Origin: Magallana gigas
Taxonomy: Eukaryota
Assembly (NCBI RefSeq): GCF_963853765.1
Contig: NC_088859.1
Coordinates: 50,344,001 to 50,408,000 of the forward strand
Direction of reading: 5' to 3'
DNA length: 64,000 nt
Part shown: in pieces, positions 1-64,000 of the stretch
Position numbering within the stretch: the first letter of the stretch is position 1
Layout: every line of letters begins with the position of its first letter
Translations under genes and position numbers: made by a program
The notes under the pieces: generated by a model
Databases searched by the model: none
What the model was told of the DNA's origin: nothing
Seen by the model: only the letters and a program-made list of their open reading frames with translations

Positions 1-1140
1 TAAAGTTGATATATTTGGGATTTTTCTTTACTTAAGAATAGCTTATGGCTAAGAAAATCATTCCTTTAATTCTCAGGAATATCAAATGTTTTAAAATTTG
101 TTCATTATCCAGACTCCTTTAACTTAGTACTGATAGGAAATTCTATCGTTCAAAATCCTACTGGTGAAAAAAATTCATAAAAAACTCTGCAACATGAATA
201 ATATACATGTGTACTTTGTAGGGACCACAACTCACGTGCCCTCATGGTTTTTTTTAGGTTTCTTTTGTGTTTGTTTTTTTTAGTTTTCTCTTTGCTGTTG
301 TTTTTTGTGATATTAACGCTAATAACATAGATTAATGTCTATATCCATGTGGATGTATTTATTAAATAAATATATGATTATAATTGTCGAACGCAGAAAA
401 TCCAAATCCATTCTTTGAGGAAGGAATTAACATCTGTCATGTGAACTACTTCAAACAGATCAGCTGTTTGTGATTGCGCAATGTTGTCTTGAATTCTCAT
501 GAATTATTCATGACCCACCTCCGTATTTTTCCATTTGATCACAGTTTATGTCTAAGGTTTTATTTCTTCTTAAGATTTTTTTTTGTGACACCGTACACCT
601 TATTGTGATGAATTATATCAACTACACAGGCATTCTAGAACCTGCTTAGATACTCTTGGAGCCTCTTCGTTGTTTATATATAAAGTGTGCTATTTATGTT
701 AAGAAAGTAGATTGTTATACAAATATATTTTTAAGTTCTATAAATGTTAAAACTTTAATGTAAAATATACTAGTATTTATACATGTATTTGGTTTGTTTC
801 CATACTAAAGTTATGTTCTGTTCTGTTCTATGTACTTCAAAATAAAACATTTGAATCTCAAGAATTGATTCTAAAGAGGTGCTTCTTCGTTATTTGAAAT
901 TAAAATGAGAATATACATTTGTATATTCAACGAGTATAAATAGACTCATAATAAATCAAAAAGTAAATTATAAGGTAATATACATGTAGCATTTGAGAAG
1001 GTAGGTAAAAATGTAGATCCATTTAAGAATTATATTAGCTTACTGAAGACTATTTACATTTCATTTATGCTAACGTCGAAGTTGACAAGCAGTTACAACA
1101 GGTATACGCACTCAGGTGGGAAAGGTAAAGCAAATGATGT

Positions 1141-1158
1141 CATTGGCGCGCTATAAAA
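1141..1158 (+). promoter_or_regulatory. Candidate core promoter of Kir-A: inverted CCAAT (ATTGG) followed by TATAAAA
   Basis: cattggcgcgctataaaaaa at 1141-1160, about 70 bp upstream of ATG 1225; spacing is compatible with a short 5' UTR. Confidence 0.45.
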
Positions 1159-1224
1159 AATAACACCAGGAAAAATTCCCTCTAGACACATTCCTGTCGC
1201 GTCGACCTTAACAAGACACCGGGG

Positions 1225-2292
1225 ATGAAATCGTTCAACATGGACAGTTGTGTCCGACCTCGCGCGGATTCCGGCACGGACATGGAGGACGATAAGCGGA
1301 GACTGGTCAGTAAGCAGGGGAACTACCGGGTCCGACTGGAAAACGTGGACACGAACATCCTGAAGAACTACCTCAGGGACGCCTTCACAACGCTTCTGGA
1401 CGCAAAATGGCGCTGGATTTTACTGATCTTCGTAATGGGATTTATTCTGACTTGGACGGTGTTCGCTTGTTTTTATCTGTTGTTTAGTTATATAAATGGG
1501 GATTCTCTAGATACCCTAGATTCGTACGACCACGATCACTGTATCACAAATGTGTATGACTTCACCACAGCTTTCCTCTTCTCTGTGGAGACACAGCACA
1601 CTATAGGCTATGGTTCTCGGGCGTCCACAACCGCCTGCCCCCATGTAGTGCTTTTAGTTTTCCTTCAATTCATCTTCGGGATCGGGGTACAGTGTCTGAC
1701 CGCTGCTCTCGTGTTCACAAAGCTACAAAGATCAAAGAAGCGCGGGGATGCTATAATATTCAGTCAGCAGGCGTGTATGGGGATTGTTGACGGTAAATGG
1801 CAGCTCATGGTAAGGGTGGGGGACTTCAGGCGATCTCATCTTGTGGATGTTAAAGGGGCGGGGAAACTGATCAAGAGAACTCCAATCTCAAACACAAACC
1901 AAGAGTTCCTAGACTTAGTCCCCATCGATTTTAAATCGGAGGGTGGCGGTGACACCCTGACTCTTTTGTGGCCCGCCGTATTGTATCACACAATCGACGA
2001 GAACAGCCCATTATGGCCTCCCGAAAACCTCCACCTGTTCGGGGATTTCTCGGAATTGATTGTGACGATAGAGGGCGTGATAGAGTCGACGAGCCGCGTG
2101 ATACAGGTTCGAACCTCCTACCTTCCCGACGAGATCGTGATGGGGTGTAAGTTCCAGACGATCAATCCGGGCATCGACGAAGACGGCAAGTACCACTGTA
2201 GCTACTTTGACATCAACACCATGTGTCCCGTGATGCAGAATACCCCGCGAGGGAGAAGGAGGGTAGACTACCTTAACGAACAATTCATGTAA
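1225..2292 (+). CDS. Inward-rectifier potassium channel (Kir/KCNJ family), paralogue A, single coding exon, 355 aa
   Basis: Slide helix/M1 (DAFTTLLDAKWRW), pore ETQHTIGYGSR, conserved Cys pair (CITNV...TACP), M2 followed by KLQRSKKR, cytoplasmic motifs RSHLV, LLWP, HTIDENSPLW, RTSYLPDEI. Confidence 0.96.
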   Translation: MKSFNMDSCVRPRADSGTDMEDDKRRLVSKQGNYRVRLENVDTNILKNYLRDAFTTLLDAKWRWILLIFVMGFILTWTVFACFYLLFSYINGDSLDTLDSYDHDHCITNVYDFTTAFLFSVETQHTIGYGSRASTTACPHVVLLVFLQFIFGIGVQCLTAALVFTKLQRSKKRGDAIIFSQQACMGIVDGKWQLMVRVGDFRRSHLVDVKGAGKLIKRTPISNTNQEFLDLVPIDFKSEGGGDTLTLLWPAVLYHTIDENSPLWPPENLHLFGDFSELIVTIEGVIESTSRVIQVRTSYLPDEIVMGCKFQTINPGIDEDGKYHCSYFDINTMCPVMQNTPRGRRRVDYLNEQFM

Positions 2293-2545
2293 TGGGGAAC
2301 ATCTTAAAGGGAGGCGAAGGTTGGACTACCTTAAAGGATCAAATTCGTGAAAAAGGGAATACTAAAGAGACAGACATAGAGTAGGTTACAATTCATGTCG
2401 AGGATAACTTCCAAAAGGGAGGCGGTAGAGTGAACAACCTTAAAGTAACAAATTCATGATCATGTGTTGGAGAACACCCAAAAGCGAGGTGAAAGGTGAA
2501 CTACCTTAAAGTAACAATTTATACTGATGGAACACCAGTAAGGGA
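2251..2545 (+). repeat. Degenerate ~55-65 bp tandem repeat (core gaactaccttaaagtaacaaattcatg) overlapping the Kir-A stop codon
   Basis: gactacctta/gaacaacctta/gaactacctta cores near 2266, 2326, 2432 and 2497, each preceded by a gggag(g/a)-like block. Confidence 0.6.
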
Positions 2546-2553
2546 GACGGGGT

Positions 2554-2661
2554 ACTAGTGATGCTGTATGTACTGTTATATAAAGATAGCATATACTGAT
2601 GCTGACTACTAGTGATGCGGTATGTACTGTTATAAAAGATAGCATATACTGATACTGACTA
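2554..2661 (+). repeat. ~54-bp direct tandem duplication in the Kir-A 3' region
   Basis: actagtgatgc(t/g)gtatgtactgttata..aagatagcatatactgat(g/a)ctgact occurs twice back to back. Confidence 0.75.
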
Positions 2662-5600
2662 GACCTTACCCCAATACACATCCCTGGAGTATGTGTTCGC
2701 TCAGACAGTGCTAGTCATCAATGTCTCCCGGCAGTGTTTACTACAGAAGTGAATCATTGTGATAGAGACATCTTACTTAACAGTCTTATTCTATACAGTG
2801 TCTATATGTGAATACTACAGTACGTGCACTATTAGTTTACCATACACCACTATACTAGTGGTTGTATATACGGGACCGAGTCGCAGTGAGGACGTGTGAC
2901 GTCATGTAGAGGACATCACGCGGACGACCAATCACCGCGCTCATCTCTGTCAGTATTGGACCATTTCCTCATCGATCACAAGTTTTATTGTGGTTGCCTT
3001 ACTGAACTATCAAGAAATCGTATTTTATTTTACGTATATATTTGTGCCAAGTTTTGTTCTCTATCAACTGATATTTTATAAACTTTCAGTATCTAATTGT
3101 TATGTGACAGTTAATGAGTTATTTATTATAAAAAAACCCGCATTAAATCATTACAAAAATATCAAATAAATGAATGAATAAAATGTATTTTTTTCAAACT
3201 TGTATTTATAAAGTTCAGCGTCTCTTCTCCCCGGGATCACCTAGTTGTATAAAGTAAAGGTTAAAAATTTGCATTTAGTCTCAAAGTTGTGTCGTGATAC
3301 ATTACAAATCAGACATAAATTGTTTATGTACCGTGTTTACATATCAAATTTATACAAGTTCCTTGGAAATTTATTATTTTAACAATTATGAGCGGATTAT
3401 TTAATTTAATCTGTCTTTACAGATTTCATTGGCTAGTGCATGAATTTTTGCAAAATGAATTATGCTTCTTATCAGCAAATTTCAAATGATAAATCGAGGA
3501 TATCATGAACTCTATGAATATCCATGTATCCATCTTATCAAGTGTCGTATTCTGTTGCGAGTCAGAAACACTGCATGAAATGCAGTGCAAGGGGAATAAC
3601 TCTTGTGTTCTGCTTCAAAACGGATCATTATTCTGAAGGAGAAAATTACACAATGTTCGATTGGAAGTACTTTTTATTTAATTAATAATATAAAAAAAAA
3701 TAAATAAAAAAACCATGCATGAGATCACCTTTTAAAAAGTATTGAGCAATACAAAGTTTTACAGAACACTTTTAATTTTGACAGCTTGTTATGGAAGGTA
3801 AAATTATTCATTTTTTGTGGAGACAACACCACAGTAAGAAACCCTGCTGACTTTTTGTTGGTATCACGTGACCATAGAACGGGGCGTGGCTCCTCTGGAA
3901 TCCGTTCCACCTTCTCTGATACATTGGTCAGGAGTATTTTCGACGTGGTTGAGTCTGTGATGATAGCTATAAAATAAAGTTATATGTATGCGATTTCTTT
4001 TGAAAGATATCCCAGATATAAAGAAAAAGAATTCCTCAAACATTTACGATCGTTAAATGTGAGAAAAATACCGGTAATTACACTGAATCATTAAGGTGTT
4101 ACAATTAGCGGTGTGCAGGCGCTTACATCGATAAGCTTGAAGTAACTCGACTTCACTTCTACTCCACCCTACCTACTATCTGACAACCTCTCACGGACCC
4201 TGGGTGTATGCTTTATTGTTACATAGTCATGCCTGGCCGTGGAATGAATTTAAATAAAAAGACGCGTAAATCTTAGTAGAGGTCAATAGCAAGATCAGCA
4301 ACCAACGATAAAAGTAACAGGAGTTGATTCCGATAGTTTTTAATAGTATCGCCAGTAGTTGCAAACATATGGTAATTTACACATGTACAACTCTTAATAT
4401 TGTTACATCATCAGTTATAAAGCTATTGATAAATATTGGGAAACCCGGTATTTTAGTCACGCTTATTTTATTTGACGGATGAAAGTGGCCTTCAACATTT
4501 TTTGTTAAATTGAACTCTATTTTAGCTGCTCTATCTGCGGCTGAAGAGGTGTATTAGGATAACGTCTCCTCCTCGTGTAGCTGTTAACAAGCTCACTAGA
4601 CCTTCACGTGAACACTAATCCACCTATCTTTATGGTGTGTGTTGTTTGAGGACTATTTACCCAAATTTAAAACCTCGACAAAGGCACCCCTCTCACTTTC
4701 GCTGCTGTAGTGGGAAAACTGTTATTGTGGGGTTGGAGTTGTGAACGTGAAAATGGGCATATTCGACTTAGAATGCAAAGAAAAAAAAATCTGTCTGTGA
4801 TTGACTAAGGTTTATTTTGTCAGGGATCTGTGCGACTGGTCAAGGGAAATAACTCTCTGGCGGGAGTTAAAGTCCCGTAAAATTTGTGGTGACATAAGGT
4901 TTGACCCACTTTTAAAAACAGCACCCCTCTGTGTCATGGACCAGTTAGCTGGGTAAGTATAAAGTCTAATTTATTGATTATTATGAAGCTTTACTTCTGC
5001 ATTCGTACACATTCCGATAGAAATAACTGATACTGACTGTAATGAATAATTAATTGATCAAAAAGAATTTAAAAGAGTTTACCCTCGAATCTTTGAAAAC
5101 TATTTGATTATGTATTCAATTTGGTACATGTATATGGAATTTGCGTTTGATGTCGTATGAAAACTGTCTGATGATAGAAAAATAGGGAAACTCCCTATGG
5201 ACCTTGATAGGCATTTTCAATTTTCAACTTTTACCTGAATAAACCTGTCAGGTGATTTAAATCACATCTGACTGTATATCAAATCAATTCAATGAGTTCT
5301 TGTTGACAAAAGTGTATTGACCGAGGTGGCCTTGTAATTATGCGTATATCTTTCGAACCGCATGGTTTGCTGGTCTTTATTTTTGTCACTTGCGGAGGGG
5401 GGGGGGGGTAGACTATCAGGGACCAGGGTGACAGGACCGCGTCCCTTACCGTGCTACCGACTTCAGCGTCTCCCAGCGGCCGAGGCCTCGCGCTGTAGAT
5501 GTTTAAATAAGTAGGATTTGCTTTATTGGGACGACACAAGGACAAATGTGAACAATTAAGATTTTACAGGGGGTAATAAAAAATGAAGGTTCTCCTGTTG

Positions 5601-7008
5601 TCTGACAAACATACGTCAAGTCCGGCTAGTTTATGTCAAGAACGGTATTCTAGTACCAAGTGAATCCGCTTGGTCACCATTTAAGGGTTATTTAGAATTT
5701 GTATCCCGTCTTTACTTATCTATGTGATATTCTGTATAGACGTTGAAAAGTCCGCGCTACAGCACATTAGAAAATCGAACGTATCAAAAACTACAGCGAT
5801 CGCCAACTGTCAAGAGAAAAAATGAGAAAAATATAACCTATTCTTGTCTGCAACACAACAATATATAATCAATAAAGCATCTTCATATTTACTTGATCTT
5901 ACACATTGGCTCTTATCTGAATGAGTTTATTTTAGCATTTGCAGCGAGAAGAATTTGTGATCACATGTTTTTTGGGTTTAAACGTATAGAGTAAATACTA
6001 CCAGAAGATTTATAAACATAGGTTTATCTTGATCGGTGCATGGGGAGTAAAAAGCCAATTGATTTCCCCAGAATCCAAGAATAGCGCCCACAGAAGTGTC
6101 TAATTAGCTAGCAAATCTCCTGAACCATCAAAGACATTCAGATTGAAGCGATAGATGTAGAACGGCGCTTATCAATGAAAGCGATCCCAGAGTGGCGGTC
6201 TGTGCTGCAAAGTATTGGAAAACCTCGGAATGGTCCTCGTATTTCACATCAGTCAATGATAATATATTATATATTGTTTCATACATAGTCTGCAGGGACT
6301 TTGCATGTGTTGTTATGTCCTGTTAGATAGCACTTTTCATTAATTAAAGTCGTGAACGCCGAATTCGTAAATCTTATCTCACGTGACAGTTTGACAACAA
6401 ATCTGCGCCAAAGAGAAATAGTTTTTTAAAAGTAGTTTGTCAATATCTATTTGATTTACGATTCCATGAACGTTTAGTTGGAAATCGCCTAGAAGCACGT
6501 GTAAATGTCACTAAGGCGCTTCCCTGCACTGCAGCACCCCTAGGTGGAATACTGACACTATGGGTCTCTGTTTTCCTCACCGCCTCAGCATCTTCAGCCA
6601 CCCAGATAACGGGAAGGGGTAATCCGATGATTGGCGCGTGGGAGGTTTATCGGCGGGACAGGGGACCTCCGCGCATTCTCATCTCGTACTTAGGGCCACG
6701 CTAGCCTCGTTCTCGCGCCTGAATGCACGTAAAACTGGATATTTACGTTATTAGTGTCAAACACCAGCTATTGATTTTGTTTAGGGACACATAAGCACAA
6801 CATAGATTATTTTATACGATACCTTTTTATATCAATTATGTTTATTCTATACGACACACTGACTGCGAAAGATCGGCTATAAACTTTCTATACATGTCGT
6901 TTAAATGCACATGTTAAGCTGTTTACCTATAAAACTGTATGGATTTTCAAATGTTTTGCATCTAATGTTGCTCTGTTTCTTTCCAGACAGATTTAAACAA
7001 GAGACAAA

Positions 7009-8190
7009 ATGACATCAACACCTACAACAGAAGAATTTCGGATCTTAAAACACCAACCTCGTCTTGTTTCCAAGAACTCTATGTACAATATTAAGCATGT
7101 TGGAACTCAAGGAAAAGGAAAGTACCTTATGCATGACTTTTTCACCACAATGGTGGATACAAAGTGGAGATGGAATGTACTTATATTTGTAAGTGGATTT
7201 GTGCTCACGTGGTTATTATTTGCGTTATTTTATTGGCTAGTTTCAAAACTTCATGGTGATTTAAATGACGTAAAAACAACCAGTCTGAGGCCATGTTTTG
7301 AGAACGTCAATTCTTTTACGGCAGCATACTTGTTTTCGATTGAGACGCAGACGACCATTGGGTACGGATTTCGTTACGTCACAGAAGAATGCCCGTACGC
7401 GGTTGTCGGCGTTATACTACAGAACATAGTGGGAGCTGGTTTGCAGGCGGCGCTGGCGGGACTTGTGGTGGCCAAAGTGAGGCGAAGCAAAAAGAGATCA
7501 AACACATTGATGTTCAGTTCCGTGGTCTGCATTGTAGAAGAAGACGGCGTGTATAAACTCGTCATCAGAATCGGGGACATGCGTCGATCACATATAATTG
7601 GTGCGCGCGTGCGCGGTCATCTCTTCAGAACGATGAGATCAAGAGACAGCAGAAATCACCCGGTGATGTGTTTCCCGTTGGAGTTTAATGGAGAGGACGG
7701 GAGTCCGTGGTTGTTTATGGCATGGCCGACCCAGCTGGTACACACGATAAACGATAAGTCGCCGTTCTGGAAGATATCCCGAGACGACTTAGAGAGGGAG
7801 GATTTCGAGCTGGTTGTAATTTTAGACGGTATTGTGTCCACCACAAGCACTATTCTCCAAACACAGACTTCATACATGGCCTGTGACATTCTGTGGGGCC
7901 ATCGGTTTAACACTATGGCCAGCAGATACAACAGCAACGATTCTTTAGTGGTAGACTACTCCAGCTTCAATCGAACCCACCCTGTTGCTATTCCTGAGTG
8001 TAGCGCCTATCAGGTCAGCGTGTTCCGGAAGCTAGGCTACAGCATTATACACAGAGATCCGGAGAACAATAATCCGTCGTATTTTGAAATCAGGAAAACA
8101 AAGGAGGAATCTCCCTCCCAGTCACGCATTCTTCATTACAGACACAATAAGGCAGTTGTCAGCACGCCGAGTCGGTGCGCGAACCTCTAG
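7009..8190 (+). CDS. Inward-rectifier potassium channel (Kir/KCNJ family), paralogue B, single coding exon, 393 aa
   Basis: DFFTTMVDTKWRW, CFENVNSFTAAYLFSIETQTTIGYGFRYVTEECP, AKVRRSKKR, HTINDKSPFW, FELVVILDG; a splice acceptor (ctgtttctttccag, ending 6986) just upstream implies a 5' UTR exon further upstream. Confidence 0.96.
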   Translation: MTSTPTTEEFRILKHQPRLVSKNSMYNIKHVGTQGKGKYLMHDFFTTMVDTKWRWNVLIFVSGFVLTWLLFALFYWLVSKLHGDLNDVKTTSLRPCFENVNSFTAAYLFSIETQTTIGYGFRYVTEECPYAVVGVILQNIVGAGLQAALAGLVVAKVRRSKKRSNTLMFSSVVCIVEEDGVYKLVIRIGDMRRSHIIGARVRGHLFRTMRSRDSRNHPVMCFPLEFNGEDGSPWLFMAWPTQLVHTINDKSPFWKISRDDLEREDFELVVILDGIVSTTSTILQTQTSYMACDILWGHRFNTMASRYNSNDSLVVDYSSFNRTHPVAIPECSAYQVSVFRKLGYSIIHRDPENNNPSYFEIRKTKEESPSQSRILHYRHNKAVVSTPSRCANL

Positions 8191-9549
8191 AGAGTAACCA
8201 CTGAAATACAACACGGCCAGATAATCATGTATATGCAGCAGTTATGATAGTTATATTTATACAAAACCTGAATACTGTTGTTTTTTTTTTATTATTTGCC
8301 GATTTAATGTTTGTACTATGAATTGATATTAAACCATCAAGAACCAGAACTAGTATATGTATGTAGAAAAAGAATTGGTTGTACTAGATTCCGTGTCTCT
8401 TCATGTAAGGACACTTATGGTGAAAAAATGATATATGAAGTTAAAAAAAATGTTAACATATAATAATCACAATATTTATAATATGAAGTGATAGAGCACA
8501 TTTTATGGAAAAAAAAAGTTTTCAGTCACATCAACTTGACAACAAAGTGCAGCAGTACTTTAACCAACATTTTACCTTTCTTGTGCGTGTCTGTGGGTTA
8601 GGGGTTGGGGTCGGAAATAGATAAATTCTTTATATTCAAATTACAGCTCATTCGGGCATCACAAATAAAAAGCATGATTGATGCAATAACAAAAGCAAAG
8701 ATATACTAGTAAATATGATTGCATTAAATACTCTACAGTACATGTTTTTGTGTACTAGTAGGTTAATAAATAAAAACACTTATTATGTATCGATAAGCCA
8801 CAATTGTACGGAAATGATTGCCCACTGTTATAGGTTTAGGGTATTATACACTGAATCCACGAATAGGGTTACACTTTTGTCTGACGTTTTTGTGGTAGAA
8901 GTGATAAGCCTTCTGAAATAATTACATCATCATAATTAATCGATGTCTAAGAGTACATGGTTCCGTGTTTAGAACCGTTTATCCGATCAGGTCGCTCAGA
9001 ATACCAACACTTTCCACGATAGATAACCTCTGTTTGGTCCCGATAATACATGTAATAATAGCACAAATAACCATAACTACTAAACCAGCTCGGAGTTTGA
9101 GTGGGCTGGTACACATCATTAACTTTGTTTTCTACAAACAACAGTTGACGTTTGATGTATTACCCGCTCCATGTAATTAAGTGGGTTATTTACTTTGACG
9201 TGAATTCATATTGTTAGTCAACTTTTTTATAAAATAATATTTGAGGGATTTTAAAAGACCTTTCACTTGACCAAAGGCTCTCATGAAGCTACAAAGTTTG
9301 TTGACAACAAAATAAGTAAGGATCACATGCTTTTTAAGAATATCAACACAAAGTTTACATCGAAGTTGATTGTTTATTTGCTAAAATTCCTATGAATTAT
9401 AAGCAGTTGTAACGTATCTAATAATATATTATGCTACACTATATCTAAGCAGAAGCACGCATGTCACTATTAACGTTAAACAATATTCTAAAAAAAAATA
9501 TCATTGGTATATACACATTTATACATTTTATGAAGTATCATTCATAAAA

Positions 9550-10206
9550 GGCTTGGGGTAAAATGCTGACGATGGACCCTCCGCTTTGGAGGGTCCAAAG
9601 TGGAGGGGGTGGAGCTTGGTGTGTCAATCTTAATTCAGAGTCCGTTTGATCTGTCATTCCATTTTCATCATGCACCTAATAGCTAAAACATATTGGTTGT
9701 TTATTAGAAGTTTAAAAGGGGGGGGGGGGGGGTCCTAACATTTAATGATTTTGCAACTTCAAATGAACTTTATCAGGATACATAAATTAATCTATGTTTG
9801 TGTAACAATTATTCTGAGTCCAGTGAAACTGGGAACAGTTAACTCACCTCAATGTTGAGAGATTTATTTTTTCCCTGAGTAACAAATGTTAATAAATTAA
9901 TAGATCTAAAAGAACATTATCCATTGACTATCATTATTAATTTCAACAATTACACAGATATAAACTCCAATTTTTATATTCATTGTATTTAATGAGCAAA
10001 TTTGAATTAGGGAAGGGGAGTTTTTATGTGCCTGTGTTTAAAAGTCATATAAATAAAACAATGTTGTGGCCCATTCTGTTTCTAATAACATAATTGGAAT
10101 GACAGATCAAACAGACCCTTAATTAAGACTGACACACCAAGCCCCACCCCCTCCACTCTGGACCCTCCAAAATGGAGGGTCCATCGTCAGCATTTTACCC
10201 CAAGCC
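9550..10206. mobile_element. Mutator-like MITE, 657 bp, ~115-bp TIRs, 9-bp TSD TTCATAAAA
   Basis: Left end ggcttggggtaaaatgctgacgatggaccctcc and right end ggagggtccatcgtcagcattttaccccaagcc are reverse complements; ttcataaaa at 9541-9549 and 10207-10215. Confidence 0.9.
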
Positions 10207-10768
10207 TTCATAAAATCGCAGCGAGAAAAAAGTTTGAGTCGCAGGTTCGAATCTCGTTCTGAAGTAAAGAAATCGATCTCCTGGATGTCATAAATCACAG
10301 TAAGCAATGGCAATGACGACTTTGCCAATCCTAATGTGAAGAATTTAGTGCCTTTAATTAAACTAGCCAGATCTACTTTACCGCTTCATATCAAGTAGTC
10401 GGACGTGTAAATTAATAACTGACAAGGGTTGTTATAAATGAAGCATTGATTTCCAGACCAGGGTAAGAGTTCCCGGCTTACAATAATTAGGTTCCTGTCC
10501 CCTGAATTAACACGAGTACGGAATGCCTTGGTCTGGCTTTAATTGACAGTTCATAAAGTGAAAGTTTCTAAAGCTGTGTAGTTCACCACAAAAGAAGCTA
10601 ATTTACGGTTATTTAAAATAGAGATACATGTTTTTCCATCTCTGATGGGTTTGAATTTTGCTTCACCTTGATTTGTAAACTTTAGACAGAATTAATTGAG
10701 CTGCTATGTAAACACAGGCGGGGAATCCCTATACATCAAACCCGACAAAACGGAGGCAGGCCAGCCGT

Positions 10769-12288
10769 GGCAATCGGTTTTTAGAACGCAGTTCGCAGTT
10801 CGCAGTTCGCAATTGAATAGTGAACTGCGTTCTACAGAACGCAGTTCGCAATTCAAAATTTAGTGCGATTGAATAGTGAACTGCGTTCTATAGAACGCAG
10901 TTCGCAATTCAAAATTTAGAATTCATATTTGGGGCCCGCTTGCCTTATATGCAATTGAATAGTGAACTGCGTTCTATAGAACGCAGTTCGCAATTCAAAA
11001 TTTAGAATTCATACTTGCCTTATATACACTTGCCTTATATACAATTGAATAGTGAACTGCGTTCTATAGAACGCAGTTCGCAATTCAAAATTTAGAATTC
11101 ATACTTGGGGCCCGCTTGCCTTATATGCAATTGAATAGTGAACTGCGTTCTATAGAACGCAGTTCGCAATTCAAAATTTAGAATTCATACTAGGGGCCCG
11201 CTTGCCTTATATGCAATTGAATAGTGAACTGCGTTCTATAGAAAGCAGTTCGCAATTCAAAATTTAGAATTCATACTTGGGGCCCGCTTGCCTTATATGC
11301 AATTGAATAGTGAACTGCGTTCTATAGAACGCAGTTCGCAATTCAAAATTTAGAATTCATATTTGGGGCCCGCTTGCCTTATATGCAATTGAATAGTGAA
11401 CTGCGTTCTATAGAACGCAGTTCGCAATTCAAAATTTAAGGCAAGCGGGCCCCAAGTATGAATTCTAAATTTTGAATTGCGAACTGCGTTCTATAGAACG
11501 CAGTTCACTATTCAATTGCATATTAGACAAGCGGGCCCTAAGTATGAATTCTTAATTTTGAATTGCGAACTGCGTTCTATAGAACGCAGTTCACTATTCA
11601 ATTGCATATAAGGCAAGCGGGCCCCAAGTATGAATTCTAAATTTTGAATTGCGAACTGCGTTCTATAGAACGCAGTTCACTATTCAATTGCATATAAGGC
11701 AAGCGGGCCCCAAATATGAATTGTAAATTTTGAATTGCGAACTGCGTTCTATAGAACGCAGTTCACTATTCAATTGCATATAAGGCAAGCGGGCCCCAAG
11801 TATGAATTCTAAATTTTGAATTGCGAACTGCGTTCTATAGAACGCAGTTCACTATTCAATTGCATATAAGGCAAGCGGGCCCCAAGTATGAATTCTAAAT
11901 TTTGAATTGCGAACTGCGTTCTATAGAACGCAGTTCACTATTCAATTGCATATAAGGCAAGCGGGCCCCAAGTATGAATTGTAAATTTTGAATTGCGAAC
12001 TGCGTTCTATAGAACGCAGTTCACTATTCAATTGCATATAAGGCAAGCGGGCCCCAAGTATGAATTGTAAATTTTGAATTGCGAACTGCGTTCTATAGAA
12101 CGCAGTTCACTATTCAATTGCATATAAGGCAAGCGGGCCCCAAGTATGAATTCTAAATTTTGAATTGCGAACTGCGTTCTATAGCACTAAATTTTGAATT
12201 GCGAACTGCGTTCTATAGAACGCAGTTCACTATTCAATTGCGAACTGCGAACTGCGAACTGCGAACTGCGTTCTAAAAACCGATTGCC
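10769..12288. mobile_element. Foldback (FB/MULE-like) element: ~1.5-kb palindrome of 86-bp tandem units, 9-bp TSD GCCAGCCGT
   Basis: Ends ggcaatcggtttttagaacgcagttc / gaactgcgttctaaaaaccgattgcc; gccagccgt at 10760-10768 and 12289-12297; 86-bp period (11127, 11213, 11299); orientation flips near 11438. Confidence 0.92.
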
Positions 12289-14176
12289 GCCAGCCGTTCT
12301 GCTACAGCTTATAATCCAGGAAAACGATAAGTCCGATTCGCTCGAAATTGTACCAAAATTGTTAAATTTCACTTGATGGTATCGAAAGGGTGACGGTACT
12401 TCTGGCAGTATTATCTAATGTAGCATAATTACACGCTCTATATCACGTAAATTAGTGAATTAAATAGGCTGAAATCTTATATATATGCACGTTTTTGTAC
12501 AATCAGTTTTTCATGGTTTTTTTTTTATAACAATTTCATATTTTCTGGGTGAAATGAGAGTTGTTCCCATTATATCTAAAATGATAAATTCGAGTGAAAG
12601 GATTTTCAAAAAATGTAAAGGACTTTGCGGTTTGGATAAAAATGCAAATTTAAAACCCAAACCTCGGTAATAATTCATCCAAAGTTTCTTTCATCAGCGG
12701 AGGATTTTAGATGTGAGCTACTGGATGTGTCGACCAAACAGCGACAGCTCGGAACGATAGCGAGACACAAGCGGCTCACGGAGAGATAACGGTAGATTCT
12801 TCAAATTCCTAGCCCAATTTTACCGAATACTTTCCTATCTAATTTGAGTAAATTTATAATTTATTATCTATCTGGAAATAAACGTATTCTTTATCTTCTA
12901 TCTAAACGTAATCTGTGAGCCCCTATCACCCATTTTAAAGTGGAAAGAAATTAGAAACAAAATATGTTCTGGATAACCTATTTCTCATACATGTGCAGTA
13001 CTTGTCCAAGTTACACATTAAATATAATTTTGAGATATTAAAAGTCAATGGAAAATTCTTAAAAGTTAAACCATAATTTCTTCGAAAACTACCTTTGATG
13101 TCCTTTTCTTACTGACATTTAAAAGCTAGAAAAAGAAAACTAAAACAAAACAGAAATCACCAAAAATATTTTGAAAAAATGTCTTCGGAAATGAAAAATA
13201 GTAGATTTTGTTCCTTGTGGACAAAGAGATAAAAAATTCAATTAATTTTGTGCACTGAAATGTAAAATCAAATTCTCTGGAATTCGTCCTCGGCTGATTC
13301 GTGCACTTGAGCGAAAGCAGAGGTGATTATATAGCTCCATATCAAACCAGGCGCTACCAGATAGATCGGGCGGACCCAAAAGCTGAGAAAACTAACGACG
13401 TTACACCTCTATCGATATTGTCAATATATTGCAAAATGTTTTGCACAAAATGTCTATTAACTCGACAGGGAGTCGCATTCGGTTGTAGAATACGGAGATT
13501 TTGTACTAGATACCTTGATAGTTTTGGGTGTCTCACGAATCGAATGTGTCTCTGATGCAAAGTCTGCAAATTCTAAGACATCACATGCATACATACATGT
13601 ATGTACGGATATTGCAGAATGTTACTGTAGCATTCCTATTATTTTTCCTATCAATTTGTGATCAGGCATGTTTATATAATTTCACTATCGCCCAAGTAAA
13701 TGACCACCAAAGAATCAATACACATTACCGAAGTTAAAGAGTCGATTTCTTATAAAGGGAGCATTAGCCAGAACATTTCCACTAATACAAGGAATTAATG
13801 AAACATATTGGAGAAAATGAAAATAAAATCTCAAAAAATATTAATCTTTTCCGTAAATTTCCCTGGAATGAATAATCCTTCTATTGTTGTGTTGGGTTGT
13901 AAACATTTATATTGGAGGCAAGCTCTTTTTACTGGGGGTCGTAGAGAGCCATGGACCCGGGTCATCGATATTGGACCTCAGTATAAATGGAACCCTAGCG
14001 ATACAGCAGCCAAAGAAAATGACAACACCCCACCCAGAGTGTTTCAAAGATAACATGTGAGTAATCACCAAACTGACATCTATAATATTTACTAGTAAGT
14101 CTTTCTCTTTTATGAAACTGAAATTCCTGTTTTTGTTTTGTAGCTTATTGTCGTTTCCCTTTCCGGTCCAAAAACC

Positions 14177-16220
14177 ATGCGGCGCTTTCTGCCCCTAACT
14201 CTTCTCCCTCTATTTCTGGGTGTGTTCTGCAAGGATGAAATGGTAACTGATTTTGCTTATTTGATAAAGCTTCATAACATTGTTATTTGTAAATGCAATC
14301 CAATACATCAATGTTCAAATTCATGTTTCCTTATCCGGAAAAAATATCTGATCCCCAAGGTGGCCAAAGGAGTAAAAGGTTTCAAATCAAAAGGAAAATT
14401 TTTCAAAATAATGGGACCAAAAGGCGAAGATAGAAAGGCTTTCCAGATACTTGAGGTACGAGACAACCGTTAAAGTTTCCTTTCCATCAAATATTCTGAA
14501 TGATACGATAAATGTACAAAACTTGTTACAAATGAGTTTTGGTTCAGTGTTTAACTAATCGCTAATAACGGAAGGGCGTATAATTAAAAGTTCATCGACT
14601 CGATGCGGTTGTTTTCAATGTGTTACAACAGGAGTACGAGGAGGTGAAGGGTCCCGATGATGGATCATTTGAAGAAAAGATTCAGGAACAGGAGCTAATT
14701 TATTATCAGTACGAAAAACAGCGACGAATCGCCAAAAAGTTAGGGGCGGATCCGGAAGAGGTTGAGATTCCTGAAAAAGCTAAAGAATACATGGTAAGGA
14801 AAACAACCCTCTCAGATCCACATTTTCTTTCGAATTATATGTAATTTAAGGGTAAAGTAAAATGTTGGAACGCATTATCATTACAAACATAGAAAGCATA
14901 TGGCGCTGACCTCTCTAAAAGGAACAAACAAAAGGCTTCCCTTGAACAAAGAAAAAGCAATAAACAAAGAAAACAGCAGCTCGTTCAGAAACTGAACAAG
15001 GACGCCAACAGGAAAGGAAAGAATCGTCGAAGACGGCGTAACAGAAGACGGAGAAGAAGCAGATCACGTAACCGGAAGGGGCGGGGCAAACGCATGGCTA
15101 TTGATGACGAGACACGGTTCTGGACCAATGCAATTGTTCCTTACAAATTTACTTCCGAAATCAAAAGTGAGTAAATTTAAACTTCTCCCATCTCCCATGC
15201 GTTAAATTTTTTGTTATCTATTTGAGCTTACGACGTTTGTCCAAAGTAACAAGTAAATCCACTTAAGTAAAAATATGCAATCAATAAATATTAGCTGAAG
15301 AAGAACGAATGGGTCGATTGCGCGCTCACCGGCGGTACGAGTACTGGACGTGTATCCGCTTTGTTCCATGGACGAAGACCACACCCAGCGAGTATGGGCT
15401 GGACCACAGCAACTATCTGAAACACGTGGACAACAACGGGTAACCTTGTACCCAGGGGTGGAGGTGCTGGTCGACTGCATGGGTCAGAAATTTTATCTTG
15501 TCCCGTTGGATTGCGGTGATGGTTACACATGAAACGAAAGAGATTGTTAAAAACTGTCCTTCCCTGAAATTGTCAACAATTCTAAAGTTTAATTATTCGG
15601 TGTTTACTAGTTATGTACGTGTACATTTGTAGTGCTTGTAGGTTTCATTTTTTTTTGTAGAACAGTGATTTTAATTTAACCATCGAATATGTTTTGTATC
15701 CGGATATACAAGGTATTGGAATGTAGTTTTAGGTTTTGAATATGTTTGATGTATTACTATAGTGTGAATTTTATCGTTAACTTACTGAACTTGTAAGTGA
15801 AATGTACTTGAATAAAGCTTTATCTTACAGTATCAATAATATTGCCGCGACTGTTCCAATGTTCAATGGCAATTTATTGTCGAGATAGTCTCGTTTCAGA
15901 AAAATACATGAATTATTACATTAATCATTACGAGTTTTCAGAGATTTAAGCATTCTTTTGACTAAATGTTTGCTGTTAATGTGTTACTACAGGGTTGTTG
16001 TGATACTTAATTGTTTGACATACCCCAGGTGCTGGTCTGTGTTAGGAAACACAAGAGGAAATGGACAGAAGATATCTTGCTGCATGGACGTAAGTCGCGG
16101 GGATTCGTATGTCCAGAGTCATTATCATAAATATGCTTACATTTTATGACGAGTATATGAAATCATTAATGCACAGAGGTTTACAAAGGAAGCCTCAATA
16201 TCAACATTGTTTTCATGAAT

Positions 16221-16308
<88 letters not shown>

Positions 16309-19300
16309 CTTCGTTTGACCGATGTCAGTTGTATCTGTAGGAGTCGTGTGTTCACGAGCTTGGTCACTCAATGGGTCTACACCACGAGCAGAAGAGTTAC
16401 CTCCACCACGACTTCATCAGGATCAACTTCAAGAACGTCATGCCAGGTAAATCATATATCACACAAAAAATAACGAGATATAAGCCCCCAATCACCCCAT
16501 GTATCCGTCACTATGTGATTGTTGTATCCGTCACTGTGTGATTGTTGTATCCGTCACTGTGTGATTGTTGTATTCGTCACTGTGTGATTGTTGTATCCGT
16601 TACTGTGTGATTGTTGTATCCGTCACTGGTGTGATTGTTGTATCTGTCACTGTGTGATAGTTGTATCTGTCACTGTGTGATAGTTGTATCCATCACTGGT
16701 GTGATTGTTGTATCTGTCACTATGTGATTGTTGTATCCGTCCCTGTGTGATTGTTGTATCCTTCTCTGTGTGATTGTTGTATCCTTCTCTGTGTGATTGT
16801 TGTATCTGTCACTATGTGATTGTTGTATCCGTTACTGTGTGATTGTTGTATCCGTCTCTGTGTAATTGTTGTATCCGTCACTGTGTGATTGTTGTATCCG
16901 TCACTGTGTGATTGTTGTATCCTTCTCTGTGTGATTGTTGTATCTATCTCTGTGTGATTGTTGTATCCGTCCCTGTGTGATTGTTGTATCCGTCCCTGTG
17001 TGATTGTTGTATCCGTCTCTGTGTGATTGTTGTATCCGTCCCTGTGTGATTGTTGTATCCGTCCCTGTGTGATTGTTGTATCCGTCCCTGTGTGATTGTT
17101 GTATCCTTCACTGTGTGATTGTTGTATCCGTCCCTGTGTGATTGTTGTATCCGTCTCTGTGTGATTGTTGTATCCGTCCCTGTGTGATTGTTGTATCCGT
17201 CTCTGTGTGATTGTTGTATCTGTCACTGTGTGATTGTTGTATCCGTCACTGTGTGATTGTTGTATCCGTCACTATGTGATTGTTGTATCCGTCACTGTGT
17301 GATTGTTGTATCCGTCACTGTGTGATTGTTGTATCTGTTACTGTGTGATTGTTGTATCCGTCTCTGTGTGATTGTTGTATCTGTCACTGTGTGATTGTTG
17401 TATCCTTCTCTGTGTGATTGTTGTATCTATCTCTGTGTGATTGTTGTATCCGTCCCTGTGTGATTGTTGTATCCGTCTCTGTGTGATTGTTGTATCTGTT
17501 ACTGTGTGATTGTTGTATCCGTCACTGTGTGATTGTTGTATCCGTCACTATGTGATTGTTGTATCCGTCACTGTGTGATTGTTGTATCCGTCACTGTGTG
17601 ATTGTTGTATCCGTTTCTGTGTGATTGTTGTAGATCGTGTCAAAGAGTACCAGGAGGAAGACCCCTCCAGTTCAAGGACGTTCGGTTATTACGACTTGGG
17701 AACTTCGATGCATTATAACAAGTTTGTAAGTGTCATTTGATATTAGGATAATAAACGAGATTATTGAATAAACTAAGTGTTTTGACTTAGCACAGTTGAA
17801 CAAAAATCAGAAACAACAATAGTACGCCTTTGAAAAAAAATTCCATAATCTCATTTTTCCTATGATTTATCATCTGAAAGTGAATATAGATAGTCGAGAG
17901 ACAACTAGATTCCCAAAGATACACGTATATTTTCTCCTCTTTTTCATCGTATTAAGAAATTTAAAAAAAAATTTGTCAGATGTTTTCCGCCAACTCTGAA
18001 CCGACGATGACTGTCCTTGACCCTAACCTTGAGTATCTGATGTTGACCCCTGACCCCTACAACTACTACATGTTCTACGAGATCTCGCGTATCCACCAAT
18101 GTCAAGGTAATCTACTCAATCAACACAAACTATTTAACCATATCAAGTTAACGTACACATGTGAGGTTTGAATTTATAGTGGCTAGCTTTTTGCCGTTTA
18201 AGTAACTCAGAGCTGGACACATATTTATAGCTCGCTTAGTTTTCTTGCTATTGGGTTAAAAATCAAACTGGTGCAGATGGTTTGCAGAGAAAAAAATTAC
18301 GCCTGACCTTAAGTTTGCCATGGGTGGCATTAACAGTAGTGTACCATTCATTGCAGAGATGCGTTGCTCGGACTTCCCTACTGAATGTAAAAACGGCGGA
18401 TACGTCTCATACATCCGGGACACTTGCACCTGTCGCTGTCCAGAGGGCCTTGACCCTGTTACCGGATGTACCACTGTTTACCGTGGAGGTAGGATTCTCC
18501 CGACCCATCCATTCGAGACACTTTTATATTTGTATTCTGGACCAAAGTTAAACGTATCCATTTCGTTTCTTTAATATATAAAGACGGTTCTGTAACATTG
18601 CAGACGATAGACTCCGAGGAGCCATGTGGCCGTCAGACGGGTTTTCAATGTTAAAACCTCGTAATGGCTGTCCAGACGGATTTAAAGAGGGAAGCCTCGT
18701 TATGGGAGTCCCCGGTGCGGATCACTCCGAGCAGTACCATCTGGACACAAGGCTGACGGACGACGAACTGACCGTGAGGTTCTGTACAAAGGAGCAGACG
18801 ACAGGCAGAGACACTGAGTGGGAGCCCGGGCAGTACTGTATACTACGGACCGACCGGAAGTGTCCCAATGGTAAGGTACTGTGTAATCTGACGATAAGGA
18901 AGTTCTGTCAATGATGAATATTACTAGTACAAGTATTTTTATTCCCCTAAATAGGATTTGAAGATGGTCACATCGTTGTTGACAACGAGAAAAATCCCCA
19001 TGTGGCGTCACTTCCGCTTCCTGATGTTGACGTAGACAAGAACGTTCGTTTAAACTTCTGTTGTCGCAATGATGGTAGCTGGTTTGATCAGATCTATCTG
19101 CCAAGTAGTCAACCATTTGTATTGTTTGAAAGAGGATACGAATGCCAGGAGGTTAAAGGTAATCAACTTTGACAATCACTTAAAGGACTACTCATATAAA
19201 TGTATCAGATAAGACAACATGTTACAAGAGAGTACCTTATGTTTAAGATATGATGACGTCGAGTGAATGGCTGATGATTGAGAACGACTTATCCGGAGAA

Positions 19301-22300
19301 TACGAGATTGTCGGATCTGCGCCGGACGTTACAGTCCGACAGGACAATAAGTACTTCATCAACGTCTGCTACTACTCCCCCGTCAATTACGGTCTGTGTG
19401 TGTCGATATAAAAGTCGCTGGTAGTGATCGCTGTTAGACTCTATAATCCTTAAGAATAGAAAAGCTCTCTATGGTTAAAGAAAAATATTCAAATTGATTT
19501 CAATGTACTTTTAATTTAAAACATTGCATTTTTCTTCGCTTAATATTAGTTCAAGGCTGGAAAATTCAAATTTAAAAAATTTGTGTGGATCGAATCGTTA
19601 ATTATTGGCAATCAATCTACACTCTAAGACAGTGGGTCTTCTTGTAGATTGTGGTGGCATGTTCGAACTGAGTGAGGACAAACCCACTGTGACCATTGCC
19701 TCCCCAAACTACCCTGTCCCCTACAACCCCTCCCAGCGTTGTCAATGGACCATCAGGGTAACGGAACTAGTCACCATAGCATGCGATGAGTTACCTTTAT
19801 CTACAGATCGTATAACCCATTGATACAATGAATTCTGTCTTTACAGAGTCCAAGAAATACCAAAATAAAGCTTACATTTGAGAAGTTTGAGGTGGAGCTG
19901 AGAGAGGACGACACCTGTGGTGATTACCTTGAGGTTCGATTTACGCTTCCGGGTCAACCAGGCATCAAGTAAGCTGTTGTTGATGTTCTGTCCCTTTGTA
20001 AACTCGGTAAAATGAAGCAAGAGTACCGTGCTTTCTATCTCTGGGATAACAAGGAGTAGTACTCGTACTAGTAAATAATTCTAGATCTACTCCAAAAGGT
20101 TTTACAATTCAGATTTCTTAACGGAAAATCATTATTGAAATTGAATGCTGTTTTCTGTACAGCTACTGTGGATCCACATTTGATCCGACCGTCCTGACAG
20201 AGATGAACTATCTTGGCCTGGTCTTCACGAGTGGACCTGATGTTGTTCAATCAGGATTCAAAGCAACCGTATCGTTATTAACAGGTACAACAGGTGCTAC
20301 ATACTTAGCATCGTTACATAAAACAAAGCAGTTTTAAAGTAGGTTAATCGTTAACTGTATCTTTTCAGACGACGCCTTGTGTTACACTGGAGCCGGGGAG
20401 GATTACAGGGGGAGGGTCAACTTTACCAAGGACATGGAGCCCTGTCTCCCCTGGACTGAGGTCCAACACTGTCCCCACAGCACCTTCAACCAACAGTAAG
20501 CAGTTGGTGCACTTAACCAAATTCCTGAAATGAATAACAAAATACATGTATTTAAGTTTGACACGTAGCAGTGTGTGTAGAAGAAACAGACTTTGCAAAG
20601 TGACAAAACATTCTGGTTTCTACTATATAGAGGTAACCCCCCCCCCCCCCCAAAAAAAAAAAACCCCAAAAACAAGCTATTTTATTGTCATACTTGTTGC
20701 ATTGTTGTAATTATGTTTTCAGTGACCTTGACGATGGCCTTGACCATAACTACTGCCGTAACCCTGGAGACGGTACATCACCATGGTGTTATGTCCACCG
20801 TGACAACTGTGGCAGAAATTACTGTGACCCCTGCGGACTTGGTATGTACGTTATATATACACAATGTCGACCCTGTTTCTTGTCTTACAGTTAGTTGCGC
20901 AAATTATGCTCAGTTTTTGGTATCTTTTACAGGTCACTGTTTTGACAAATACTTCGACTGCAAGGAGCTGCTTATAAATGGAACAGCAGTATGTGAACAT
21001 GATATCGACATAAAGTATGGATGCCGGAAATCTTGTGGATTTTGTGAGGGAAAACCAGATAAACCAGGTGAGACACAAAAGAATTGTCCATTTTTTGTAT
21101 ATAATCATTATTTATTCATTTATTGATTCAAATTGTTAAAAATAAACTTTATAACAACCCTACTTTTACAGTAGTCAACGTAAAATGTAAGCCACCAGCG
21201 GATGTTGATGACGCAAAACCGACGTCACCAATGAAGAGTGAATACAGCGTTGGAGAAAACGTCACCTATAAATGTAATGGCGGACCTGAGAAAGAACTCA
21301 GACAGTGCTTGTCTGACGGCACCTGGTCTGGAGGAGGCTTTGTGTGTGGGCGTAAGTAATGCGTGAATCAAAAATAAAACATCCTTATTAAATGATACAA
21401 ACTAAGTTTTTTTTTCAATTTTATTAGCAGTCAGAATGTTAATGTAATGTATAGTAGAAGTTCTTTCTCAGGGCTGGATTTAAATATGATAAACTGAGTT
21501 GTTTATATGAATTTTAACAGGTTGTCCAAACAAGTGGGTTCCCTTCAAACAATCATGTTACAGATTCTTTGACGTTGAAGTCAATAAAACTGCAGCTGGC
21601 CAACTTTGCAAAGCTTATGATGCAGTGGTGACGTCATCCAAAAATGCAGGAGAAGACGACTTTCTTACCCACATCAGGTTTTTAATGTTACATGAAAATA
21701 TGTGTATGTGGAAACTTTGTGTCTTTCATCATTCATTATGTAGCAATGATTCTAGACATCATCACAGTAGTTTATAATTTATCTGTTTACAGGGACGATA
21801 TGCGACCTATCTGGTTAGGCTTGGAGGAAGTTGTTGGTAGGGGGCGCCACAGATGGCAGGAAGACATGTCCCAGGTTACGTGGACTAAATGGAAGAAAGG
21901 TTACATATTTTTCAGAAATCATTTATGAAACTAATAATTATTCTTAGTACCTCTGATTCTGTCTCTTCCATTAAAAAAGCAAAATTTTGTTATATTAAAA
22001 TAGGGTTTTTTATGTTTAGGTAAAAGCAGCAGTTGTGCGTTCATGGATAGGGAAGGCCGCTGGTCAGGGGTCAGGTGTGATGCCCCGAAATACCTCGCTG
22101 TTGTTTGTAAATTCGCACCTTCAGGTGCGTTCACTTCCTATAAAATCTTATTTTTTTTCCCATTAATATATCCTTAAGTTTTTAAACAAGATGGTTCTCT
22201 TCTAATTTAGAGCGAACTGAATGTGCTGATGCATATTCAAATTGTGAAGATAACATAAAATTGGAACCAGGAGCGTGCAATGAATATCCGGAATTTGCCT

Positions 22301-22960
22301 GGCAGAGTTGTCCATCAACATGTGGAATCTGTGGGACAAAAGGTAGAGTTATGAACGAGACTTAGTACATCGTATCCATGGTAAAAGGAAACCTATTGTG
22401 TGATCAACTAATTTAGCGTATTCTACTTTAAAACTCTGCACTTGCAATATTGAAATGTTGTTATAAACATTTTCTATTAGGTAAGGAATGCCAGGCCCCA
22501 AAATCTCCAGATAACTCAGTTCAACTTTCAAAAGGCCAAACGGTTGAGGTTGGGGACTTCATTGAGTATGACTGCAAAAAAGGATATATACTGAATGGTG
22601 GAAATCTGCGTAGAGCATGCCTTCCATCGGGAGAACTTACGGGGGAACCCCCAAACTGTATAGGTATGTACATCTGCAGCTTGTGTAATTTTAACTATAC
22701 ATTGTATCAACAGACTGAAATTGTAAAACCTCTATGTTGCACAGGAGAACACAGTTTACCGACGGCCAATTTTGACGTGGAATTACGTCAGCGGAGTCGT
22801 GACGGTGGGACCGACGGCGCGGCGTACACCGCCGTCAACGAGGCCCTCCGGGTACACAAGGGTGGGCGTCTGGTTAGGTGGGAGTTCTACAGTATATATG
22901 ATGGAGTACTGGTCCTCCAGGTCTGGCGAAAGTCAAAGAGGGCAGGGAAGAAGATCAGGT

Positions 22961-23013
<53 letters not shown>

Positions 23014-23442
23014 GAGAGCGAGATAGTACATGTTTGATATAAAATAGGAGTATGATAAAGAGAGAAAGAGAGAGGATTGGACAAAGAATCTGTTTCTATC
23101 ATTAATGCCATAATGTTATATATTTATAGTTTTGAACTGGTCGGCCAAAATGTTGTTAAGAGCTCAAAGAACCACAGAATTCGAAAATTCGAGGTTCCAC
23201 GAGAGGACCAGATTAACGTGAAAGTTGGAGACGTGATTGGGTTCTTTTTACCCAAAGATATAAAAGGAGGAATAACTCTGGACAAATGCAATAAAAAGTT
23301 TGCTGGGCGGACTTACGGCAGTCAGCTAGTGTTTGACGGCCGGAAGAAACTACATGACGACTGGACGGTGGGAGAAGTGTACACATTCAAGCCGGACCCC
23401 CAGGACTGCAAGGTCATTTCTATCAAAGCCTTCGTGATATGA
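14177..23442 (+). CDS. Secreted mosaic astacin (M12A) metalloprotease, 26 coding exons, ~1301 aa: SP-pro-astacin-EGF-ApeC-CUB-kringle-ShKT-CCP-CTLD-ShKT-CCP-unknown domain
   Basis: Exons: 14177-14242, 14632-14793, 14893-15166, 15295-15439, 16029-16089, 16341-16446, 17634-17725, 17980-18106, 18357-18488, 18604-18870, 18955-19158, 19248-19391, 19648-19757, 19847-19968, 20163-20284, 20369-20495, 20723-20841, 20933-21067, 21172-21351, 21521-21677, 21793-21899, 22020-22124, 22211-22342, 22481-22663, 22745-22958, 23130-23442. All introns are GT-AG, phases are consistent, and the sum is 3906 nt with no internal stop. Confidence 0.9.
16226..16306 (+). repeat. (GA)n microsatellite in protease intron 5
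   Basis: About 40 uninterrupted GA units. Confidence 0.98.
16501..17633 (+). repeat. 23-bp minisatellite (gtatccgtcactgtgtgattgtt), ~49 copies, in protease intron 6
   Basis: Direct tandem array; the last unit ends gattgttgtag and forms the exon 7 acceptor. Confidence 0.97.
18357..18488 (+). other. EGF-like module exon
   Basis: CSDFPTECKNGGYVSYIRDTCTCRCPEGLDPVTGC, the CxNGGY...CxC pattern seen after astacin domains. Confidence 0.8.
18604..19391 (+). other. Apextrin C-terminal (ApeC) domain, exons 10-12
   Basis: WPSDGFSMLKPRNGCPDGF...FCTK...WEPGQYCI...CPNGFEDG..DNE...FCCRNDG...LPSSQPFVL...CQEVKG...CYY matches the ApeC Cys/Trp pattern. Confidence 0.85.
19648..20284 (+). other. CUB domain, exons 13-15
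   Basis: CGGMF...IASPNYPVPYNPSQRCQWTI...LTFEKFEVE...CGDYLEV...YCGS...LVFTSG...SGFKA. Confidence 0.92.
20369..20841 (+). other. Kringle domain, exons 16-17
   Basis: CYTGAGEDYRGRVNFT...CLPW...NYCRNPGDGTSPWCY...YCD. Confidence 0.92.
20933..21067 (+). other. ShKT domain 1
   Basis: CFDKYFDCKELLINGTAVCEHDIDIKYGCRKSCGFC, six-Cys ShKT spacing. Confidence 0.85.
21172..21351 (+). other. CCP/sushi domain 1
   Basis: CKPP...YSVGENVTYKC...RQCLSDGTWSG...C. Confidence 0.88.
21521..22124 (+). other. C-type lectin-like domain, exons 20-22
   Basis: CPNKWVPFKQSCYRFF...LCKAYDA...IWLGL...RWQEDMSQVTWTKW...CAFM...WSGVRC...VVC; no EPN/QPD motif visible. Confidence 0.87.
22211..22342 (+). other. ShKT domain 2
   Basis: CADAYSNCEDNIKLEPGACNEYPEFAWQSCPSTCGIC. 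Confidence 0.85.
22481..22663 (+). other. CCP/sushi domain 2
   Basis: CQAP...VGDFIEYDCKKGYILNGGNLRRACLPSGELTGEPPNC. Confidence 0.9.
22745..23442 (+). other. Unassigned ~175-aa C-terminal module (exons 25-26)
   Basis: GRLVRWEFYS...VLQVWRKS...FELVGQN...INVKVGDVIGFF...; open frame to TGA at 23440-23442; I cannot assign it to a named family. Confidence 0.7.
22962..23017 (+). repeat. (GA)n microsatellite starting at the donor of protease intron 25
   Basis: gtgagagagatagagagag... Confidence 0.95.
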
Positions 23443-24189
23443 GCACGACGACCAATAACAGTTCTGTTATGTCTTATGTAAACAAAGGAAATTAAATTAA
23501 TATGCATGATTTTACTGTTTCTTTTCATTTTAGAATTACAAAAGAAACACGTCTTTTCTTCTAATCTTTATTGTCAAACTGACACAAACCTTAGGCCAGC
23601 CTGAAATCATATATTTACATTTTTTGCTATATATACACTTTGGTGTTGCTACGAAAGAATATCTAAAGCTCATTGATGTATTCCATCAATAGATCTAGAG
23701 TACGCGACATATTGCATACGGTTTTATCTAAACAGCGTTTCATTAATTACACAAATGAAATTCAATAACGTGTTGTCACATTCACAAATCTAAGAAAGAT
23801 AATGCAATGCGAATATATGCTTCTGCGGTTTTAAAAAACATATCAAAGTGCATCCAGATATGTGTCCTTTTATGACAATACATTTATCCTCATTAAATGA
23901 CAGTGTTTTAACAACTAGTAAGTAAGGCATTGACTTACCCGAGAGACTAACTTATACCTATTTTGATAAAAATAAAAATTCATTGATGTGTATGATAATG
24001 TGGATTGCAAATATGTTGAATTAGTTAATGACTTCGTCAACAATTACTAGTATATTTCAGGCACGATTTACACATTCTATTATCTCTTAGAACATGTCAC
24101 TAATTCCCAATTTCTTAAGGTAATTAAGTAGCAGAAAACTATATTTACGGGTAATTCAGTTTGATTTTAGCCACAATTCTACACAAACT

Positions 24190-38891: not shown

Positions 38892-41800
38892 ATGTGGGCA
38901 TCGAAAACTGTGTTGTATAGTTTCACGGTCGTATTTGCTGTGGTTTACCTGTGTACGTGTGTTGTAGCACCCCCAACTCAGGGCAAACAAAAAACAGCAG
39001 GTGAGTAAAACTTAAGAATCTTAATTTCTGGAATTCGAAAAAAATTCATTGCCGATAACAATATCAAATTTCACTTTAAAAAAAGAGAACGTTGATAAAT
39101 GCATCTGAAAGTAGGTGAATATAAATATGGACACATATTTTGATAAGAATTGAGACTAATCAATGCTGGAATAATCATACTATGGAGTCCTTTCGTTTTG
39201 TTTTTTCATATAAAGCAAAAATATCAGAACTAAAAACTTGGATAAATATTCCATAAACACATTCTTTAAAATAAAACAAATGTAGCTTCTTTTCTCATGC
39301 AAGATTTAAATTGTGTCAAACATAGAAGACTTATGGAAGAAAAATTAAATTTGGTTAAATTCAATAAATAAAAGGTACTTAAACACACTTGTTTTAGAAA
39401 AATATTTATGAAGGTTTGTTAAAGGTCAAATAAATTCAACGAGAGAACGAAAAATATTATGTTATAAAAATAGGCGATATCTGGTCTTTTTTCTCTCTCA
39501 GTATTGATATATTGATAAAAATTGATGGATTTGATACACGGGATATTTTAATTACAGACACTAAGAAAAGTAGTTCTGACATTACTACAACTGACGCAGT
39601 GGCTGGAAATTCCTTCTTTGAGTCCACTGGCTCAGGGTATGAGCTAACTAGCCAGAACCCCGCCTACATTGAGGGCGACACGTCTGTGATTGATGAATCC
39701 AACCAAGGCACACCAGGTCGGTAAATGAGGCAGGACAGGTCAATAAACAAGATAATATAGATCGATAATCATACAAGACACTAAAGGCTGTTAAACAAGG
39801 CACGGTAGGTCGGTAAACAAGGCACGATAGGTCGGTAAACAAGGCACGGTAGGTCGGTAAACAACGCACGATAGGTCGGTAAACAAGGCACGATAGGTCG
39901 GTAAACAAGGCATGGTAGGTCGGTAAATAAGGGAAGATACCAAGGCTAAAGATAGCGAAGCTGGCATAGCGGGTCGGTAAACGCATGTGATTACTGCTTA
40001 CTGAATTCATTTAATCAAATCGAATGGAAATAAAAATGTTATGGTTGTGTTTTTAAGAGGCAGTCTACCATAGAACCATGCAAATGGCTATCAATGGAAG
40101 TATATCGAAATTTCATGAGACTTGGCACAGATATTCATGATAACCTAACTTGATTATAATGAGAATGATCTTTATTACATTACATCAGTAACTATGGAAA
40201 CGGATGGCACTTGGGTTTTCCCCTTGTTCTATTTATAGAACTTTTGAAAAATTAGACAGCATACAATTCTTTTTATTTTACTGGAAATATTACACACTGC
40301 AATTGAATGAAACCCGTTTCTTCACATTGTGGAAACCCATAGGTATTCTGAATAATAAGGAATTTAAATTTCTAAACACAATACACAAAGATATGTGGGC
40401 CTTAACTTCATGAAAATACTGAAATTTTACCAAAATTGACCTATTTGCACTAAAACTGGCATAACTGCCCAAGAAACGCATCAATTAATATAATATTTTG
40501 TCAGCTTATATGGTCTTTATTTGTCTTTAATCTGGTTGAGGGAATTTGGTTGCAAATGAAATTCAGTGGAAATTTTGGGGGGTGGGTGGATTTGGGAGGG
40601 GGTTGGGGTGGACATGGTGCACTTTTATCTAGGGTAAGAAAAATGCTATTACATAATTATTTAGATTTTCCTTGCCAAATAAAACAAGTAGTAATGGAGA
40701 ATTAAGTAGTCTTAAAAATTAAACACACAGAATTACTATGAATTGCCCTCAGTCGAGGGGCGGGGGGGGGGGGGGGGGGGCTGCAATTGAAAGGAAACTT
40801 GGACCATTAAGTTTGTCACCTAACAGCGACGTGCAGTGGGTTAGAGGGTGTACTACGAATCTGTAAGTCATGAGTTTGACTCCCGCTCTGGGTTTTTACA
40901 ATTTTTACCTCTCCAAATATTTTTAAAAGCTCTGTTTTGGTTAAATATTGTAAAATTTGAAAATTTTAAACCGGTGAAAGTATTTCAATCCCAATGTACA
41001 TTAATCCATATTAAAATCGAATTATGTCCCACAGCACCTCAATTTATATAAGCATCCGCTTTGACATAAAACTGTTAAAATACAATAACAATGGATTTCA
41101 TGTTACATGTATTCAAATTTAAATGAATGTACATATCAAACATTTTTTTTATCATATACATTTGTATTTTTGAGCAGAGTTTACAACATAAGTATATTGT
41201 TAAGATGATATCTGAGAAGAACACAGCAAATAACAATCTTTAACTTAATAAATAACCTGTTTAATATTCATGGATTATTTGTTACAGTTATAAACTTCAA
41301 AATGTACATATAACCACCTGATATGAAAAAAAAATCCTGAAAAGCCTACATGTAACACTCATTTATAAGAAATACTTGTAATGAGCCTTTGCTTCAAATG
41401 GAGCAAAAAGCAAAGACCAAATTATTGCAGTTATTTTCATGAAATATGAAAAGCCATTGTTTACAAAGCTATGAAATAAAATATGCAATACAACCAAATT
41501 TCAACCTACAATGAATACATCGGAAAGAGAATTTTAATTTTAGAAAAAAAGATACAAAATCAGTGAATTGAAATATTCATTATTCAGTTACATACGAAAA
41601 AAAGACAGAGATGTGCAATTAATTTAAATTTAGAAAGTTATCATCATCAATTAATACAAGTATCCCTATTAGCCAAATAAGATCATCAATAATACATGTA
41701 GTGCTATTAGTCAAGTAAAATCATCAATTTATACATGTAGCAATAGTGGACAACTATTATCAATTAATACATGTATCACTTTTGGCCAAATAACAACATC

Positions 41801-44800
41801 AATTCATACATGTAGTGCTATTAGTCAAATAAAATCATTAATTTATACATGTAGCCGTATAAGACATCTATTTTCAATTCATACATTTAACACTGTTAGA
41901 CAAATACATGTATTACCATCAATTTATACATGTAGCACTAATAACCAAACACCAACAATTCACACATGTAGCACTTATCTTTTAGTCAAATAAAATCATA
42001 AATTCATACATGTAGTGCTATTGAACAACCTTTATCATCATTCATACATGTTGCACTAAAAGCTAAATAACATTATTGATTCATACATATAGCACTGATA
42101 ACCAAACAACATCAATTCATACATGAACCACTATTTGCCAAATAACATCATCAATTTAAACATGTAGCAATTTAAGACAACAATGATCATTAATTCATGT
42201 ATGTACATGTTTCACTATTGGCCAAATAACATCATTAATTCATGTAGCGCTGTTAGCCAAATACATGTAACCTCATCAATTCATACATGTGGCGCTACTA
42301 GTCTAAGAACATCATCAATTCAAACGTATAGCACAATTAGCTAGCCAGGTAACACCATCAATTCACACTAGTGCTATAAGTCAACTTTTATCATCAAATC
42401 ATTCATAAAGTTTACATCCTCAATTGATACACGTAGCGCTATTGGCCAAATAACAATCAATTCATACCTGTAGCGCTATTAGTACAAAAACATTATCAAT
42501 TCATATATGTGTAGTGCTAATAGAGGACTAACATCATCATTCGTACATGAAATGCTATTATAGAACAGACAACATCAATTCATATATTAATTATGTAATG
42601 TTTTTAGCAAACTTACATCATCAATTCCTTCTTGTAGCACTATTAGACAAATAAAATTATCAATTCATACATGTAGCACTATTAAATAACTAACATCATT
42701 AATTCATACATGTAGAGCTACTAGCCAACATTCATACATGTAGCACTTTTGGCCAAATAACATCATCAATTCATACAAGTGATGTTAGACAACTCTTATC
42801 ATCAAATCATTAATGAAGTGCTATTATCTAGCTTACATCCTCAATTGATACATGTTTGTCTATTAATGGCCTAAAATAATCAATTTATACCTGTAGCGCT
42901 ATTAGAAGACTTACGTCATCAACTCATACACATGTAGTGCTATTAGATATATATAAATTTTATATATAAACATTATATAAATAGTGCCTGTTTGGGAGGG
43001 TAACAGTTGAAATTGACACCCCAAGGACACCATTGTCAACCTCCGCTTCGCGGAGGTTGACAATGGTTTTCGAGTAGTATTTAACATGAAAATATAATAA
43101 TATGAATTCATGCATGTATCACAATTCTCTTTGAATACTGAAGTTGATCAAGATTCATAGATGGCTGTGATTTTACAGGGGAGTACTTTCCATATGACAA
43201 TAATTTCACAGCTTCATTTAAGATTTCATGCTCTGTTCTTTCATCTTTGGACTGATCTGACCCCACAGTTTTCTGAGATGACAGAAGATCAAAATCTGAA
43301 AATAAATATATACCGGTATATTCATTAAAATATATGTATTCAAAGTATTAGACTAAACTCAGCTGTTGGATACACACATATATGTACCACTATAATACAC
43401 ATGTAAAGCATTGACAGCTTTAATAACAACTATATGACATTTCAGAAAAAATTATGCACTGTAAAATTTACATATGATAATCATTTCAAGTGGCAGCCAA
43501 TCTTTGAATGACCTTGATCCCTAAGATGATCACAGTGACTTTTATCTACATTTAGCATTGTCCTTGTGCCTGAATCACATTTAAACTCATTGAACTGTAA
43601 AACTGAAATTCAACAATACAGTTCAAGAAACATATATACCACCCATGCGGCAATAATGAAAAGGGTCAAAAAATTCATATTTGGAATATCTATGATAATC
43701 TATGATAATAATGCCAAGTATGCGTCATTAATCATCTTGTACATCATGTAATATTTTTTCACTGTTATACCTCTTGGGTTAGAAAAAGATATATCAGCGT
43801 CCATTGCTTCAGAATCTGTAGTTCTCTCTAATAAACAGCATATTTCTACAAAAGAGTACATTTAATGTATATCTAATATACCGGTAATGTATATGTAGTC
43901 TATATATTAACAAAAATATAGCCAAATCTTATTTCTGATTTTCATACACAATATCTAATGTACATATACAAGTATCAATTGGATATCCCAAATGTTGATT
44001 AGTTGAACTCTCAATAGACATATTGTAAAATAACTAAATATAAAGTGTAGATGATTAAAGATCTTTAACCATTAAAAGACACTGTTATTATCAGTTAATC
44101 TAATGTTGTCCAGCTAAATAAGTTTTTAGCATGAATACAAACTATAATGCTATCTTAATGGGACAAATACATTAACCATTTGAAATTCCCTTTGATTTTT
44201 AAGACATTTTTATGTATAAACCTGTTTTTCTCTTAAATACTTAAATGAAAGATCCAGGCCTGGCATGCCCCCCCCCCCCCTAAATATCTTTGGACAACAT
44301 TTGTTCTTACATGTAGTACTCCTCAACTCCTTTGTATTTATATTTTCTGTTTCATATGTAATGTACAACAAAGTTTTATGAGTTGAATACATCATAATAA
44401 TTCAGTCAATCAATTGTGTAAAAAACACACCTTTCAACTCCTCCTTTAGATCTGTATTAATCTTGACACAGTTTTCTCTCAATGCGTTTTCTGCGAACAC
44501 CTATTAATGGTAAAATTCCAAACATCTGATCATTCTGATGTGTCCATTATGCATTAATTTCCCCGTAAACGTTGGTTCATTTAACAGAGTTTTTGTTCAT
44601 AATCAAAACAATAATTTATCAGTGACAACAGGTAAGGAAATTGAGATCAAGCATGGGTTTATAAAAGCACTAATTCATTCCTTGAATAATAAAAATAGGT
44701 TTTCAAATTTGTATGAGTATTTCAACAAGTAAATTTTAAGTTTAGAACACTATACCACTATAAAAACTGAACTGTATATCTTTTCCATAGATATCTAATC

Positions 44801-46104
44801 AAATTGGGAGGGGGGCAGTTTTAATCTGATATTGATGTGCATTTATTTTATGCATACATACATGTAGTTTGTCCTAGCAATATTACTGGTACACATAAGA
44901 GTACTGTTATATAAATATTTTTGGTTTGTTAAGAATTATGTCATTGGGTAAAGGCAATTTTTTCTTACCAGAACCAGTTGGAAAATGTGTGCTCAGCTTC
45001 ATCCATATCTCTCGGCTTTGAATGAATGTAATTCCACTCGCGATTATGCCAGATTGAGATTGTTTATGTAGTGAATGACAACATGTTCTCCTTTTCCTTT
45101 TCCACTGAATTCCATATTCCTGCCTGTGTTTAGCACATGTACGCCCGCTGAAAATTGACAGCTTCAACCCATGCACACCAGCACGATGATTCTGGTATTT
45201 GTACAAAATCTGACTCAGAGGTACATTTAAAAAATCTCAAGTGTGCTGAAGTGTTTTTCTTACAATCCTAAAGTATATTATCTGCTTTCTCTTTACAATT
45301 TTCACCAAAACTACATTTCAAACCATCCATTTTGTTGACATCTGGCTTTCTCCAATCATTCTTCTTTATCTTCTTTACACGAGAGTTCCACAAAGGGAGA
45401 TAATTTAATTTGTAAAAATCCCGAATTTAAACACCGGAATATAAGCTTAATATTTATTTGCAACCGAATTCCCATTCAAATATATTTTTTTATGGATAAT
45501 TCTATTGTTTGAACCAAGAAACTCTAAATTTAAAACGTTTCTTGAGGTTTTATATCCTACTAAGAGAAGTAGTGTGTTTTGGACATTACCTATCTTATTA
45601 TAATATTTGATCATCTAGCTTAAAATCAACGAATGAATTAAAAAATATGTGTGCCCCAAATCAAAGGTATTTGTATCAGATGTTATGTGAATCTGACTCC
45701 ATGTATGATTAAACTCTATTTAATACTTAAATGACTCTATGAAATTAGCCTTATTCATGCATGAAATTTATTATGAATAATGAGCTAAAAATAGAAATGG
45801 TCTTATCTGGGGGATTTCAGTGGTACAGATAAATTTAACCATGAAAATTTGATAAAATAGACAATATACTTTAGATATATCCAGATAAACTATGAAAATT
45901 AATCTACACCCCTCATTATAAAATTTTGATTTTGCATGGTTCTATGGTAGACTGCCTCTTAATTCTATTTTATTAGATATGATACAAGATAAAGAGATTA
46001 CAATTTTAAACAAATATTTATGAAAAATTCTCAATATTTGGTATGATAATGTTCAGTTTTATGTTTCATTTACAGGCCATTTTAACTTCTTTGGATCAGG
46101 TTAA
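38892..46104 (+). CDS. Secreted Ser/Thr-rich acidic orphan protein, paralogue 2 (3 exons, 98 aa)
   Basis: Exons 38892-39000 (MWASKTVLYSFTVVFAVVYLCTCVVA, signal-like), 39558-39716 (DTKKSSSD...NQGTP), 46076-46104 (GHFNFFGSG*); phase-1 introns; sum 297 nt; TATA (gatatataaa ~38829) and aataaa ~46125. Confidence 0.72.
39790..39990 (+). repeat. 22-bp minisatellite (aggtcggtaaacaaggcacgat) in intron 2 of paralogue 2
   Basis: About 7-8 tandem units. Confidence 0.9.
40825..40890 (+). other. tRNA-like A/B-box segment inside the TTAA transposon
   Basis: gtgcagtgggttag ... gagtttgactccc. Confidence 0.35.
41630..42950 (+). repeat. Degenerate ~35-45 bp tandem repeat (atcaattcatacatgtagcactattagccaaataac)
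   Basis: Roughly 30 diverged units built around the palindrome tacatgta. Confidence 0.85.
42975..43072. mobile_element. Truncated terminal hairpin of the H3 hairpin-element family
   Basis: Matches the left arm and tip of the 50394-50541 hairpin; right arm stops after ggttttcg. Confidence 0.85.
43140..45400 (-). pseudogene. Decayed, apparently spliced coding remnants inside the TTAA transposon
   Basis: Minus-strand fragments CAKHRQEYGIQWKRKRRTCCHSLH and EILNEAVKLLSYGKYSPVKSQ, with stops/frameshifts and gt donors; no DDE motif recognised. Confidence 0.45.
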
Positions 46105-47679
46105 GAAGAAGAAATCATGTCGTTTAAGAATAAATATCTATTTTATTCTGATATAATGTCTTTTAGATTTCTTTTAATCCGTCTCCCTTTTTTCTCTGTG
46201 ATAAACTATTTGAAACTTTTAATCATAACAAAATATGAAATGTTTCTATTATCAAAGTAACAGTCAAATGAACTTTAGTAAAAAAAAAAAACTCTCTTTA
46301 AAGGACCCTCTGTAATAACAATCAAAGTACTCAAAGTACTGAAAAGCGCTAAGCCAGCCTCAGTGCTACTTTTTTCAAACCATTGTTAATATTTTAAAAT
46401 CATAATTATACAGAAAGTAAAAGAAAAAACAGTTTCATGAAAATGCATCATATGTATGAGATCCGGACCATACCATTTCAATCAATTTGAAGAGAAGCGT
46501 TTGTAATGTATATTAACTGATAAGTCAGCCCACGGACTGACTTATTACATGTAAGTAGAGATGAAAATTCGATTGCGCTTTTGTACATTGGAATTCTGGG
46601 AATGAATTAGACAGTCCTCGTTTAAGAAATTCGAAGTTATGAAACTGACTGTCCCTGGGTTCTGGAGTCTGCATATATACATTTCTCGAATTTGAGAGGA
46701 TATGTGGTGTAAAATTCAGAGAGCGATCTTTGCAATTTTAGAAGTCTATATAATTATAAATAACTAAAGTTGGTGTGAAGTCATACATTGTACCGCTGCA
46801 CGCCTGTCTCCTACCCTACAGTTATAAAAGTAAAGCGTGCAAACTCAATGTACACCCGCAGAATATTATTGTTCTGGTCATTATATATCTTGTATTTTTA
46901 TAGGTTGTATATTCAATTTTTATCTAAAATTAGCATTCCGCTGGCTGACTTTATTTCCTTTTTTAAATGCTAACCTTGTTGATATATACAGTGTACGCCA
47001 AGTTTTGAATACACTTGCTCAGTGAGTGAGCAAAACAAGACTCACCGTACCTTTTCACTAATTGAGACCGTAAAATATGACTTAATGTCATTGAATTTAA
47101 AATTGACAAATTGCACAAGAAAATCACGACATGAATCAAAAGATCAAAGTTACACAACAAATATTTTTAAAAATATCACGTTGATAAATTTGTCATCCTT
47201 TGAGGGTCTCAAATTTTTTTCTATGTAACTTTTGATATAGCAACAAGACAAGAGAATATCTCTGATTGCATGCTTTGACATTCCGAGATCCGCACCACTG
47301 GCCATCCTTTGTTTACATCGCACAGAGGTCACCCAACATGCCTCTAATAATAGCAGCATGGAATGTCTCGTGGCATGTTTAGTTGTGTAATAGGCAATGC
47401 ACCTCAGACTTCACTGATATTGTGACAGTTTGCCATTTGTTCTGATTTCGATTAAGTAAACCCACAACTCTACGTTCTTTTGCAAAACCTGGGATCTTGA
47501 TAGAAACTTAAGGATACCATGATCTTGCTATTTTTAGAATTCGAGCGTCGCTCAGCATGATCACTAGGTGGCGCTTATAAAAACATCATGAGATTTGGTG
47601 CATCCCTAATAAGCGCTAGCGTATGCGCTTAGCGCTTAAAAAGTAGATATAAAAAACGGTGTGTCGTATATTGCAAAGT

Positions 47680-48355
47680 ATATTATACAAATATTGACTG
47701 GTTTTGAGGGCAACATTGATTATATTAGCCCCCGAGGGACGAAATATTGCCCGACGCGAAGCGGAGGGCAATATTTTCGTTCCAAGGGGGCTAATATAAT
47801 CAATGTTGCCCGAAAACACAGTCAACATTTGTTTTGTTATAAGAAGAAACAATCCAAAATTTAAGAAAGTAATTGAAAACAGATCGCCGTAATTTTCTCA
47901 GCTCAACAAAGAATTCACGAATTCAATTTTGTGCAAAGTTCATTTTCAAAATATCCTCAGCATCAAACGGTCACTGGTGATATTCCGCCGACCGTAAGAA
48001 TTAACATACAGACGTTCTACCTGATTTCATTTCACAGTAATTCCCAAATCATTATATCCGTTATGCTAGCAAACAGTTGCATTGCGCGTCCGTTGTTTAC
48101 TTGCCTTGACTGACTGTCTATTATGACGTCACCTTGTTTTGGAGTCGCGAAGAGTTATTTACGTCATCGTTTACGAATCAACAAATCAGAGGCGATTATT
48201 TGAAGTAGAGGGAATGTTCTCTAGATATTATTCCAAGCCGGTCAATATCAAAAATATATTGACCGGTCAATATTTTTCGGACGAGCTAATATAACAGTTA
48301 TTGACTATTTGTCTCGATAGAGTTATATAGTGAGAATATACTACTGAATATAACA
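47680..48355. mobile_element. Hairpin-ended non-autonomous element H1, copy A
   Basis: ~150-bp imperfect palindrome centred on the GAA loop at 47758-47760, followed by a ~500-bp body ending tatactactgaatataacaat. Confidence 0.85.
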
Positions 48356-48365
48356 ATGCAAAGTA

Positions 48366-49589
48366 TATTATACAAATATTGACTGGGGTTGAGGGCAACA
48401 TTGATTATATTAGCCCCCGAGGGACGAAATATTGCCCGACGCGAAGCGGAGGGCAATATTTTCGTCTCAAGGAGGCTAATATAATCAATGTTGCCCGAAA
48501 ACACAGTCAACATTTGTTTTGTTATATGAAGAAACAAACCAAAATTTAAGAAAGTAATTGAAAACAGATCGCCTTAATTTTCTCAGCTCAACAAAGAATT
48601 CACGAATTCAATTTTGTGCAAAGTTCTTTTCCAAAATATCCTCGGCATCAAACGGTCACTGGTGATATTCCGCCGACCGTAAGAATTAAAATACAGATGT
48701 TCTACCTGATTTTACTTTACAGTTATTCGCAAATCCTTTTATCTGTTATGTTGTTATACTTTCATGTTAAATACTGAAATCTGATTGGTTAAGACGCAGT
48801 TAATAATATTTACTATTACCCTCAGCGTTAGCAACGCACTTGGCAACGGGTAACATTATACAAATATTGACTGGGGTTGAGGGCAACATTGATTATATTA
48901 GCTCCCGAGGGACGAAATATTGACCAACGCGAAGCGGAGGGCAATATTTTCGTCCCAAGGGGGCTAATATAATCAATGTTGCCCAAAACACAGTCAACAT
49001 TTGTTTTGTTATATGAAGAAACAAACCAAAATTTAAGAAAGTAATTGAAAACAGATCGCCGTAATTTTCTCAGCTCAACAAAGAATTCACGAATTCAATT
49101 TTGTGCAAAGTTCATTTTCAAAATATCCTCAGCATCAAACGGTTACTGTAGCTATTCCGCCGACCGTACGAATTTACATACAGACGTTCTACCTGATTTT
49201 ATTTCACGGTAATTCGCAAATCCTTATATCCGTTATGATAGCAAACCGTCGCATCGCGCGTCCGTTGTTTACTTGCCTTTACTGACTGTCTATTATGACG
49301 TCACCTTGTTTTGGAGTCGCGAAGAGTTATTTACGTCATCGTTTACGAATCAACAAATCAGAGGCGATTATTTGAAATAGGGGGAATGATCTCTAGATAT
49401 TATTCCTAGCCGGTCAATATCAAAAAAATATTGACCGGTCAATATTTTTCGGACGAGCTAATATCAGGCACGTAGCATCGTTTTTGAAAGTGGGGGGGGC
49501 CAGACCCATCCAAAAAATTTTGACAAGCAAAAAAAACAAAAAAAAACGGAAATTTAAAGTTTCCACAAATCTTCAAAATCCTAATCCGT

Positions 49590-49620
<31 letters not shown>

Positions 49621-49696
49621 AAACTATACTTCCAAAAAATAAAAATTCTTCCCTACCAAAATTTTTTCCCTCCAAATTAAGAAATTCCTAATCCGT

Positions 49697-49734
<38 letters not shown>

Positions 49735-50833
49735 GGTAACTACAATTTGACTCCTCATTTCCTTATTTTCATATCAATTTTTTACTTACTTCCAAAAAAG
49801 TGGGGGGGCCAACTCATTATAATTCATTTTTTTATAGGTAAATTTTGAAAAAAATTGTTCCTGCGAGAAAAAGTGGGCCTGAATATTACAGTTATTGACT
49901 ATTTGTCTATATAGAGTTATATAGTGAGAATATACTACTGAATATAACAATAAAAATTGTTATACTCCTGTAAAACAGTTACTATATAACTCTATACGAA
50001 AAAAAGTCAAGCATATTGACTGTTGGACTGGAACTGTTGGATTGGAACTGTTAAAATCGACTGTTAAAAAAGACTGTTGACCGGTGACGTCACATTCCGC
50101 GAAAACGTGTTATTGATTAGAAGGGGTATAACAAAACAGTTGTTGACTGTGTCTCGGGCAACAGTTGATCTGTCGGACCGGCTTGCAAACTGTTGCCCGC
50201 GGCCTTCGGCCTTGGGCAACAGTTTATGAGCCGGTCCGACAGATCAACTGTTGCCCTCGACCCCAGTCAACAACTGTATAATGTTACATGCGCGAAAATT
50301 ATGCGCGTACGGTTCGCTGTAGAATTCACGTTATTTCTATATAAAAGCAGTAAAATTTTCTTAAAATTTTTAAAAAAGACATTCAGTATAACAAAATAAA
50401 TAGTGCCTGTTTGGGAGGATAACAGTTGAAATTGACACCCCTCGAAAACCATTGTCAACCTCCGCTTCGCGTCGGTTGACAATGGTTTTCTCGGGGTGTC
50501 AATTTCAACTGTTACCCTCCCAAACAGGCACTATTTATATAATAGCAAACCGTCGCATTGCGCGTCCGTTGTTTACTTGCCTTGAATGACTTCTATTATG
50601 ACGTCACCTTGTTTTGGAGTCGCGAAGAGTTATTTACGTCATCGTTTACGAATCAACAAATCAGAGGTAATTATTTGAAATAGAGGGAATGTTCTCTAGA
50701 TATTATTCCTAGTCGGTCAACATCAAAAAAATATTGAACGGTCAATATTTTTCGGACGAGCTAATATAACAGTTATTGACTATTTGTCTATATTGAGTTA
50801 TATAGTGAGAATATACTACTGAATATAACAATA
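48366..50833. mobile_element. H1 copy B split by a nest of insertions (H3 element containing H1 copy C, a G-rich MITE and H2)
   Basis: B left 48366-48750 ends ...atctgttatg; B right resumes at ~50542 atagcaaaccgtcgc; these join contiguously in copies A and C. H3 = 48752-48858 + 50279-50541; H1-C = 48859-49464 + 49882-49950; MITE = 49465-49881; H2 = 49951-50278. Confidence 0.75.
49465..49881. mobile_element. G-run-rich MITE inserted in H1 copy C
   Basis: Ends caggc...gcctg with aatat duplicated on both sides; interrupts gagctaatat|aacagttattgac, which is intact in copy A. Confidence 0.65.
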
Positions 50834-51544
50834 AAAGTTATAATATTATGCATTGATAATTGAAACCACAATTTTTTCCTAACCGTTTTTTTACAAGAAC
50901 CAGCCATGATTATGTCACGAAAAATATATTTGTCACGAAAAATGTTTCGTGCTTAGGATTGTGGTTGTTAAGGTTGGTGTTCTGTAATTGATAAATGGGG
51001 TCGATATACAATAAAGATATTTATTCCACGAAGATCCAGCATAAAGTCTATTATAAACAAATGATAAAAATGATGACAAATAAAACAGAATACTAAACAA
51101 TGAGTCTTCACAAAACATGTATAGAGATGCAACATAAAAAGGACCACAATAAAAATGAGTCTCTGCATACTCTAACACGGGTGTAACATAAACACATGCT
51201 AAGTGAATATTGACCACATTAAATCTGTGTTTTATAAGTACATATCTTTATCATATGATTATAAATAAAAATTAAAATAAATGAGGGGAAAATTAACTAA
51301 AATGGAGAAATCGCTTGGCTATGATGAGGACCATAATTATTGAAATGTCAACTATGTTTATTAACAAGTAGTAGTTAGCTACAAACCTATTAGCGCGAGT
51401 ACATATGTACTCGGCTATGTTGACGAGCCGAAATAAAAATGTAAAGTGGATTAAAGTTAAATATAGAAATAAGTTCAAATAAAAGAAAGCGTAGGTAAAA
51501 AAAACAAAAAAACACTTACATTATAATTTAAGAACGATCGATTG

Positions 51545-53563
51545 GAATTAAATAGTGAAGCACGCATACTCTTAGCGAAATAGATTTGTAAAACCCGCAT
51601 TTCCTCTTGGGTGGAAGTGTAAAAAACGACTATTTAGAACCAATCACGAGGTAATTCCGAAAGACGCGTTAGCAATAATCAAAGTGAAAAGCGGGGAATA
51701 GTAATAACTGATAAGTAAGAAAATCAAAAATAAATCAAATAAAATATTAAGAACAGATTGAAAAATGATTATGAACATAAAATGATTGAGAAAATAAACA
51801 TACAAGTTAATATTTCTGACTTACAATTATTTCATATCATAGCATGTAATATACATGTATATAAATGTAATTTCAAAATATTTTCCTTTTTGAGATATAG
51901 GTGGTCATAGTTTATGGACTCTTGACCCCTAAAAAATCCTTATTACATAACACATGAATAAATCATTACATTGCTTGGATACATAACTGTAAGATAAACA
52001 TATTTGCTTTTATAGCCTTTCATTAAATTTCCCCCAGTAAAGAGCTACGGATGAAGGAATTTAAAGCCTTAAATTCCCTAATTTTAGGGGCCATCCCCTT
52101 TTTCTTGATATCAAATAAAAGTTCATTTAAATCTCAACACATTTTGTTCAACAACTGTTTAGGAATTCGTTACCGTTCTTGAGATGTATGGGAAAGAACG
52201 TTTTAGGGGCTGATCCCTTAACTCCTTATAGGGGCCGTTAAACGAAATTTTGAAAATTGCATATTATTTAGTACATCATTCTGAGTATCTTTTCCTCTTT
52301 ACTGCATTTCAAAATATTTTTTCTTTCTGAGATATATGTGATCAAAATTCTATAATTTTGGCCCCTAAAAACCCCTTATCATGTAACACAAGATAAAATC
52401 ATTAATACATTGTTTGGATACATAACTGTAAGATAAACGTATTTGCTTCTATAACCGTTCACAAAATATCCATCAGTAAAGGGCTACAGATAAAAGACTT
52501 TAGAGCCCTTTGGTCCTCTAATTTTAGGAGCAAGCCCCTTTTTCTTGATATCAAATAAAAGGTCATTTAAATTCCAACCCATTTTGTTCAACAACTGTTT
52601 AGAAATTCGTTACCGTTCTTGACATATATGGGAAAGAACATTTTAGGGGCCGATCCCTTAACTCCTTGTAGGGGCCGCGGCCGTTTAACGAAATTTTGAA
52701 AATTGCATATGATTTAATACATCATTCTGAGCATCTTTTCTTCTTTACTGCATTTCAAAATATTTTTTCTTTCTGAGATATATGTGATCAAAATTCTGGA
52801 CTTTTGGCCCCTAAAAACCCCTAATTACGTAACACATGATAAAATCATTACATTGCTTGGATACATAACTGTAAAATAAACATATTTGCTTCTATGACTA
52901 TTCACAAAATATCTCTCAGTAAAGGGCTACATATGAAAGACTTTAGAGCCCTTTGGTCCCCTGATTTTAGGGGCCAGTCCCTTTCTCTTGATATCAAATG
53001 AAAGGTCTTGTAAATATAAACTTTTTTTGCATTACATGTGTTAACAAAATATTTTTCTTTTCAGAAAGAGATAAACTAAGAAAACCATGAAAAATTACGA
53101 CTTTTTTGAGTCTCAATTTTCGGGACCAGGCGAGCTTTAACGCCTTTTGAGAATGACAAATATGAATGCCAAATTGCACATCGACAATCTCTTGTCTACA
53201 ATCCCTGAAAGTTTGAACTCAATATCTTTTACCGTTTAGGAGGAGATCCAAGGACAAGCCGACCCTCTGAAAATCGCTAAAACGTCATTTTCTCAAGAAC
53301 GGAAATGACGTCATCAAAATAAAAAAAGTTAAGTTCGGATTAATATCTGTTAGATCTGGAAGTTTCACAAAAATCGGTTCAGCCATCTCTGAGAAATCGC
53401 CTGCACAAATTTTGTAAGAAAAAAAAAATAATAATAGGGAAAAAGAAACCGAACGAAAACAATAGGGTCTTCCGTTGGAAAACGAAAGGCCTTAATAATA
53501 ATAGGGAAAAAGAAACCGTACGAAAACAATAAGGTCTTCCGTTGGAAAACGGAAGACCTTAAT
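51545..53563 (-). mobile_element. Second HINE/Helentron-like non-autonomous element carrying ~2.5 copies of a ~440-bp satellite
   Basis: Unit starts ttcaaaatatttt at ~51872, 52308, 52754; terminal stem-loop aaggtcttccgttggaaaacggaagacctt at the right end; left boundary approximate. Confidence 0.68.
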
Positions 53564-53569
53564 AACAAA

Positions 53570-54735
53570 TCGTGAACCATCTCAAAAATCCTTTAAACGG
53601 AATACAAATTCAAAGCAGAGCAACACGGACCTCCAAACAGAGGTAGGATCAGGTGCCTAGGATGAGTGAGCATCCTCTGCTGATCGGTCACAACCGCCGT
53701 GTGCTCTTTGTCGGGAAAAAATCGGAAAAGTCCGTAGACAATTAGGTGATTAATTATGGTCTAACAATTAGTATGAAAAACGTCAGTCAGCATTCGACCA
53801 AGTGGAAGATTGTATTTTGCTGACAAGGTCGTTGTATCGACCATAGAACTTGCGAAAAGATGACTTCAAACTATCGACAGTCTCTGTCGATAGTCCTGTT
53901 TTATCAACTTGTTTCTCAGTAGCTTGCTTCGTCTTAGAAACTGTTCATACGAGGGCATGCCCTTGCGTATCGAATCACACTGAGAAACAAAAACACCATA
54001 TGCAGGTGATGAAGGTATATTGCTACATAAGTAAGGAAAGTTGACTAAAGAAAATTGGAAGCCATCGCTTTTATCATAAAGATTTGTTGTCAGGTTACCA
54101 TCAATGTCTTTGTCAAGTAAAAAATCAAAATATGAGACAGATGACGCAGACTCTTTGGTATTTTTTATTCACCGGGATATATCAAGTCGACGTAAGTATT
54201 GAAATAACAATTGTTAATTGATAATACGTCGTCGATATACCTGCATGTTGAGTTGAAGGCCAAAGCGTGTGATTTATTTATTTCGCGTACAAATTTTTTG
54301 AATAAATATACAAAAGTAAGTCTGCTAACAATGGGGCATAATTGGTACCCATGGGAATTCCAACAAATTGTTGGAAGACTTGGTTTCTAAAAACTACATA
54401 GATGTTGTCTATCAAAAACACGAGCATCTTTTTAATGTCCACTTCAGAGTACTTGTGTATGTAATGAGAATGGTTTTTAACAAAATAATTTTTTAGATTT
54501 CCAATGACAAGGTAGGCATTTTTACGACTTCCATTTTTCATTTAAAAACAACTGTCGATGATATCAAAAAGCCTAGATTGTTTTTTTTGTCACGAGGAAT
54601 GGTTGTATAAAGCGTTGAAAAATCGTACGTTTTGATGTTATTGATTTTGGTAAGATTTTGTGACCTCAAAGTTTCTAATAATTTTTTTTAGAGTTTTTTA
54701 ATATCCACATCTGATTCACACCACTTCTGGAGTAT
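53570..54735 (-). mobile_element. 5'-truncated, decayed Penelope-like element: RT core, thumb and 3' UTR
   Basis: Minus strand: RSGVNQMWILKNSK, KTYDFSTLYTTIP, GIPMGTNYAPLLADL, CRYIDDVLSIN, LYDK, SNIPSSPAYGVFVSQ, SFRKFYGRY; ORF stops near 53765. Confidence 0.88.
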
Positions 54736-56346
54736 ATTTTTGTGCAGTACTTTTGAAGTTTCTCCTTCACTACTGTAAGAATTTTAGTAAGAAGTAAAGA
54801 GAGAGATTTGGTAGAACATTTACTGGAACCTGCTATATATCTATGAATAAGATACTAGTAGTACAAATGCCAATTTGGTTAGGTCATTAAACACAATTCT
54901 TTTTATTTTCAGATATGTATGAAATTTTCACACATTCAAACCGACAACAATTTCAATTGATTGTATCAGTTCATATCTTTAAATTTCTTAAATTTGATTT
55001 TATTGACTTTTTTCAAATATTCTTTTGATTTTTTGACAAGTCAACGGGTTTTCTATTCTAACACCGTTGAAAGCGGTGTAATGTATAGAAAACTCATGTT
55101 TTCCAAAAAGTTACTTAAGACTCAAAAGTTGTTCATAATTTTGACAGATGGAAGGATAGAATATCTTTTATATAACAATTTAGAGGAGAGAGTTAGATCC
55201 TCTGAATTCCATTACTGTAAAATGAAATTATTTGAAAATAAAAATCGAATTTAAATCAACGGTTCCTTGCTTTTTATTTATTAAATCGTTAGATCCATAA
55301 GTGTAATTTTCTTTTGTTGTTTAATTTGTGCATAAATCCCAGTTAGAATCTCTCAAAAGTTATTTTGAATATAAATCAGCAGATTCCCAAATTTGTCATA
55401 ACAAACTTGTTAAATTTGTTATGTCGTTATAAGTATGGTCATTTGTGTCAAAGAGTGATCCTTGTCTGGCAATCAACGCCATAGTACTATACTGCAAGAT
55501 GGTCTTTCATTGGTTTTAGGGTATTTACCAATCAATTTATATTAAACCAATCATTGAACCATTGAATCATTAAACCAGTGATGTGACTATCACCTAGGAA
55601 CATTGAGCTCAAACAGGTCATCTTAACGAAGAAGAGAGAGACAGTATTCAATTGACAAAAGTTCAAGAAATAAACACCAAAGTGATAAATGTCGTGTATA
55701 AGCAAACAAATCTCAATATTCTGTGAACAATAAGCATGTTAATATGAATAGGAAGTTGGTTTACATCTAATTACTTGACTGGCTATAATAACATGTTATT
55801 ATCAACAATACAACTCATGCCGTTATACTAGCTCGACGTGTGTTGGGCAGATGCTTGACTTAAACATCGTGATAGCTTGTGATAATTGTAACATGGCTCC
55901 TATAACACTGTGTTTAAATTTACCCTTTTCCCTCTCTGATACTGCATTAAAAATAACATATCTCGCCATTAAAAATAACATATCTCGCCTACAGTCAGGC
56001 TAAAAAGAATCAGTTGCCACCAGAAGTTCATCTCCATTCAAATCCCGTTGTTAGACGTAATGGGTAGGACATGTGTTATAGCGAGAACTGAAAGATAATT
56101 TAACAGTGTATATAACCATACAATCAGTGGGTACAATGTGTGTTGTTGGAACCATTCATATCCTTAGCAATGCTGTTACATTGATTCGATAAACAATTAG
56201 CAGTGTTCTTCTTAAAGCCTGTACAATTCGTTTGTCAAAAGAAAATGTATGAAACTGGATCTACAAACCGTTAGCAATTGTTAGGATATATAAACCATGG
56301 TGTCAAACGAAATCGAAATCAAATCTGATGACCCGACTACAGAACA

Positions 56347-57223
56347 ATGTGGGCATCGAAAACTGTGTTGTATAGTTTCACGGTCGTATTTGCTGTGGTT
56401 TACCTGTGTACGTGTGTTGTAGCAGCCCCAACTCAGGATAAACAAAAAACAACAAGGGAGTAAAATTTAAGAATCTTAATTTCTGTAAGTGTAATTCGAA
56501 AAAAAAAATCATTGCAGATAACAAAATCCAATTTCACTTAAAAAAAAAGTTGATAAATGCATTTGAAAGTAAGTGAATATAAATATGTACACATATTTTG
56601 TTAAGATTTGAGACTAATAAATGCTAAAATAATCATACTATGAAGTCCTTTCGTTTTGTTTTCTCATATATAGCGAAAAAATAACAGAACTAAAAACTTG
56701 CCAAATATTCCATAAACACATCCTTTAAATTAGCCAAATGTACATGTAGCTGCGCATTTTTTTATCGCCTCGCTAAAATGCTTCTTTTTTCATGCAAGAT
56801 TCAAATTATGTCAAACATAGAAGACCTATGGAAGAAAAATTAAATTTGGTAAGATTCAATGAATCAAAGGTAACTAAAACACACTTGTTAAAGAAAATGT
56901 TTCTGAAGGTTTGATCAAGGTCAAATAAACTCAACGAGAGAACGAAAAATATTATTTATATATTATGTTATAAAAAAGGCGATATCTGGTCGTTTTTTTC
57001 GCTCTCAATATTGAAATATTGATAAAAATTGATGGATTTGATACACGGGATATTTTAATTACAGACACTACGAAAAGTAGTTCTGACATTACTACAATTG
57101 ACGCAGTGGCTGGAAATTCCTTCTTTGAGTCCACTGGCTCAGGGTATGAGCTAACTAGCCAGAACCCCGCCTACATTGAGGGCGAAACGTCTGTGGTTGA
57201 TGAATCCAACCAAGGCACACCAG
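56347..57223 (+). pseudogene. Orphan protein paralogue 3, probable pseudogene (exon 1 donor lost; last exon not in window)
   Basis: Paralogue 2 cagcag|gtgagt is caacaa|gggagt here; read-through hits TAA at 56461-56463; exon 2 57065-57223 is intact. Confidence 0.7.
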
Positions 57224-57289
57224 GTCGGTAAACGAGGCAGGACAGGTCAATAAATAATATAGATCGATAATTATACAAAACACTAAAGG

Positions 57290-57900
57290 CTGTTAAACAA
57301 GGCACAATAGGTCGGTAAACAAGGCACGATAGGTCGGTAAACAAGGCACAATAGGTCGGTAAATAAACACGATAGGTCCGTAATTAATGCACGATAGGTC
57401 GGTAAATAAGGCATGATGAGTCGGTAAACAAGATAAAATAAGTCGGTAAGGAAGGCACGATAGGTCGGTTATTAAGGCAAAATATGTCTTTTTATAAGGC
57501 ACGATATGTCGGTTAATAAGACAAAATAGGTCGGTTAATAAGCACGATAGGTCAGTTAATAAGGCACGACAGGTCGGTAAACAATGTAATATTGGTCGGT
57601 AAATACACAACACAATTAGTCGGTTAAAAAAATGTACAAAAGGTTGGTAAACAATGTAATATTGGTCGGTTAATAAACGATACAATAGGTCGGTAAAAAA
57701 GCCAGAATAGGTTGGTAATCATACAAGGCACAGATAGTTCGGTTAACAAGACACGATATGTCGGTAAACGAGGCACGGTAGGTGGGTAAACTAGGTACGA
57801 TAGGTCGGTAAATAAGGCACGAAAGATCGGTATATTAGGTAAGATAGGTCGGTAAATAAGGCAAGAAAGGTCTGTAAATAAGGCATGATAAGTCAGTAAT
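57290..57900 (+). repeat. 22-bp minisatellite (aggtcggtaaacaaggcacgat family), ~27 diverged copies
   Basis: Same unit as 39790-39990, expanded. Confidence 0.92.
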
Positions 57901-58029
57901 CGTAATGTTGTCTCTGAATTCATATTATATGTATCAAGTTAGGTTGAAATGAATGTAAGGTTGTCTTTTTAAATTTATGTTGGAATGTTTTTTTGGGGAT
58001 TCAACCACGACTGATATTATTTTTGTAAA

Positions 58030-58754
58030 TGTTACTTTACTTTTAATTTTATAACCATAATTGCGAAATAATCACTTTACTTTGATATGATTGAATGGTA
58101 TAATAAATTTTCCTTTTAACACTCTGTGCTTGAGACCTTTATTTGTCTGAAACTCTACGCTCCAGCAAGAGTGCTGAACCAAAGCCTCCCAGACCGCAGT
58201 CTGAAACCTTTTGCCTAAAATCACTCTCTTGGCTTTGTATTAATTACTAGTACAGTACTGAAGAATATATAAATCTCAAATGGTCCGAGACACCGCAAAT
58301 GATACCTATAATTCTTAACCGTAGAGTTCTTTTCGTCTCTGCAGCTATCCGCCAACTGAACTCCGTTCAATAGAGCGTCGGCCTTTTATAGCCGCTAAAA
58401 TCGCTTTCTGTCACGTGACTCGGGATCATCGTAACGTTTCATCTAATGAGAGGAAATTATCTGATTCAATGATGCTTTAATCGGAATATATTCTACAACG
58501 TTATAGCATAATATTTCACGACCTATACATGTAATAGTGAAATTGTTTTTCTCTCACATATATACCTATATCAATCTACAAAGTGCTTAGTGTTCAGTAT
58601 ACTGTTTCAATATTGCTGCGTTATCGTATTTAGCATACAATACACAAAAGTCTCTGTCAACTCTAAACTACGATTATTCAGGTAGGTCCATTACAGAATA
58701 ATTCCATCATCGAGCCCGATCAAATATACATCATATTGTTACATCCCCTTTCCT
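58030..58754 (-). mobile_element. LTR with adjacent polypurine tract (3' LTR of a minus-strand LTR retrotransposon)
   Basis: Minus strand reads aggaaagggga|TGTAAC at 58754-58738; TATAAAA at 58390-58384; AATAAA at 58143-58138; candidate other end tgttac at 58030 (uncertain). Confidence 0.6.
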
Positions 58755-60612
58755 TAGATAAAACCCTTGAATATCTAACGATAATATTATGCTTGAAATG
58801 ACTAGAAAATAAGTATACGCTGTCTCCTGCAGTTAACCTGACTAGCAACTGAAATATGATTTCGACTAGAGTTCATTAGACGTAATTGCTCATCTGGTTT
58901 GGTATGGCTTCTAACTTAACAATATAACAACACTCTATTTTTAGACAGGGTCACGTGACCCCGTCTATTGGTTTACTGTCAGCCGAAGTCTTAAACCGGA
59001 AGGCACGCGTAGAACACATGAATTGAGTCTACGCGTAAGAAAATAGTGCAGAAAGTTTTCATGCATTTCAGTAAATATGTATTATAAAAACACGCATTAA
59101 ATCTTTTTAAGTCCTCTGTGTATAAACAAAATTCTATTTAGAAAATAAACAAATAGTTTTATTGATCAAAATATTCTTGCTCGGGTTCAAATGTGGAATG
59201 TGTTACGTAACTGAATACACAGCGCCGTTGACGATTCAGTTGTTGTACGAGCTCATTAATCAATAGAAGAGGTTGATGGTGGAATCGAAATTAAAGTTCG
59301 AAAACCCAATTTGCCATTTTTGAAAAGTTGTGAATCTTATTTTGACAATCGTTCACCTTAATATTAATACTACCAAACTTCATGCGCAAGCCGAAGTTAA
59401 AATCGGGACGGGTTATACACAGATGTTTTACAAATTAAATAGTTGTTTGATTGTCTTCCAGTCTGCTTGCGGTATGACTGCTGTTCGTCTCTAAAGGAAT
59501 TTTGTACAAAGAAAATAAAAACAAGTCTGAATTTGCCTTATCGTCCGTTGGCTCTTTCGTTGATTAAACTGAATTTAAATTTTAAACAATGCATTGTAAG
59601 CAAAATCTATAATAGATTATACATTTTGGAAGACTTATACATCATTGCGTGGACCCTGAGGTCCACGCAGAAAATATATAAGCGAGGTTAAACCGGATGC
59701 AATGGGGAAAATTCAGCCTGCGCATGAGCTAGCCTGGTTCCTGTGCGTAATGGTAGCTTAGGGAACCAGGTTAGCACAGGTTTAGCTGAATCGGGATCGG
59801 GATTCCATGCCATATGCACATATAAGTTCAAAGGCGCTGTAATTGTAAAGTTGTCGGTAAACATTACAGAAACAAAGTACTCCTTTTAAAGAAATGATTG
59901 GCATGTGATATATATTGTCAGTATTATGAAATAAGGTAATGTTATGCCGAAACTACAACATGGATCAAATAGCATAATTTGCAATGTTTTGTTGTTTTCC
60001 GAATACACATGTTGCTTACTAGTAACTTTACTTTTATAGAAGGCGAAGCTAGAGTACTTCCCGATTAAAATTATTTAAGCATTTAAATATGATTGAATAA
60101 TTATGTGACTGTATATAATATATGATTGAATAATTATGTCACTGTATAAAAGTTTAAATCTCAAGAAAAATGCATCAAAATATGAAATTGATTTACACAA
60201 TTATAGTATAGCTGTCACTGCATAACGTAGTTAACAAAGTAGAGTGAAGCGTAATGTGTGCGCAAATAGTAGAATTCGCCGAATGCCTGATACTATACAT
60301 GCAATCTTCATTAATATAGATCATAATTATTTTAGAAGTATGAACCCTTTAAATTCTGGGATTAAAAGTCAACTATACACATATATACGTAAAACAAAGT
60401 ATAAATTTAGTGGTTAAAAGCAGAGGGCTAGAGTCGGTGGAATCTCTGATAATCTTAAGGCTTTCACGTTTTCGTTGGTACCACATGCAAATGGTCCACG
60501 TATTGCAGCCCTTTTTTAAAGGACAGCAACTTGTATAATATATATACAATCTTATCGATTGAAGAACCAAGTTAAATGTTAATGTTCATGTTTTCCGGCT
60601 TAGTTGGAATTA

Positions 60613-60950
60613 GGCTTGGGGTGAATTACATTGTAAAATAATGCATTACATTACCATTACTTCATGAATTAGGACATTAAATTACCATTACCTTTACTTA
60701 ATTTTCTTGAAGTAATGCATTACATTACCATTACATGAGTAAAGTAATGCATTACCATTACTTTGTGAAAAGTCAATAAGTTTTAAAAAAGTAATTTAAA
60801 AACAAAATAAAGAGTTTTTGTAAATATTTCATAAATAAAACATGCTTAAAATATTTACAGTTTCATGTTAATGTTCACTATCAGGTTCAAATTTAATGAC
60901 TTATACAAGATTGCTGTTGCACTTGTAGTTCTCAAAGTAAGGTTGGTCCC
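60613..60950. mobile_element. Truncated MITE-like fragment with gtaatg/cattac subterminal repeats
   Basis: Starts ggcttggggt, the same decamer as the 9550 TIR; repeated cattac/gtaatg motifs; second end not found. Confidence 0.4.
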
Positions 60951-61738
60951 GTAACATTTACACGCTAATGCCGGAGTTGACAATCTCTGTTATTTATGTC
61001 TCTGATTTTCGGAGTATGATTTTTAATGAAAGGAACGGTTGTATCGTAATTCGTGTAGGTGATGCACGAGTTTACACAAAAAAGTAGTAAGTGGCGAACG
61101 GATTTATTTTTACCTATTAATTTTGCATGAATCGCAAATGAAGAAAATCGTGTCAGATAAGTCGGTCTCAAAAATCAAAATGGCGCCCTTGACAAATCTT
61201 TTTATTGTTAAAGTTCTTGGAATCTTATTGTAAAAAAAAATATTTCTAACGTCAGGTGCCTGTGTTTGTTATCGGTATACAAATGTTCACTTTGTTTGTT
61301 AATTCAGCAGTTTTAGAGTTTTCGGGGTTTTCATTAAACTTTTATTACGGATACCGTCCGACTGGTGGATTTTCCCTTGGATCACAAAATTGAATAAATC
61401 TAATGATTAAAATTATCTACTTTGATATAGTTGTTTGATTTTCCCGGTTAGTAGTAATTTTTATTTTTTTTCCTTAGGGCCTAATTTTACATAATATACC
61501 TTTGTGTTAATTTTCTACAATTATGAAGGCCGGGATTGAGTAAAATTTAGACAAAGTATCGAACGATTGCAAAAAAGCCGAATTAACATAGATTGTAACA
61601 ACTAATTCAAACTCATAAATTTTGGAAGCATATTCGAGGAAATCCAGGACAATTACAAATTCAAACTTTCAAGACCCCGTCTTTCAGTACTCTCAGTACT
61701 TTGATTATCTCAAACACTGGTGACAAGTTGGTTTAGAG

Positions 61739-64000
61739 TCATGATTTTACAAAGTCATTATATTTTGCTGGTGGCTTCACTTCGTGTCCTGATCTAGTTG
61801 TGATGGTCTCTGGATCTTTATTAGTGTTCGGCCCAGGATAAGCTCCTTTGTTGTCATTAGATGTGCAGTTTGGATTGTCTTCTGGCACGTCTGGATTGTC
61901 GTATGGCACTGGGCTTTCCATTGATTTTCTCAGGTGTTTCCTGTTTCTTGTATAGTCGCTCCAGCCTCTGCTTTGACCTCGTACGATTTTGTCTCTATGT
62001 TGGTCCCGGTTATAGTTCCTTTTTCCCAATGGTCTGTTTGGGGTTTTCACTCTAACCGTTTCTCCCACTGATAGCGGTTGTAACGGATGTGCGGATTTGT
62101 TGTAGTACTCTGCTTGTTTTAATTTGGCGATATCAATTTTCCCTTTCTCAAAGGTAGCATCTTTAGGCTGGTGTAGGTTCCCTTTTATAGGAAGGAGTGT
62201 TTTTGTTCTCCTACCCATTAACCGCATGGCTGGACTTGTTCCCACATGTTGCGTTGGTGTATTTCTGTAATCCAACAGTGCAAGGTACGGATTCGATTTT
62301 ATATGTTTTGCTTTTTTAAGGATTTGTCTGGCAACTTTGACAGCTTTTTCTGCTTTCCAATTGATATTTGGGTAGTGAGGCGATGATGTTATATGGTCAA
62401 ACTCCCACAGATGTTCAAAGTCCGCAAATTCCTCCGACGCAAACTGTGGTCCGTTATCTGACATGCATGTGTCTGGTATGCCGTGTCTAGCAAATTGTGA
62501 TCGAAGTTTCCTTATGACCTCCCGCGAGGTCAGCTGGTTCAATGATTCCATCTCAAAGAAATTCGAGAAATAGTCAGTTATGATTAGGTAGTTCTGGTGA
62601 TCAAATGTGAAAATGTTCAAGCCGACCTTAGCCCATGGACGTGGCGGTACTTCATGTGGTTTCAACGGTTCTCTTCCTTGATTGCTGTCAAAGGTGCGAC
62701 AGGTTTCACATTTTTCTATGAAGTCTTTGACCTCGGCATTCATTTGTGGCCAGTATATCGATTCTCTGGCGCGTTTGAGACATCCTTCAATTCCTAGATG
62801 GGATGCGTGAATTCTCTTAAGCATATCCTTACGAAGTGCTTGTGGAATGACTGCTCTGTCTCCTTTGAATGGACAATTCGTCTCTTATATCGTAATAGGG
62901 ACTAATGAGCCCTGAAATGGAATTTCTATCATTGGGCCAACCACTGCAAATTGTTGACCCTAACTCTTGTAGAGCAGAATCCCCTGCTGTTTGATTCTGA
63001 ATGTCCTCTAGGCGTTCCGGGGCAATAGGCAAGAATTGGAGCATGTTGATGGCTTCCACTGTCGATTCAAACTTTGATTGCTGTTCATTGGTAAATATGC
63101 ACGGCTCAGTGTATCTGCTAGCTCCATGTCCTTTCCCGGGCGGTATCTCAGGTGTACTTCGTATTTCTGCATCCTGAGCAACATGCTTTGGATGCGCTTT
63201 GGTGCTTTTTATAGTGGTTTGTTTTCAATCATCTCCAGGGGCTTGTGGTCTGATTGGACATGGATTGGTCTCCCGTAAGTATAAATATTGAATTGTTCCA
63301 ATCCGAATAATACTGCTAAAAGTTCCTTTTCAATTTGGTATATCTAGTTCCAGTTTCAGTCAAAGATCGGCTGGCGAAAGCAATCGGTAATTCATCCTGA
63401 AGTAAGGCAGCTCCAAGACCTTTTTCTGATGCGTCACATTGTAGTGTTAATGGTTTAACTGGATTGAAATCTGTAGCACAGGTTCGGCGGTGACTAGATT
63501 TTTAATTTGCTTCACTGCATATTCATGTTCTGAGGTCCAATGCCATTCTATATCTTTCTGTGTTAGTTTTCGAAGTGGATCGCAGATGTCGCTTAGTTTT
63601 GGAAGGAACTAAGCTAGGTATGTGACAAATCCTATGAATCGGCGTACGCCGACAACATCAGTTGGGTTTGGCATATCAAGAACTGCCTTTACTTTTTCGG
63701 GGTCTGGTTTTAATCCTTCAGCTGTTATAGTGTGACCGATGAATTTGACCTCTGATAGTTGAAATTTCATTTCGTCTTTGTTGAGCTTCAACTGTTTCTC
63801 TCTGCATCTATCCATGAGCTGTATAAAGTTTCTGTCATGATTTACTTGGGCTTCTGCTACTGTTTTTCCCTCTCCTATCACAAGTTTGTCATCGTGAATG
63901 CTTTTGACAGTAACCCCTCCAGTGCTTGGTGCTGGCGACGCTGAAATTCCGCTGGTGCTGTGTTGATTCCAAAAGGCATGCGGAGCCAACGAAACCTGCC
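61739..64000 (-). mobile_element. Decayed Ty3/Gypsy pol (RT-RNase H-integrase), continuing past the window end
   Basis: IHDDKLVIG (RT), TLQCDASEKGLGAA (RNase H), SDHKPLE, HASHLGIEGC...CETC (IN zinc finger), DYFS, SDNGPQF; frameshifts between the fragments; domain order is Gypsy-type. Confidence 0.93.

Follow-up and report, generated by a model that had tools for sequence, protein, structure and literature searches.

Does the long series of exons on the forward strand of this 64,000-nt window (the whole stretch of Magallana gigas DNA that was analysed) belong to one gene, and on what would its product, a protease followed by a string of extracellular modules, act? The region corresponds to a single gene, LOC105334113 of Magallana (Crassostrea) gigas, spanning window positions 14177-23442 (+). 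A preliminary description had given 26 exons that splice into one frame of about 1301 aa, and when these were rebuilt from the ATG at 14177 to the stop at 23440-23442, with GT-AG splicing throughout, an uninterrupted frame of 3903 nt, coding for 1300 aa and a stop, was obtained. The single open frame thus held, but the exon list was one coding exon short and used an acceptor at 21175 where RefSeq uses 21172. The RefSeq protein XP_034311325.2 matched the rebuilt frame from residue 235 to the end except for one extra valine, which stems from this NAGNAG acceptor.

The missing exon was found in spliced contigs from runs X1, X5 and X8 (three studies). These contigs contain the joints 14242 to 14360 and 14455 to 14632, and therefore place an in-frame coding exon of 96 nt (32 aa) at 14360-14455 (+) between the first two exons of the earlier list; the direct joint 14242 to 14632 of the 26-exon model was discarded for this reason. 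The peptide encoded by the added exon is also present in the orthologues of C. virginica, Saccostrea, Ostrea and Mytilus. The corrected coding sequence is 4002 nt long, has 27 coding exons separated by 26 introns, each of them GT-AG, contains no internal stop and encodes 1333 aa. Its first coding exon (14144-14242, +) holds the ATG at 14177, which has an in-frame stop upstream, and the predicted signal peptide. A 5'UTR exon precedes it at 13970-14056 (+; start approximate, with depth from near 13970), and the donor at 14057 joins 14144, a GT..AG joint (14056 to 14144) present in contigs of X1 and X5. Transcripts hence bore out the 5' junctions in contigs of three studies and extended the model by the 96-nt exon and the 5'UTR exon. 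The three runs were taken as RNA by guess, and the spliced nature of their contigs follows from the GT-AG joints. The contigs link the 5'UTR exon with coding exons 1-7, the loose end being the beginning of exon 8; those that measure 3.25-3.35 kb run about 3030-3140 nt further downstream, where 3092 nt of coding sequence are left. For exons 8-27 the junctions derive from sequence identity with the RefSeq protein, from comparison with orthologues and from the lengths of the contigs. Two side observations concern the models themselves: several RefSeq models of orthologues lacked the first exon in this analysis, and a minisatellite with a 23-bp unit in 49 copies occupies an intron at 16500-17632 (+), reaching the acceptor of the Met-turn exon.

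A frame of this length could in principle be a chimera of at least two genes or a decaying pseudogene. RefSeq isoform X2, the sole RefSeq protein retrieved for the locus, begins at Met267 inside the catalytic domain and lacks the signal peptide, which might be taken in favour of this reading and from which a truncated product may exist; likewise an astacin-like decoy frame lies in an intron at 15444-15530. The frameshift that two astacin-like frames seemed to indicate there was rejected, since the true exon is 16029-16089 and the contigs skip 15440-16028. Against a chimera or pseudogene, spliced contigs connect the 5'UTR with the zinc-site exon and continue beyond it, the coding sequence of 4002 nt is free of internal stops, the architecture is collinear in orthologues at 32-35% identity and in three paralogues, and one paralogue is present as a single cDNA contig (L005) with an unbroken 1538-aa ORF containing Astacin, ApeC, CUB, Kringle, Lectin_C and Sushi. 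Contigs, open coding sequence and collinear relatives thus contradict this explanation, which we consider scarcely credible, and they support the earlier claim of one gene for one astacin, the secretion of which is predicted.

The hydropathy maximum at aa 4-18 is the sole strongly hydrophobic stretch in the protein and was read, from sequence alone, as a probable signal peptide. A conserved propeptide motif, KIMGPKGEDRKAF at 14405-14443, lies within the 14360-14455 exon, and the remaining Lys/Arg/Glu-rich propeptide (14632-15093, +; exons 14632-14793 and 14893-15166) ends in a polybasic RGKR at 15082-15093. An RxKR sequence, the putative convertase site, stands immediately ahead of the mature N-terminus in all 13 aligned family members. 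The astacin (M12A) catalytic domain (aa 176-377; 15094-18106, +) is encoded by the rest of exon 14893-15166 and by exons 15295-15439, 16029-16089, 16341-16446, 17634-17725 and 17980-18106 (+). The zinc site HELGHSMGLHHE is located at 16353-16388 (aa 273-284) and its pattern HExxHxxGxxHE is kept in 13/13 aligned members; the Met-turn SMHY is at 17705-17716 (TSMHY, aa 327-331) and SxMHY is found in 12 of the 13. The zinc-site exon alone scored 28.1 bits with PF01400 (cut-off 22.5), and Astacin reached 99.4 bits in the orthologue of C. virginica, whose astacin domain is 90% identical. Crayfish astacin was matched at E 1e-18, and for the catalytic domains of BMP-1 and TLL-1 E lay between 1e-9 and 1e-8. 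Among oysters the domain is 88-90% identical and, jointly with the kringle, the best-conserved module. A non-catalytic adhesive or scaffold protein in which the astacin domain is a pseudo-protease appears very improbable, as the three zinc-binding histidines, the catalytic glutamate and the Met-turn tyrosine are all present in LOC105334113 and the catalytic residues are kept family-wide, save for a His-to-Leu change in the Met-turn of Mytilus (MLY).

The nearest solved relatives of the catalytic domain are astacin, hatching enzymes, meprins and BMP-1, and a furin-activated pro-astacin with EGF and CUB is the toolkit of tolloid/BMP-1. Both observations favour a protease that processes endogenous extracellular material (matrix, mucus, shell matrix or egg envelope), comparable to tolloid/BMP-1, SpAN/BP10 and the hatching enzymes, with the modules acting as exosites, a reading to which we assign about an even chance. 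Larval attachment in oysters has also been found to correlate with the astacin and ApeC families, at the family level only (PMC10225672). This reading is weakened by a module order unlike that of every characterised astacin and by the ApeC domain, which is unexplained by any known matrix role.

The order of the modules is signal peptide, basic propeptide ending in RGKR, astacin, EGF, ApeC, CUB, kringle, ShK, Sushi, CTLD, ShK, Sushi and C-terminal domain, and agrees exactly with that proposed beforehand. The domains were scored with Pfam on single exons and on the near-identical database protein P0001. E-values on single exons were 2e-6 for Astacin, 1.2e-13 and 1e-10 for ApeC, 3e-6 for CUB, 5e-6 and 9e-9 for Kringle, 6e-4 and 9e-6 for ShK, and 2e-7 and 6e-7 for Sushi; on P0001 ApeC scored 122.9 bits, CUB 67.8, Kringle 57.7 and Lectin_C 37.2, and Sushi was found twice. 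The EGF-like module (18357-18488, +) is one phase 1-1 exon with six cysteines, the pattern of which is kept across the family, and its EGF profile match is weak (E 0.043). The CUB domain occupies three exons (19648-20284, +), and the kringle (20369-20841, +) has two exons, the expected cysteine pattern and a PF00051 score well over the cut-off of 34.3. The two ShK-like modules contain six cysteines each; the first (20933-21067, +; one exon) scored 20.8 bits, just below the cut-off of 20.9, and the second (22211-22342, +) 26.6 bits. Both Sushi/CCP modules have four cysteines and exceeded the cut-off of 20.7, with 31.9 bits for the first (21172-21351, +; one exon) and 30.2 for the second (22481-22663, +). 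The C-type lectin-like domain (21521-22124, +; three exons, six cysteines; Lectin_C cut-off 22.6) has no EPN/QPD motif and carries WSG in place of WND, the corresponding places reading WKKGKSSSC and RWSGVRC. No Pfam match to MACPF was obtained on any exon or on P0001.

The middle region had been assigned to ApeC, and this assignment was borne out by a full domain: PF16977 was matched over model positions 1-208 of 208 on P0001, and single exons scored 51.9 and 42.3 bits. The domain (18604-19391, +) is built from exons 18604-18870, 18955-19158 and 19248-19391, and its eight cysteines (aa 428-626) align across the family. None of the three DXED motifs is intact, the positions reading ADHSE, DNEK and ENDL; the second position is DDD in the paralogues and gastropod members. 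The DXED motifs are only relatively conserved and their function has not been established (PMC8361754). Binding of Lys-type peptidoglycan and agglutination of microbes are known for short-form ApeC proteins from oyster, snail and amphioxus (PMC9585378, PMC8361754); the binding has been measured for short forms only, and a snail protein retained it after mutation of all three DXED motifs (PMC9585378). The complete eight-cysteine domain, the activities of the short forms and the dispensability of the motifs in the snail protein all speak for an immune "recognise-and-cut" role, in which ApeC, possibly assisted by the CTLD and the C-terminal domain, would bind microbial polymers and the astacin would cleave microbial or host proteins there. 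Such an enzyme would correspond to apextrin (MACPF plus ApeC), with a protease as its effector. The deviation at all three DXED positions and a CTLD lacking EPN/QPD and WND argue against it, as does the location of ApeC, which is internal in LOC105334113 but C-terminal in the proteins tested for binding. This role is plausible, and we hold it as a tentative possibility only. As for structure, the ApeC model was confident and two structure searches returned no convincing solved neighbour: among 48,161 chains none matched the model at Z >= 2, and no Foldseek TM score exceeded 0.14. A search by sequence turned up no experimentally solved ApeC domain. Such a total blank is odd for an all-beta domain, and the predicted structure is therefore read only as having no clear solved relative.

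The C-terminal domain (22745-23442, +; exons 22745-22958 and 23130-23442, including the stop at 23440-23442) comprises 174 aa with two cysteines and was assigned to no Pfam family, neither from its exons alone nor with 27 aligned relatives. Its predicted fold is a lectin-like jelly-roll beta sandwich (pLDDT 91.5), and the model reached Z 10.1-10.6 with phage tail and capsid jelly rolls and with the lectin-like domain of Cwp84; Foldseek against PDB and Swiss-Prot models gave no match below E 0.001. This modelled resemblance to carbohydrate-binding jelly rolls would favour the immune role. Bacterial sequence matches to the domain (P0013, P0017 and P0019) cover it partially and lie within unrelated repeat proteins, and were accordingly treated as generic beta-sandwich similarity. 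The same unnamed domain occurs in molluscs, annelids and sponges.

Orthologues were found in Crassostrea, Saccostrea, Ostrea, Mytilus, Mercenaria, Mizuhopecten, Potamilus, Haliotis, Babylonia, Nucella, Aplysia and Elysia, with the full architecture collinear in bivalves and gastropods down to 32-35% identity, and a quick gene tree broadly tracks the class tree. Across the oyster genera LOC105334113 occurs as one copy, its branches are short and identity is 75-82%. This is unlike the typical fast-turnover immune receptors of bivalves and counts against an immune role, and strictly vertical orthology with slow evolution across molluscs is what a matrix protease would be expected to display. In favour of the immune role, oysters contain a dual-ApeC sister subfamily that is tandemly expanded, with three tandem collinear paralogues located by tblastn on another chromosome, C6, in M. 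gigas.

The domain combination had been presented as new, and this did not hold: the gene and its orthologues are already in RefSeq and UniProt, the combination is shared by collinear orthologues across Bivalvia and Gastropoda, and the accession appears in a published ApeC survey. A full-text literature search with the locus and accession numbers gave no match. Supplementary Table 1 of Li et al. 2022 (Front Immunol; PMC9585378) lists XP_034311325.1 (LOC105334113) among 130 mollusc ApeC proteins, together with the family members Aplysia XP_005088874.2 and Mizuhopecten XP_021348426.1. The survey text describes two mollusc ApeC groups (8 and 9) with more than 10 extracellular-type domains, group 8 being common to bivalves and gastropods, and assigns the groups no function in that description (PMC9585378). 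The family studied here likewise spans bivalves and gastropods and may be likened, from the text description, to group 8. The entry for LOC105334113 in that table is the N-terminally truncated isoform, whereas the model given here is full-length (PMC9585378). The gene and its mollusc-wide family are thus already known from public databases and the 2022 survey, and as a discovery the locus adds little, its orthologues and domain mix having been catalogued.

Taken together, the product of LOC105334113 is, with good probability, a secreted pro-astacin of 1333 aa whose family is conserved in bivalves as well as gastropods, and the following mechanism is proposed for it. The N-terminal signal peptide would send the protein to secretion, and a highly charged propeptide of about 150 aa with its conserved KIMGPxG motif would hold the enzyme latent until a furin-type convertase cleaves after RGKR (aa 172-175) and releases the mature N-terminus. 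The catalytic domain, with complete zinc site and Met-turn, would then work as an endopeptidase, and the ten non-catalytic modules (EGF, ApeC, CUB, kringle, two ShK, two Sushi, CTLD and the lectin-like jelly roll) may anchor it on a target outside the cell that is rich in glycan or protein, and choose its substrates. As to that target, our expectation is about evenly poised for substrates of the animal itself (matrix, mucus or developmental), distinctly lower for microbial surfaces and lowest for something else. Slow single-copy evolution, degenerate DXED motifs and a CTLD devoid of sugar motifs are no less compatible with a matrix or mucus role than with an immune one, none of them being decisive. 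We regard it as rather unlikely that the family is a mollusc-wide pattern-guided metalloprotease in which ApeC and the jelly roll dock on peptidoglycan-bearing microbes and the astacin cuts surface proteins or triggers a humoral cascade; if this were true, the family would stand beside apextrin or the lectin-pathway proteases as their zinc-protease equivalent. Bivalves commonly possess mosaic extracellular proteins, and we know of no peptidoglycan-binding domain of these animals other than ApeC. A conserved mollusc family that joins an ApeC domain of the peptidoglycan-binding type to an apparently active protease is a concrete target for studies of oyster immunity or matrix biology.

Among known systems, tolloid/BMP-1 and the sea-urchin SpAN/BP10 resemble the predicted product in being secreted pro-astacins that have a convertase site and in which EGF and CUB modules follow the catalytic domain. 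LOC105334113 differs from tolloid in having one EGF and one CUB with ApeC between them, followed by kringle, ShK, Sushi, CTLD and jelly roll; the CUB-CUB-EGF-CUB-type repeats of the tolloid/BMP-1 subfamily are absent and by architecture it is not a member. Astacins with six-cysteine ShK-like modules are known from the nematode NAS proteins and from the cnidarian HMP2 and PMP1. In these proteins the ShK module is terminal or the main accessory one, whereas LOC105334113 has two amid eight other modules. Apextrin (signal peptide, MACPF, ApeC) shares the design of an effector fused to ApeC in a secreted invertebrate protein, but its effector is a pore former and its ApeC is C-terminal, while here the effector is a zinc protease and ApeC is internal. 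The short-form ApeC proteins (CgACP1, BgACP1 and amphioxus ACP1-5) consist of signal peptide and ApeC only and share the eight cysteines; CgACP1 keeps all three DXED motifs, in contrast to LOC105334113. Finally, MASP, C1r and C1s combine CUB, EGF and paired Sushi modules with a C-terminal serine protease in humoral proteins. That protease is unrelated to astacin and the module order is another, and the likeness to LOC105334113 is one of design only.

Consecutive pieces of a multidomain protein, LOC105334113, were found in stop-free segments of the plus strand from 14177 to 23442, and these were joined by matching canonical GT donors with AG acceptors. Nearly every junction had one clear solution, and the junctions 18870/18955 and 19391/19648 were decided by eye. 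The initial splice comprised 26 exons and 3903 nt (1300 codons plus a stop) with 0 internal stops, and this GT-AG splicing reproduced exactly the exon numbers and end coordinates of the 26-exon frame in the preliminary description. A segment at 15444-15530 that resembles astacin in two frames, through GCWS-like and DCG-like stretches, was considered as an exon or frameshift and rejected, being intronic and skipped by RNA contigs; the true exon near this decoy is 16029-16089.

Fourteen runs contained roughly 0.3 of the words sampled from the 9.3-kb stretch, which is the fraction expected from exons alone. RNA contigs from three runs of three different studies were aligned to positions 13600-16470 and gave GT-AG joints, all on the plus strand, from 14056 to 14144, 14242 to 14360, 14455 to 14632, 14793 to 14893, 15166 to 15295, 15439 to 16029 and 16089 to 16341; a loose contig end at 16446 carried the opening letters of the exon at 17634. 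Exons 1 to 7 as first proposed were borne out by these joints. The contigs added a 5'UTR exon (joint 14056 to 14144) and an in-frame 96-nt coding exon, 14360-14455, skipped in both 26-exon models; apart from this omission the first description of the gene is confirmed. The peptide encoded by this exon contains the motif KIMGPKGEDRKAF; it has hardly changed in the proteins of C. virginica, Saccostrea and Ostrea and can still be recognised in Mytilus. With this correction the gene has 27 coding exons and a product of 1333 aa, and an in-frame stop precedes the ATG. The contigs over exons 5 to 7 were 3.25-3.35 kb long and reached about 3030-3140 nt past 16446, the remaining CDS being 3092 nt, a length that fits a transcript running through all downstream modules. 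From the EGF domain on, phase-1 introns bound every module. Such boundaries are the usual mark of exon shuffling.

A second haplotype was seen at 15153-15422 in the RNA contigs of two studies, with 7 differences across 128 nt of the exon that starts at 15295 and 14 letters that differ where the preceding exon ends; four differences could be placed on codons and were mostly synonymous, one replacing His by Gln. The assembled contigs probably break there because of this polymorphism. The introns also contain repeats. A minisatellite at 16500-17632 (23-bp unit, 49 copies, 92% matches) fills its intron right up to the Met-turn exon's acceptor (17634); its unit starts with TGTAT, compared with TGTAG at the real site, and every copy is therefore a near-acceptor. 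An (AG)40 microsatellite lies at 16226-16306 in the intron preceding the zinc-site exon, and a (GA)32 run at 22961-23023 begins three bases past the donor of the exon ending at 22958. Elsewhere in the window, two intronless plus-strand ORFs, 1225-2292 (355 aa) and 7009-8190 (393 aa), code for entire inward-rectifier potassium channels, with IRK and IRK_C matched at E 1e-33 to 1e-48. Retroelement remnants are an ORF for reverse transcriptase at 33643-34365 (plus strand, RVT_1, E 3e-34) and one for an integrase at 61739-62824 (minus strand, Integrase_H2C2 plus rve).

Queried against 1.84 billion representative proteins, the last exon matched XP_034311325.1 ('uncharacterized protein LOC105334113 isoform X2 [Crassostrea gigas]') at 99% identity. 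The current Magallana gigas version, XP_034311325.2, matches our model identically from residue 235 onward except for one additional Val, because acceptor 21172 is used instead of 21175. In M. gigas, isoform X2 begins only at Met267, within the catalytic domain. The RefSeq models of the orthologues in C. virginica (P0027), Saccostrea echinata (P0037) and Ostrea edulis (P0038) have no signal peptide; their first residue falls inside, or shortly ahead of, the peptide of exon 14360-14455, and the first coding exon is probably missing from all three.

In a survey by Li et al. 2022, 130 mollusc ApeC proteins were sorted into nine groups (PMC9585378), and its Supplementary Table 1 includes XP_034311325.1, an Aplysia member (XP_005088874.2) and a Mizuhopecten member (XP_021348426.1). 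The family is therefore already catalogued, most likely as group 8. Our literature search of full texts returned no function for the family and no mention of the locus names, and the UniProt name of orthologues, 'Metalloendopeptidase', was assigned automatically. The original interpretation is partly borne out: the secreted multidomain astacin with ApeC is supported, and the claim of novelty is not, since gene and family were already public and surveyed. The significance is modest.

Domain content was examined with Pfam on single in-frame exons and then on XP_034311325.1 as a whole. Single exons matched Astacin (E 2e-6), ApeC (1.2e-13 and 1e-10), CUB (3e-6), Kringle (5e-6 and 9e-9), ShK (6e-4 and 9e-6), Sushi (2e-7 and 6e-7) and, weakly, EGF (0.043). 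The whole protein gave ApeC at 122.9 bits over positions 1-208 of 208, CUB at 67.8 bits, Kringle at 57.7 bits, Lectin_C at 37.2 bits and two copies of Sushi, and the C. virginica orthologue gave Astacin at 99.4 bits. Cysteine counts fit the modules (EGF 6, ApeC 8, CUB 4, ShK 6 each, Sushi 4 each, CTLD 6), and the full-length profile match together with the eight cysteines upholds the assignment of the middle region as ApeC. The sole strongly hydrophobic stretch is aa 4-18, indicating a signal peptide and no membrane anchor.

The C-terminal domain (last two exons, 174 aa) had no Pfam match, alone or as 27 aligned relatives. AlphaFold2 with this alignment of 27 relatives confidently predicted an all-beta domain (pLDDT 91.5, pTM 0.88), for which Foldseek returned nothing significant from the PDB. 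Exhaustive structural alignment matched it to a mycobacteriophage tail-tip domain (Z 10.6), a cyanophage capsid protein (Z 10.2), the lectin-like domain of Cwp84 (Z 10.1), carbohydrate-esterase binding modules (Z 8.3), and F-type lectins, PHR domains and CBM32/discoidin domains (Z 5.5-6.8). AlphaFold DB clusters placed the domain in other invertebrate extracellular proteins as well, including a Biomphalaria kringle protein (E 1e-9) and proteins of Mytilus, Lingula, Capitella and Amphimedon, and a language-model search scored unnamed clusters from sponges and annelids at 0.96 and Lectin_like and PHR clusters at 0.87. Bivalve members carry one copy; Haliotis and Babylonia carry three, separated by Sushi domains. 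We read the predicted structure as an unnamed lectin-like jelly roll, which, from its fold class, may bind a ligand. Such a fold, like the ApeC domain itself, would favour the immune 'recognise-and-cut' role first proposed, which draws by analogy only on the behaviour of short-form ApeC proteins and which we consider less likely than not.

The details of ApeC and CTLD speak slightly against a dedicated, fast-evolving immune receptor. The DXED positions of ApeC are degenerate (ADHSE, DNEK and ENDL); at the second of them the dual-ApeC paralogues retain DDD, as do most gastropod members. The literature gives no known function for these motifs (PMC8361754), and a snail ApeC protein with all three motifs mutated is reported still to bind Lys-type peptidoglycan (PMC9585378), so that the degeneracy weakens a peptidoglycan reading without excluding it. 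In the CTLD, EPN and QPD are both missing and WSG replaces the expected WND, which makes classical calcium-dependent sugar binding unlikely. The ApeC model (m7fe055e5a09d, 18604-19391) is a confident fold (pLDDT 89.5); a search for solved neighbours gave 0 chains at Z 2 or more, a blank that may be a tool failure of the aligner, Foldseek gave TM scores of at most 0.14, and no sequence relative was found in the PDB.

The only other last-exon matches in the M. gigas genome were three, all on another contig, C6, and each preceded by two ApeC domains and an exon with the astacin zinc site. By tblastn these loci are collinear with our model from the astacin domain to the C-terminus; they form a tandem array of dual-ApeC paralogues at 24968639-25064114 of contig C6 (minus strand; XP_065943763, XP_065943764 and XP_065944300, 1538-1542 aa), and a public cDNA contig of 4790 nt contains an unbroken 1538-aa ORF with the whole architecture. 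Ostrea and Saccostrea have tandem dual-ApeC copies of their own. The search for this architecture across Mollusca, suggested in the preliminary description, found full-length relatives with the same Pfam set in bivalves (Crassostrea, Saccostrea, Ostrea, Mytilus, Mercenaria, Mizuhopecten and Potamilus; the listed Ruditapes model misses ApeC) and gastropods (Haliotis, Babylonia, Nucella, Aplysia and Elysia), and outside molluscs only an astacin without ApeC. In a quick maximum-likelihood tree with SH-aLRT support only, gastropods split from bivalves, and the oyster dual-ApeC clade, with species-specific tandem copies, was sister to a clade of mussel and oyster single-ApeC proteins. The tandem expansion of this sister subfamily would favour an immune role, whereas LOC105334113 lies in a clade with one short-branched copy per oyster, and such single-copy, slowly evolving orthology argues against a dedicated fast-evolving receptor. 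An endogenous role in matrix, mucus or development has about an even chance of being correct.

The protease domain is well preserved. HExxHxxGxxHE, and RxKR directly N-terminal of the mature N-terminus, were present in 13/13 aligned family members and the Met-turn SxMHY in 12/13 (MLY in Mytilus); in LOC105334113 these are RGKR at aa 172-175, the zinc site at aa 273-284 and SMHY at aa 328-331. Identity among oysters is 88-90% for astacin, 81-91% for kringle, 74-81% for ApeC and 57-72% for the second Sushi domain, and the value for astacin indicates that the enzyme part is the most constrained. Its nearest solved catalytic domains are those of crayfish astacin (E 1e-18), fish hatching enzymes, meprins, BMP-1 and TLL-1.
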